A stretch of 64,000 bases of DNA from an uncultured Hyphomicrobiales bacterium (GTDB lineage: Bacteria; Pseudomonadota; Alphaproteobacteria; Rhizobiales; Xanthobacteraceae), in the NCBI GenBank assembly GCA_903839845.1, contig CAIMEA010000079.1, positions 4,189-68,188 on the forward strand. Reading direction: 5' to 3'. The notes below the pieces were generated by a model. That model was not told the origin of the DNA, searched no databases, and saw nothing but the letters and a program-made list of their open reading frames with translations. Below are positions 1 through 64,000 of this stretch, one piece after another. Position 1 is the stretch's first letter, and every line of letters begins with the position of its first letter. Made by a program: the position numbers and the translations under genes.

Positions 1-238
1 CGCAATTGCCGGACTCGCTGGCGTAGACGATCGTGATCGGCTCCGCCGGCCGCGCCGGCGCCGCGGGCTGCGCAGCGCCGCTTTCGCCACCCAATTGGAC
101 CGACTCGACGCCGGCCAGGAAACCGGCCAGCCAGGCGCGCTGGATCGGGGAAGCCGGCCCGACAACCCGGTTGAGCAGATCAACGTCCTCTTCGGTGAAA
201 GGCGCGGTCTTGGGGATCGTGGCAAAACCTGAAGTCAT
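1..238 (-). CDS. cysJ: Sulfite reductase flavoprotein (CysJ-like), N-terminal part; runs off the window start
   Basis: Manual translation from ATG 238: MTSGFATIPKTAPFTEEDVDLLNRVVGPASPIQRAWLAGFLAG...ITIVYASESGNC. 'QRAWLAGFLAG' and the flavodoxin 'YASESGN' loop are typical of CysJ N-termini. Not in the ORF track (truncated). Confidence 0.7.
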   Translation of the reverse strand, partial: MTSGFATIPKTAPFTEEDVDLLNRVVGPASPIQRAWLAGFLAGVESVQLGGESGAAQPAAPARPAEPITIVYASESGNC

Positions 239-491
239 GGACGGAACGCCTTTAGAGTCGCGGGTGCCAGCCTGCGAGGAACACGGATTACGCCCTAAAT
301 AGAAGGATATTCTGTTTAAATACAATGAGAGCCGACAAAAAAGGATATTATTGCCATTTACGGCTCTCCGGAGGTGCGTTTATTTCGTTTTCGCCCGTTT
401 TGAAGAAGGCGGCGTTCGCACTGCAACTAACCTGTGGACCGGCGGCGGCGGCACCCCGCAGGCGGCCGGTTCCGCCTAGATTGCATCGGGC

Positions 492-1175
492 ATGACAACA
501 CTCGCCTACCGCAATCGCCTGCGCGCGCTGCTGACGCCCGCCGAGCACAGGACGTTCGCGCGTCTCGACACGCCGCAGAAGATCCAGACCTTCCTCGACC
601 GGGTGCCGGCCAACTTCTGCCTGAACGGCGACACCGCAATGTCGCCGCGCACCATGCTCAAAGCCAATCTGGCGCATTGCGCCGAAGGCGCGGTCTTCGC
701 CGCCGCTGCGCTGGTCTATCACGGCAAGCCGGCCTGGCTGGTCGACATGCGCGCACGCCCCACCGACCAGGACCACATCATCACGCTGTTCAAGGTGCGC
801 GGCCTGTGGGGCGCGATCAGCAAGACCAACCATGCCATCCTGCGCTGGCGCGATCCGATCTACCGCAGTCCGCGCGAATTGATGATGAGCTACGCGCACG
901 AATATACGCTCGCCAGCGGACAGAAGTCGCTGTTGGAATATTCGCGGCCGATCCCGCTGACCGGCTATGCGCCAAGCCGCTGGGTGACCTTGCCCGAGGA
1001 CCTCGACTGGCTGCTGGTCGAACTCGACTCCGCGCCGCACATCCCGCTGGCGCCAAAGCACGCCATGCGTCGTCTGCGCCGCGCCACGCCGGTCGAACTC
1101 AAGGCGCAGTCGATCCTCGAATGGCCCGACCCGCGCGCGCGCAAGACGAAACGCAAACTGGTGCGCAAGGCCTAG
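492..1175 (+). CDS. Conserved hypothetical protein, possible Cys-His (papain/transglutaminase-like) hydrolase
   Basis: 227-aa ORF with coding-like codon usage; motifs AHCAEGA, DQDHII, GAISKTNH, RWRDPIYRS. Fold assignment is inference. Confidence 0.6.
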   Translation: MTTLAYRNRLRALLTPAEHRTFARLDTPQKIQTFLDRVPANFCLNGDTAMSPRTMLKANLAHCAEGAVFAAAALVYHGKPAWLVDMRARPTDQDHIITLFKVRGLWGAISKTNHAILRWRDPIYRSPRELMMSYAHEYTLASGQKSLLEYSRPIPLTGYAPSRWVTLPEDLDWLLVELDSAPHIPLAPKHAMRRLRRATPVELKAQSILEWPDPRARKTKRKLVRKA

Positions 1176-1234
1176 TGGTTTACTGCGCGGGCGCATCCGC
1201 TTAATGTCAATTATTGAACATCGAGGATGAATTC

Positions 1235-1660
1235 GTGGCGCCTGTCATTCTTCGCAGAGAGATCACCATCGCCTGGGGCGACTGCGATCCCGCCGGCATT
1301 GTCTTCAATCCCCGGTTTTTCGAATTCTTCGACGCCAGCACCTGGCAACTTTTCGATCTGGCGCTGCGCGTCAAGCCGCATCAACTCAACGATGCTTACG
1401 GCATCATCGGCATCCCGCTGGTCGACGCTCGCGCCAATTTCGTCAAGGCGGTGAAATTCGGCGACGCGGCCGAGATTGCCACGCGCGCCACCAAATTCGG
1501 CCGCTCCAGTTTCGAGATTGAACACCGCCTCAGCGTTGGCGGCGAATTGCATGTCGAGGGCAACGAGACACGGGTCTGGGCGGCGAAAGATCCCGCCGAT
1601 CCGGACAGGATCAAAGGCATCGCCTTTCCTCCTGGTGTCGTCGCGAAGTTTGGGGGCTGA
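1235..1660 (+). CDS. Acyl-CoA thioesterase (4-hydroxybenzoyl-CoA thioesterase/hotdog family)
   Basis: WGDCDPAGIVFNPRFFEFFD motif; converges on boxB. GTG 1235 has RBS GAGGA (ORF track starts at TTG 1214). Confidence 0.85.
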   Translation: MAPVILRREITIAWGDCDPAGIVFNPRFFEFFDASTWQLFDLALRVKPHQLNDAYGIIGIPLVDARANFVKAVKFGDAAEIATRATKFGRSSFEIEHRLSVGGELHVEGNETRVWAAKDPADPDRIKGIAFPPGVVAKFGG

Positions 1661-1664
1661 CGAC

Positions 1665-3107
1665 TTACGCGATCTTCACGTATTCGAAATCGCCCGGCTT
1701 GTTGTCGATGCCGACCTTGGGCGGTGCGATCCAGCTGGCGAATTTGCCCGGTTCGCTTTCCGGCTGCATCAGGCTTTCGATGAAATCCCTGTCGCCGTCG
1801 GACGGCAGGAAGTCGCCGCGCCGTTCGGCCCATTGCGCGTCGGTCAACTGGTTGCCATCGACATCGGCCTTGATCTTGGAAAATTCGCCGATGTGGCGAT
1901 GAAAGGCGACGCTCGGCAGCTTGATCTGGAACGGGATGCCGAAACCTTCGATGACCTTGTTCCAGCGGCCGACCCCGACATTGCAGTCGACGACATAATC
2001 GTCGCGCAGCCGCATGTTGAGCGCCGACAATGCCGGCGCGTCGACATTCACGATCTTGCCGTCGACCACGCGCAGCACCGGATAGATGTCATTCTCCAAC
2101 TGATGGTCGTCCTTGAGCCGATCCTCGCGGAAACGGCCCTTGATGCCGGAATGGAAGGCATTGGCCGCATTGGTCGAAATCTCGTTGCCGAACAGGTCGA
2201 GCGTCAGCGAGAAATGGAGATTCGCCTTCTTCTGGATGGTCGGCAGATCGATGACGCCGAGCTTGCGCACGGCGGCGATATCATAGGGATCCGAGATGCC
2301 GGCTTGTTTCATCGCCTCGCAGGTCTTCTGGATGACCCGGGTGACGCCGGTCTCGCCGACGAACATATGATGCGCTTCTTCGGTCAGCATGAAGCGGCAG
2401 GTGCGCGACAGCGGATCGAAGCCGGATTGCGCCAGCGCCTCGAGCTGCATCTTGCCGTCACGGTCGGTGAAGAAGGTGAACATGAAGAACGACAGCCAAT
2501 CCGGCGTCTTCTCGTTGAAGGCGCCCAGCATGCGCGGCGTATCGGCGTCGCCGGAACGGCGCTGCAACAGCGCTTCCGCTTCCTCACGGCCATCGGCGCC
2601 GAAATATTTTTGCAACAGATAGACCATGGCCCAGAGATGGCGGCCTTCCTCGACATTGACCTGGAACAGGTTGCGCAGATCGTAGAGCGAAGGCGCGGTC
2701 TTGCCGAGATGGCGCTGCTGCTCGACCGAGGCCGGCTCAGTGTCGCCCTGGATGACAATCAAGCGGCGTAACAGTGCGCGATATTCTCCCGGCACTTCCT
2801 GCCAGACCGGCTCGCCCTTGTGGCGGCCGAAGGGAATGGTGCGGCCTTCCTGCGCCGGCGCCAGCAGCACGCCCCAGCGATACTCCGGCATGCGCACGTA
2901 GTCGAACTTGGCCCAGCCTTTCGGATCGACGCTGATCGCCGTGCGCAGATAGACGAGCGATTCCTGGAAGCCTTCCGGCCCCATGTCGTTCCACCAGCTG
3001 ATATAGCCCGGGTGCCATTTCTCCAGCGCATGCTTGACGCGCACGTCGCTGCCAAGGCCGACATTGTTCGGGATCAGGCCGTCGTAATCGACCGCGGCGA
3101 TGTTCAT
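1665..3107 (-). CDS. boxB: Benzoyl-CoA 2,3-epoxidase, diiron subunit BoxB
   Basis: QGDTEPASVEQQ, VNVEEGRHLW and LTEEAHH diiron ExxH motifs; directly downstream of boxC. Confidence 0.95.
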   Translation of the reverse strand: MNIAAVDYDGLIPNNVGLGSDVRVKHALEKWHPGYISWWNDMGPEGFQESLVYLRTAISVDPKGWAKFDYVRMPEYRWGVLLAPAQEGRTIPFGRHKGEPVWQEVPGEYRALLRRLIVIQGDTEPASVEQQRHLGKTAPSLYDLRNLFQVNVEEGRHLWAMVYLLQKYFGADGREEAEALLQRRSGDADTPRMLGAFNEKTPDWLSFFMFTFFTDRDGKMQLEALAQSGFDPLSRTCRFMLTEEAHHMFVGETGVTRVIQKTCEAMKQAGISDPYDIAAVRKLGVIDLPTIQKKANLHFSLTLDLFGNEISTNAANAFHSGIKGRFREDRLKDDHQLENDIYPVLRVVDGKIVNVDAPALSALNMRLRDDYVVDCNVGVGRWNKVIEGFGIPFQIKLPSVAFHRHIGEFSKIKADVDGNQLTDAQWAERRGDFLPSDGDRDFIESLMQPESEPGKFASWIAPPKVGIDNKPGDFEYVKIA

Positions 3108-3109
3108 GG

Positions 3110-4765
3110 CTACACCCTTTCCTTATTGTAGGTCGGCGATACGCCCGAGCCGTACAGCTTCAGCGCGCCTTGTTCGCCAATGGCGTTCGGCCGCTGGAAG
3201 ATCCAGTTCTGCCAGGCGGTCAATCGGCCGAAAATCTTGGTTTCCATTGTTTCCGGTCCGGCGAAACGCAGGTTGGCTTCCATGCCGGTCATGGCGTCGG
3301 GCGAGAAGCTGGCGCGCCCCTCGAGCATGACGCGCAATTCGTCATCCCAGTCGAATGCCTCGTACGCTTGCGTGATCAGACCGAGTTCATCGGCTTGCTC
3401 CGCCTCAAGCGCAACGCCGGACTTGGCTTGCGCGGCCTTGATCGAATCCGGTTCGCCGAGAAAACGCGTTTGCAGCCGGCTCAAGCCATTGCCCATCGGA
3501 TAAAGCCCGAAATTGACATGGCCGAGGGTGATCGCGGCCAGCTTGCGATTGTCGCCATCGCGCGTTCCGATCAACATGTAGGAGCGGTCGGCGGCAAAGG
3601 CCAGTTCGGCGAGCGTTCCGGCAAAGCAGGAGCCCGGTTCGATCAGGGCGATGAAGCTCTTGGGCGTCGTGTCGATACGCTTGAGGGTCCGTTTGAGGTA
3701 GTGCCTGATCTCGCGCATCAGCCAGTCGCTGTCGTGCTGACTGAGAAATGCGTCGTAGTCCAGCACGGCCAGCGCATTGCCTTCGGTACGCAACAAAATG
3801 ACGCCGATCGCGGCCTCATTGGCGCGCAGATGGAGAATGGCGTCTTCCAGCTCGCGCGCCACCGCGAGCGGCCAGAATTTGTCACCCAGCGCATGGGCGG
3901 CGGCGAGTGAGGCAGGCTCAGGATCCGAGGGCCCGCGCACGGTGATCGTGACAAGTCCGCGCGCGCGGTCGATGTCGCAATCGACATGTGCGTAGGAAAC
4001 CCGGTCGGCGTCGATCTTTCGCGGCAGCGGATTAAAACGGATGCCTTTGGCGTCTTTGGGACGGTCCGAACGCGCGGCGAACTCGTGCGCACGTTTTGAT
4101 ACCGTGTCGTTCCATTTTGAATTCGGCACGATCTCATCGACCAGCCGCCACTCCACCGCCTTGGCGCCGCGAATGCCCTCCTCGATCGTGCAGAACACGT
4201 CAGCGCGATCGCGGCGGACGCGGCGCTTGTCGGTGACGCGGGTGAGACCGCCGGTGCCGGGCAGCACCGCCAGCAACGGCGTCTCCGGCAACGCCACGGC
4301 CGAGCGCCGGTCATCGACCAGCATGATGTGGTCGGCGGCGAGCGCCAGTTCGTAGCCGCCGCCGGCGGCATTGCCGTTGATGGCGCAGATATAGGTCTGT
4401 CTGGAATTCTCCGAAGCGTCCTCGATGGCCAGCCGCGTCTCGTTGGTGAACTTGCAAAAATTCACTTTATGACCGTGCGTCGCCTTGCCGAGCATGCGGA
4501 TATTGGCGCCGGCGCAGAACACATTGTCCTTGCCGGACTTGATGACCACCGCGCCGACCTCCGGGTGCTCGAAGCGCAGCCGCTGGACTGCGTCATTCAA
4601 TTCGATATCGACGCCGAGATCGTAGGAATTGAGCTTGAGTTCATAACCCTCGCCAAGGCCGCCCGCCTGGTCGACGTCCATGATCAGATAGGCGACGTCG
4701 CCATCGCAGTCGATGCGCCAGTGGCGATAGCGCGAGGGTTCGGTCTGGAAATCGATTCGCTGCAT
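3110..4765 (-). CDS. boxC: 2,3-epoxybenzoyl-CoA dihydrolase BoxC
   Basis: Crotonase-fold tandem protein: KLNSYDLGVDIEL, GGGYELALA, ETKIFGRLTAWQNWIFQRPNA. Start taken as MQRIDF (4765). Confidence 0.95.
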   Translation of the reverse strand: MQRIDFQTEPSRYRHWRIDCDGDVAYLIMDVDQAGGLGEGYELKLNSYDLGVDIELNDAVQRLRFEHPEVGAVVIKSGKDNVFCAGANIRMLGKATHGHKVNFCKFTNETRLAIEDASENSRQTYICAINGNAAGGGYELALAADHIMLVDDRRSAVALPETPLLAVLPGTGGLTRVTDKRRVRRDRADVFCTIEEGIRGAKAVEWRLVDEIVPNSKWNDTVSKRAHEFAARSDRPKDAKGIRFNPLPRKIDADRVSYAHVDCDIDRARGLVTITVRGPSDPEPASLAAAHALGDKFWPLAVARELEDAILHLRANEAAIGVILLRTEGNALAVLDYDAFLSQHDSDWLMREIRHYLKRTLKRIDTTPKSFIALIEPGSCFAGTLAELAFAADRSYMLIGTRDGDNRKLAAITLGHVNFGLYPMGNGLSRLQTRFLGEPDSIKAAQAKSGVALEAEQADELGLITQAYEAFDWDDELRVMLEGRASFSPDAMTGMEANLRFAGPETMETKIFGRLTAWQNWIFQRPNAIGEQGALKLYGSGVSPTYNKERV

Positions 4766-4819
4766 GCAAGGCCCTGACAATGCGCTTCCCGGCGGCAAAG
4801 CTTTGAGATCTGCGCCGCC

Positions 4820-4837
4820 TATGCATTATTTTGCATA
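4820..4837. promoter_or_regulatory. Putative BoxR operator 1 (TGCA-N6-TGCA palindrome)
   Basis: TATGCATTATTTTGCATA in the boxC/boxR divergent region; BzdR/BoxR regulators are known to bind TGCA-containing repeats. Confidence 0.65.
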
Positions 4838-4904
4838 ACACTAACATCGCTGGAAACCCGCTACAACGGCCTTGTACGTAGTATTTTCTGATCCTCCCCT
4901 TGCT

Positions 4905-4920
4905 GCGCATTATAATGCAT
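4905..4920 (+). promoter_or_regulatory. Putative BoxR operator 2 overlapping a TATAAT -10 box of boxR
   Basis: GCGCATTATAATGCAT, same spacing as operator 1; TATAAT at 4911-4916, 19 nt before the boxR ATG. Confidence 0.55.
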
Positions 4921-4934
4921 GTTAGCCAGACAGC

Positions 4935-6934
<2,000 letters not shown>

Positions 6935-6938
6935 TCCC

Positions 6939-7262
6939 ATGCCGAACGTCACCTTTATCGAACACGATGGCACCGTTCACACCGTCGAGGCCGAGCTTGG
7001 CGCGACCGTGATGGAAACCGCGTTGAAGAACGATGTCTCGAGCATCGTCGCCGAATGCGGCGGCGGCTGCACCTGTGCCACCTGCATGGTCTATGTCGAC
7101 GATGCCTGGAGCGCCCTGGTCGGTCCGCCGTCCGCCGACGAGGAATACCAGCTCGACAGCGCCTTCGAGGTGAAGCCGACCTCGCGGCTGTCTTGCCAGA
7201 TCAAGATCACCGAAGCGCTCGACGGACTCATCGTGCGCACGCCGGCCTATCAGGGGCGTTAA
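6939..7262 (+). CDS. 2Fe-2S ferredoxin (adrenodoxin/putidaredoxin/FdVI class)
   Basis: CGGGCTCATC...SRLSCQI cluster motif; 4 nt after FNR stop. Confidence 0.9.
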   Translation: MPNVTFIEHDGTVHTVEAELGATVMETALKNDVSSIVAECGGGCTCATCMVYVDDAWSALVGPPSADEEYQLDSAFEVKPTSRLSCQIKITEALDGLIVRTPAYQGR

Positions 7263-7297
7263 GCGGCTCGAATGGCCGTTTGGCGATGTCCGGGAAA

Positions 7298-7373
<76 letters not shown>

Positions 7374-7495
7374 GGATTGCCTGTCGCGGGGAGTACCGCA
7401 AGGCGAACGGTCCTCTAGCAAAGGGTTTCCCCCCTGTCCAGCCGCGCGCCGCCCGCCGGGCCGGCTCATACAGACCTGTTTTTCCAAGGAAAAAT

Positions 7496-7527
7496 AAAAA
7501 AACCGCCGGGCGGAGCCGGCGGCTTTT
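7496..7527 (-). terminator. Intrinsic terminator of the Spy/CpxP-like gene
   Basis: Stem CCGCCGG/CCGGCGG (7503-7522) followed by U7 on the minus strand. Confidence 0.75.
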
Positions 7528-7603
7528 CTGGGTGCTGGAGGCGGTCAATCGTGACGCCCGGCAGCCCACTTCCCGGACGCAGCCGGCAGGGCCGCGAAGC
7601 GGC

Positions 7604-8185
7604 TTAGAGCGGTGCCTTGCCGCCATCGGGGCCCATCGGGCCACGCTCGGGGCCACCAAAACTGCCGCGATCTTTGCCGCCATGGTGCCTGCCGGGGCCG
7701 CCGTGACGGCCGCGCCAGCCACCCTGCTCCGGTCCGCCGAGCCTGGCGAGGACCAGCAGGCGCTGCTTCTGGCCGTCGTCGAGGCTCTTGTAGAGCGGGC
7801 CCGCGGCGTCGGCGAGTTTCTTCAGCGCGGCGCCGGTCTGCGTCATCGTCTCGGCGCGCTGGTTGAGGCGGTCGATCGGATCGGCCGGCTTGTCGGCGCT
7901 GGCACGCGCGGCGAAGCGTTCCGAACGCTGCTTGGCCAGATCGCGCAGTGCGGCTTCCACCGCCGGCCAGTTCTTTTCCTGCTCGGCGGTCAGCTTGAGA
8001 CCGGCATGAACCGCGGCGATACGGGCGTCACCGTAAGCGGCGATGTCTGCCGCGCTCATCCGCGCATGATGGCCGCGCTCGGGCCCACGTCCGCCGGGTC
8101 CCTGCTGGGCGAAGGCCAACGTCGTTCCGGCAATCGCCAGCGCGGCGGTACCGGCGAGAAGCGTCTTCATCAAAGTCGATCGCAT
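7604..8185 (-). CDS. Periplasmic Spy/CpxP (LTXXQ-motif) family protein
   Basis: Signal peptide MKTLLAGTAALAIAGTTLAFA, LKLTAEQ motif, Gly/Arg-rich tails; RBS GGAGG before ATG 8185. Confidence 0.75.
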   Translation of the reverse strand: MRSTLMKTLLAGTAALAIAGTTLAFAQQGPGGRGPERGHHARMSAADIAAYGDARIAAVHAGLKLTAEQEKNWPAVEAALRDLAKQRSERFAARASADKPADPIDRLNQRAETMTQTGAALKKLADAAGPLYKSLDDGQKQRLLVLARLGGPEQGGWRGRHGGPGRHHGGKDRGSFGGPERGPMGPDGGKAPL

Positions 8186-8412
8186 GGAATTCCTCCAAAG
8201 GCATTTCTGATGCTTCAATAATGGAGTTCAGCCCTGTTGGTTCAAGTTAAGGTTTGGATAGAGATTACGTACTCGCAATGTAGATAAACCGCTGTTCATT
8301 AACGGCGTCCCGCCGCTTCAATTAGGTTCTGCGACGACATCGCGGCGCTTATGAAAATGCCGCACCAAAAAGGCGCGGCATTGCATTGCAGCTTAAAGGA
8401 CGCGCCGGCGGA

Positions 8413-9990
8413 TCAGCCGACGTCGGTCGAGTGAATCCGGTTCTCGACACCCGGGACCCGGCTGCTCTTGCTAGTCAGCTTGTTGAGCGCGCCCAGATAG
8501 GCCTTCGCCGACGCCACCAATGTATCGGGATCGGCGCCCTTGGCCGTAAAGGCGCGGCCATGCTCGGACAGCCGCACCGACACTTCAGCTTGGGCATCGG
8601 TACCTTCAGTAACCGCGTGAACCTGATACAGCTCGAGCTTGGCCTCGTGCGGCACCAGCGCCCGGATCGCATTGAAGATCGCATCGACCGGACCGTTACC
8701 GGTCGATTGCGTGGTGATGTGCTTGCCCTCGATATCCAGCGTCAATGTCGCCGACTGCGGACCCATCGTGCCGGCGATGACCGTCAAGGAGATGATCTTG
8801 ATGCGGTCATGCGCGTGCGCGATTTCCTCATCGACCAAAGCTTCGATGTCCTCGTCGTAGATCTGCTTTTTCTTGTCGGCCAAAGCCTTGAAACGCACGA
8901 AGGCGTCTTCCAGCTGGTTCGACGCCAATTGATAGCCGAGCTCTTCCAGCTTGTGCTCGAAAGCGTGGCGGCCGGAATGCTTGCCCATGACCAGCGAGGT
9001 CTGTTTCACGCCGACGGTTTCCGGCGTCATGATCTCGTAGGTCTGCGCGTTCTTGAGCATGCCGTCCTGATGGATGCCGCTCTCATGCGCGAAGGCGTTC
9101 CGCCCGACGATGGCCTTGTTGTACTGCACCGGGAACGACGTTACCGCCGAGACGAGCTTGGACGCGCGCGTCAGCATCGCCGGCTTGATGCCGGTATAAT
9201 ACGGCATGACATCGTTGCGCACCTGCATCGCCATCACGACTTCCTCGAGCGCGGTATTGCCGGCGCGTTCGCCAATGCCGTTGACGGTGCATTCGATCTG
9301 CCGCGCGCCACCGGCAACGCCGGCCAGCGAATTGGCCACTGCCATGCCGAGATCGTCATGGCAGTGCACCGAGAAAATCGCCTTGTCGGAATTCGGCACG
9401 CGCTCGCGCACCATCTTGAACAAGGCCATGTATTCCTCCGGCACCGTATAGCCGACGGTGTCGGGGATATTGATCGTGGTGGCGCCGGCCTTGATCGCGG
9501 CCTCGACGCAGCGGCACAGGAAGTCGTGCTCGGTGCGGGTGCCGTCCTCGGCCGACCACTCGACGTCATCGGTGTGGCTGCGTGCGCGGGTGACCTGCCC
9601 GATCACCATTTCATAAACTTCGTGTGGCTCCTTCTGCAGTTTCCACTTCATGTGCACCGGCGACGTGGACAGAAAGGTGTGGATGCGGCGGCGCTTGGCC
9701 GGCTTGATCGCCTCGGCGCAGCGGTCGATGTCCTTGGGCGAAGCGCGCGACAGGCCGCAGATCACGGAGTTCTTGGCGCGGCGGGCGATCTCGTTGACGG
9801 CGGCGAAGTCGCCGTCCGAAGCGATCGGAAAGCCTGCCTCGATCACGTCCACGCCCATATCGTCGAGCAACTCGGCGACCTCGAGCTTTTCCTCGTGGGT
9901 CATGGTGGCGCCGGGGCACTGCTCGCCGTCGCGCAAAGTGGTGTCGAATACGATGACGCGGTCCTTATCGGACTGGGTCTGGGTCGTCAT
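8413..9990 (-). CDS. leuA: 2-isopropylmalate synthase
   Basis: [44 protein letters not shown] motifs plus regulatory domain. Confidence 0.97.
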
Positions 9991-10099
9991 GGGAGTGATC
10001 CTTCTCGTCGAGTGCGCCGCTGAGAGGGCGCCATTTTAAGGGTGCTGTCCGGTACCGCCTGTCCCCCGAGTGCCCAGGCGCGTTGCGCCCAGCCGGCCC

Positions 10100-10147
10100 T
10101 CAGGGGCGGATAAGGAGAAGGAGCGTGCCCAGAATAAGGGTTGCCAT
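10100..10147 (-). CDS. leuA leader (attenuator) peptide MATLILGTLLLLIRP
   Basis: ATG GCA ACC CTT ATT CTG GGC ACG CTC CTT CTC CTT ATC CGC CCC TGA: 6 Leu in 15 codons, 4 consecutive; ends 110 nt upstream of leuA. Confidence 0.8.
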   Translation of the reverse strand: MATLILGTLLLLIRP

Positions 10148-10358
10148 AGGGCTGCCAACCGCGTCGGCCTTGCCGGCCGCCGGTTCGATCGCGCAGATGG
10201 GCTGCAGCGTCGACATTGGCAAAATCAACCCTCGTTTCGACTGTCAGGATCGAGGACTTTGGTAAAGTCCACGTTAAATCCCAGCCGAGGCCTCGCTTCT
10301 AGCGGAAATCGCCAGCCAAAATCAAGGATGGCGATAGGTCAGCAATGCTGTCTATCTT

Positions 10359-10439
10359 GTAGGGTGGGCTAAGCGAAGCGAGCGCACCATTCGTGGCCGC
10401 GGTGGGCTCGGCGCGAAGCCGCGCCTTAGCCCACCCTAC
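10359..10439. repeat. REP-like palindromic element (GTAG family), copy 1
   Basis: Termini GTAGGGTGGGCTAAG...CTTAGCCCACCCTAC are perfect inverted repeats; near-identical copy at 42642-42729. Confidence 0.85.
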
Positions 10440-10452
10440 TCAGCAGTGCCAC

Positions 10453-11334
10453 TCACCCTTCCGCTTCCAGCGCCTTCCTGGCCGATTGCAAATCCTTGAG
10501 AGCCTGACCCTCAACCTTTGGATAGGCCAGATCGAGGCCTTCCATCGCCTTGGCCACCGCGCCGGCGACCACCAGCCGGGTGAACCATTTATTGTCCGCG
10601 GGCACGACGTACCACGGCGCCTCATCGCGGCTGGTTTCCTGAATCAGTTTTTCATAGGCATCCATGTATCGTGGCCACAGCTTGCGCTCGGCCACATCAC
10701 CCATGGAAAATTTCCACCGTTTGCCAGGCTGATCGATGCGCTCGAGAAAGCGCTTGCGCTGTTCCTCCAGCGACACATTGAGAAAGAATTTCAAAACCAA
10801 TGTGCCGTTGCGCGCCAGATGCCGCTCGAAGGCGCGGATATCGTCGAAGCGGTGCTGCCAGATTTTCTTGCTGGCAACCGCGTCCGGCAATCGTTGGCGC
10901 GCCAGGTATTCGCCATGCACGCGGACGGTCAGCACTTCCTCGTAGTGCGAACGATTGAAAATGCCGATACGGCCGCGCTCGGGCAGCGCCTTGCCGATCC
11001 GCCAGAGAAAATCGTGGTCGAGTTCTTCCTCGCTCGGCGCCTTGAACGAATGAACTTGCACGCCTTGCGGATTGATGCCGCTCATGACGTGCTTGATGAC
11101 GCTGTCCTTGCCGGCGGCATCCATGGCCTGAAACACCAGCAGCACCGACCATTTGTTGTTGGCGTAGAGTTTTTCCTGCAATTCCGCGAGCCGCTCGACG
11201 CCCTCGCTGAGCAACGCCTTGGCGTCCTCCTTGTCGATCGACAGGCCGCAGCATTCGGCCGGGTCATGATCGGCCAGACGGAACTTGCCCGGTTTGTCGA
11301 CGCGAAACTGTTTGGCGAGTTTGGCGAGCTTCAT
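10453..11334 (-). CDS. ppk2: Polyphosphate kinase 2 family (class III-like) polyP:nucleotide phosphotransferase
   Basis: FQAMDAAGKDSVIKHV Walker A, IFNRSHYEEVL Walker B, KFSMGDVAER lid. Confidence 0.9.
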   Translation of the reverse strand: MKLAKLAKQFRVDKPGKFRLADHDPAECCGLSIDKEDAKALLSEGVERLAELQEKLYANNKWSVLLVFQAMDAAGKDSVIKHVMSGINPQGVQVHSFKAPSEEELDHDFLWRIGKALPERGRIGIFNRSHYEEVLTVRVHGEYLARQRLPDAVASKKIWQHRFDDIRAFERHLARNGTLVLKFFLNVSLEEQRKRFLERIDQPGKRWKFSMGDVAERKLWPRYMDAYEKLIQETSRDEAPWYVVPADNKWFTRLVVAGAVAKAMEGLDLAYPKVEGQALKDLQSARKALEAEG

Positions 11335-11358
11335 GAGATGTTTTCCTGACCGGCCATT

Positions 11359-12075
11359 CTAGTGCGACGCGAAGCGATGCGCCAGAAACGTCTTGACGAA
11401 ATCGCGCATCATCGGGTCGAAGTCGGCAGTCGAGCGCGCAATGCGAATGTCGCTGAGTTCAGGTTGACGTTCGCGCGCCAATGTTTCGAAAATTTTCGTC
11501 CGCAACCTGTCGGCTAGGAGCGGCGAGCGCAGCACCTTGATGGCGCAAATCAGTTCTGCATCAATGACAACGCTCCAACCCGGCTCCGCTTCAAGGGATT
11601 CAGCTTCAAGCCCGGTTTCTTCCCGCAGTTCGCGCCGCACACTGAATTCAAAATCGACTTTTCCGCCCTCGGCAATGTCGTCGCGGTCCGGCGTGCCGCA
11701 TGGGAAATAGATCTGACCGGCATTGTAGGTGTGGTTCCCCATCACGCCGAGAAGAAATGCTCCGTCGGCCGATTGGATCGCCGCTGCGCCGAAGCAATCG
11801 TAGATGCCGGCGTCGGGCCGACCCCAGCGTTGCCAGGCAACGAAGGAAGCATAATCGGTTTCCAGAAATGAGCCGCGCATCACGCCGCCCTCGATCGCGT
11901 AGCGATGCATCAGCAATACTTTGCCATTAAACAGCGCCGGCTTCTCCCGCCGCAGTTCGGCAAACAGCGCATCGATTTCGGCGCGACGCTCGCGGGAAAA
12001 CGCCCAGACTGTGGCGTCCAAATCGAGTTCGAGGCGCGTGACCTGAAGAACCTTCGGGACGCTGTCGTTGCTCAT
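11359..12075 (-). CDS. NUDIX hydrolase
   Basis: Nudix box core RRELREETGL; ATGA overlap with upstream phzF-like gene. Confidence 0.8.
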   Translation of the reverse strand: MSNDSVPKVLQVTRLELDLDATVWAFSRERRAEIDALFAELRREKPALFNGKVLLMHRYAIEGGVMRGSFLETDYASFVAWQRWGRPDAGIYDCFGAAAIQSADGAFLLGVMGNHTYNAGQIYFPCGTPDRDDIAEGGKVDFEFSVRRELREETGLEAESLEAEPGWSVVIDAELICAIKVLRSPLLADRLRTKIFETLARERQPELSDIRIARSTADFDPMMRDFVKTFLAHRFASH

Positions 12076-12968
12076 GCCTCGATCACACCTTCGGTGACGA
12101 CGATGGCATCGCCGCCGATCGACGCAGACGTCAGAGCGCCATTGGCCATGGCGATCGTCAAGTTCATCAAGCTCGGCCGGCCCATCTCATACCCCTGTTC
12201 AATGACCAGCCTGTGCTCGCCATCGGCCGGCTTGCGATGCGCGGCATGAAGGCCGGCGAAAGCGGCCACCGCGCTGCCGGTCGCCGGATCTTCCGGAATA
12301 CCGTTCGCCGGCGCAAACATGCGGGCGTGCAGATGATGCCCCGGCGCGGCCGTTTCGGTGCAGATGACATAAACCATGGCCGGGCCGCCAATGCCGAACA
12401 CCCTCTCGAACGTCGCGGCATCGGGCCTGGCGCGCGCCAGCGCCGCCAACGAACGCACCGGCACAAACGTATAGGCAACGCCACCGGACCAGCGCGCCGG
12501 CGGATAATCGCCACCGATATCGCTCGCGTTCAAACCAAGCGCCTGCGCCATGGCCGCCGTGCCCGGCACCTGACCGACATCGGCCGGCAATCGCGGCAAC
12601 TGGAACTCGGCCCAGCCACTGTCGGCGTCATGCGCCTGCGCGTTGCAGGAGACCGGACCGATTTTTTCCTCCAGCACAAAACTCTGCCGTCCGGCGCCGC
12701 CGGCCAGCCGCACCAGACCAACCGCCGCACCGACCGTCGGGTGGCCGGCAAACGGCAATTCCGCCGCCGGCGTGAAAATACGCAGCCGCGCTTGATGCGC
12801 GGGGCTTTCCGGCGGCAGCACGAACACGGTTTCCGGATGGCTGAATTCACGCGCGATCGTTTGCATCGCGGCGGTGTCGAGGCCTTCCGCGTCCAGCACC
12901 AGCGCCAGCGGATTGCCGCCAAAGCGCGTGCGCGTGAACACGTCGAGCGTCATGAATTTTCTGCGCAT
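12072..12968 (-). CDS. PhzF family (diaminopimelate-epimerase-like) isomerase
   Basis: LDVFT...GGNPLA, ELPFAGHPTVG, EDPATGSA, IEQGYEMGRPS. Confidence 0.9.
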   Translation of the reverse strand: MRRKFMTLDVFTRTRFGGNPLALVLDAEGLDTAAMQTIAREFSHPETVFVLPPESPAHQARLRIFTPAAELPFAGHPTVGAAVGLVRLAGGAGRQSFVLEEKIGPVSCNAQAHDADSGWAEFQLPRLPADVGQVPGTAAMAQALGLNASDIGGDYPPARWSGGVAYTFVPVRSLAALARARPDAATFERVFGIGGPAMVYVICTETAAPGHHLHARMFAPANGIPEDPATGSAVAAFAGLHAAHRKPADGEHRLVIEQGYEMGRPSLMNLTIAMANGALTSASIGGDAIVVTEGVIEA

Positions 12969-13847
12969 CTACAGCACCTTCTCCGGCCCGGTCGCTTCGC
13001 TCAACCGTTCGGCTTCGAACACGCGGCCCGGATTGACGATCTCGTCCTGCTCCGTCACCACCTGAATCTCTCGGCAACCGGCTTCTGCCGTTTTGGCCAG
13101 TACGCCGAAGATCGCAGAGCCGGCGCGCGCCAGCGCTTCGTCGATTTTTCCCTGCCGCAGATAATGCGCGAAGAACAGGGCGGCAATGGCGTCGCCGGCG
13201 CCGCTCGCCGCCACATCGAGTTTCGGCGTGCGCAGACGAAATAGACCGGTCTCGTCCGATGCCAGCATGTCGAGATGCCCGTCCGGCGTCTCTGCCGTAT
13301 GCACCGAAGTCACCAGCACGGCGCGCGGCCCTAGATCATGCAGCGCCTTGATGGCGTCGCGCGCCTGCTCGAGCGTTGTCGAGCCGCGTCCGGACAGATA
13401 ATCCAGTTCGAACTGATTGGGCGTTACGATGTCGGCAAGTGGTAATGCCTTGGTCTTGATGAGTTCAGGAATGCCCTTAGCGACAAACACGCCCTTGTCG
13501 ACATCGCCGATGACGGGATCGCAACAATAGCGCGCCGACGGATTGGCCTTGCGCACCGTCGCTACCGCATCGAGAATCGCGGAGCCAATCTGGGCGTCGC
13601 CCAAATAGCCGGACAGCAGACCATCGCATTCGCCGAGCACGCCGCGCGCCTCAATGCCGGCGATGAGGTCGCGGATCAGCGGCGCGCCGAACACCTGGCC
13701 TTTGAAGTCGCCATAGCCGGTGTGATTGGAGAATTGCACAGTATGGATCGGCCACACCTCAACGCCCATGCGTTGCAATGGGAACACCGCCGCCGAATTA
13801 CCGACATGGCCGTAAGCGACATGCGACTGGATCGAGATGAGGTTCAT
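12969..13847 (-). CDS. pdxY: Pyridoxal kinase PdxY
   Basis: [49 protein letters not shown]. Confidence 0.92.
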
Positions 13848-13920
13848 AACCTTGACCGTAACAGAAACGGCGGGGTTTGACCCCCGCCGTGTCGTTGATG
13901 GATCGTATCGAAACGATTGA

Positions 13921-14961
13921 TCAATTCGTCTTCTTCGCCGCCTCGACGAACTTGTTGGTGTAGGTTTTGGTCACGTCGATATTGGCCTTGGCAACCACTT
14001 CCGAACCGCCACTGAACACGGCAAGCACCGCCTGCGCGCCCTTCGGGTCCATCAGGCCGGTGGTCGAATACATCGGGATGGTGTTCTTCAAGGCCGCCAG
14101 ATAGCCGGCCTTGTCCGGGCCGACGAGATTTTCCGGCATCTTGGCCATGATCTCTTCCGGCGTATGCGAATGAATCCAGGTCAGCGTGTTGACCATCGCA
14201 TTGGTCAGACCCTGGACTTCCTTCGGATGCTTCTCGATCCAGTCGGCCTTGGTGTAGAGCGCGCCGCCGGGATAATCGCCGCCGAACACCGCCTGCGTAT
14301 CCTTCTGCGTCCGGGTATCGCTTAAAATCTTGAGGTCCTTGTACTTGCCTTGCAGCACGGTGACGGACGGATCGAGCATCACCGCCGCGTCGATCTCGCC
14401 CTGTTCCATGGCTGCGACCGCGGTGGCGCCAAGACCGACGCCGATGACGGCGGCCGAAGTCGGGTCCGCGCCTTCCTTCTTCAGCAAATATTTCAGGAAG
14501 AAGTCGGTCGACGAACCCGGCGCGCTGACGCCGACCTTCTTGCCGACGAGATCCTTGATCGATTTGATTTCGGCGGTGTGCTTGGGCGACACAACGAGCA
14601 CCAGGCCGGGATAACGGTCATAGGTGACGAAGGCGACCAAGGGCTGGTTCTTCGCGGCCAGATTGACGCAATGGTCGAAATAGCCGGAGACGACATCGGC
14701 GCTGCCGCCGATCACCGCGGTCAGCGATTGCGAACCGCCCTTGAAGTCGACCAGATCGGCGTCGATGCCGGCCTTTTTATATTCGCCGAGTTGCTCGGCC
14801 AGAACGGTCGGCAAATAGCACAGGCAGGCGGAGCCGCCGATCGCGATCGTCACCTTTGACTGCGCCTGCGCCAGGCCGGTCATCAGGCCAGCCAACAAGA
14901 CCAAAGCGGCCAGCGCCGCGGTCAATCGGCGGAATATCGTGGGCAAATCCCGAGTGAGCAT
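13921..14961 (-). CDS. ABC transporter substrate-binding protein (NitT/TauT/NMT1-like)
   Basis: Signal peptide, CLCYLPTVLA, GVSAPGSSTDF; RBS GGAGG before ATG 14961; same operon as permease and ATPase. Confidence 0.85.
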   Translation of the reverse strand: MLTRDLPTIFRRLTAALAALVLLAGLMTGLAQAQSKVTIAIGGSACLCYLPTVLAEQLGEYKKAGIDADLVDFKGGSQSLTAVIGGSADVVSGYFDHCVNLAAKNQPLVAFVTYDRYPGLVLVVSPKHTAEIKSIKDLVGKKVGVSAPGSSTDFFLKYLLKKEGADPTSAAVIGVGLGATAVAAMEQGEIDAAVMLDPSVTVLQGKYKDLKILSDTRTQKDTQAVFGGDYPGGALYTKADWIEKHPKEVQGLTNAMVNTLTWIHSHTPEEIMAKMPENLVGPDKAGYLAALKNTIPMYSTTGLMDPKGAQAVLAVFSGGSEVVAKANIDVTKTYTNKFVEAAKKTN

Positions 14962-15075
14962 GTTTTCCTCCCTGTTTTTGGGCTTGCTGGCCTCAACGGG
15001 CCGTTTCGAGCGGCAAGATAGGCCAGCGCTAACGCATTGCCTAGGCCCATCGCCCAGACCCATAACGCTAGGGTT

Positions 15076-15867
15076 TTATGGCCGCGCGTCGCCCACTACC
15101 GGCCGCCAGACCAGCAGGCGCTTTTCGATGGAGGTGACGACAATGTCGATGGCGATCACAAACGCCGCCAGCACGAACATGCCGGCGAAGACACCGGCGA
15201 CGTCGAACACGCCTTCGGCCTGCTGGATCAGATAGCCGAGCCCTGCGGCGGAGCCGAGATATTCGCCGACCACCGCGCCGACCACGGCGAAGCCGACCGA
15301 CGTGTGCAGGGACGAGAACATCCACGACAGCGCCGACGGCCAGTAGACATGACGCATCAGTTGCCGCTCGTTCATGCCGAGCATGCGCGCGTTGGCGAGC
15401 ACGGTCGGCGAGACTTCCTTGACGCCCTGATAGACGTTGAAGAAAACGATGAAGAACACAAGCGTGATGCCGAGCGCGACCTTCGACCAGATCCCGAGGC
15501 CGAACCACAGAGTGAAGATCGGCGCCAGCACGACGCGCGGCAGCGCATTGGCCATCTTGACGTAAGGGTCAAACACCGCGGCGGTGCGCGGCTGGCGCGC
15601 GAACCAGAAACCGACCAAGACGCCGCCGACCGAACCGATGGCGAAAGCGAGCATTGCTTCCATCAGAGTGACGTAGAGATGCTTCCAGATCACGCCGGTG
15701 GCGAACCATTTGACGATCTGCTGCGCGACATCGAGCGGGTTGGAAAAGAAGAACGGCGGCAGCAGCATCTTGCCGAATACCGGATAGGTCGTGAACATAT
15801 GCCAGATGCCGAGCGACACGACGGCGACCAGTATCTGCAAGAGGGTGAGCTTGAGACGCGACATCAC
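15076..15867 (-). CDS. ABC transporter permease (NitT/TauT family)
   Basis: Hydrophobic; ANARMLGMNE EAA-like loop; GAVVGEYLGSAAGLG. Confidence 0.88.
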   Translation of the reverse strand: MMSRLKLTLLQILVAVVSLGIWHMFTTYPVFGKMLLPPFFFSNPLDVAQQIVKWFATGVIWKHLYVTLMEAMLAFAIGSVGGVLVGFWFARQPRTAAVFDPYVKMANALPRVVLAPIFTLWFGLGIWSKVALGITLVFFIVFFNVYQGVKEVSPTVLANARMLGMNERQLMRHVYWPSALSWMFSSLHTSVGFAVVGAVVGEYLGSAAGLGYLIQQAEGVFDVAGVFAGMFVLAAFVIAIDIVVTSIEKRLLVWRPVVGDARP

Positions 15868-16703
15868 CGGCCCTCCGTCTGCGCGTAGCCTTTGATGACT
15901 TCCGATTTGAGCATCTGCCAGATTTCACGATGCAGTTCGTGAAACGCCGGATCGAGTTTGATTTCGGCGATATCGCGGGGTCGCGACAGCTTCACCCGCC
16001 AGTCGCCGATGATGCGCGCCGCCGGCCCCGCCGACATGATGACGACGCGGTCGGACAAAGCGATGGCTTCTTCAAGATCGTGGGTGACGAACAGCACCGC
16101 CTTGCGGTCGGCGTTCCACAGATCGAGCAGCAGATTGCCCATGATCTGCCGCGTCTGGGCATCGAGCGGACCGAAAGGTTCGTCCATCAGGAGGATTTTC
16201 GGATCGCGGATCAGCACCTGCGCAAGTCCAATGCGCTTGCGCTGGCCGCCCGAAAGCATGTGCGGATAGCGGTCTCCGAACGAGCCGAGGCCGACGCGCG
16301 AAAGCCAATCGGCGGCGCGAGCGCGCGCCTCAGCCTGCGGCGTGCCGGCGGTTTCCAGGCCGATGGCGACGTTCTCGAGCGCGGTCTTCCAGGGAAACAG
16401 CGCATCGGCCTGAAACAGGTAGCCGGCCTGGCGGTTGAGCGAAGCAAGCGTCGCCCCGAAAATGTCGACATGCCCAGCGGCCGGCGCCAGCAGTCCGGCG
16501 GCGATGTTCAGCAGCGTGGATTTTCCGCAGCCGGTCGGCCCGACGATGGAGACGAATTCGCCGTCGGCGACGTTCAGCGTGGCATTGGCGACCGCGCGAT
16601 AGACCCCGCCGTCCGCCAGGCGAAAAGCGACATCGACGCCGTTGAGCGCAATGGCAGCCTCGGTTGTGATTGCCGGCGCGCTTGCCGCTGCGGTCTCAGC
16701 CAT
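15864..16703 (-). CDS. ABC transporter ATPase (NitT/TauT family)
   Basis: GPTGCGKST, LSGGQRKR, LLMDEPFGPLD. Confidence 0.92.
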   Translation of the reverse strand: MAETAAASAPAITTEAAIALNGVDVAFRLADGGVYRAVANATLNVADGEFVSIVGPTGCGKSTLLNIAAGLLAPAAGHVDIFGATLASLNRQAGYLFQADALFPWKTALENVAIGLETAGTPQAEARARAADWLSRVGLGSFGDRYPHMLSGGQRKRIGLAQVLIRDPKILLMDEPFGPLDAQTRQIMGNLLLDLWNADRKAVLFVTHDLEEAIALSDRVVIMSAGPAARIIGDWRVKLSRPRDIAEIKLDPAFHELHREIWQMLKSEVIKGYAQTEGR

Positions 16704-16770
16704 CGTGGGTCCCCTTCGGGGCGCAAACTAGCCATTTGCAGGGGCAATGCAAACCGGGTGCGGGCGTGGC

Positions 16771-18330
16771 ATGATCGCCGCGATGATCAGCGATCCGCGC
16801 CTTGCCGAAGCTTTTGCCCGCCTGCCCGACTATCTCGGCAGCCATGTGCTGGTCAGCCTCACCGCGCTTGGGCTGGGCTTAAGCATCAGTCTGCCGCTGG
16901 CGATCGCCTCGACGCGGCGGCCCTGGCTGCGCCGTTCGTTGCTTGGCGCGGCAAGCGTCGTCCAGACCATCCCGGGAATTGCGTTGCTGGCGCTGTTCTA
17001 TCCGCTGCTGCTGGCGCTGGCAGCGCTGTCGGAACGTGTCTTCGGCGCGGGTTTCTCGGCACTCGGGTTCCTGCCGGCCATGCTGGCGCTGGCGCTTTAT
17101 TCGATGCTGCCGGTGTTGCGCAATACGGTCACCGGCCTTGCCGGCGTCGATCCGCGCATGCGCGACGCCGCGCGCGTCCTCGGCGCCACGAGAACCGAGG
17201 TGCTGCGCCAGATCGAACTGCCGCTGGCCATGCCGGTCATCATGGCCGGTGTCCGCACATCCGCCGTGTGGGTCATCGGCACCGCGACTTTGGCGACACC
17301 CATCGGGCAGACCAGCCTCGGCAATTATATCTTCGCCGGGCTGCAAACGCAGAATTGGGTCTCGGTGGTCTTCGGCTGCGCCGCCGCCGCGCTGCTGGCG
17401 CTCTCGGTCGATGCGCTGCTGGCGCAGATGGAACAGGGCGTGCGGCTGCGCAGCGTGGGCCGGGTCTGGTCAGGCGGCATCGGCTTGGCGCTGATCGCTT
17501 TGGTGGCGCTGGCGCCGACCATGGCGTCGACGCACGCCGCCTATGTCATCGGCACCAAGAGCTTCACCGAGCAGTATGTCCTCGGCGCGCTGATGCAGCA
17601 GCGTTTGACCGAAGCCGGCCTCACCAGCGACCGGCGCGACGGCCTTGGCTCGGCGGTGATCTTCCAGGCGCTGGTCGCCGGCGACATCGATGTCTATGTC
17701 GATTATTCCGGCACAATCTGGGCGAACTCTATGAATCGCAAGGACGTCAAGCCGCGCGATGCTGTGCTCAATGACGTCGCGCTTTGGCTGAAGACAACCC
17801 ACGGCATCCGGATGCTCGGCAGCCTCGGCTTCGAGAACGCCTATGCGCTGGCCATGCCGCACAAGAAGGCGGATGCGCTGGGCATTGCCACCATCGCCGA
17901 TCTCGCCCGCCATTCGCGTGAGATGACCATCGGCGGCGATTACGAATTCTTCGACCGTCCGGAATGGAAGGCGATCCGCGATGCCTATGGCCTCGCCTTC
18001 AAGAACCAGCGCTCGATGCAGCCCGAGTTCATGTACCCCGCCGCCGCCAATGGCGAACTCGATGTCGTCTCGGCCTTTTCCAGCGACGGCCAGATTGCGC
18101 AATATGATCTGAAAGTTCTCACCGATCCGAAGCAGTCGATCCCGCCCTATGACGCGATCCTGCTAATCGGGCCGAAACGCGCCAATGACGAGAGACTCGC
18201 CGCCGCGCTCCAGCCGCTGATCGGCGCGATCCCGGTTGAAACGATGCAAGCGGCGAATTTGCGCGGCTCGGCGACGGCGACATCGCCGGGAGAGGTGGCG
18301 CGCTGGCTGTGGAGCAAACTCCACAAATAA
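16771..18330 (+). CDS. Fused ABC permease/substrate-binding protein (OpuBC/OsmF quaternary-amine family)
   Basis: N-terminal TM domain (IELPLAMPVIMAGVRTS), C-terminal SBP (IGTKSFTEQYVL, VYVDYSGT, LGFENAYALA, PPYDAIL). Start uncertain (16747/16771/16783). Confidence 0.85.
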   Translation: MIAAMISDPRLAEAFARLPDYLGSHVLVSLTALGLGLSISLPLAIASTRRPWLRRSLLGAASVVQTIPGIALLALFYPLLLALAALSERVFGAGFSALGFLPAMLALALYSMLPVLRNTVTGLAGVDPRMRDAARVLGATRTEVLRQIELPLAMPVIMAGVRTSAVWVIGTATLATPIGQTSLGNYIFAGLQTQNWVSVVFGCAAAALLALSVDALLAQMEQGVRLRSVGRVWSGGIGLALIALVALAPTMASTHAAYVIGTKSFTEQYVLGALMQQRLTEAGLTSDRRDGLGSAVIFQALVAGDIDVYVDYSGTIWANSMNRKDVKPRDAVLNDVALWLKTTHGIRMLGSLGFENAYALAMPHKKADALGIATIADLARHSREMTIGGDYEFFDRPEWKAIRDAYGLAFKNQRSMQPEFMYPAAANGELDVVSAFSSDGQIAQYDLKVLTDPKQSIPPYDAILLIGPKRANDERLAAALQPLIGAIPVETMQAANLRGSATATSPGEVARWLWSKLHK

Positions 18331-18357
18331 AAAGGCCCGCATCGCTGCGGGCCCTTT
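18331..18357. terminator. Bidirectional terminator between the OpuBC-like gene and ilvC
   Basis: AAA GGCCCGCA TCGC TGCGGGCC CTTT between convergent stops. Confidence 0.75.
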
Positions 18358-18376
18358 CAACGTGAATGTGCGTCGC

Positions 18377-19483
<1,107 letters not shown>

Positions 19484-19565
19484 CTAAGGCGGTTAGGCGT
19501 GCGGGACAAGCCCGGACGCCGCCCTAAAGGGGGCCCAAATCGGCGTGCGCGGCGGACCGGGAAAG

Positions 19566-20708
19566 CTAGGAATCGCGCGGAAAAAGCCGCCAATCCGTCG
19601 GTTTGATCGCGACACGGCCATTCCGCGACACGTCGGAATCGGCCGGGACGTCTATTTCGCAGCGGTGCCGGGCAAGCCCTACCTCCAGCTCCAGCCGCCT
19701 TATGTCGCCATGGCGGCGCGATCCGGTGACGGTGCCGACGATGCTGCCGCTTTCCTGCCCGGCGAGCCGGACATGATTGGGCCGGAAAAACAGGGTTGCC
19801 GGCCCGTCGGCATGGCCCTTGGCGTCGATCGACAAAATCCGGTCGTCGAGCGCGATGCTGCCTTTGTCGACGATGACCGGCAGCGCGCTTGAGTCGCCGA
19901 TGAAGTCGAACACGAACGGCGTTGCCGGATTGTCGTAGATATCGTCGGCTGAGCCGACCTGTTCGATCCGGCCCTGGCTCATCACCACGACGCGGTCGGC
20001 AAGCTCAAGTGCTTCTTCCTGGTCATGCGTGACGAACACCGTGGTATGGCCGGTGCGGTCGTGAATTTCGCGCAGCCAGCGGCGCAGCTCCTTGCGCACC
20101 TTGGCATCGAGCGCGCCGAACGGCTCGTCGAGCAGCAATACGCCCGGCTCGATCGCCAGCGCGCGGGCAAAAGCAACCCGCTGGCGCTGGCCGCCGGACA
20201 ACTGACCGGGGAATCGCTTCTCCAGTCCATTGAGCTGCACAAGATCGAGCAGCGTCATCACCCGTTGGCGGATCGATGCTTCGCTCGGTCGCGTCGCACG
20301 CGGCCGCACTCGCAGGCCGAAGGCAATGTTCTCGAACACCGACATATGTTTGAACAACGCATAATTCTGGAACACGAAGCCGACATTGCGCTCCTGCACG
20401 GACTTCGACGACGCGTCCTCGGCGCCGAACAGCACGCGGCCGGAATTGGGAAAGTCGAGGCCGGCGATCAGGCGCAGCAAGGTCGTCTTGCCGGAGCCCG
20501 ACGGTCCGACCAGAGCGATCAGTTCGCCACTGGCAATCTCAAGCGAGACGCCGTGCAGGGCCGGCGTCGCCCCGAACGCCTTCGTTAGATTCTCGACCGT
20601 CACATTCATGGTTTTGACACGCAGTCTTTCATCGACGAACGGGGCCACGAGCGAAAGGTTCGCCTCGATATAATCGGTGTCCCTGCGGAATTGCGCAAGC
20701 GCGGTCAT
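19566..20708 (-). CDS. cysA: Sulfate ABC transporter ATPase
   Basis: [32 protein letters not shown]-like C-terminus; RBS AGGA before ATG 20708 (alternative start 20609). Confidence 0.93.
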
Positions 20709-20720
20709 GGTATCGGTTCC

Positions 20721-21605
20721 TTATCGGGGGCCGTTGGCCAATTCATCGCTGAAGCGCCATTCGAGCAGCGTTTTAACGATCAACGTGACCAGCGCGAGCA
20801 ACGCCAGCAGCGAAGCGACGGCGAATGCCGCCACCCATTGATAATCGTTGTAGAGAATCTCGATATGCAGCGGCATCGTGTTGGTCAGGCCACGGATGTG
20901 GCCCGACACCACCGCCACCGCGCCGAACTCGCCCATGGCGCGCGCGTTGCACAGCAGGACGCCATACATCAGGCCCCATTTCACATTGGGCAGAGTGACG
21001 CGGCGGAAGGTCTGCCAGCCGCTGGCGCCGAGCGAGATCGCGGCTTCCTCGTCCTGCGTGCCCTGCTCTTCCATCAGCGGGATCAATTCGCGCGCCACGA
21101 ACGGGAAGGTGACGAAGATCGTCGCCAGCACAATGCCGGGAATGGCGAAAATGATCTGGATATGGTGCGCCTTCAACCAGTCGCCCAGATAACCTTGCGC
21201 GCCGAACATGATGACGTAAATCAGGCCGGCGATCACCGGCGACACCGAGAATGGCAAATCGATCAACGTGATCAGCAGAGCCTTGCCGCGGAAATCGTAC
21301 TTGGCGATCGCCCAGGCGGCGGCGACGCCGAAGATGAGATTGGCCGGCACCGCGATGGCCGCGACCAGCAAGGTCAGCAGGATAGCGTGCTGCGTATCGG
21401 AATCGGCGAAGGTCTCGAAATACTTAGCCACGCCGTTGAGGAACGCTTCGAAAAACACCACCAGCAGCGGGAAGCCGAGGAACACGCCGATAAACAACAC
21501 CGCGACGCCGATCAGAACGAGTCGCACCACCGAGACTTCGGCGGTCGGCGCGCGCCATGTTTCGGGTGGCATTGTCGCCGAGGCTGCGAGCGTTTGCTCA
21601 GACAT
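20721..21605 (-). CDS. cysW: Sulfate ABC transporter permease CysW
   Basis: [35 protein letters not shown]. Confidence 0.93.
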
Positions 21606-22446
21606 AGCCGAACCTCCGCCGCGCCCAGACCTGGATCAGGTTGATGGCGAGGAACATGACGAAGGAAATCGCCAGCATGATCGTGGCAATCGCGGTGGCG
21701 CCGTTGTAGTCGAACTCGGTCAGCCGGATCACGATCAGAAGCGGCGCGATTTCGGTGCGGTACGGCAGATTGCCGGCGATGAATACAACCGAGCCATATT
21801 CGCCGATGCCGCGCGCCAGCGCGAGCACGAAGCCGGTCAGCAAGGCCGGCACCAAAGTCGGCAACACGACGCGGAAAATCGCCTGATGACGGCTGGCGCC
21901 TAAAGTCGCCGCCGCCTCTTCGGTCTCGCGTTCGATTTCCATGATCACCGGCTGCAAGGTGCGCACCACGAACGGCAGGCCGATAAAGGTCAGCGCGATG
22001 ACGACGCCAATCGATGTGTAGGCGACCTTGATGCCGAGCGGTTCGATATATTGGCCGACCCAGCCGTTCTTGGCGAAGATCGCCGTCAGGGCGATGCCGG
22101 CAACCGCGGTCGGCAGGGCAAAGGGCAGATCGACAATCGCATCGACCAGGCGCCGGCCGGGAAATTCGTAGCGCACCAGCACCCAGGCGACGATGATGCC
22201 GAACAAGGTATTGATCCCCGCGGCAATCAACGCCGCCCCGAAGGACAGCCGCAAGGCCGCCACGACACGCCCGTTGCTTGCAATCGCCCAGTACTCCGCC
22301 CACGACAATTGCGTCGTACGCAGGATCAACAGCGCGATCGGAATAAGCACGATCAGGCTGAGATAGACCATGAGAAAGCCGAAGGTCAGCCCGAAGCCCG
22401 GGATGACGCTCGGCTTCCGCCACGTTCCGAATGCGATCGCGGTCAT
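21598..22446 (-). CDS. cysT: Sulfate ABC transporter permease CysT
   Basis: [31 protein letters not shown]. Confidence 0.93.
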
Positions 22447-22471
22447 GCTTGCAGCCTAATTAAACCGCGCT

Positions 22472-23470
22472 TCACTTCTTGTAAATCTGGTCGAACGTGC
22501 CGCCGTCGCCAAAGTGCTCGGGCTGCGCTTTCGCCCATCCGCCGAAGATCGGATCGTCGATGGAGACGAGAGTTACCTTCGGTAACAGCTTCACGTCCGC
22601 CGCGTCGGCCAGTTCGGGCTTGAAGGGGCGGTAGAAGTTTTTCGCCGCGATCTTTTGTCCAACCGGCGAATAAAGATATTCCAGATAGGCCTCGGCCACT
22701 TTGCGGGTGCCTTTCTTGTCGACATTCTGATCGACCACCGCGACCGGCGGTTCGGCCAGCGTTGCAATCGATGGCACGATGATTTCAAACTTTTCCGGGC
22801 CGAACTCCTTCAGTGCGAGAAAGGCTTCGTTCTCCCACGCCAGCAGCACATCGCCAATGCCGCGCTGCACGAAGGTGGTCGTCGAACCGCGGGCCCCGGT
22901 ATCCAGAACCGGCACGTTCCTGAAAAGCGCGCCGACGAACTCCTTCGCCTTGGCTTTGTCGCCGTTGAATTTATGCTCGGCGTAGGCCCAGGCGGAAAGA
23001 TAGTTCCAGCGCGCGCCGCCCGAGGTCTTCGGATTTGGCGTGATGACTTCGATGCCCGGCTTCACCAGATCGTCCCAATCCTTCACATTCTTTGGATTGC
23101 CCTTTTTCACCAGAAACACGATGGTCGAGGTGTAAGGCGAACTGTTGTTGGGCAGACGCTTGCGCCAATCCTTGGCGATTTTACCCGACTTCTCGGCAAT
23201 CGCGTCGATGTCCGACTCAAGCGCCAAGGTGACGACGTCCGCGTCCAGCCCGTCGATCACCGAACGCGCCTGGCCGCCGGAGCCGCCGTGCGATTGCTTG
23301 ATTGAAATTGTCTCGCCGGACTTTTCTTTCCAGTGCTTGATGAACTCGGCGTTGAAATCCTTGTACAGCTCGCGTGTCGGATCGTAGGACACGTTGAGCA
23401 GCGCGGTCTGCGCCTGGGCAGAGACCGCCAGCACGGTCGACAAGATCAACCCTGAAACAAGGCGTCGCAT
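22472..23470 (-). CDS. sbp: Sulfate-binding periplasmic protein
   Basis: [35 protein letters not shown]; start MRRLVSG after RBS GGAG (ORF track start 23614 is too long). Confidence 0.93.
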
Positions 23471-23633
23471 CGTCATCTCCATCATCCGGCCCGTCGGATA
23501 ACGCTCCCGACGGGTTTTCGCACTGCGCGAATTTGATGCTCGATGTGAACTGCTTCCGCCGGACAGGTCAATTATCTTAATGTCGCCTTCTTGGCACCAT
23601 TTTACTACTAACAAGCCATCCTATAGAAATATA

Positions 23634-23679
23634 TGTCAAATAGAAACGAATATTTCCTGATTTTAGAATATTTATTCTA
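23634..23679 (-). promoter_or_regulatory. sbp-cysTWA promoter region: TTGACA -35 and upstream palindrome TAGAAT-N4-ATTCTA
   Basis: TTGACA on minus strand at 23639-23634; palindrome at 23664-23679 in AT-rich DNA. Confidence 0.5.
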
Positions 23680-23716
23680 TTTTGTTCCAAGGCGCGGCCG
23701 CCGCGGAATAGCCGTT

Positions 23717-24319
23717 TCAGGCCGGCCAGACCATCGGCGCGATACTGGCGACCAGCAGCAAAGCCATGACGACATTGAAAATCCGGGCGCGCGCGGGATC
23801 GCGCAATAGACCCCGCAGCGCCACCCCGAATCCGGTCCAGGTGACGACCGTCATTGCCGTGCTGACCACGAACAGCGCCAGCACGATCAGAAAATCCGCC
23901 ACGCGATGGTCGGGCCGCACGTAGATGGAAATCGCCGTCAGCCCGATCACCACCGCTTTCGGATTGACCCACTGAAACGCCGCCGCCTGCAGGAACGTCA
24001 ACGGCCGCGCCAGATCGTCGACCTCGTCGCTGGCGGGCGCCGCATGGGCGACCTTCCAGGCCAGCCACAGCATATAGATCGCGCCGATGATTTTCAGCGC
24101 CAGTTGCAAGGCCGGCACCGTCGCAAACACCAGCCCGAGACCGGCGGCGCAGGCCACCAGCAGCACCATGAAGCCGACCGTGATGCCGGCCATATGCGGG
24201 ATCGTGCGGGCGAAGCCGAAATTCACGCCGGACGCCGTCACCATGATGTTGTTCGGCCCCGGCGTGAACGCCGTCACAAAGACAAACAAGGTCAGTGCCA
24301 GCAAAACGTCGAGCGGCAT
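23717..24319 (-). CDS. LysE/RhtB family amino-acid exporter
   Basis: TPGPNNIMVTASG, YMLWLAWK, FQWVNPKA. Confidence 0.9.
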   Translation of the reverse strand: MPLDVLLALTLFVFVTAFTPGPNNIMVTASGVNFGFARTIPHMAGITVGFMVLLVACAAGLGLVFATVPALQLALKIIGAIYMLWLAWKVAHAAPASDEVDDLARPLTFLQAAAFQWVNPKAVVIGLTAISIYVRPDHRVADFLIVLALFVVSTAMTVVTWTGFGVALRGLLRDPARARIFNVVMALLLVASIAPMVWPA

Positions 24320-24321
24320 CG

Positions 24322-24543
24322 TCAGGCTTCGCCGCGGCGGCGCTTGATCTGGCGGCGCCCGGCATAAAGCAAGCCAAAGCCGATCACGACGCTGCCGTAC
24401 TTGATGATCTCCGGCATCGACGAACCCTGCTCGAAGCAGAAAGGCTGCTGATTGAACGAGAGACAGCGTTGCGGCGGCTTTTCGTACGGTTTGACGAAAG
24501 CACCGAAAAGAATGAACGGGATCGCCAGCAACGTCAGAAACAT
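24322..24543 (-). CDS. Small two-TM hypothetical membrane protein (73 aa)
   Basis: MFLTLLAIPFILFGAF...CLSFNQQPFC...YGSVVIGFGLLYAGRRQIKRRRGEA; RBS GAGGG; basic C-terminus; sits between ilvH and lysE with 16-nt and 2-nt gaps. Confidence 0.6.
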   Translation of the reverse strand: MFLTLLAIPFILFGAFVKPYEKPPQRCLSFNQQPFCFEQGSSMPEIIKYGSVVIGFGLLYAGRRQIKRRRGEA

Positions 24544-24559
24544 CTCGCCCTCAAGCCAA

Positions 24560-25117
24560 TCACATGCCGTCCGGGCCGCGCGCGATCGCCGCGATGCCGG
24601 TGCGCGACACCTCGACAAGGCCGAGCGGCAGCATCAAGGCGACGAACTGCTCGATCTTGTCGCTTTTCCCGGTGATCTCGAACACGAAGCTTTCCGTCGT
24701 GGCATCGATGACGCGTGCGCGGAAGGCGTCGGCCAAACGCAAGGCCTCGACCCGGTTGTCGCCCTTGCCGCGCACCTTGACCATCGCCAGTTCGCGCTCG
24801 ATCGAATTGCCGGCCAGCGTCATGTCGGTAACGCGATGAACCGGCACGAGACGATCGAGCTGGTTCTTGATTTGCTCGATCACCATCGGCGTGCCGGTGG
24901 TGACGACGGTAATAAGCGACAGGTGCTTGGCGTGCTCGGTTTCCGACACCGTCAGCGACTCGATATTGTAGCCGCGGCCGGAGAACAGGCCGATGACGCG
25001 GGCCAGCACGCCCGGCTCGTTATCGACCAGCACCGAAAGCGTGTGCGATTCCAGCTTCTGCGCCGTCGGCGCGGTCGGATAATGCGAAGTACTACTTGAG
25101 GGCACGTTTGCGTTCAC
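24560..25117 (-). CDS. ilvH: Acetolactate synthase small subunit
   Basis: ACT domain LSVLVDNEPGVLARVIGLFSGRGYNIESL, ERELAMVKV. Confidence 0.96.
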   Translation of the reverse strand: MNANVPSSSTSHYPTAPTAQKLESHTLSVLVDNEPGVLARVIGLFSGRGYNIESLTVSETEHAKHLSLITVVTTGTPMVIEQIKNQLDRLVPVHRVTDMTLAGNSIERELAMVKVRGKGDNRVEALRLADAFRARVIDATTESFVFEITGKSDKIEQFVALMLPLGLVEVSRTGIAAIARGPDGM

Positions 25118-25150
25118 GGTCGTCGTCCTTATGCGTTCGCGCAGGGCGCG

Positions 25151-26911
25151 TTAAACCAGCATCTTGCCTTCTTCGGTGATCGCGTCATCGAGACTGACGC
25201 CGCTATCGCCGAGAATCATTTCATTGTGCGCCTTGCCCGACGGGATCATCGGGAAGCAATTTTCCTTCTGATCGACGACACAGTCGAACAATACCGGGCG
25301 GTCAACGTCGATCATTTCCTTGATGGCGTGATCGAGATCGCCTGGCTTCTCGCAGCGAATGCCGACCGCATGCATCGCCTCGGCCAGCTTGACGAAATCC
25401 GGCAGCGCTTCCGAATAGCTTTCCGAGTAACGATTGCCGTGCAGAAGTTCCTGCCATTGGCGGACCATGCCCATATAGCCGTTGTTCAAGATAAAGATCT
25501 TGATCGGCAGCCGGTACTGCACCGCCGTCGATAATTCCTGCATCGTCATCTGCACGCTGGCCTCGCCGGCAATGTCGATGACCAGCGACTTCGGATGCGC
25601 CAGCTGCACGCCGACCGAGGCCGGCAGGCCGTAGCCCATGGTGCCAAGGCCACCGGAGGTCATCCAGCGGTTCGGTTCCTGGAAATGGAAGAACTGCGCC
25701 GCCCACATCTGATGCTGGCCGACTTCGGTGGTGATGTAGACGTCCTTGTCCTTGGTCGCCTCGTAGAGCCGCTGGATCGCATATTGCGGCTTGATGACCT
25801 CGTTGGAGGCGCGATAGGCGAGCGACTTGCGGTCGCGCCATTTGCCGATCTGCTTCCACCAGTCGCCCAGCGCCTTCTTGTCCGGCTGCTTGGCCTGCGT
25901 GCGCCACAGCCGCACCATGTCTTCCAGCACATGGGCGCAGTCGCCGACGATCGGGATGTCGACCTTGACGTTCTTGTTGATCGATGAGGCGTCGATGTCG
26001 ACGTGGATTTTCTTCGAGCCCGGCGAGAAGGCATCGATGCGGCCGGTGATGCGATCGTCGAAGCGCGCGCCGATGCAGATCATGACGTCGCAATCGTGCA
26101 TCGCCATGTTGGCTTCCAGCGTGCCGTGCATGCCGAGCATGCCCATCCACTGCGGATCGGCGGCGGGGAACGCGCCAAGGCCCATCAGGGTCGAGGTGAT
26201 CGGGAAGCCGGTCAGCTTGACCAGTTCGCCGAGCAGCGCGCTGGCATGCTTGCCGGAATTGATGACGCCGCCGCCGGTGTAAAACAGCGGCCGCTTGGCA
26301 TGCGCCATCAACTCGATCGCCGCCTTGATCGCCTCGATGTCGCCCTTCAGCTTGGGCTTGTAGCCGGTGTGCGGGAATTCCTTCGGCTTCGAGTAGATGC
26401 CCTTGGCGAACTGGATGTCCTTCGGGATATCGATCACGACCGGACCGGGACGTCCGCTCGAGGCGATATGGAACGCCTCGTGCAGAATACGCGGCAGATC
26501 CTCGATGCGCTTAACCAGATAATTGTGCTTGGTGCACGGCCGGGTGATGCCGACGGTGTCGCATTCCTGGAAGGCGTCATTGCCGATCAGATGCGTCGGC
26601 ACCTGGCCGGTGATGCAGACCAGCGGGATGGAATCGCACAGCGCGTCGGTCAGGCCGGTGACCGCGTTGGTGGCGCCGGGGCCCGACGTGACCAGGACAC
26701 ACCCGACTTTCCCGGTCGAGCGGGCATAGCCTTCCGCCGCGTGAACCGCGCCCTGCTCGTGCCGCACCAGAATGTGCTTCACCTCGGTCTGCGCGAAGAT
26801 GGCGTCGTAAATCGGCAGCACCGCGCCGCCCGGATAGCCGAACAGATGCTTCACGCCCTGGTCGGCCATCGCCTGGATCACCATTTCGGCGCCGGTCATT
26901 TCCCGTGTCAT
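25151..26911 (-). CDS. ilvI: Acetolactate synthase large subunit
   Basis: FGYPGGAVLPIYD, RHEQGA, VGQHQMW, SGGLGTMGYG. Confidence 0.97.
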   Translation of the reverse strand: MTREMTGAEMVIQAMADQGVKHLFGYPGGAVLPIYDAIFAQTEVKHILVRHEQGAVHAAEGYARSTGKVGCVLVTSGPGATNAVTGLTDALCDSIPLVCITGQVPTHLIGNDAFQECDTVGITRPCTKHNYLVKRIEDLPRILHEAFHIASSGRPGPVVIDIPKDIQFAKGIYSKPKEFPHTGYKPKLKGDIEAIKAAIELMAHAKRPLFYTGGGVINSGKHASALLGELVKLTGFPITSTLMGLGAFPAADPQWMGMLGMHGTLEANMAMHDCDVMICIGARFDDRITGRIDAFSPGSKKIHVDIDASSINKNVKVDIPIVGDCAHVLEDMVRLWRTQAKQPDKKALGDWWKQIGKWRDRKSLAYRASNEVIKPQYAIQRLYEATKDKDVYITTEVGQHQMWAAQFFHFQEPNRWMTSGGLGTMGYGLPASVGVQLAHPKSLVIDIAGEASVQMTMQELSTAVQYRLPIKIFILNNGYMGMVRQWQELLHGNRYSESYSEALPDFVKLAEAMHAVGIRCEKPGDLDHAIKEMIDVDRPVLFDCVVDQKENCFPMIPSGKAHNEMILGDSGVSLDDAITEEGKMLV

Positions 26912-26968
26912 TTCGACATCCTTTTCCGTCGTATATTCGGTCTTGGATCATTCAGCCGTTGCGGCAAT

Positions 26969-26989
26969 AAAAAAGGCCCGCGAAGGGCC
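26969..26989 (-). terminator. Attenuator terminator of ilvIH
   Basis: Minus strand GGCCC TTCGC GGGCC TTTTTT between leader ORF and ilvI. Confidence 0.85.
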
Positions 26990-27023
26990 ATGTCCGGACA
27001 CTCAGCTGAGGCGCCCCGCAGGG

Positions 27024-27074
27024 CTACCTGGCCAGTGTCCGAACTTCTACGAGAGTAATAATATTGCGCGTCAT
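27024..27074 (-). CDS. ilvL: ilv leader peptide MTRNIITLVEVRTLAR
   Basis: ATG ACG CGC AAT ATT ATT ACT CTC GTA GAA GTT CGG ACA CTG GCC AGG TAG: Ile/Leu/Val codons; leader segment CGGACACT can pair with downstream AGTGTCCG; U-tailed terminator follows. Confidence 0.85.
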   Translation of the reverse strand: MTRNIITLVEVRTLAR

Positions 27075-27235
27075 CGTTCCTGACCGTACTTTCGTTGCGC
27101 GGTTTATAGGGGGCCTATTTTCCCCAGTCAAGCGACAACTCCAGCCTAATCGTCTGCCCGGCAGGTCGCAAGCAGGTATCAGCCACCAGGGCCGACCTTA
27201 AGCCACCGCGCGACACGACCACAGACGGGCCGGCG

Positions 27236-29263
27236 CTAGGCGGCCCGTGCCCGGAAAGCCTTCTGGCTCCCGGTTGCCCTCGGGCGGCTCGCACCGGCAG
27301 TCTCCTGCCCCCGGCCCTCATCGATCTGGAAAAACGCCACCTGCTCGTCCATGGCCTTGGCCTGATGTTCCAGGGTTTTGGCGGTCGCCGCATTTTCCTC
27401 GACCAACGCCGAATTCTGCTGCGTCACGCCATCCATCTGCGTCAGCGCCTTGTTGATCTCGTCGAGCCCGGTCGCCTGCTCGGCGCTGGCGGTGGCAATA
27501 TCGGCGACGATGGCGGCAACCGTGTTGATCGAACCGACGATCTCGGCCAGCGACGTGCCGGCGCGATTGACGAGTTCGACACCGTCCTTGACCTGGTCAT
27601 TGCTGTTGGTGATCAGATCCTTGATGTCTTTCGCCGCCTGCGACGAGCGCTGTGCAAGGCTACGCACTTCCGACGCCACGACGGCAAAGCCTCGGCCGGC
27701 TTCACCGGCGCGGGCGGCTTCCACCGCCGCGTTGAGGGCCAGCAGGTTGGTCTGCCGCGCGATTTCGTCGATGACGCCGATGATGTCCGATATTTTGCGC
27801 GAGGACTCTTCAATCTTGGCCATCGCACTCACGGCCTCGGTAACCACCTGACCGCCGCGATCGGCGACATCCTTGGTCGCGCTCGCCGACGCACTGGCGT
27901 GCCGGGCGTTCTCCGCGTTTTTCTTCACGATCGAAGAAATCTCCTCCATCGAGGCCGAGGTTTCCTCGATACTCGCTGCCTGCTCCTCGGTGCGTTGCGA
28001 CAGGTCGGTCGTGCTGGTCGAGATTTCAGCGGAGGCGTTGGTGACCTCGCTGGCGGAAGCCCTGATCTCGCCCAATGTCTTGCGAATCTGACTGACCATG
28101 ATGGAAACAGAATTGACAATCTGCCCGACTTCATCCTGGCGCTTGACGGCCGGGACTTGCATTTTGAAATCGCCGCTGGCGAGCCTGAGCATCACGGTTT
28201 GTATCATCTGGAGCGGAGCGATCACCCGGCGGGAGATGGCGGACATGATTCCGATCGAGAGCGCAATAGCCAATAAAAGGAGCGTACAATAGAGCGAGAA
28301 TTTCCATTGCGCATCGACGCGCAGGTCTGCGGCATAGTCTTTCAATACGCCCAGCGAGACGACCGCGACATCGAGCACACTGGCCAACCTTTCCAGCGAA
28401 TCCTTATTCCAGGCGACACCATCGATGCCGAGCTTCTCCCCGGCGATCAGCTTCTGCAGATTTCCCAACCGTTCGGCGGCAACCTGCGGGGCAAAGAACT
28501 TTTGCTGCGCATTTTCCACGGCCTTTTGAAATGCGGTGGGAAGCGGCAAACCAGACGCGATAGCGCCGACCGCGGCCCAGGCGCTGTCGCCCTTCACCAG
28601 GCTCTCGCTGTATTTCGTCAGCGTTTCAGGCGTGACCTTGGCGCCCAAAATCCCGTTATACAGAAGCAGATTGGCATCCCCGACCGCGTTGCGAGCGACG
28701 AAGGCTTGCCGCTTGATCTCGATCAACTGGCTGACGTAGGGGTCGTCCATTTTCATGCCGTCGGTCAGATCAGCGGCGATCTTTTCCACCAACATGAAGA
28801 GGGCGTTACCGGCGTCAAACGATTCCTGCGCAAGCCCGGCCCGCCGGGCAGACTTGGGCTCCCTGAGCGCCCGTTCGGTTTCCTGATGAAATGCCGCCTG
28901 CTTCTTGATCGCCTGCGCGAGTCCCGGTACGCCGGTCTGCATTTGTCCGAGATCGTTCTGTCCAAGAGCGATAAGGCCGGCGTTCAGTTTGGCCATCTCG
29001 ACTTCGCGCACTTCTCGAAGCAACGAACTGATGCCGGCCTGATTGTCCCCCTGCATCTCACGAAATGTCGTTGAACGATCCGAACGGAGACCGCCTAACG
29101 CATCAAACAGTGGGATTGTCGCCTCGGCAGCATGCATCATCCGCGTCGCCACCTGGAGTCGGCTCCACGATTCCCAGGCGCCGAACGCCAGCATGACGAC
29201 GACACCCGCTGCCAGAAGCCCGATCACGGATCGGAGCAGGGCATTGACCGATACGTTATTCAA
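27236..29263 (-). CDS. Methyl-accepting chemotaxis protein 1 (TM-periplasmic sensor-TM-HAMP-MA)
   Basis: [40 protein letters not shown] signalling hairpin; two TM segments. Confidence 0.95.
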
Positions 29264-29307
29264 AATGCTTCACCTGGGTTATCGATCATCGTGAATGGTT
29301 CGAGCCG

Positions 29308-31341
29308 CTAAGCCACGCGACGGCTATGCAACGGTTGTGAAATTTGACGCGACGCGGACACGGGCTTGAAAGACTTTATTTCGCCGCCCGAGGTGCCGTC
29401 TCCGACCTGGAAGAACGAAACCTGTTCGTCCATCGACTTGGCCTGAAACTCCAGCGTCTTTGCCGTCGCCGCGTTTTCCTCGACGAGGGCCGAGTTCTGC
29501 TGGGTGACGCCGTCCATCTGCGTCAGCGCCTTGTTGATCTCATCGAGACCAGTTGCCTGCTCGGCGCTTGCCATGGCGATATCCGCCACGATATCGGCCA
29601 CCGAGTTGATCGACGCGACGATTTCGTTCAGCGCGACACCGGCGCGATTGACGAGATCGACGCCGTCTTTGACCTGGTCGTTGCTATTGGTGATAAGGTC
29701 CTTGATGTCTTTGGCCGCCTGCGACGAGCGCTGCGCCAGACTGCGCACTTCCGAGGCCACCACGGCAAACCCGCGGCCGGCTTCGCCGGCGCGCGCGGCT
29801 TCCACCGCGGCGTTAAGCGCCAGCAAATTGGTCTGCCGCGCGATCTCGTCGATCACGCCGATAATGTCGGAAATCTTGCGTGAGGATTCCTCGATCTTGG
29901 CCATGGCGTCCACGGCCTTGGCGACCACCTGACCGCCGCGATCGGCGACATCCTTGGTCGCGCTGGCGGACGAATTGGCATGCCGCGCATTCTCCGCGTT
30001 CTTCTTCACGGTCGACGAAATTTCCTCCATCGAGGCCGAGGTTTCTTCCAGGCTGGCGGCCTGCTCTTCGGTGCGCTGCGACAGGTCGGTGGTTGCGCCG
30101 GCGATCTCGCTCGAGGCGTTAGTCACTTCGCGGGCCGAGCTCTTGATGTTAACGATGGTGTCGCGCACCTGGTCGACCATCGTATTAACCGCGACGATAA
30201 TCTGACCGATCTCGTCGTTGCGCTCTGTCGTTGGCAATGAGCCGCTGAAATCGCCGCCAGCGACCTTTACCATGACATTCCGCACCATCAGGAGCGGGTT
30301 GGCGATGCGGCGGGTTATCATCAGCATCATGCCGATGCTGATGAAGATGGCGACGACGAGAGGCAATAGCTGCAAATAGAAGCTTCTCTGCGCCGTACTG
30401 CGCATTTCCGCGGCCCGCTCCTTGGCAGCTTGCAGCGCGCCTTCCGCGATGCCGACCGATATATTCACCTTCGGAACCGTTAATTTATCCGAGGTCGCTT
30501 GATCCACTTCGGCTTTCTCGCCGGCAAGATTCGCCTTCAAGATCCGCAGATGCTGATTGGTAAGTTCGCCGAAGAATTCTTTCCGAAACTTCTCGATGGC
30601 CTCGGACACGCTTGCCGGCAGCGGAAGCCGTTTAACCGTTTCATCGACCGCGGCCAACGCTGCCGTCGCGCGGCCGAGCGCTGACGAATAGGTCTGCAAA
30701 ACGTCTGGCGGCGGCTGCCGTGAATAGCTGGTGGTAACGATGAGCGCCGAATCGCCGGCGGACGTGCGCAGCAGCCACGCGAAGTTTCTCAACTGGAACA
30801 GTTGATCAATGTAGGGGTTCTCGAATTTCACCATCTCAGACAGTTGCGAGGAGGTCTTCTCGATGCTGGACAACAACGCCGTACTTGCTTCGAAGCCGTC
30901 TTTGGCCAGATTCGCGGGGCGTTGCGCCTTGGGCAGCATGATCGCGGCATCGGCTTCCTTATGGAATGCCAGAAGCCGGTCAAATCCCGCCTGCATGTCG
31001 GCGATCGTTGTACTTCCGGCCGCGAACGATACCTGTCGCAATGCCTCAATGCCGCGCTTCAAGGCTTCGACCCCCACCGGCCGCGTACCCGTCACGATCG
31101 GACCAAAGTCGCCTGTCTTTTCCCCAAGCAAGCCGGTTGACGTGAACGCGCGTTCCGTGCGCAGGTTGTGCAAAGCCGTAAAGAGGTATGCCGATGCATC
31201 GGCATTGGCGACGATCCTGCCCGCGTTGCTCAGACGGTTCGATGCATCCCAGGCGCCGGTGGCGAGCACGAAGATGATGGCCGCCGCCATCACACCAAAG
31301 ATCGATTTCAACAGCGCACTAACCGAGATCCGATTGAGCAT
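29308..31341 (-). CDS. Methyl-accepting chemotaxis protein 2
   Basis: Same architecture and signalling motif. Confidence 0.95.
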
Positions 31342-31508
31342 AGCTCTATCCTCGCAACGTTATTTTTTGCCGCGGCCACAGCATTCTTGAACCGATCATG
31401 GCCAGAGTTCCTGAACAACCACATAAGATTCCGGCCGCAAGATCGCGTGTTTTCGTTATTCCTTTTTATTGTTCTGGATTGTCGATTTCGTTGCGTCGTC
31501 CGACGGCG

Positions 31509-33563
31509 CTACGCAGCCGTTTGACGCCGCGTTACGGAGCGTTCCGGCTGGCGGTGCCGCTGCTTCGACGGCAATTCATGCCCGCGCACCGGCACCGATC
31601 CGTTCTCCGTCTCGCCATTAATCCGGAAGAAGGCCACCTGCTCGTCCATGGTCTTGGCCTGATGTTCGAGCGTTTGCGCGGTCGAGGCGTTTTCTTCCAC
31701 CAGGGCCGAATTGCGCTGTGTCAGTTCGTCCATCTGGTCGAGCGTCTTCTTCACCTCGTCGAGGCCGGTTGCCTGCTCGGCGCTGGCCGTTGCGATCTCG
31801 GCAACCGAGGCGGCCACCGTGCGGATCGACTCGACGATTTCATTCAGCGCCGAACCCGCTTGATTGACGAGGTCGACGCCTTCCTTCACCTGCCCGCTGC
31901 TGTTGGTGATCAACTGTGCGATATCCTTGGCCGCCTGCGACGACCGCTGCGCCAGGCTGCGCACTTCCGACGCGACGACCGCGAAGCCACGGCCGGCTTC
32001 GCCGGCGCGCGCCGCTTCCACCGCCGCGTTGAGCGCCAGCAAATTGGTCTGGCGGGCGATCTCGTCGATCACGCTGATAATGTCGGAAATCTTGCGTGAG
32101 GATTCCTCGATACGCGCCATTGCCTGCACAGCCCGGCCGGCCACTTCACCGCCCCGATCCGCGACCTCGCGAGTGGCCATGGCGGACTTTGTCGCCTCTT
32201 GCGCGTTCTCGGCGTTCTTGCGGACCGTGTTGGCGATCTGCTCCATTGAGGCCGACGTCTCCTCCAGGCTAGCTGCCTGTTCTTCTGTCCGCTGCGACAG
32301 ATCGCCGGTGCTGGTCGATATCTCGGCCGACGCGTTCGTTACCTCGCGCGATGAGGTCTTGATCTCGGAAACGGTCCTGCGGACCTGGTCGACCATCACG
32401 TTGACGGCGCTGACGATCTCGCCGACTTCATCGCGGCGGTCGCTCTTCGGCAGTGAAATGTTGAAATCGCCACCCGATACCTTGATCATGCAATCCTGGA
32501 TCATTCGCAACGGGGCGGTTACCCGGCGTGAAATCAGCGTCATGATGGCGACGGCGAAGACCATGGCCAATGCCAGCAGGCCGAGCTGCGTGAACAGCTT
32601 CCATTGCGCCGCGGCACGCTGCTCGACGGCGTAGTCGGCAACGACGTCGAGCGCCACTTCCGCCACGGTAAGCAGCGAAGCGAGTTTCGCAATCGACAGT
32701 TTCACCCAATCCGCCGTCGGCACGTCGGGCTTTCCGCCCGCGATCAACGTGTTCAGCATCTTCAGCCGGACAACGCCGAATTCGGGCGAAAAGAAATCCT
32801 GCTTTGCCTTCTGGATGGCCTCGATAAAGCGAGCCGGCAGCGGCAGGCCAGGCACAAGTGCCTCTAGCGCAGCCCAGGCCGTCTCCGCGCTGCTGACATA
32901 GCGGTTGTACTGAACCAGCGCGTCGGGCGGAATCGGCTGGCCGCTCATATAGTTCGAGATCATCACCGAACCGTCGCCGCCGACGTTGCGAACGACCCAG
33001 GCCAACTGCTTCATCTGCATCAATTGATCGACGTAGGAATCGGACAATTTGACGGAATTGGCGAGCGTCGAGGAAATCTTGTCGAGCAAATCGATAAGCG
33101 CGGTCGCTTGATTCGTCATTTCCTGTACGAGCCCGGCAGGGCGCGCCGCCTTGGGCTGCGCGAAGGCCGTGTTTGTCTCCCGATGCAACGCCGTCATCGT
33201 GGTAATGGACCGGTCGAGCGCGGCCACGACATTTTGCGCGTCGGGGAAATCGATGCTGCGAAGCGCCGCCAATCCGGCTTGCAACGCCGGCAATTCGACA
33301 GCGCGGAGGTCCTGGAGCGTCGGGTTGGGGGCTCCCGCCTTGTCAGCCAGCAGATCACGAACGGTTTGCGAGCGATCAAGACGAAGTGAGTGCAAAGCCT
33401 TGAAAAGACTCGACGAGGCGGCGGCGACCTGCGTCAGCCGATTGGCCGCCCGAAACTGGCCCCATGAATTCCACACGCCGAGGCTCAAAAATATCATGAT
33501 CCCCGCCGCCAGGAGACCAATCGTACCCTTGAGCAGCGCGTTGACAGAGAGCCGGTTCAGCAT
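31509..33563 (-). CDS. Methyl-accepting chemotaxis protein 3
   Basis: Same architecture; start MLNRLSV matches MCP2 MLNRISV (33575 is the alternative). Confidence 0.95.
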
Positions 33564-33727
33564 GTTGGATCCCATTCCCCATTTTTTTGGAAGGCATCCA
33601 CAACTTGATCGGTAACTCTAAAGACCATTTTAACGATGCGCGACGTCTGGCGAGAATCTGTATCCGCCTTTTTGTTACTCTAGATTAAATTTATGAGCGG
33701 CGGCGCTGTTTGCGGTTCCGCCAGCGG

Positions 33728-35785
33728 CTATGCCGCCGTCAACCGCCGGGGCGCTGGCGAATATCCAGACGCGTGTTGGCGCTCCTGCCGATCGGGCACC
33801 CGGTCGCTTCCGGTCCGCGGCGTCGCGTCGTCGATGCGGAAAAATCCGACCTGATCGTCCATATTTTGGGCCTGCAGTTCGAGAGCTTTCGCCGTCGCCG
33901 CGTTTTCCTCGACCAAAGCCGAATTCTGCTGCGTCACGCCGTCCATAATCGTCAGCGCCTTGTTGACTTCATCGACACCGGCCGACTGCTCCAGGCTGGC
34001 CGCGGCGATATCGGCGACGATTGCCGTCACGGCGTTGATGGACTTGGTGATCTCGGCCAATGCTGTGCCCGCCTGGTTGACGAGTTGCACACCGTCCTGC
34101 ACCTGACCGCTCGATTTGGTAATCAGGTTGGTGATGTCCTTGGCCGCCTGAGACGAACGCTGGGCGAGGCTGCGCACTTCGGACGCCACAACGGCAAAGC
34201 CGCGGCCCGCTTCACCGGCGCGCGCGGCTTCCACCGCCGCGTTGAGCGCCAGCAGATTGGTCTGCCGCGCGATCTCATCGATGACGATGATGATCTCCGA
34301 AATATTCTTCGAGGAGGCCTCGATCCGGGCCATCGCCTCGATCGCCCTGGCGACGACCGCGCTGCTCTGGTCGGCAATCTGGCGCGTCTGACCGGCCGAC
34401 ACAGCCGCCTGCTGTGCGTTCTCGGCGTTCTTTTTCACGATCGACGAAATCTCTTCCATCGACGCCGAGGTTTCTTCCAGGCTCGCCGCCTGCTCCTCGG
34501 TGCGCTGCGACAGATCCGTCGTCGCCGTGGCGATCTCCGCCGAAGCATTGGTCACTTCGCGCGCCGACGATTTGATTTCCAGCAGCGCATCGCGAACCTT
34601 GCCGGCCATCGCATTCACGGCGTTGGCGATCTGGCCGACTTCATCGCCGCGATCGAGGCCCGGCACCGTGGCGGCGAAATTGCCGTTGGCAAAATCGCCC
34701 AGCGGACCGGTCAAGGCCTGCAACGGGCGCACGATCGTCAGCACCGAGAAGGCGATCGAGCCGACGAACAAAAGGCCACAGGCGCTCAACAAAGCGATGC
34801 TGAGGATGACGCTGTTCCAACCGGTCTGCTTGAGGTTCGCCGTATGCAGTTCACTGGCCTTGCTGGCGCCATCCATCACATCCAGGATTGTCGCCAAGAG
34901 CGGCGTTGTCGTGTCGACCCATTGCGACAGCTCCATCGGATATTGTCCGCCGTCCGTTGGGGCTTTGCGCATCTGGTCGGCCAGCGGCTGGAATTTGGCG
35001 AAGTACCCGGCTCTCGCCGATTCGACGCCTTTGCTGACACCTTCCTGCTCATTGTTCGTCAGATTGCCTTCGAGCAGACGCCACATGAGAGCGACCTGGG
35101 CGCGGATCGCGTCGATCTTTGTCAAATTGGCGGGCGAGATCGCTGCCTTGGCCGAAAGAGCCTGGGCAACCGTCGCGCGTTCCTGACCGGCCGTGTCGCG
35201 CATGTTCCATGCGAGAATGCGAATGTTGGAGAGCCGCGACAGTTCCGGGTCCATCGAGCTGGTGCTGCTGAGAACCTGGTTCCAAACTCTCTGCGCCGTC
35301 ACGACGAAGGCGGATAGAACCGAATAGGAGTTCTTGACGACATCGGCGTCGCGATCGGCCTTGCCAAGCTTGATGGCTTCGTCTGATTTGCTGCGATAAA
35401 GATTAGCCTTGTCCCGCGCCGCATTGAACTCGGCGATCAGCGCAGCCTTGTTGGGAAATTCCTGCGTCAGCAAAGACGCAATGGCTGCATCGATTTTCGA
35501 CTTTGCCGGAGAGCGATAGGTGGCGATGTTCTTGAGGTCGTCCGCGTTGGCGGGCTTGTCGGCCTGCAACGCGCTGTTGACGTATTGGCGCTCAATCAGG
35601 ATTTCATACACGCCCATGATCAGAGCGTTGGCGGCGGCGTTCTGGCTGTCGGCAACTTCCGCCGTGCGATAGACATTCCACGAGCGATGCAGTTCCGCGG
35701 ACAAGGCCCAGATCGCAATCGGAATAATGAGCGCGATTGTGAGCGCGATCTTTGCCGCAATACTGTTCAATCGTAGCTGAAACAT
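33728..35785 (-). CDS. Methyl-accepting chemotaxis protein 4 (NIT-like sensor)
   Basis: Same architecture; sensor has AGQERA, reminiscent of NIT domains; start MFQLRL. Confidence 0.95.
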
Positions 35786-35944
35786 CGTCAATATCTCCAA
35801 CGGCCTGCGTCTCGGACGGCCTATCCGTATCGATCAAATTGGTCTCTGGAGATTAAGGACGCATAAATTGCGCCGCATGTTTTCTACAATCGAAATTATA
35901 ATTCTAGATTTAGAACCGGCTGTCGCGCGGGCGCGGTGGTATCG

Positions 35945-36877
35945 CTATGCCATGAACTGTCGCATGACAGAATCGACGGCGGTATCCGGGGCCGCCGCCG
36001 GCCAATCCTTCATCTGGCCGCGAAACCAGGTGAGCTGACGCTTGGCGTAGCGCCGTGTGTCCATGATGCTGCCTTCGGCGGCTTCGGCGAGCGACAACTC
36101 GCCCTTGAGATGGCGGATCAGCCAGGGCACGCCGTGCGCCTTCATCGCCGGCAGCAGCGGATTGAGCTTGCGCGCGGCGAGCGCCCTCACCTCGTCCAGC
36201 GCGCCATGCTCGAGCATCGCGGCAAAGCGCCGCTCGATGCGCGTCACCAGTTCCTTGCGTTCGCAGGTAACGAAAACTTTCGCCACGTTGTTCGGGTCGA
36301 GCAAAGACGGCAGGCTTTCTGTGTGCCAGTCGCTCAGCGAACGGCCGGTCGCCAGCATCACTTCGAGCGCGCGCGCGATACGGGCGCGGTCGAGCGGCCG
36401 CAGACGCACCGCCGTCGCCGGATCGCGCTCGATCAATTCGGCATAGAGCGCGGTGACGCCATCGCGCGCGAGGCGGTCGCGGACGCCGGCGCGGATATCG
36501 GCCGGGATCTGCGGCACCGACGCCAGGCCCTCGGTCAGTACCTTGAAATACAGGCCGGTGCCGCCGACGATGATCGGCACACGGCCTTCACCGGCAAGCG
36601 CGGCCAGCACCTCCGCCATATCGCTGAGCCAGCGGCCGGTTGAATAGATCTCGCCGGCATCGATGTGGCCGTATAGCCGATGCGGCGCGCTTGCTTCCTC
36701 CTCCGGCGATGGTCGCGCCGTGATGATGCGCAATCCACCGTAGACCTGCATCGAATCGGCGTTGACGATGGCGCCGCCGAGCCGCTCGGCCAACGCCAAA
36801 GCCAAGGCCGACTTGCCACTGGCGGTCGGTCCGGCGATAAGCACCGCCTGTCTGGCAACTGGCTTCCTATGACCCAT
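35945..36877 (-). CDS. miaA: tRNA dimethylallyltransferase
   Basis: [38 protein letters not shown]; the ORF-track extension to 37714 is the antisense shadow of serB. Confidence 0.95.
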
Positions 36878-37747
36878 ATCGCAACCCTGATCGGCCCTGA
36901 CGCACTCAATTCGATGCAACGCGCCCGCGCGAGCTTCCCGCGCGCCGGCGAGCCGACGGCGCTCGGCCCGGACGCCGCGGACATTTCCTTTACCCCGGAT
37001 GCGGCCATCGACCAACGTGCCGCCACCGAGGCGCTGCGGCTGACGTTCGGCGCGCCTTACGACCTCGTCGTTCAGACGGCCGCCAACCGGCGCAAGAAGC
37101 TGTTCCTCGCCGACATGGACTCGACCATGATCGGCCAGGAATGCATCGACGAACTGGCCGATTTCGTCGGGCTGAAAGACCATGTGGCGGCGATCACCGA
37201 GCGCGCCATGCGCGGCGAGATCGACTTCGAGCCGGCCTTGCGCGAGCGCGTCGCGCTGCTCAAGGGGCTCCCGGTCGAGGTCGTCAATCAGGTGATCGAG
37301 AAACACATCACGCTGACCCCGGGCGGCCGCGCATTGGTGGCGACAATGCGCAAGAACGGCGCCTTCACCTGTCTCGTCTCCGGCGGCTTCACGCTGTTCA
37401 CCACGCGCATCGCCGCGATGATCGGCTTTGACGAAGCCCGCGCCAATGTGCTGATGGTCGATGGCGGCAAGCTCGCCGGCCTTGTGCAGGAGCCGATCTT
37501 CGGGCGAGAAACCAAGCGCGAGACCTTGATCGAATTGCGCGACAAGTTCGGTCTGAGCGCGCAGGACACATTGGTGACCGGCGACGGCGCCAATGACCTC
37601 GCCATGATCGTGGAAGCGGGCTTGGGCGTCGCCTACCACGCCAAGCCGAAGGTTGCCGCCGCCGCGCCCGCCCGCATTGAGCACAACGATCTCAGCGCGC
37701 TGTTGTACGTGCAAGGCTACAAGCGGGAAGAGTTTGTCGAGAGCTGA
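36869..37747 (+). CDS. serB: Phosphoserine phosphatase
   Basis: [34 protein letters not shown] motifs; start MTHIATLIG. Confidence 0.95.
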
Positions 37748-37776
37748 TCCCTCCCCGCAAGGGGAGGGATTAGAAG

Positions 37777-39279
37777 CTATTGCAGCGTGATCGCGACAAA
37801 GCTCGGATCGCCGTCCGGCGACACCACCAAAAGCACGACGGCCTTCTTGCCGTCCTTCTTGAGCTGGTCGACGCGCTTTTGCAGATCGACGGCGTTCGCC
37901 ACCGGCTGCTGCTGCACTTCGGCAATGACCATGCCGGGCTGCAGCCGCTTTTCCGAGGCCGGCGAGCCGGCATCGACGCCGGTGATCAGCACGCCCTTGA
38001 CCTGATCCTTGATCTTGTACTTCTTGCGCAACTCGACGGTCAGGTTGGTGAGGTCGAGACCGAGCGCCTTCTTCACCGCCGATTTGTCTTCCGGCGTATC
38101 CTTCTTCGGCGTCAGCGCCGCCTGCTTCTCGCCATCGTCGAGACGGCCGAGCTTCACGGTTTTGGTTTCTTCCTTGCCCTTGCGGATGATCACCACTTCG
38201 ACATCCTTGCCGACCGGCGTATCGGCGACGACCTTGGGCAGATCGCGCATTTCCTTGATGTCCTTGCCGTCGAATTTGACGACGACGTCGCCCGGTTCGA
38301 TGCCGGCGGGCTTGGCCGGGCCCTTGTCGTCGATGCCGGCGATCAGCGCGCCGCGTGTCGGCTTGATGTTGAGACTGTCGGCGATCTCGTCGGTCACCTG
38401 CTGGATGCGCACGCCGAGCCAGCCGCGCCGCACTTCCTTGAAGTCGCGCAACTGGTCGATCACCGCGACCGCGGTCTTAGACGGCACCGCGAAGCCGATA
38501 CCGATCGAGCCGCCCGACGGCGAGATGATCGCCGTGTTGACGCCGATCACTTCGCCGTTGAGATTGAACAGCGGACCGCCCGAATTGCCGCGATTGATGG
38601 CGGCGTCGGTCTGGATGTAATTGTCGTAGGGTCCGGAATTGATATCGCGGTTGCGCGCCGAAACGATGCCGGCCGTCACCGTCCCGCCGAGGCTGAACGG
38701 ATTGCCGATGGCGACAACCCATTCGCCCAGCCGCAATTTGTCGCTGTCGCCGAACTTGACCGCCTTGAGCGGCTTGTCGGACTTCACCTTGAGCAGCGCC
38801 AGATCGCTCTTCTTGTCGGTGCCGATCAGTTCGGCCTTCAGCGTGGTGCCGTCATTGAGAATGACGCTGACCTCGTCGGCGTCGGCGATGACGTGATTGT
38901 TGGTCACCACCAGGCCGGACGCATCGATGATGAAACCCGAGCCGAGCGAATTGACGCGGCGCGGCGTCGGCGAATTGCCGTTCGGCGCGCCCGGCGTACC
39001 GCCCGGCCCGCGCCGGTTCTTGAAGAACTCCTCGAAGAATTCCTCGAACGGCGAACCCGGCGGCAGTTGCGGCATGGCGCCGGCATTCAGATCGACGGTC
39101 TGCTTGGTCGAAATATTGACGACCGCGTCGATCACCTGCTCGGCGACGTCGGAAATCCCGTCCGGCCCGCGCGCCTGCGCCGGTCCGGTGAGCGTTGGCC
39201 AGGCGATGGCCGCAGCGGTGAGAATTGTCAGTCCGGTACGACCGGCGCGAAAAAACTTGGCGGAAAAAAGTGCGCCCAT
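37777..39279 (-). CDS. HtrA/DegQ (Do family) periplasmic serine endoprotease
   Basis: [22 protein letters not shown], two PDZ domains; RBS GGAG before ATG 39279. Confidence 0.95.
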
Positions 39280-39481
39280 TGGCGTCGGTTCTCCTGGGAA
39301 AAACTGTTCAAAGCCGAGAGTGCCGCCGACTTCACGGCGATTCAAGGGCGTTTCAGGCCATGCCCATCAATACAATGGGAACGGTCGCGCCGCACATTGC
39401 CGCACCATGTGAGGCCGATTCGGCGACAAAAGCGACGTGCTTGCCGCCAAAACGGCCGGAAAACCGCTCATAAGCTTGATC

Positions 39482-39667
39482 CTAACTCCGTACCATCCAC
39501 ACCAGGATCAGCCCGATCAGCGCCGAACCGATGCCGACGGCGCGCAACGTCGCCTCCGGAGTCTCCACCACGCTTAACATCGCCTTCTTGGCGTGGGTCG
39601 GAAACGCGGCAAAGACCAGACCTTCGATGACAAAGACCAGTCCAAGCGCGGCCAGGAAATCGATCAT
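39482..39667 (-). CDS. DUF2065 family small membrane protein
   Basis: LGLVFVIEGL...LRAVG; canonical position after hflC. Confidence 0.85.
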   Translation of the reverse strand: MIDFLAALGLVFVIEGLVFAAFPTHAKKAMLSVVETPEATLRAVGIGSALIGLILVWMVRS

Positions 39668-39685
39668 GCCGGCCGCGCCGCCTTG

Positions 39686-40591
39686 TTACTTGGCCGCCGG
39701 CGCGTTCGCCGGTGCGGACGGCTTGCCGGACGGATCGTTGAAGTAGCGGAAGAAGTTGGTATCCGGCTTGAGCAGCAGGCGCGTGTCGCCGGCTTTCAAG
39801 CTCGCCTCATAGGCCTGCATCGAGCGGTAGAAGGCGAAGAAGTCCGGGTCCTGATTGAACGCATCGGCGAAAATCTGGTTTCGCGTCGCGTCGCCCTCGC
39901 CGCGGATCTGCTCCGACTTCGAGGTCGCTTCGGCGACCAGCACGGTCACTTCACGGTCGGCGCGCGAGCGGATTTCCTGCGCACGCTGGGCGCCCTGCGC
40001 GCGGAATTCAGCCGCCTCGCGCTGACGCTCGGTTTGCATGCGCTGATAGACCGCCTGGCTGTTCTGCTCCGGCAGATCGGCGCGGCGGATACGCACGTCG
40101 ACGACCGAGATGCCGTAACCGGCGGCTTCCTTGTCGACCAGTCCGAGAATGCGTTCCATCAGTTCGGCGCGCTGGTCGCGCACCACATGGGTGAAGGTCG
40201 CTTCACCGAGCACCCGGCGCAGCGCCGAGTTGAGCAGGATGGTGAGCTGCGAATTGGCGCCCTGGATCGAGCCGAGCGTCTGATAGAAGCGCAGCGCGTC
40301 CTTGATCTTGTAACGGGCGAAGGCATCGACCACCAACCGCTTCTGGTCGGAGGCGATCACTTCCTGCGCCGGCGCTTCCAAATCGAGAATGCGCTTGTCG
40401 ATGGCGATCACCTGATCGATGAACGGCACCTTGACGTTGAGGCCCGGCTCATTGACCACGCGCACCGGCTGGCCGAGGCGAACCACCAGCACCTGCTGGG
40501 TCTGGTAGACCGCGAACAGAGACGAATAGCCGACGATCAGCGCGGCCAGGACGAGGATGGCGGCAACGCCGCCGATGAAATTAAGCCTCAT
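39686..40591 (-). CDS. hflC: Protease modulator HflC
   Basis: SPFH domain; VRIRRADLP, RMQTERQREA, FFAFYRSMQAY. Confidence 0.95.
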   Translation of the reverse strand: MRLNFIGGVAAILVLAALIVGYSSLFAVYQTQQVLVVRLGQPVRVVNEPGLNVKVPFIDQVIAIDKRILDLEAPAQEVIASDQKRLVVDAFARYKIKDALRFYQTLGSIQGANSQLTILLNSALRRVLGEATFTHVVRDQRAELMERILGLVDKEAAGYGISVVDVRIRRADLPEQNSQAVYQRMQTERQREAAEFRAQGAQRAQEIRSRADREVTVLVAEATSKSEQIRGEGDATRNQIFADAFNQDPDFFAFYRSMQAYEASLKAGDTRLLLKPDTNFFRYFNDPSGKPSAPANAPAAK

Positions 40592-41733
40592 GGCTTGGCT
40601 CCCGTCTGGGTCCGCGGCTGGGCCGGGCGATTGAGTTCACCGAGCGGAAGATAAGGCACCACGCCGCCGCCGCCTTCGCGGCCGCTATCCATGATGATCT
40701 TGTCGGCGCCACCGAGCACGCGCTCCATGGTCTCGAGATACATGCGCTCGCGGGTGACTTCAGGCGCCTTCTTGTACTGGTCGTAGATCTTGAGAAAGCG
40801 CGAGGTCTGACCGGTGGCTTCCGCGACCGTCTGCGACTTGTAGGCTTCGGCGCCTTGCGTGATCTGCGCCACGCGGCCGCGCGCTTCCGGCACGACCTTG
40901 TTGGCGTAAGTCTGCGACTCGTTGACCGCGCGCTCGAGATCGGCGCGCGCGGCTTGCACGTCGCGGAACGCATCGATCACCTGCGTTGGCGGATCGACCT
41001 TCTGCAACTGCACCTGCTGCACGAGGATGCCGGCGCTGTAATGATCGAGCGTCTTCTGCATCAGCTCCTGCACGGCGTTTTCAATCGTCTGGCGCGCGCC
41101 GGTCAGGATCGGCTGAATGTCGGAACGGCCGACCACTTCACGCATCGCGCTTTCGGCCACCGCTTTCACGGTGCCTTCGGGATTCTGGATGTTGAAGAGA
41201 TACTGGCCGACGCCGGTCGGCTTGATCTTCCACAGCACGGAGAAGTCGACGTCGACGATGTTTTCGTCGCCGGTGAGCATCAGGCTCTCTTCCGGCACAT
41301 CGCGCACGGTTGCGCCACGGCGGGAGTCCTCGACCACGCGCATGCCGATATCGATCTTGTTGACGCGCAACGCCTTCGGCGTCAGCACCGTCTCGATCGG
41401 ATAAGGCAGATGGTAATTCAGGCCCGGCTGCACTTCGCGCACATCCTTGCCGAAGCGCAGGACGACGCCGAGTTCGTCCGGCTCGACCTTGAAGAAGCCG
41501 GAGAAACCCCACAGCGCCAAGGCGGCGAGCGCGACCAGCGCGAAGCCCTTGCTGCCGAGATTGCCGCCCGGCAGCACGCCGCGCAGCTTGTCCTGGCCGC
41601 GGCGGAGGATTTCCTCCAGGTCCGGCGGTTTCGGACCGGACGACTGCGGTCCCGAGCCCCAGGGACCCTTGCCCCCGCCGCCCCACGGTCCGCCGCCGCC
41701 ACCGCTACCGCCGCCTTGATTGCTCCATGGCAT
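40588..41733 (-). CDS. hflK: Protease modulator HflK
   Basis: MPWSNQGGG..., MLTGDENIVDV, AFRDVQAARAD, RERMYLETME. Confidence 0.95.
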   Translation of the reverse strand: MPWSNQGGGSGGGGGPWGGGGKGPWGSGPQSSGPKPPDLEEILRRGQDKLRGVLPGGNLGSKGFALVALAALALWGFSGFFKVEPDELGVVLRFGKDVREVQPGLNYHLPYPIETVLTPKALRVNKIDIGMRVVEDSRRGATVRDVPEESLMLTGDENIVDVDFSVLWKIKPTGVGQYLFNIQNPEGTVKAVAESAMREVVGRSDIQPILTGARQTIENAVQELMQKTLDHYSAGILVQQVQLQKVDPPTQVIDAFRDVQAARADLERAVNESQTYANKVVPEARGRVAQITQGAEAYKSQTVAEATGQTSRFLKIYDQYKKAPEVTRERMYLETMERVLGGADKIIMDSGREGGGGVVPYLPLGELNRPAQPRTQTGAKP

Positions 41734-41870
41734 CGAAAATTTCTCCCGCAGCGTGGCCAAACGCGGCCGCTGGCTCTTAGTTGGGAGGGGTTATAGGGGA
41801 CGCAAGGGGACCTTACAACGCGCTGTGATGCGGCATTAAGGCCGCTATCCCGTGCCGCGGGCGATTGTCT

Positions 41871-42004
41871 GTCGTCCCGCGCAGGCGGGGACCCATAACC
41901 CACGGCCTTTCGATAGAAGTCAGACAATAAGAAGGAAGCCAACTTGCACTTTGCCTCAAGTTTTCGTCACAGCGTATGGGTCCCCGCTTTCGCGGGGACG
42001 ACAG
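41871..42004. repeat. REP-like paired palindromes (GTCGTCCC(C)GCG..GCGGGGACCCATA family)
   Basis: Left GTCGTCCCGCGCAGGCGGGGACCCATA (41871-41896) and right TATGGGTCCCCGCTTTCGCGGGGACGAC (41975-42002) are inverted copies around an ~80-nt spacer. Confidence 0.8.
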
Positions 42005-42082
42005 TGTCATCCAGGCGCGATTCATCGCCCGTATTTTTGAGCGGCCCCGGGCAGGCCGTCGTCCAAATTCGCCTTCCTTCCT

Positions 42083-42558
42083 CGCCCTCATAAAACGAGG
42101 GCGCGCGGAACGCCGGGGTCACGACAACCCCGCAGCCCTGTGCACGATGTGAGTTAAAGTACACAGGTTAGTCACCACGCAGTTGCCGGATCTCCCGGCG
42201 CTCCGCGCGCGGTGTTTATAGGTTTGCTCCGCAAAGCCCCCGGTGGCGGTACACTTTCAGACGCCCTTCCTTACGAAAGGCGCGCCTAGCCACCGCTGTG
42301 GAGCTTCCCGTATCGCGGCTCAAGGATTTGTCTTCGGCTCCGCCGGGCCCAGGTATCGAGCCCTTTGAAAGCCAAAGGCTTTGCCTTTTGGCCACGACAC
42401 GTCCGCCCCAGTGACCACCTGCATGGCAGCCGGGACCTTGCGGCTTGGACCGCTGGTGAAGTCGTTGCGCCGCATCTCCGACGCCCTCACCAGCCACCGC
42501 TCCCCGCCCCAGCATCTGACGACGCTGATCAAACGCCCCTCGTTAGTTGGGACGGGAT
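42083..42558 (-). ncRNA. Candidate large structured non-coding RNA / transcribed intergenic element (~480 nt), family not identified
   Basis: Promoter at 42566-42594; at least eight stems, including a 17-bp helix 42101-42117/42194-42210; G-U wobbles and GNRA loops occur only on the minus strand; no credible ORF. Confidence 0.65.
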
Positions 42559-42565
42559 AACCGTG

Positions 42566-42594
42566 TATATAGTCCTAATAGGATTATATGTCAA
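42566..42594 (-). promoter_or_regulatory. Sigma70-type promoter TTGACA-N17-TATATA pointing into the candidate ncRNA
   Basis: Minus strand TTGACA tataatcctattaggac TATATA; palindrome TCCTA-N-TAGGA in the spacer; predicted +1 near 42558. Confidence 0.75.
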
Positions 42595-42641
42595 TAGAAA
42601 AAACAGGCGGAGACGACATGAAAATGGGGCGCCGCCGGCTC

Positions 42642-42729
42642 GTAGGGTGGGCTAAGCGAAGCGAGCCCACCATTTTAGCAACAACCTGACGCGGTGGGCT
42701 CGGCGCAAGCGCGCCTTAGCCCACCCTAC
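42642..42729. repeat. REP-like palindromic element (GTAG family), copy 2
   Basis: Same termini as 10359-10439 with a different internal spacer. Confidence 0.85.
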
Positions 42730-42881
42730 GAGCTTCCCTTTGCCGGGGAGGCATAAGCGCACCTCACGCCTTCGGCGCGACGACAACCGGCGACAACCTC
42801 CTGCTCAAACCGGGCCAACCATGCGATAGTTCGCACTCCACAATCGGGACACATCAGAATCCCGATCCAAGGGGCAAGGGA

Positions 42882-43652
42882 ATGGCGACGATGACACCTT
42901 TCGATTTGAGCAACCGCGTCGCTTTCGTCACCGGCGGCAATGGCGGCATCGGCCTTGGCATGGCCAAGGGGCTGGCCGCCGCCGGCGCCACGGTGGTGAT
43001 CGCCGGGCGCAACAAGGCCAAGGCGGAAGCCGCGCTGTCGGAGTTGAAGGCGACCGGCGCGGCGGAGTTCGTCGAACTGGACGTATTGCAGGAGACGTCC
43101 TGTCATCAGGCCATCGACCGGACCGCGCAAAAATTCGGCCGTCTCGACATCCTCGTCAACAATGCCGGCACCAGCGTGCGCAAGCCGCCGGAACAGCTGA
43201 CCGCCGCCGACTGGCACCTGGTTTTGAACACCAATCTGACCAGCGCCTTTTTCTGCTCGCAGGCCGCCTACCCGCACATGAAGCGCGGCGGCGGCGGCAA
43301 GATCATCAATATCGGTTCGATGATGTCGACCTTCGGCGCGTCCTATGCCTCGCCTTATGCGTCGAGCAAAGGCGCCATCGTGCAAATGGCAAAGTCGCTC
43401 GCCGTCGCCTGGGCCAAGGACAACATCCAGGTCAACAGCATCCTGCCCGGCTGGATCAACACCGACCTCACCAAAAAAGCGCGCGAACAGGTCGAAGGCC
43501 TGCACGACAAAGTGCTGGCGCGCACGCCGGCGCAGCGCTGGGGCGAGCCGGGCGATTTCGCCGGCGTCGCGGTGTTTCTCGCCGCGCCGGCCTCCGACTT
43601 CATCACCGGCGCGACCATCGCCGTCGATGGCGGCTATTCGGTTCAGGCATAG
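42882..43652 (+). CDS. SDR oxidoreductase (KduD/gluconate 5-dehydrogenase-like)
   Basis: TGGNGGIG, LVNNAG, YASSKG, NSILPGWI. Confidence 0.9.
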   Translation: MATMTPFDLSNRVAFVTGGNGGIGLGMAKGLAAAGATVVIAGRNKAKAEAALSELKATGAAEFVELDVLQETSCHQAIDRTAQKFGRLDILVNNAGTSVRKPPEQLTAADWHLVLNTNLTSAFFCSQAAYPHMKRGGGGKIINIGSMMSTFGASYASPYASSKGAIVQMAKSLAVAWAKDNIQVNSILPGWINTDLTKKAREQVEGLHDKVLARTPAQRWGEPGDFAGVAVFLAAPASDFITGATIAVDGGYSVQA

Positions 43653-43675
43653 GAGAAACAGCTTTCGCCAGATTC

Positions 43676-43793
43676 GTCATGCCCGGCCTTGTGCCGGGCA
43701 TCCACGTCTTGCTTAGTTAAGAAGAAAGACGTGGATGGCCGGGACATAAGGGCGTTTACGCCCGTCTTCCGACGGGCTATGCCCGGCCATGAC
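43676..43793. repeat. REP-like palindromic element (GTCATGCCCGGCCTTGTGCCGGGCATCCACGTC family)
   Basis: GTCATGCCCGG...CCGGCCATGAC termini, inner CCACGTC/GACGTGG arms and an extra CCCGTC/GACGGG hairpin. Confidence 0.85.
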
Positions 43794-43823
43794 GGGGTGT
43801 GAGAGTCGTTCCTTTGGAAACTC

Positions 43824-44192
43824 ATGGCTGTTGTTCATATCGATCACATCCTAATTGCGATGCCGCCAGGGCGCGAAGCCGACGCGCGCGCCTTCTACTG
43901 CGGCGTTCTCGGCATGACTGAGAAAATTAAGCCGCCGGTGCTGGCGGCGCGCGGCGGCTGCTGGTTCGAGATCGGCGCCCTGCAGGTTCATCTCGGCGTC
44001 GAGAAGAATTTCATTCCGGCGCGCAAGGCGCATCCCGCCTTCATCGTCGAGGATCTCGCCGGCATGATCGAGAAAGCCGTGCGAGGCGGCTACAACGTCA
44101 CCGCCGACGAGCCGCTGGAAGGTTGCGACCGGCGCCATGTCGACGACCCGTTCGGCAACCGCATCGAACTGATCGAGCCACATAAAAAATAA
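43824..44192 (+). CDS. VOC/glyoxalase family protein
   Basis: IDHILIAMP, FYCGVLG, HPAF, DPFGNRIELIE. Confidence 0.88.
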   Translation: MAVVHIDHILIAMPPGREADARAFYCGVLGMTEKIKPPVLAARGGCWFEIGALQVHLGVEKNFIPARKAHPAFIVEDLAGMIEKAVRGGYNVTADEPLEGCDRRHVDDPFGNRIELIEPHKK

Positions 44193-44207
44193 ATCAGGAC
44201 TGGCCGA

Positions 44208-44711
44208 TCAGCTGCGCAGATAAGTGGCGACGTCGAAAGCCGCGTCATCGTCCGGGCCGGCCGGATAGGACACACGATTGACCTCGCGCCAGTCGGACGG
44301 CTCGATGCGGGGAAAATGCGCGTCGCCTTCCGGACTGGCATGGACATGCGTGATTTCGAGGCGGTCGGCCTTCGGCAGCAACCGTTCGAACACATCGCCG
44401 CCGCCAATCACCATGATCTCGTCGACGCCCCGGCGCACGGCATCCTCTTCGGCGTAGCCTATGGCGGCATCCATGGTGGTGGCCAGAACGCCGCCCGGCA
44501 CGATCACGCCGAGGTCCCTGGTCAGGACAATATTGGTGCGGCCCGGCAGCGGCTTGCCGATCGACTCGTAGGTCTTGCGCCCCATCACCACCGGCTTGCC
44601 GATGGTCAGCGCGCGGAAATGCTTGAGATCGGATTTCAGCCGCCACGGCAATTGGCCGTCGCGACCGATGACGTTATTGCGACCGATCGCCGCGACCAGA
44701 ACGATTTTCAT
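44208..44711 (-). CDS. folA: Dihydrofolate reductase
   Basis: VIGRDGQLPWRLKSDLKHFR, VMGRKTYESI, VIGGGDVF, GDAHFP. Confidence 0.96.
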   Translation of the reverse strand: MKIVLVAAIGRNNVIGRDGQLPWRLKSDLKHFRALTIGKPVVMGRKTYESIGKPLPGRTNIVLTRDLGVIVPGGVLATTMDAAIGYAEEDAVRRGVDEIMVIGGGDVFERLLPKADRLEITHVHASPEGDAHFPRIEPSDWREVNRVSYPAGPDDDAAFDVATYLRS

Positions 44712-45199
44712 GGACGCGAATCCTTTGCCGCGAAATTCTGCAAGGCCGGCCCGCTCAGCCGGCAGATTTTCCAGTCGTCCATCACGTCGGCGCCGATCGA
44801 TTTATAGAAGGCGATCGACGGCGCATTCCAGTCCAACACCGACCACTCGAAACGCGCCAGCCTTTGCTCGACGCAGCGCTTGGCGAGTTGCGCCATCAAC
44901 GCCTTGCCGAGGCCGCGGCCGCGAAACGCCGGCCGCACGAACAGATCCTCGAGATAAATGCCGTGCCGGCCGCGGAAGGTCGAGAAGTTCAGGAACCATA
45001 CCGCGAAACCGGCCGCCTCGCCGTTCCATTCGGCGATATCGCAAAACAGACGCGGCTCCTTGCCGAACAGCGCGGTGGCAATGTCATCAGCCGTCGCATC
45101 GACCGTGTCGGCGAGCTTTTCGTAAATCGCCAGTTCGCGCACCAGATCGAAGATCAGCGGCGCATCGTCCTCGCGCGCGGCGCGGATGGCGATTGTCAT
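44708..45199 (-). CDS. GNAT N-acetyltransferase (spermidine/spermine acetyltransferase-like)
   Basis: [10 protein letters not shown]..., [38 protein letters not shown]; ATGA overlaps with thyA and folA. The ORF-track extension to 45811 is spurious. Confidence 0.88.
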
Positions 45200-45990
45200 A
45201 CCGCCACTTGCGCCTTGATATGCGGGTGCGGCTCGTAGTTTTCGACCGTGAAGTCCTCGTAGCGGAAGCCGAAGATATCCTTCACCGCCGGATTGAGCCG
45301 GATCGTCGGCAGCGCCTTGGGCGCGCGCGACAACTGCAACTCGGCCTGCTCGATATGATTGAGATAGAGATGCGCGTCGCCGAAGGTATGGATGAACTCC
45401 CCGGGCTGATAGCCGCTCACCTGCGCCACCATCAAGGTCAGCAGCGCATAGGACGCGATGTTGAACGGCACGCCGAGGAACACGTCGGCCGAGCGCTGGT
45501 AGAGCTGGCACGACAATTTGCCGTTGGCGACATAGAACTGGAACAGGCAGTGGCACGGCGGCAGCGCCATCTTGTCGACATCGGCGGGATTCCAGGCGGT
45601 CACGATCAACCGCCGCGAATCCGGATTGCGCTTGATCATCGTCATCAGGTTGGCGATCTGGTCGATGGTGGCGCCGTCCTTGGCCGGCCAGGAGCGCCAC
45701 TGGTGTCCATACACCGGACCGAGACCGCCTTCGGCGTCGGCCCATTCGTCCCAGATGCGGACGCCGTTGTCCTGGAGATATTTGATGTTGGTGTCGCCGG
45801 CCAGGAACCACAGCAATTCGTGGACGATCGATTTGACATGCAGCTTCTTGGTGGTGACCAGCGGAAAGCCGTCGGCCAGGTTGAAGCGCATCTGATAGCC
45901 AAACACCGAGAGCGTCCCGGTTCCGGTACGATCATGCTTTTCCGCGCCGTGGCGCAGAATATGGTCCATCAGATCGAGATATTGGCGCAT
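45196..45990 (-). CDS. thyA: Thymidylate synthase
   Basis: [38 protein letters not shown]. Confidence 0.97.
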
Positions 45991-46133
45991 CGCTTTAAAG
46001 CCTGAATGCCTTGCCGCGGGGCCCGGGCCGCCCGACTCGGGCGAAGATGGGCAAGTTTAGCGCCCCCCGCAACCCTCCGGCCGGCTTAATCCCCGCCGGC
46101 CGACAGCCGGTTCCGCGCCAGGCCCGGGCGGCA

Positions 46134-46148
46134 TTAATAAGTGCTTAA
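46134..46148. promoter_or_regulatory. CtrA-type box TTAA-N7-TTAA
   Basis: TTAA taagtgc TTAA between thyA and the coiled-coil gene. Confidence 0.6.
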
Positions 46149-46164
46149 GCAAGATGTTTCATGG

Positions 46165-46179
46165 TTAAGAGCTCGTTAA
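46165..46179. promoter_or_regulatory. CtrA-type box TTAA-N7-TTAA
   Basis: TTAA gagctcg TTAA; reads TTAA-N7-TTAAC on the minus strand. Confidence 0.65.
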
Positions 46180-46235
46180 GTGGCCCGTGATTCGGTTTTG
46201 TCGGCGTCCGCTCGCATTTCCAAGTCGAGAAGACA

Positions 46236-47372
46236 TTGAAATATATCGACACCATTTTCGACGACATGCCGAATCTTGCACGCCAGCCGTCCGGCCAGGC
46301 CAGGCGGGACCGCAGCGGCGTCGACCTCAACGAGGATCTCTTCGCACCGGCCGGCGGACCGCGGAACGGCGCCCGCGGTGGCCCCAACAGCGGCATCGTC
46401 CCGTCGCCCATTCTGAATCCCGCATCGTCGAACGGCCGCCCCATGCCGGCCTCGCTCGAACTCGACGAGCGGCCGTGGCCGACGCTCGACGTGCCGCCGA
46501 AGCAGGGCCCGAGCCCGCTCGAGAAAAAGGTCGCGGATCAGGAGCGCGAACTGTCGCTGCGCTGTACGCAGGTTGCCGACCTCTACAATCTTCAGGAGCG
46601 GCTCTCGGCCGAATTGCAGGCCGCTCATAGCGAGATCGACCGTCTCAACACCGCATTCACCGAACTGCAGGAAACGGCGACGCACCATGTCTCGAAGGCC
46701 GCCGAACGTAAAAAGGCGGTCACGGTCCTCTATCAGGAAAACGCCGTCCTGCGCGGCAAGCTCGACAAGGCGCATGACGAAACCGCGACGCTGTCGCGGC
46801 AGATGCTGTCGCTCGAGACCATGTTCAACGACCGCGAAGCCGTCATTACATCGGCCCTTGAAGAAGCCGATCTCCTGAAGGCGCAACTGGCGGCGGCGAA
46901 CGAAGAAGTTGCCAAGCTGACGGCGACGATCGACGAGGCCAACCAGCGCCGTCAGGACGAAGATTCGCGCCAGTCCGGCATGATCGAGGACCTCAAGCAC
47001 AAGGTCGAATCCCTGTTCGTGGACCACGGCATCCAGCTCAAGACGCGCGACAAGCTGGCCAAGCGCTGCGACGAACTCACCAGGACGACGACGGCGCTTG
47101 AAACCGCGCAGCAGGAATCAAAGGCGAAACTGGCGGCGCAGGCCGAGCACACACGGTTTCTGGAAACCGTTCTGCGCGTCGAGCGCGAGACCGCCGACGC
47201 CAAGATCAAGGAATTGACGGAAAAGCTCGAGCACGAGCGCGTGCAACGCGCCGCGGCGGACGATGCGTCGGCGGCGATGCGCCGGGAAATGGCGCAGCTG
47301 TTGCGGCAATTCGCGGCGCGGCGTCCGCACCTCCAGTCGAGCGAGTCCGGCGCGCGGCAGGACGCGGCTTAA
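46236..47372 (+). CDS. Long cytoplasmic coiled-coil protein, crescentin-like candidate
   Basis: Pro/Gly-rich ~95-aa head, then ~270 aa of A/E/L/K/R-rich heptads; no TM; ends RQDAA. Start TTG 46236 or ATG 46266. Confidence 0.65.
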   Translation: MKYIDTIFDDMPNLARQPSGQARRDRSGVDLNEDLFAPAGGPRNGARGGPNSGIVPSPILNPASSNGRPMPASLELDERPWPTLDVPPKQGPSPLEKKVADQERELSLRCTQVADLYNLQERLSAELQAAHSEIDRLNTAFTELQETATHHVSKAAERKKAVTVLYQENAVLRGKLDKAHDETATLSRQMLSLETMFNDREAVITSALEEADLLKAQLAAANEEVAKLTATIDEANQRRQDEDSRQSGMIEDLKHKVESLFVDHGIQLKTRDKLAKRCDELTRTTTALETAQQESKAKLAAQAEHTRFLETVLRVERETADAKIKELTEKLEHERVQRAAADDASAAMRREMAQLLRQFAARRPHLQSSESGARQDAA

Positions 47373-47410
47373 GTCAGGGCGATTGACTTTCTCAAGCGCC
47401 GAGACTTCAC

Positions 47411-47485
47411 TTGCCAAGTTTTCAATTTCCAAGATTTCAATATCCGGGTCCTCAATACCCAGTCTTCCAAATCCAAGTCACCGAA
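47411..47485 (+). repeat. Five degenerate 15-bp tandem repeats
   Basis: TTGCCAAGTTTTCAA / TTTCCAAGATTTCAA / TATCCGGGTCCTCAA / TACCCAGTCTTCCAA / ATCCAAGTCACCGAA. Confidence 0.6.
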
Positions 47486-47496
47486 ATATCGGAACG

Positions 47497-47946
47497 ATGA
47501 CCATGGCCTTTGACCACATTCTTGTCGCGCGCATTCTGCTGACGCTGGTAACCGCCGGCTGGTCCTTGGGGACCGTGATCGCCGACTTCAACAAGACGCA
47601 CGCGACCAACCCGGCCTGGACCGGACATGCCCGCTTCCACGTCGTCTGGCAGATCAGCAGTTACGTCGGCTTCGGCATTCTGGCCCTGGCGTTGATCTGG
47701 ACGCCCGGCCCGCTCGTCGTCGAGCGGCTGGTGCTGGCCGCGGTGATTTCGGGCATCGTCTTTGCCGGCTTCCTGGTCGCGGCCATTGCCATGCCGCTTT
47801 ATGGCGGCCGCGCTTACGACGACAATGGCTATCTGCCGTTCCCGGCGCCGGTTCCCCTGATCGCCAAGGCCTGGGACGTCAATATGACCGCCTTTTGCAT
47901 TCAGTTCGTGCTGCTGCTGGGCGCGCTCGCGGCGCTCGCCGCCTAG
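47497..47946 (+). CDS. Hypothetical membrane protein with HARFH motif (DUF6640-like)
   Basis: Four hydrophobic segments; THATNPAWTGHARFHVVWQ. Start 47497 or 47503; the ORF-track extension to 47263 overlaps the previous gene. Confidence 0.7.
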   Translation: MTMAFDHILVARILLTLVTAGWSLGTVIADFNKTHATNPAWTGHARFHVVWQISSYVGFGILALALIWTPGPLVVERLVLAAVISGIVFAGFLVAAIAMPLYGGRAYDDNGYLPFPAPVPLIAKAWDVNMTAFCIQFVLLLGALAALAA

Positions 47947-48085
47947 GGCCTTTACAGCTTTGATGGAACCAAAGCGGGGCCACCCGCCTTTTGGTATGTC
48001 GCGTTTTCGACGCGCGAGACGGCACGTCTCTCGAAAACGCTTCAGGTCCCCGTTAACCGTAAAAGGTGAACGGCGTTTACCAATA

Positions 48086-48101
48086 TTAACAACCCGTTAA
48101 C
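48086..48101 (+). promoter_or_regulatory. CtrA-type box TTAA-N7-TTAAC upstream of mlaEFD
   Basis: TTAA caacccg TTAAC, with further TTAAC half-sites at 48053 and 48102. Confidence 0.65.
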
Positions 48102-48230
48102 TTAACGGCGCAGGCGTCCGGGCGACCGGCTGCCTGCGAAGGCTTTGGTCGCCTCAGCCGACCCGGATGCGGTTGTCCTGGCACGAACGCGCGGGCCAGC
48201 CGCATTCGATATCGAATAAGGAGCGACGCG

Positions 48231-49367
48231 GTGACAGCGGGTACCCTGCTCAGCGGCCAGGTGACTGCGGGCGGCCTCGGCCTGGCCGCGTCCGGCTCAT
48301 GGACGGCCGAGCACGCGCGCACGCTTGAGCCGTTGATCGACCATGCGACGCGGACCGACACGACGGTGCAACGCATCATCATCGACGTGACCCGTATCGA
48401 ACGCCTCGACACCTATGGCGCCTGGTTGATCGAGCGAACCTTGCGCGTGTGGACCGAGCGCGGCTGCGACACGAGAATCGTCGGGCTACCGGACAGCTAC
48501 GGCAACCTGTTCAAGAAGGTGCGGGCCGGCGTCGGAAAACTGACGCCGGACAAGCACAAGCGCACCGGCATCGTCGCAACGCTGGAAAGCGTCGGCCGCA
48601 CGATGACCGCCGTCGGCAACGACCTGTTCACGATCTTCCAGATCGCCGGCGCCTTGCTCGTCGCATTCCTGAGCGTCGTGGCGCATCCCCGACGCTTTCG
48701 CTTCACCTCGCTCATCAACCACCTTGAGCGCGTCTGCTGGAATGCCGTCCCGATCATCATCCTGATCACGTTCCTGATCGGCGCGATCATCGCGCAGCAG
48801 GGCATCTTCCATTTCCGCACCTTCGGCGCCGATATCTATGTCGTCGACATGGTCGGCGTTCTGGTCTTGCGCGAACTCGGCGTCCTTATCGTCTGCATCA
48901 TGATCGCCGGCCGTTCCGGCTCGGCCTATACCGCCGAACTCGGTTCGATGAAGATGCGCGAGGAGATCGACGCCTTGCGCACGATGGGTTTCGATCCCAT
49001 CGAAGTCCTGGTGCTGCCGCGCATTCTCGCGCTCATCATCGCGGTGCCGATCCTCGCCTTCATCGGCGCGATAGCCGCACTCTATGGTGGCGGCATCGTT
49101 TCATGGCTCTATGGCGGCATCGACCCGAAGATCTTTCTCTCGCGCCTGCACGAGTCGATCAGCATCAAGACTTTCGCCGTCGGCATGATCAAGGCGCCGT
49201 TCATGGCGTTGATCATCGGCCTCGTGGCCTGCATGGAAGGCCTGCAGGTCAAGGGCTCGGCCGAGTCGCTCGGCGCCAAAACCACGGACTCCGTGGTCAA
49301 ATCGATCTTCCTCGTCATCGTGATCGACGGCCTGTTCGCCGTCTTCTTTGCTTCGATCGGGGTTTGA
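48231..49367 (+). CDS. mlaE: MlaE family lipid ABC permease with N-terminal STAS-like domain
   Basis: IERLDTYGAW STAS-like region; LRELGVL, GRSGSAYTAELGSMKMREEIDAL. Confidence 0.92.
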   Translation: MTAGTLLSGQVTAGGLGLAASGSWTAEHARTLEPLIDHATRTDTTVQRIIIDVTRIERLDTYGAWLIERTLRVWTERGCDTRIVGLPDSYGNLFKKVRAGVGKLTPDKHKRTGIVATLESVGRTMTAVGNDLFTIFQIAGALLVAFLSVVAHPRRFRFTSLINHLERVCWNAVPIIILITFLIGAIIAQQGIFHFRTFGADIYVVDMVGVLVLRELGVLIVCIMIAGRSGSAYTAELGSMKMREEIDALRTMGFDPIEVLVLPRILALIIAVPILAFIGAIAALYGGGIVSWLYGGIDPKIFLSRLHESISIKTFAVGMIKAPFMALIIGLVACMEGLQVKGSAESLGAKTTDSVVKSIFLVIVIDGLFAVFFASIGV

Positions 49368-49369
49368 TC

Positions 49370-50182
49370 ATGCCGTTCCGATCCGACGATTCGGTCATCA
49401 AGGTGCGCGATCTGGCGGTGGATTTCGCCAACCGCCGCGTCCTCAACGGCGTCAACCTCGATCTCAAGCGCGGTGAAATTCTGGGCTTCGTCGGCGCGTC
49501 CGGCGCCGGCAAGTCGGTGCTGACCCGCACCATCATCGGCCTTCTGCCGATGCAGGCCGGCTCGATCGAAGTGCTGGGCGTCGAACTCAGCAAGGCCAGC
49601 CAAGCCGAACGTCAGTCGGTGGATCGCCGCTGGGGCGTGCTGTTCCAGCAGGGCGCGCTGTTCTCCTCGCTGACGTCCGGCAAGAACGTCGAATTCCCGA
49701 TCCGCGAATACCTGCGCCTGTCGCCGAAGCTGACGACGGAGATCGCCATCTCGAAGCTGGAAATGGTCGGTCTCAAGCCCGACGTTTACCGCAATTTTCC
49801 GTCCGAACTGTCGGGCGGCATGATCAAGCGCGTGGCGCTGGCCCGGGCGCTGGCGCTCGATCCGGAAATCCTTTTTCTCGACGAGCCGACCTCCGGCCTC
49901 GATCCGATCAGCGCCGCGGAGTTCGACCACCTGTTGCTGACGCTTCAGGAAACGCTCGGCATTTCGGTATTCATGGTGACGCACGATCTCGACAGCCTGC
50001 ACCGCACCTGCGATCGCATCGCGGTGCTGAGCGAGGGCAAGATCGCCGAAATCGGCAATATGGACGTCATGCTGGCATCGAAGCATCCGTGGCTGAAAGA
50101 ATACTTTCACGGCGAGCGGGCGCATAACAACGAAATTCAGGTTCCAGTTAAAGGACGGCGCGTCACTGAAAAGCGCGTCTGA
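49370..50182 (+). CDS. mlaF: MlaF family ABC ATPase
   Basis: GASGAGKS, LFQQGALFSSL, ELSGGMIKRVALARALALDPEILFLDEPTSGLDP. Confidence 0.93.
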   Translation: MPFRSDDSVIKVRDLAVDFANRRVLNGVNLDLKRGEILGFVGASGAGKSVLTRTIIGLLPMQAGSIEVLGVELSKASQAERQSVDRRWGVLFQQGALFSSLTSGKNVEFPIREYLRLSPKLTTEIAISKLEMVGLKPDVYRNFPSELSGGMIKRVALARALALDPEILFLDEPTSGLDPISAAEFDHLLLTLQETLGISVFMVTHDLDSLHRTCDRIAVLSEGKIAEIGNMDVMLASKHPWLKEYFHGERAHNNEIQVPVKGRRVTEKRV

Positions 50183-50196
50183 TGTGGAGTTGAGCG

Positions 50197-51033
50197 ATGG
50201 AAGACAGGGCAAAATACGCGTTGATCGGCTTGTTCACCTTTGCCGTGATCACCGCTGCGTTCGGCTTCATCTACTGGCTGCATGGCGCATCGGGATCGAA
50301 AGAAACCAGCCCGTATCTGGTCGTATTCGAAGGCTCGGTGTCGGGCTTGCGCGTCGGCGGCCCGGTCTTGTTCAACGGCATCCGTGTCGGCGAAGTCACC
50401 GAGATGCGTCTCACCGAAAAGCCGTCCGAAGTCGCCGCCGTCATTTCAATCGTGCCATCGACGCCGGTGCGTTCCGACACGGTCGTGACGCTGGAATATG
50501 CCGGCCTCACCGGCATCGCCTCGGTGTCGTTGCGGGGCGCGGCCGCCTCCTCGCCCGCGGTGGCGCCACCCAAGAGCGGCGGCCTGCCGACCTTGCGCGC
50601 GGCCTCCACGGCCGGCGACATGGGCACCGCGGTGCGCGAGACCCTCGCCAAGGCCGACGCGATCATCGTCGACAATCAGGAAACATTGCGCAACGCCATC
50701 AAGAACCTGGAAGTCTTCACCGCCGCGCTGGCGCGCAACAGCGACAAGCTCGACAAGCTCATCGACAACAGCTCGACTGCGATGGGCACTTTTGCGGAAC
50801 TGGCGGTCTCACTGAAGAAAGACACCAGCACGCTCGCGGAAAATCTCGACAAGCGCACCGCCGAGATCACCGAAGGCGTCACCAAGCTGACCGATACCGC
50901 GACCAAGCATGTCAACGTCGTCGGCAACGACCTGCACCGCGCCATCATCAATATCGACAAGCAGGTGACCGATCTGGCGAAGAATCCGCAGCGGATCATC
51001 TTCGGCGGCAGCAACGGCAACGACAAGAAATAA
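50197..51033 (+). CDS. mlaD: MlaD/MCE domain protein
   Basis: N-terminal TM, SVSGLRVGGPVLFNGIRVGEV MCE motif, helical tail ending KNPQRIIFG. Confidence 0.9.
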   Translation: MEDRAKYALIGLFTFAVITAAFGFIYWLHGASGSKETSPYLVVFEGSVSGLRVGGPVLFNGIRVGEVTEMRLTEKPSEVAAVISIVPSTPVRSDTVVTLEYAGLTGIASVSLRGAAASSPAVAPPKSGGLPTLRAASTAGDMGTAVRETLAKADAIIVDNQETLRNAIKNLEVFTAALARNSDKLDKLIDNSSTAMGTFAELAVSLKKDTSTLAENLDKRTAEITEGVTKLTDTATKHVNVVGNDLHRAIINIDKQVTDLAKNPQRIIFGGSNGNDKK

Positions 51034-51036
51034 TTG

Positions 51037-51075
51037 AAAAGGCGCTTGCCGGGTTTGCCGGCAAGCGCTTTTTTT
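51037..51075. terminator. Bidirectional terminator between mlaD and tctA
   Basis: AAAA GGCGCTTGCCGG GTTTG CCGGCAAGCGC TTTTTTT. Confidence 0.85.
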
Positions 51076-51099
51076 AACGTCCGACGAAAGCCCGGCCGA

Positions 51100-52605
51100 T
51101 TACTCGACGAAGACTTCCTCGCGCCGTTTGCTGATCATCGGCAGCATGGCGATGATCAGGAGAATGGCCGCCACCAGGATCAACCCGGCCGAGATCGGCC
51201 GGGTGAGAAACACGGTGGCGTCGCCGCGCGCGATCAGCATGGCGCGCCGCAGGTTTTCTTCCATCAGCGGGCCGAGCACGAAGGCCAGCACCAGTGGCGC
51301 CGGCTCGAAATCGTGCTTGACCAGCCAATAGCCGACCAGCCCGAAGATCGCGGCGATCAGCACGTCGGTCGGCGAGTTGTTGATCGAATAGATGCCGATG
51401 CAGCAGAACACGATGATCGACGGGAACAGCAGCCGGTAGGGCACCCGCAGCAGGCTGACCCAGACGCCCACCAGCGGCAGATTGATGATGACCAGCATCA
51501 GGTTGCCGAGCCACATCGAGGCGATCATGCCCCAGAACAGTTCCGGCTGTTTGACCATGACCTGCGGGCCCGGCACGATGCCGTGAATGGTCATGGCGCC
51601 GACCATCAACGCCATCACCGCGTTGGGCGGAATGCCGAGCGTCAGCAGCGGAATGAACGAGGTCTGCGCCGCCGCGTTGTTGGCGGCTTCGGGCGCGGCG
51701 ACACCGGCGATGGCGCCATTGCCGAAACTCTCCGGATTTTTCGAGATGCGCTTCTCGAAAGTATAGGCGGCGAACGAGGCCACCACGGCGCCGCCGCCCG
51801 GCAGAATGCCGAGGATCGAGCCGAGAATGGTGCCGCGCGAAATCGCGCCGGAGGAATCGATCAAATCCTTGCGCGTCGGCATCAGGCCGGAGATTTTGGC
51901 CTGCACGATATCGCGGCTCTCCTGCGACATTTCGAGATTGCGGATGATTTCGGCAAAACCGAACAGACCCATCGCCACATTGGTGAAGCCGATGCCGTCC
52001 GACAGCTCGGCGACATCGAAAGTCATGCGGCCGGCGCCGGTCTCCAGATCGGAGCCGACCATCGACAGCAGCAATCCGGCCAGAACCATGGCGATCGATT
52101 TGAGCACCGAGCCCTTCGCCAGCACCACCGCGAAAATCAGGCCGAGCAGCATCAGCGAGAAATATTCCGCCGGACCGAACAGCAGCGCCAGAGATGTGAG
52201 CGGCGCGCCCAACGCCGCCACCAGCACGGTCGATACGCAGCCGGCAAAGAACGAGCCGATGGCCGCGATCGACAACGCCGCGCCGGCGCGGCCCTGCCGC
52301 GCCATCTGGTGGCCGTCGAGACAGGTGACGACCGACGTGGCTTCACCCGGAATATTGACCAGGATCGACGTCGTCGAGCCGCCATATTGCGCGCCGTAAT
52401 AAATGCCGGCGAGCATGATCAGCGCGCCGACCGGCGGCAGACCGAAGGTGATCGGCAACAGCATCGCCACCGTCGCCACCGTGCCGATGCCGGGCAAGAC
52501 GCCGACCAGCGTGCCGACCAGCGCACCGAGCAGACAGAAAGCGAGGTTCATCGGGGCCGCGGCCACCGAGAAGCCTAGCGCGAGATTGGCAAGAAGGTCC
52601 GTCAT
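51100..52605 (-). CDS. tctA: Tripartite tricarboxylate transporter permease TctA
   Basis: [34 protein letters not shown]. Confidence 0.94.
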
Positions 52606-52617
52606 TGTCTCACTCGC

Positions 52618-53148
52618 TCAGAACATGGGCCAAAGCTGGAAGGGGAGTTGCAGCAGATAGACGAACAAACCGACGCAGAACGCCGTCATCGCCACCGCTG
52701 CGATCAGGCTTTCGACCCAGCGAAATTCGGTCGAGCCAAAGATCGAAATCATGAACGCAAGGAACGTCGCCGGCACCATGCCGAAGGCCGGGATGACAAT
52801 CGGAATGGAAGCTACATCGACGTGAATGCCGCGAACCGTGGCGGCGAACACCAGAATTCCCACCAGCACATAGGCCGGGCCGCGCAAGGCGAAGCTTTCG
52901 AGCGGCGGCCCTTTGACGACCAACCCCATCACCGTGATCACGACGCCGACAGCCATCAGCAATCCGGCAAAGATGCGTGGCGCGGTGCCGGGACCAAAAG
53001 CGAAGCCCTGCTGGCCCGGCAGACTACTGGACGCCCACAGCGCGATTGCCGCGACGACGATCAGCGCCAAACCGCCAAAAAAATCGCGTGGACCGCGAAT
53101 TTTCAAAAGAAATCCGCCCCCCGTCGAGGATTTCGTCCCCCCGGCCAT
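52618..53148 (-). CDS. tctB: Tripartite tricarboxylate transporter TctB
   Basis: RDFFGGL, GPGTAPRI, LLQLPFQLWP; upstream of tctA. Confidence 0.85.
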   Translation of the reverse strand: MAGGTKSSTGGGFLLKIRGPRDFFGGLALIVVAAIALWASSSLPGQQGFAFGPGTAPRIFAGLLMAVGVVITVMGLVVKGPPLESFALRGPAYVLVGILVFAATVRGIHVDVASIPIVIPAFGMVPATFLAFMISIFGSTEFRWVESLIAAVAMTAFCVGLFVYLLQLPFQLWPMF

Positions 53149-53262
53149 TGTTCTCTCCCCTACGCCTTTAGTCGCATACCGACGTGTTAAGCACTTGATG
53201 CCTAGCACATCTTTCGTATCGACCGGAAGCAAAAGGCGACGCCGCCTGGGGGCAACTCGTGT

Positions 53263-53790
53263 TTACAGCCAGCCGCTCAGGCCCAGCACGCCGCCGGCGG
53301 CGAACAGCCATAAAGGATTGACGCGGGTGAACGATGCAACCGCAACCGTCACCGCCGTCACCACGCCGGCATAGATGTTCTTGTCGGCGGCGCGTGCCAG
53401 CACGAATGCGCTCGCTGCGATCAAACCAAGCGAAACCGGCACCAGGCCGGCCTGTATCGCGATGCGCCAGGGCGCGTCCTTGAACTTGTCCCAAGTGCGG
53501 GCGGCGAAAAAAGACAGCAGACAGGTCGGTCCGCACATCGCCACCGTCGCAACCGCGGCGCCGGCAAGCCCGGCCACATGATAGCCGATCAATGTCACGA
53601 TGATCACGTTCGGCCCCGGCGACAGCTGCGCGATGGCGAAACTGTCGGCGAACTGCCGGTCGTTCATCCAGTGCATCACTTCGACCGCGATGCGGTGCAT
53701 CTCCGGGATCGCCGCATTGGCGCCGCCGACGGCGAACAGCGACAGCAGCGCGAAATAGCCAAACAGCGCGATAAGCGGATTGTCGTTCAT
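53263..53790 (-). CDS. chrA: Chromate transporter (short-chain CHR), second half
   Basis: SLFAVGGA, AQLSPGPNV; start MNDNPL overlaps the previous stop. Confidence 0.85.
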   Translation of the reverse strand: MNDNPLIALFGYFALLSLFAVGGANAAIPEMHRIAVEVMHWMNDRQFADSFAIAQLSPGPNVIIVTLIGYHVAGLAGAAVATVAMCGPTCLLSFFAARTWDKFKDAPWRIAIQAGLVPVSLGLIAASAFVLARAADKNIYAGVVTAVTVAVASFTRVNPLWLFAAGGVLGLSGWL

Positions 53791-54377
53791 GGCGTTGCCG
53801 TTTTTGCCGCAGGCTTGAACCAGGCGATGGCCACCGCCACCGGCGCCAGCACGGCGAAGACCCAGGGCAACGGCCAGCGCATGATGGCCACGCCGGCAAA
53901 AGCCAGGATCGCGATCGCCGGCGCCCAGGTCCATCGCTTGGTGAAAAGCGGCAACGCCATTTTGCCGACCACCGCGATCAGCAGCCCGGCCGCCGCCGCG
54001 GTAATGCCCGACAAAATGCGGCCGAGAATTTCCAGTTCGCCGAACTGCGCATAAAGCATCGCGAGCACGGTAACGATCACCAGCGGCGGGCCCATCAACC
54101 CGGACAGTGCGACAGCGGCGCCGGCCGCGCCGCCGAAGCGCGAGCCAAAGACCACCGAGAAGTTCACCACATTCGGCCCCGGCAGAAACTGCGCCAGCGC
54201 GAACGCCTCGTTGAATTCCTCGGTGGTCATCCAGTGCTTCTGCTCGACGATCATGCGCCGCGCCCAGGGCAGCGCTCCGCCAAAGCCCGATACCGAGACG
54301 ATGATAAATGAGATGAACAGCTCGCTCAGCGACGGCATGCCGGGGGGGCTGGGCGGGCTTGTTGTCGGTTCGGGCAT
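53787..54377 (-). CDS. chrA: Chromate transporter (short-chain CHR), first half
   Basis: SGFGGALPW, LAQFLPGPNVVN. Confidence 0.88.
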   Translation of the reverse strand: MPEPTTSPPSPPGMPSLSELFISFIIVSVSGFGGALPWARRMIVEQKHWMTTEEFNEAFALAQFLPGPNVVNFSVVFGSRFGGAAGAAVALSGLMGPPLVIVTVLAMLYAQFGELEILGRILSGITAAAAGLLIAVVGKMALPLFTKRWTWAPAIAILAFAGVAIMRWPLPWVFAVLAPVAVAIAWFKPAAKTATP

Positions 54378-54604
54378 GGAGGTCGTGCTCCTGAAATTTC
54401 AGGATTGATCGGATCGCAATGAAGAGAACTAGCGCGCCCGTCCAGGCCGGACCAGTAGCCGGATACTAACATTCGCATCGCGGCGGGTTGGCACCTGTGG
54501 CGGCGAAAGCACCTGCCCACGGCTCGAAATAATAGTGTATACTATCCGACATTGGCGCCACGGGGATGGAACCTGGTCGGGCGCCGACCTCATTGAAAGC
54601 CCCT

Positions 54605-55351
54605 ATGTCGATCGATGGCCCCTCGGATAACCCGTTGGCTGCGGAGAACGCCGGCCTGCGGACGTTGCTGGTCCAGGCCGGCATCGACGCGGCGCGGCTT
54701 CTCGCCGAAGCCGGCATCCATGCCGCCGAAAACGAGGCGGCCAAGAAGCTTCAGCGTTTGCTGCTCGAGGAACTGCACCACCGCGTCAAGAACACATTGG
54801 CCACGGTCATCGCCATTACCACGCAAAGCCTGCGCAATGCCCCGAACCTGAAAGAGGGCGGCGAAGCGGTCGAACTACGCCTGGTCGCGCTTGGCCGCGC
54901 GCACGATCTGCTGCTGCAGTCGCAGACCACGGGCGCCAGCATGGCCGACATTATTCATGCGGCGATCGAGCCGTACGACCGCAAACAGAACCCGCGGTTC
55001 GTCGTCAAGGGCGAACCGATCGATGTCGGCGCGGCCGCCGTGTTGTCACTGAGCATGTCGCTCAACGAACTCTGCACCAACGCGGTCAAGCATGGCGCGC
55101 TGTCCAACGCGACGGGGCGCGTCGAAATTTCGGCAACGATCGCCGGCACGCCGCCGCACATGAAGTTGATCTGGACCGAAACGGGCGGTCCGCCCGCAGT
55201 GGAGCCCACCCGCCGTAGTTTCGGCACCCGCCTCATCGGGCGATTGGCGGAGGAACTGCACGGCAAGGTGACCTTGGCTTACCCGCCAGCCGGCTTCATC
55301 TATGAACTCGACGTTCCCAGTTCGGCGTTGAAAACCGAGAACGCTCTTTGA
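54605..55351 (+). CDS. HWE-family histidine kinase without a recognisable sensor domain
   Basis: ELHHRVKNTLATV, ALGRAHDLL, NELCTNAVKHGAL, WTETGGP, SFGTRLI. Start 54566 or 54605. Confidence 0.88.
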   Translation: MSIDGPSDNPLAAENAGLRTLLVQAGIDAARLLAEAGIHAAENEAAKKLQRLLLEELHHRVKNTLATVIAITTQSLRNAPNLKEGGEAVELRLVALGRAHDLLLQSQTTGASMADIIHAAIEPYDRKQNPRFVVKGEPIDVGAAAVLSLSMSLNELCTNAVKHGALSNATGRVEISATIAGTPPHMKLIWTETGGPPAVEPTRRSFGTRLIGRLAEELHGKVTLAYPPAGFIYELDVPSSALKTENAL

Positions 55352-55426
55352 AAGAAAAGCGCGCGCCCGTTGCCGGACGCGCGCAATTGCGAGAGTTCAG
55401 TCTTGACGCCGGGCCGGGCGGGCCCG

Positions 55427-56407
55427 CTACTGCACCGACAGGTTGGCGGCGTTGACGACCTTTTCCCACTTGGCGGTTTCAGCGGTGAGGAATTTGCCGA
55501 AATCGGCCGGCGTGCCCGGCACCGGCGAACCGCCGAGATCCTTGAGTTTGGCCTGCATGTCGGGATCCTTGAGCGCCAGATTGATCTGCTTGTTCAGCAC
55601 ATCGACGATCTCTTTCGGCGTTCCATGCGGCACGCCGAAGCCGAAGAAGGCGCTGGCTTCGTAGCCCGGCACGGTCTCGGCAATGGTCGGCACGTCCGGC
55701 AATTCCGGCGAGCGCTTACTGGTCGAGACGCCGAGCGCGCGCAGCTTGCCGGCCCGGATATGCGCGATCGACGACGGCAGATTGTCGAACGTCACCTGCA
55801 CCTGGCCGCCGAGGAGATCCGTCAGCATCGGCGCCGACCCTTTGTACGGCACATGCGTCAGCTTCAGGCCGGTCATCATCTTGAACAATTCGCCGGACAG
55901 GTGAATCGACGTGCCGTTGCCGGACGACGCCACATTGACCTTGTCGGGATTGGCCTTCGCATAGGCGATGAATTCCGCCACCGTCTTGGCCGGCACGTCC
56001 GGATTGACCTCCATGACGTTCGGCACTTCGACGACATTGGCGACGGGGTCGATGTCTTTCAGGAAGTTGAAATTGAGCTTCTTGTACAAAGTGGCGTTGA
56101 TGGTGTTGGCCGGATTAATCAGCAGCATCGTGTAGCCATCGGGCGCGGCCTTGGCGACGGCTTCGGTGCCGATATTGTTGCCGGCGCCGGGGCGATTTTC
56201 GACGATGAACTGCTGCCCGAGTTTGACGCTCAACCAGTTGCCGATAATGCGGGCGACGATATCGGTCGAGCCGCCGGCCGGATAGCCGACGATGATGTGG
56301 ACCGGACGCGTCGGGTAATCGGCGGCGGCGGCGGGTTGCGCCAGGATTGCCGTCAGCCCGGCAAGGGCTCCCGCGAGGCCAGCCATCAAACCGATAAATC
56401 GCTTCAT
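55427..56407 (-). CDS. Bug/TctC tripartite tricarboxylate transporter substrate-binding protein
   Basis: YPTRPVHIIVGYPAGGSTD, VENRPGAG, HVPYKGS, PELPDVPT. Confidence 0.92.
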   Translation of the reverse strand: MKRFIGLMAGLAGALAGLTAILAQPAAAADYPTRPVHIIVGYPAGGSTDIVARIIGNWLSVKLGQQFIVENRPGAGNNIGTEAVAKAAPDGYTMLLINPANTINATLYKKLNFNFLKDIDPVANVVEVPNVMEVNPDVPAKTVAEFIAYAKANPDKVNVASSGNGTSIHLSGELFKMMTGLKLTHVPYKGSAPMLTDLLGGQVQVTFDNLPSSIAHIRAGKLRALGVSTSKRSPELPDVPTIAETVPGYEASAFFGFGVPHGTPKEIVDVLNKQINLALKDPDMQAKLKDLGGSPVPGTPADFGKFLTAETAKWEKVVNAANLSVQ

Positions 56408-56650
56408 GTGTGTCTCCTCCCTGAGGCGGCAGCTTGCAGCCGGCGCCGTTATTATTTGCGCCAAGATACGAGGCGGCAGGCACTTTGCACAAGACCATTG
56501 CCACTAAAGTCGCACAGACGGGGCGAGGCCTGCCGTTCAGGCGGGCGGCACAGGGGACGGCATGCACAGGATCGAAGCGAGCCGCCGCGCTGCGCGAAAT
56601 TGCACACAATCAGCAAAAATTGGCCGCAATAGACGTGCGTCCTGATCGGC

Positions 56651-57313
56651 ATGAACCGGACAAGACCAACGACGGTGGTTTGGAATTACGACCGCGTCGA
56701 GATCATCGCCGATGCGGTTATTCACGCGCTTGGCATTGCCTTTGGCATCGCCGCTGCCGCAGTTCTGCTGGCGATTTCATTCGACGCCGCCCATCGTTCG
56801 GACATCGTCCCGGTCGTCATTTACATCATCGGCCTGCTGTCGATGCTCGGCCTTTCCGCCGCCTACAATCTCTGGCCGGTCTCGCCGCGCAAATGGCTGC
56901 TGCGCCGTTTCGATCATTCGTCGATCTATCTGCTGATCGCCGCGACCTACACGCCGCTGATCTGGCATGCCAAAGGCGGCCTGCCCGCCGCCCTGTTGAT
57001 CGTCATCTGGCTGACCGCCGCCGCCGGTATCGTGCTCAAGCTCGGCTGGCCGGAACGGTTCGATCGCCTGTCGATCGTGCTATTTCTGCTGCTGGGATGG
57101 AGCGGCGTGCTGGCTTATGGACCGATGGTGACAGAGCTCCCTCCGCTGACGCTTTGGCTGATTGCGATCGGCGGCGTGCTCTATTCCGCCGGCGTCCCTT
57201 TCCACCTCTGGGAGCGGTTGCGATTTCATACAGCGATCTGGCACGGCTTCGTGCTCACGGCCGCGGTCACGCATTGTCTGGCGATCGTATCCAGCTTGAT
57301 GCTGCCGGTCTGA
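56651..57313 (+). CDS. Hemolysin III/TrhA (PAQR) family membrane protein
   Basis: SAAYN, RRFDHSSIYLLIAATYTP, HTAIWHGFV. Confidence 0.9.
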   Translation: MNRTRPTTVVWNYDRVEIIADAVIHALGIAFGIAAAAVLLAISFDAAHRSDIVPVVIYIIGLLSMLGLSAAYNLWPVSPRKWLLRRFDHSSIYLLIAATYTPLIWHAKGGLPAALLIVIWLTAAAGIVLKLGWPERFDRLSIVLFLLLGWSGVLAYGPMVTELPPLTLWLIAIGGVLYSAGVPFHLWERLRFHTAIWHGFVLTAAVTHCLAIVSSLMLPV

Positions 57314-57328
57314 CCGCCGCTCGCCGCG

Positions 57329-57436
57329 CTAGAGCCTTTCCGGCTTTGACAGGATCAAAGCCGGGGCTCTAGTTTTTTTGTTTTGGCGCGTTTTCTTCAC
57401 GCGAACCGGTTTCCACTTCGCTCGAAAACGCTCTAA
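57329..57436. repeat. Alphaproteobacterial intergenic mosaic repeat (TAGAGC...GCTCTA termini; RIME/CIR-like)
   Basis: Minus strand TTAGAGCGTTTTCGAGCGAAGTGGAAACCGGTTCGCGTGAAGAAAACGCG...CTAGAGCCCCGGCTTTGATCC...GGCTCTAG; family resemblance recalled from Rhizobiales genomes. Confidence 0.75.
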
Positions 57437-58833
57437 GCCGCCAGCGACGCATCCACCCGCTTCAGCGCCTGTTTGAGCGCGTCGAAGCAGACCGGATCGA
57501 TTTGCGTGCCGAGCATGTCGGTCATGATCGCCAGCGCTTTGCTGACCGGCATGGCAGCGCGATACGGCCGCTCGGCGGTCAGCGCGTCGAAAATATCCGC
57601 GGTGGTGATGATGCGGACGTCCAGCGGCAGAGCCTTGTCGCGCAAACCGCGCGGATAACCTTTGCCGTCGAGCCGTTCGTGATGCGCGCCGGCGATGAAG
57701 GCAAGATCGCTGAAGGCGCCAATGCGCGCCAGGATAGTCTCGCCGAGGACGGAATGTTTCTGCATCGCCGCCCACTCGTCGCTATCGAGCTTGGCCGGCT
57801 TGTCGAGAATGGAATTGCTGACGCCGAGCTTGCCGATGTCGTGCAGCAAGGCTGCGCGCTTGAGCCAGCGGCGGCGCGCCGGCGCCATGTCGAGTTGTTC
57901 GGCGATCAGATCGGCGAACAAAGTGACGCGCTCGCTGTGGCCGCTGGTGTAGGGGCTCTTGGAGTCGATCACCTGCGCGAAAGCCGCGGCGACGTCGTCG
58001 AGATAGTCTTCGTCAACGAGACGGCGCTGCTGCGCCGGTTCGAGATCGAAGATAGCGGTTTGCAGATCGTCCAACCGCAGCATCGTCCAGAAATCCGGAC
58101 GCGCGGCGACGCGATCGAAAGCCCAGGCGACCTTTGGATCGAACCAGGTTCCGGTCCGGTGCTGCACTTCGAGCCGCGCCGCCTCCGCGCCATTCGTCAT
58201 CTGGAAGACGTCGACCACCTGCGACACCAAAGCAATGCGCGAATAAAGCGGGATGGCGTCGCCGCCGATCGCCTTCGGCATGCCGCCGCCATCCCAGTGT
58301 TCGTCGAGGGCGCGGATGGCTTCGGCGACTTTTTCCGAGAAGCGCATCTTGCGGGCGATCTCGGCGCCGCGGTCGCAGCGCGTCTCCATCAATTCATGCG
58401 CGATCTCGCCGCCGTTCTGGAAGACATTGACCAGCGCGCGGAAGCGCTCGGCCAGACTGGCGTTCATGCCGGTATGCGACAGCACGAAGCGCAGCACCTG
58501 CGGCAGGCTGCCATTGACGGTCATGAAGTCGCGCTTGAACGAAATGTCGTCGGTCATATAAAGCTGGCTGATGCGCGCGGCATTGCTGCTGCAGCCGACG
58601 TCTTTCATCAGCAAGGTGTAATAGAGGTCCGAGAGTTCGGCCTCGCTCAGGCCCAGCTCGCGGCCGATGTGAATGCCGATCCAGCAGGCACGCACGCAAT
58701 GGCCGGCCGGCTGGCCCTCCACCATATCGAGGGCGTGGCTGAGGGCGCTGAGGAGTTCGGCCAGGCGCAAATCAGGCATGGGGGCGGACAGATCGCGGCG
58801 CATGGGCATGGGTTTGGGCATGGGTATAGGCAT
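57433..58833 (-). CDS. HD-GYP domain protein (tandem domains; c-di-GMP phosphodiesterase candidate)
   Basis: C-terminal HSERV, LLHDIGK, HHERLDGKGYPRGL; degenerate N-terminal copy (LMKDVGC, EHWDGGGMP). Start uncertain (58779-58863). Confidence 0.88.
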   Translation of the reverse strand: MPIPMPKPMPMRRDLSAPMPDLRLAELLSALSHALDMVEGQPAGHCVRACWIGIHIGRELGLSEAELSDLYYTLLMKDVGCSSNAARISQLYMTDDISFKRDFMTVNGSLPQVLRFVLSHTGMNASLAERFRALVNVFQNGGEIAHELMETRCDRGAEIARKMRFSEKVAEAIRALDEHWDGGGMPKAIGGDAIPLYSRIALVSQVVDVFQMTNGAEAARLEVQHRTGTWFDPKVAWAFDRVAARPDFWTMLRLDDLQTAIFDLEPAQQRRLVDEDYLDDVAAAFAQVIDSKSPYTSGHSERVTLFADLIAEQLDMAPARRRWLKRAALLHDIGKLGVSNSILDKPAKLDSDEWAAMQKHSVLGETILARIGAFSDLAFIAGAHHERLDGKGYPRGLRDKALPLDVRIITTADIFDALTAERPYRAAMPVSKALAIMTDMLGTQIDPVCFDALKQALKRVDASLAA

Positions 58834-59041
58834 TGGGAAAGACGCTCCGGGCGGGGCCGGCAACGACGCGCCGGTTGAGACGGACCGGAGTTTCCTCGGC
58901 AGACGTTAATAAAATAGGCGTGAGATCAACGACTTGCCGGCCGATCCCGCTGCCGGGCGCATGGCCTATTGAGGACCATTAACCGGCAAAACCCGCGGCC
59001 CGGCCCTTAACTCGGTCACGATTACCCCCTATATTCATTCC

Positions 59042-59372
59042 TGCCGGGGCAACCCGGCTATGGCGATAAACGGACGTCGTAATAAACCTTTCGGACCCGG
59101 GGGCAGTACCCGGCGCCTCCACCAAAGCCCGCGATTGGGCGCGCCCTAAAACGGGTTTTGGCGGGGGCGAACTAGGATCGACGAGGGCGTAAAGGGCGAA
59201 CTTTTGCTCGGCATGGTTCCGCCGTTATCGGGCCAAATCGTAGTTGCAAACGACAACTATGCTCCGGTTGCTCAGGCCGCGTAAGCGGTTTGAAAAACCA
59301 AGACTAGAAGTCCTGGCGGGTTAAGCTCCGTCAGGCGGGGTTCGGAGGCACCTGGCAACAGAAGCCTCCACT
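59042..59372 (+). ncRNA. ssrA: tmRNA, circularly permuted two-piece form
   Basis: Acceptor piece ends CGCCTCCACCA (59124); spacer 59125-59162; coding piece starts GGGGGCG (59163), giving the G3-U70 alanine pair; tag ORF follows. Outer ends approximate. Confidence 0.95.
59246..59284 (+). other. tmRNA proteolysis tag (A)NDNYAPVAQAA
   Basis: GCA AAC GAC AAC TAT GCT CCG GTT GCT CAG GCC GCG TAA. Confidence 0.93.
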
Positions 59373-59494
59373 TTCCCTGCTTCTTCCTTCCTGCAATTTT
59401 CCCGCATTCGCGACATTTCGACCGACGGACGGGATGAATTTCGTCGCGTGACGCGCTATCATGCGCCATCGCTCTCCCGACCCGCAGGACTCGA

Positions 59495-60127
59495 ATGGCC
59501 GACCATATCCGCTACGATCTTCTGACCCAGCAGGCGCTGCGCGGGGTGGTTCGCAATGTCCTCGCCGACGCCGCCAAGAAGGGCCTGCCCGGCGACCATC
59601 ACTTCTACATTTCGTTCGACACCCAGGCCGACGGTGTCCGCATGTCGGACCGGCTGCGTGCGCAATATCCGGAACAGATGACGGTCATTCTGCAACATCA
59701 GTTCTGGGATCTGGCGGTCAACGAACAGGGCTTCGAGGTCGGCATGTCGTTCGGCGGCATCCCCGAGAAACTCGCCATTCCGTTCGACGCCATTTCCGGG
59801 TTCTTCGACCCGTCGGTCCAGTTCGGCCTGCAGTTCGAGGAAATCGCCGAAGGCGAGGCCGGCCAGAAACAGGACGCCGTCAAGCAGCCGGGCAAAAAGC
59901 CGGACGGCAAAAAGAGCCCGCTGACCAGCGTCGGCGCGCAGGAGACGTCCGCCAAACCCGCGCCGAAGAAATCCGAACCGGCCACGCGCCTGCCGGCGGC
60001 ATCGCCGGCGCCAATGCCCGCGGTGTCGCCGCTCAAGCCCAACGACACCGAGCCGACCGATCCGAAGCCGGACAAGCCGTCGGGCGGCGGCGAAGTCGTG
60101 CGGCTCGATCGCTTCCGCAAGAAATAG
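59495..60127 (+). CDS. sspB: ClpXP adaptor SspB (alphaproteobacterial type)
   Basis: HHFYISFDT, YPEQMTVILQHQFWDL, FFDPSVQFGLQF, C-terminal VVRLDRFRKK; adjacent to ssrA. Confidence 0.93.
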   Translation: MADHIRYDLLTQQALRGVVRNVLADAAKKGLPGDHHFYISFDTQADGVRMSDRLRAQYPEQMTVILQHQFWDLAVNEQGFEVGMSFGGIPEKLAIPFDAISGFFDPSVQFGLQFEEIAEGEAGQKQDAVKQPGKKPDGKKSPLTSVGAQETSAKPAPKKSEPATRLPAASPAPMPAVSPLKPNDTEPTDPKPDKPSGGGEVVRLDRFRKK

Positions 60128-60190
60128 CCGGCGCACTGTCCGCTCGACGCGCGGGCTTGTTTGCGCGGCCATCCGGCTTAAGTTTGGTCC

Positions 60191-61621
60191 ATGGCCAAGA
60201 CAGATAAAGCAGACAAGCCGGACAAGACCGCGATCAAGACCCGCAGCGAAAGCGACTCGTTCGGGCCGCTCGACATCGCCGCCGATAAATTGTGGGGTGC
60301 GCAGACCGAGCGTTCGCTGCGCAATTTCCGGATCGGCACCGAACGCATGCCGATCGAGATCGTGCATGCGCTCGGACTGGTCAAGCGCGCGGCGGCGGAA
60401 GTAAACCGCGATCTCGGCTCGCTCGACAGGAAGCGCGCCGGCGCGATTGTCGCCGTCGCGCAGGACATCGCCGACGGCAAACTCGACGAGCACTTTCCGC
60501 TGTCGGTCTGGCAGACCGGCTCCGGCACGCAATCCAACATGAACGTCAACGAAGTGATCGCCAATATCGCCAATCTGGCGCTCGGCGGCGAACTCGGCGC
60601 GAAAAACCCGGTGCATCCCAACGACCACGTCAATATGAGCCAGTCGTCCAACGACTCGGTGCCGAGCGCCATGCACATCGCGGCGGCCTCGCAACTGGCG
60701 CGGCATTTGATTCCGGCGCTGACCAAGATGCAAAGCGCGCTCGACAAGAAGGCCAGAGAGTTCGGCAAGATCGTCAAGATCGGCCGCACCCATACGATGG
60801 ACGCAACGCCGATCACGCTCGGCCAGGAATTCTCCGGCTATGCGAGCCAAGTGAAGTCTTCGATCGCGCGCCTCAAGCTGGCGCAGCGCGAACTCTATCC
60901 GCTGGCGCAAGGCGGCACCGCGGTCGGCACCGGGCTCAACAGCCAGCCGAAATTCGCCAAGGCTTTCGCCAGACGCATCGCCACGCTGACCGGCCTGCCT
61001 TTCGTCAGCGCGCCGAACAAATTCGAGCACATGGCCGGGCACGACGCTTATGTGTTTGCGCATGGCGCCATCAACGCCGCCGCCACGGCGCTGTTCAAGA
61101 TCGCCAACGATATCCGCCTGCTCGGTTCCGGCCCGCGCTCGGGGCTCGGCGAACTGATATTGCCGAGCAACGAAGCCGGATCGTCGATCATGCCGGGCAA
61201 GGTCAATCCGACGCAGTCGGAAGCGTTGACGATGGTGTGTTGCCAGGTGTTCGGCAACAACACGTCGATCACTGTCGCCGGCAGCCAGGGCCATTTCGAA
61301 CTCAACGTCTACAAGCCGGTGATGGCCTACGCGATGCTGCAATCGATCCGGCTGCTGGGCGACGCCGCCAATTCCTTCACCGACAATTGTATCGTCGGCA
61401 TCAAAGCCAACGAACCGCGCATTGTCGAATTGATGCAGCGCTCGTTGATGCTGGTGACCGCGCTGTCGCCGCATATCGGTTACGACAAGGCCGCCCAGGT
61501 CGCCAAAGCCGCGCATGCCAACGGCACGACGTTGCGCGAGGAAGCGGTTCGCCTCGGCTATGTCTCGGGCAAGGATTTCGACCGCCTGGTGCGCCCCGGA
61601 CAAATGACCCGGCCGCATTAG
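60191..61621 (+). CDS. fumC: Class II fumarate hydratase
   Basis: [37 protein letters not shown]. Confidence 0.95.
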
Positions 61622-62132
61622 CGCGTTTTGCACAGATCCAAGCTGAGACCTCCCGAGCAGCACCCCGAAGCTTGCCACTGGCGAACAAGTATTGGTGATG
61701 TCATCGGCAGGCTGATCGTGGGCAGAGGCCCGTCCATAGCCGTATCCTATAGAATTCTACCTATTTTTTTTGTCGATTATTCCGAAGGCTGCATGATGTT
61801 CACAAATTTACGGAATTGAATATAGAATTTTATAGTATTCGTCTCGCAAGTCTTAAATATACATTTTGCCACTACTTCACGCGGGCTTAAATTTCAACCA
61901 TTCAACTGCTACAGATCAGTTCCATCTTACCCCTGCTCTATTGCGATCAACTAACCGTGTATTGAAATGCGGCATTATAGCACCCCAGTATGCTAGCTGA
62001 TTCCAGTTGCGCACGAGTTGGGCCAGTCCAGCGTTCGCCCGACTGCGGGCGCAATTTACCGCCATACAATGAACTCGGCCGGAAATCGGCACGGAAATCT
62101 TTGGCCGACGCTGGCCAGTAACGAGGCGTGAC

Positions 62133-62321
62133 ATGGCTGAACTCGTCAATCTCCGGACGGCGCGCAAGCAGGCCGCGCGACGCCGCGACGATCAGACCGC
62201 CAGCGTCAATCGTCTGGCCAATGGACAGCCCAAGCGTCTGCGCCGGTTGCAAGCGGCCGAGCAGGAACAGGCCAATCACATGCTCGATCTCCACCGCATC
62301 GAACCAGGAGACGGCCGATGA
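62133..62321 (+). CDS. DUF4169 family protein
   Basis: MAELVNLRTARKQAAR N-terminus typical of the family; ATGA-coupled to the next gene. Confidence 0.8.
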   Translation: MAELVNLRTARKQAARRRDDQTASVNRLANGQPKRLRRLQAAEQEQANHMLDLHRIEPGDGR

Positions 62322-62614
62322 AATCACCGGTTGTCAAACGCTCAATCGTCATTGCCGGTCACAAAACCAGCGTCAGCCTCGAAGACGCATTTTGGACGGC
62401 GCTGAAGGATATCGCGACGGCGCGTGAGCTGACCTTGTCGGATCTGGTGGCGTTGATCGATACCGATCGCAAGCACGGCAATTTGTCGTCGGCGATCCGG
62501 ATTTTCGTACTCGACCACTTCCGCGCACAAGCCAATGGCCAGCGCGGTCAGCGCGACGACAAGCGCGAAGGCCTGACACGACGGCTGTCGCCGTCAGTTC
62601 TGGGTGCCGACTGA
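62318..62614 (+). CDS. Ribbon-helix-helix domain protein
   Basis: KRSIVIAGHKTSVSLEDAFW...NLSSAIRIFVL. Confidence 0.88.
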   Translation: MKSPVVKRSIVIAGHKTSVSLEDAFWTALKDIATARELTLSDLVALIDTDRKHGNLSSAIRIFVLDHFRAQANGQRGQRDDKREGLTRRLSPSVLGAD

Positions 62615-64000
62615 TCCAGCCGGCCGCTCGGCCTGCCGGGGCGGCGGCAGCGGGTTGATATCGACGGGCGCCGGTAATGCCGGCGCCATTTCTTTGTCCG
62701 GTGCTGGAGGAGCATTGCCGCTGGGCGGCACAGTCGGCTTCGGCTGCGCCGCCTCGATGGCGCGCAGCCGCCTGGCCTGGCTATCGACCGCGCGCAAGGT
62801 CAGCCAGGCTGTCAACGCCGACACGTCAATGTTGCGCGCCGGCGCGCTGACCGGCCCCTTCAAGGACATGAAGATATCAGGCCGCGTGCCCGTGGTTTCA
62901 CTCGCGCCGGTCAGAACCAGCCGCGCGTCCAGCGAACCGGCGGTGAGATCGACATTGCCGGTGATCGACAGGTCGGCATTGTTGATCTCGGCATTGAATT
63001 CGCTCAGCCGCAACTGCCCGGCGCGCAGCGACAGATTGCCGGTCGCGCGCTTGACCGCCAGTTGACCGCCCTCCAGCGCCGAGCGCGTCACTGTGCCGAT
63101 GCGGCCGGCATCGATGGCCAGCCCCTGGTCGATGGCGCGGGTGACGGCGTCGAAGGCGCGCGGATCGAGCCCGGCCAATTGCGCGTTGGTCAATGTCAGT
63201 TTGCCGGTGCCGCGCAGCGAGCCGATCAACGCCACCGGGCTTAACCCCGCGCCGGTCGCATCGGCCGCGATATCGAGCGTTCCGGTGATCGGCGGGCGCG
63301 CCGCCGGTGGCAGCAGCGCCGCCGCGTCCGCGCCGGTCAGCGACAGTTTCGCTTGCGCGGTCAATCCGGTGTCGGTGTCCGTGTAGCCGAGGCTGCCGGC
63401 GAACCTGCCGCCGGCAATATCGCCGGCCATGTCGTCGATGGATAATTCGCGCTTGCCGAAGCGAAGATTGGCGCTGAACTCGCGCACCGCGATCGGCGAC
63501 GAGAAATCAAGACGCCGCGCCTTGAGCAAAAGTTCGCCGACGACCTCGCCAAACGCTGCATCGGTGAAAGGCTCGGTCGACCAGATCCAATTTTTATCGG
63601 CGCTCGGCGCGATTGTCGGCATGCCGATCGCAGCCGCGAGCACGGTCGCGCCGTCGATCGTATCGGCGTCCAGCGCGCCGGAAATCCGGTGCGGCAGGCC
63701 AAGCGACCAAGTCATTTTGCCGCGCAACGCGCTGCCGCCGATATTGGCGTTGATGTCGGAGACGTTAAGCCCCTCGCCGGCCAGCGCGAGGCGGCCGTCG
63801 AATGTAACCGGCAGCGCCGCGCGCGCATCGCCGGCGCCGCGTAACGGCGCGGCATTGGCGCGGGTCACCACCGTCCGGAAGGCCGCCGACGGCGCCGCCA
63901 CGAACGGCCGCGCCGTGCCGCTGACTTTCGCTTCCAGGCTTTTCGCCAGCAGCCGGCCCTCGAGAGCCAGTTCGCCCTTCGCCGGGCCGTTCAATGTCAG
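62594..64000 (-). CDS. AsmA-like outer-envelope protein, C-terminal part; gene starts beyond the window end
   Basis: Long Gly/Ala/Leu beta-rich ORF open to the window edge, ending SLKGPVSAPARNIDVSALTAWLTLRAV plus a Pro-rich tail, as in Rhizobiales AsmA-like proteins. Confidence 0.75.
   Translation of the reverse strand: MTLNGPAKGELALEGRLLAKSLEAKVSGTARPFVAAPSAAFRTVVTRANAAPLRGAGDARAALPVTFDGRLALAGEGLNVSDINANIGGSALRGKMTWSLGLPHRISGALDADTIDGATVLAAAIGMPTIAPSADKNWIWSTEPFTDAAFGEVVGELLLKARRLDFSSPIAVREFSANLRFGKRELSIDDMAGDIAGGRFAGSLGYTDTDTGLTAQAKLSLTGADAAALLPPAARPPITGTLDIAADATGAGLSPVALIGSLRGTGKLTLTNAQLAGLDPRAFDAVTRAIDQGLAIDAGRIGTVTRSALEGGQLAVKRATGNLSLRAGQLRLSEFNAEINNADLSITGNVDLTAGSLDARLVLTGASETTGTRPDIFMSLKGPVSAPARNIDVSALTAWLTLRAVDSQARRLRAIEAAQPKPTVPPSGNAPPAPDKEMAPALPAPVDINPLPPPRQAERPAGSVGTQN

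Follow-up and report, generated by a model that had tools for sequence, protein, structure and literature searches.

The 64,000-nucleotide stretch of DNA analyzed here (the window) derives from an uncultured Hyphomicrobiales bacterium of the family Xanthobacteraceae. On its minus strand, 250 nt upstream of hflK and in the same orientation, is a gene at 42594-42012 that comprises a promoter and a predicted RNA of ~547 nt (42558-42012). The promoter, which an earlier note on this DNA had proposed, was recovered by direct reading. The -35 region (42589..42606) consists of TTGACA at 42594-42589 with a T-rich stretch before it, and is followed by a 17-nt spacer and the -10 hexamer TATATA (42566..42571). 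The start had been placed at 42558, and this is where the conserved 5' end, AUCCCGUCCC, begins, 7 nt after the -10. The promoter is of the sigma-70 type and close to consensus, has A/T-rich bases upstream, and lies at a fixed distance from the motif AUCCCG. The -35, the -10, and their spacing to AUCCCG recur in other copies of the element, which occurs in two types, A and B. The position of TTGAC is constant in A-type copies, in B-type copies, and in another genus, and TTGACA and AUCCCG are 30 nt apart at this locus and also in genus g67. In other copies the stretch upstream of the -35 is A-rich and then has a run of C, as in UP elements. The site escaped a consensus promoter scanner only because the last base of the -10 is A, and the scanner rule requires T.

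The element is longer than was first thought. The earlier note gave an RNA of ~480 nt ending at 42083. In BLAST and nhmmer searches of the whole genome, similarity between copies begins ~10-15 nt upstream of the -35 and continues to ~42012, a further ~70 nt, which gives the predicted size of ~547 nt. We found no intrinsic terminator where the unit ends, so the RNA 3' end probably results from trimming to a pseudoknot (described below) or from the repetitive extragenic palindrome (REP) hairpins that follow many copies.

The predicted RNA is highly structured, as had been claimed. The minus strand of 42083-42560 folds with a minimum free energy of -271.7 kcal/mol (z = -10.9), a value that none of 100 shuffled sequences equaled; the plus strand of the same span reaches -200 kcal/mol (z = -2.8). 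The full 547-nt RNA folds at -294.5 kcal/mol (z = -9.2). All of the stems that had been listed are present, each in its proposed place, when the minus strand is read directly. The 5' domain (42405..42558, with a predicted +1 at the A at 42558) is matched by covariance model R1 at 42405-42559 with a score of 155.6 bits. It begins with a hairpin CGUCCC/GGGGCG (42554-42549 with 42539-42534) and includes a hairpin CAGCGUC/GAUGCUG, the conserved motif GGGGCGGGGAGCGGUGGC, a nested hairpin with the conserved loop GGAGAU, the invariant stretch GGUCCAAGCCGC, and a hairpin at 42432-42414.

Between the 5' domain and the core is a central variable domain (42297..42404; columns 183-316 of alignment A1), whose length differs: long in the window copy, it is short in a second Pseudolabrys clade. 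A GGGG/CCCC pairing (A1 columns 179-182 with 317-320) closes it, and this closing helix, helix 11, covaries. The conserved core (42211..42296) has the form CAGCGGUGG...CCACCGGGGG...GCGGAGCAAACCUAUAAACACC and corresponds to invariant columns in A1. It is connected to the 5' domain via the long-range helices GCGGUG/CACCGC and CCGC-NNN-GUCCC/GGGGG-NNN-GCGG. The core helices are 4, 8, 9, and 12, and helix 9 has four covarying pairs. Two direct repeats noticed earlier, at 42288/42492 and 42403/42504, are both exact and are part of conserved motifs (GAGCGGUGGC / CAGCGGUGG and CUGGGGC).

The 3' domain (42083..42210) has a GC-rich closing helix (42210-42197 with 42114-42101) around two hairpins, and then a hairpin CGCCCUC-loop-GAGGGCG with a U-rich loop (42103-42083). 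Its helices are 13-15, and helix 15 has five covarying pairs. The 17-bp helix previously described at 42210-42194/42117-42101 is present, but only its outer 9-14 bp are kept in relatives. The GNRA loops that had been pointed out do not occur consistently in other copies. Beyond the span considered earlier is a 3' module (42012..42082). It starts with a GGAAG-rich linker, which is followed by a hairpin CGGCC-UGCCCGG-GGCCG (42058-42042), an A-rich linker CUCAAAAAUA, and the sequence CGGGC (42031-42027). The latter pairs with GCCCG (42052-42048) in the hairpin loop, which makes an H-type pseudoknot. The conserved unit closes with the tail GAUGAAUCGCGCCUG, ending ...GCCUG. Both pseudoknot stems covary: stem 1 changes between GGCC/GGCC and GGCG/CGCC, and in stem 2 nine distinct sequences, drawn from two genera, have C-G in place of G-C. 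A terminal helix joining the 5' and 3' ends (AUC..GUCC with GGGCGAU) is possible on paper. We rejected it because in a genome of another genus (G196) the 3' tail varies with no matching change at the 5' end, and because the pseudoknot already takes up the strand concerned.

Evidence for the fold comes from comparison of homologs. In alignment A1 (MAFFT; 22 A-type sequences from 16 Pseudolabrys genomes), RNAalifold predicted 93 pairs, 29 of which have compensatory changes. For the structure including the pseudoknot, 33 of the 99 pairs show double changes and 95.9% of cells are paired across the 22 sequences; covariation was among the checks that the earlier note had proposed. None of 500 shuffles of this 99-pair, 22-sequence model reached the real value on any of five measures, and pairing fell to 38-47% when partners were shifted by one to three columns. 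For the 5' domain alone, 60 sequences from several genera gave 95.6% paired cells and 23 of 42 covarying pairs in an alignment fitted to the model (fitting to the model, as for alignment A3, favors pairing counts).

The modeled pairs of the 22 homologs include 255 G-U or U-G cells versus 23 A-C or C-A cells. This excess identifies the minus strand as the one under selection, as RNA, in agreement with the strand assignment first made from the G-U pairs of the single copy. The element also appears to be noncoding, as had been suggested: no open reading frame (ORF) is conserved, ORF position and length vary among copies, and 4 of the 22 copies have no ORF of at least 40 aa. The 99-aa ORF at 42216-42515 was considered and rejected, given that its AUG is ACG in about half of the homologs and a 1-nt indel occurs after the AUG. 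With covariation above controls, strand-specific G-U pairing, and no conserved ORF, the element fits generic standards for a functional structured noncoding RNA, with a discrete transcript that is predicted.

No Rfam 15 family (4227 models) matched the element at its gathering threshold in a scan of the whole window, in line with the earlier view that it belongs to no named family. The only gathering-level matches in the window lie elsewhere: a two-piece alphaproteobacterial tmRNA gene (59003-59372, plus strand, 310.7 bits) and a tRNA gene (7301-7373, minus strand). A scan of 41700-42950 at E<=10 returned only chance matches, on the flanking REPs. B-type copies and copies from other genera likewise had no Rfam match, permissive E-values included, and neither they nor the window copy matched group II intron or retron RNAs; HEARO and other omega-RNA models also failed to match element copies. 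Identity with a known RNA family was thus rejected. Searches of the literature by full text and by sequence string found no description of the element, and a paper on small RNAs and REPs of B. japonicum covers small RNAs only (PMC5082802). As judged from these sequence comparisons, the RNA family appears to be uncatalogued.

The element is present in many copies. The window's genome (G000), from a Pseudolabrys soil bacterium, is a fragmented metagenome-assembled genome (MAG) of 4.04 Mb in 240 contigs, estimated to be 99.8% complete; because it is fragmented, copy counts are approximate, and transposases and other repeated genes may be missing. Nine copies in it are nearly full length, at 72-87% identity, and many others are halves that lie at contig ends. 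Type A (~545 nt) has ~20 copies, and the 5'-domain covariance model finds 20. Type B (~470 nt) has ~11 copies and a middle and core of its own; its promoter style and 3' pseudoknot module are those of type A, and its 5' start is similar (AUCGUCC...GAGGGCGCUGUCAUGAGGCGUC). A profile search located the 3' module, which is common to all A and B copies, at 31 sites. Sites that at first seemed to have only the 3' module proved to be type B copies, among them C4:50017-50480, C80:3908-4370, C226:14992-15420, C204:27350-27881, C167:16930-17480, C55:29270-29728, and C182:1012-1440 (contig:positions). One B-type copy folds at z = -4.6. Together the ~30 paralogs take up ~0.4% of the genome.

The copies are mosaic: parts such as the 3' hairpin and the central domain are shared among them in differing combinations. 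Positional orthologs are 77-91% identical and are not always mutual best matches. This, and the sharing of blocks in varied combinations, indicates recombination between paralogs. In some subfamilies the tail is followed by a further conserved sequence, a trailer (..GCTGTTTGA[C/A]AAT[T/C]GAATC..), which we observed at contig ends of genome G154 (loci L387-L393) and on contigs C226, C182, C85, and C55 of G000. G154 has ~10 near-identical copies, every one terminating a contig, and this set suggests either recent expansion or strong homogenization.

The earlier note likened the ends of the element to multicopy intergenic elements of Bradyrhizobium-like genomes, and the element is indeed multicopy in relatives of that genus. 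The 5'-domain model has matches in 27 of the 62 genera sampled from the family. Multiple copies are frequent, with 17 in one complete 6-Mb genome. Within Pseudolabrys the exact 3'-module pattern occurs in 60 of 71 genomes at 0-28 copies each, and the reversed pattern, used as a control, gave 0. Matching contigs come from Pseudolabrys and from unclassified Rhizobiales and Hyphomicrobiales MAGs, and the core motif is present on >120 soil and sediment contigs in a metagenome collection of contigs >=1 kb. A DNA search of 16 other families of the order gave no match. Carriage as plasmid cargo was rejected, as there was no match among PLSDB plasmids.

Comparison of related genomes revealed both stable and variable loci. 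Comparison with genome G006 was possible at seven loci, and all seven have the element in both G000 and G006. The B-type copy upstream of hppA and the copy on contig C169 occur in the more distant G009 as well. At the hppA site, G014 has REP repeats in place of the element. The spacer between hflK and an SDR gene is 1.1 kb in genomes with the element (G000 and G010) and 200-250 bp in those without it (G014, G009, and G055). The C210 copy is present in G006 and absent from G010, G014, and G009. A copy upstream of mutL occurs in two genera (G000 and G196); neither the 29 other genera sampled nor another Pseudolabrys genome, G104, yielded one at that site. Given these absences, an ancient syntenic position at mutL is not upheld, and the mutL copy may be an independent gain. 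In G196 the 3' halves of copies are almost identical. Copies are thus gained, lost, and mosaically recombined among related species.

Neighboring genes are unrelated housekeeping genes, including hflK, mutL, rimO, hppA, genes for acyl-CoA enzymes, and a porin gene. A linked nuclease, reverse transcriptase (RT), or transposase at other copies had been suggested as something to look for. All-against-all comparison of the neighbor proteins detected nothing recurrent and no linked protein at any copy, so a linked protein partner was rejected. The downstream gene has the same orientation as the element in 19 of 29 copies in G000 (opposite in 10) and in 7 of 16 copies in G196 (opposite in 9), which indicates that a role as leader or mobile promoter is not general. 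The hflK leader includes the sequence CCCCTCCCAACTAAGAG (41774-41790, minus strand), which resembles the element 5' end ATCCCGTCCCAACTAACGAG. Every Pseudolabrys genome examined keeps this leader in front of hflK, whether the element is present or absent. A motif shared between the hflK leader (TCCCAACTAA) and the element 5' end was considered; the likeness is probably due to chance, as the shared 10-mer occurs only three times in the genome.

REP-like repeats surround the element. Just upstream of the promoter is a 90-nt palindrome (42641-42730; GTAGGGTGGGC...GCCCACCCTAC) with ~10 or more copies in the genome, for which the only Rfam matches are spurious hits to microRNA models. Directly after the element tail is a pair of REP hairpins of another type (41869-42004; GTCGTCCCCGCGAAAGCGGGGACCCATA); there are ~47 such hairpins in the genome, and they follow 3 of 30 elements, the window copy included, versus 0.05 expected. 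A third REP type (CTTCTTTTTACCCTCCCCTGGAGGGGGAGGG) starts 13-45 nt past the tail in 9 of 30 copies versus 0.06 expected. These nine copies are on contigs C80, C31, C210, C205, C28, C19, C88, C206, and C6 of G000, and the same REP follows the element at loci L221, L229, L230, and L233 of G196. REP hairpins thus trail the element tail far above chance, with the same association in G196, and this suggests that REPs are connected, by function or by insertion, with the 3' end of the RNA gene.

The best reading of the element, and one that we consider moderately probable, is an uncatalogued family of separately transcribed large structured RNAs that act in trans; the transcript itself is predicted. 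Each copy would be an autonomous transcription unit with a strong promoter. In the modeled RNA the conserved core would join the 5' and 3' parts via long-range helices and leave the variable hairpins at the periphery, where they could tolerate or encode differences between paralogs. The functional core may consist of the invariant single-stranded and junction motifs GGUCCAAGCCGC, the loop GGAGAU, and GAGCAAACCUAUAAACACC. The 3' end may be protected, and perhaps defined, by the pseudoknot and A-rich linker, often backed by a REP hairpin. Stable and structured, the RNA could act as a scaffold for a protein in a ribonucleoprotein (RNP), as an RNA-only assembly, or possibly as a catalyst. Counting against this reading, ~30 dispersed, assembly-breaking paralogs would be more usual for mobile DNA than for RNA genes, and the set of occupied loci changes by gain and loss (at hflK, only G000 and G010 have the element). 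Neither the comparison of neighbor proteins nor a search of the genome for targets of the variable domains found a partner protein or target.

The main rival is a decayed mobile element. Specifically, a nonautonomous MITE- or SINE-like element, of the kind the earlier note had considered, could have relied on its structured RNA or DNA to spread and been moved by a protein encoded elsewhere or since lost, leaving copies that are mostly old insertions. We consider this unlikely, although much about the copies fits it: ~30 of them are dispersed in intergenic regions with fairly sharp ends, many lie at contig ends where assemblies are broken, and Pseudolabrys genomes differ in copy number, from 0 to 28. 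Lineage-specific near-identical sets (in G154 and G196), presence/absence differences at the hflK and C210 loci, mutL-upstream copies in two genera that would fit independent insertion, and the tight association with REPs also are in its favor. Many dispersed copies that differ in presence between relatives are features of MITEs, but junction alignments of 16 copies exhibit no terminal inverted repeats (TIRs), target-site duplications (TSDs), or common target or flank motif; empty sites are crowded with other repeats, so exact insertion junctions are not readable. No genes were detected in G000 for RT (PF00078, RVT_1), TnpB (PF07282, with IscB-specific domains outside the search), or Y1 transposase (PF01797, Y1_Tnp), although control genomes were positive for each, and on this basis mobilization as a retroelement, an omega-RNA element, or an IS200/REP element was rejected. 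The element likewise differs from REPs/BIMEs moved by RAYT in its 580-bp unit with a multidomain fold and in the lack of PF01797 matches; REPs do lie on its flanks, as separate units. Paralogs at 72-87% identity keep 96% of modeled pairs by means of compensatory changes, which would not be expected of decaying insertions, and the promoter is conserved with the RNA, whereas a retro-copy would lack a promoter upstream of its own start. The seven tested loci shared with G006 and the absence of plasmid matches also argue against mobility.

Alternatively, the element could act in cis, as a portable strong promoter with a long structured leader or as an antisense generator, with read-through controlling the neighboring gene (here hflK). 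The lack of an intrinsic terminator would allow this, the co-oriented downstream gene in 19 of the 29 G000 copies is often only 170-270 nt away, and co-oriented copies precede hflK, mutL, and hppA. Yet 9 of 16 copies in the other genus converge on the downstream gene, so that the pooled counts (26 versus 19) amount to no real bias, and the downstream genes have no common functional theme. In addition, hflK has its own promoter and leader, conserved in species with and without the element, and REP hairpins lie between element and gene in many copies; we therefore regard cis action as improbable. A guide RNA for an RNA-guided protein, resembling an omega-RNA, bridge RNA, or retron noncoding RNA, with the central domain or 3' flank as the guide, is very improbable. 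A conserved scaffold with a hypervariable insert in many paralogs is what such a system might look like, and the flank could be transcribed past a terminator-free 3' end. However, no TnpB or RT domain was detected in the genome, Rfam contains no HEARO or omega-RNA match, no protein is linked to any copy, and the upstream flanks have no conserved motif that could serve as a TAM. Variable domains as guides were rejected, as these regions match nothing else in the genome.

Returning to trans-acting RNAs, we also entertain a more speculative and rather doubtful idea, in which the element would be a class of large ornate RNAs organized as a multigene repertoire. Constant 5' and 3' handles and a conserved core would be combined with interchangeable peripheral or central modules, shuffled by recombination among the ~30 paralogs. 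In Xanthobacteraceae the products would serve as catalysts, or would assemble themselves into hetero-oligomeric RNA particles. Action in trans would point to an undescribed RNP or RNA machine, and mobility to a mode of transposition with no recognizable enzyme. Function is directly testable, because the family, a common one in soil and in association with plants, includes culturable, genetically tractable genera.

The element has features in common with several known systems. Like REPs/BIMEs, RIMEs, Correia elements, and BOX elements, it is dispersed, intergenic, multicopy, assembly breaking, and modular, and it adjoins REP hairpins. Those repeats are 30-300 bp long, have palindromes or TIRs, and are moved by RAYT or IS transposases, whereas the element is 580 bp and, in contrast to REPs/BIMEs and MITEs, has a multidomain RNA fold, G-U asymmetry, compensatory changes, and a conserved promoter. 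The multicopy trans-acting small RNAs of Rhizobiales, such as AbcR/alpha-r15 and NfeR/alpha-r14, are 100-200 nt long with two to three hairpins, C/U-rich seed loops, and Rho-independent terminators, and occur in <10 copies. They resemble the element in being paralogous, separately transcribed intergenic genes of alphaproteobacterial chromosomes with sigma-70-type promoters and conservation at the family or order level. The element is three to five times larger than these RNAs and multidomain, with long-range helices, a 3' pseudoknot, and no terminator.

Large structured bacterial RNAs are rare, and those known are either fundamental (the ribosome, RNase P, tmRNA, and group I and II introns) or puzzles (OLE, ROOL, and GOLLD). 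OLE (RF01071), ROOL, GOLLD, and the raiA motif RNA resemble the element in size (450-600 nt), in their many covarying helices and pseudoknots, and in their long invariant single-stranded stretches. They too have their own promoter, are noncoding and taxon restricted, and have a puzzling biochemical function. None matches the element in sequence or structure in Rfam 15, even at E<=10. OLE is often found beside oap genes, and ROOL and GOLLD often occur in prophages near tRNAs, whereas the element is found in Alphaproteobacteria, next to unrelated housekeeping genes and without a fixed neighbor. These RNAs are present in one or a few copies, in contrast to the ~30 dispersed paralogs of the element, with their two types and shuffled modules. 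Dozens of paralogs, two deeply diverged types, and shared, recombining end modules make for an organization unlike that of other orphan RNA classes.
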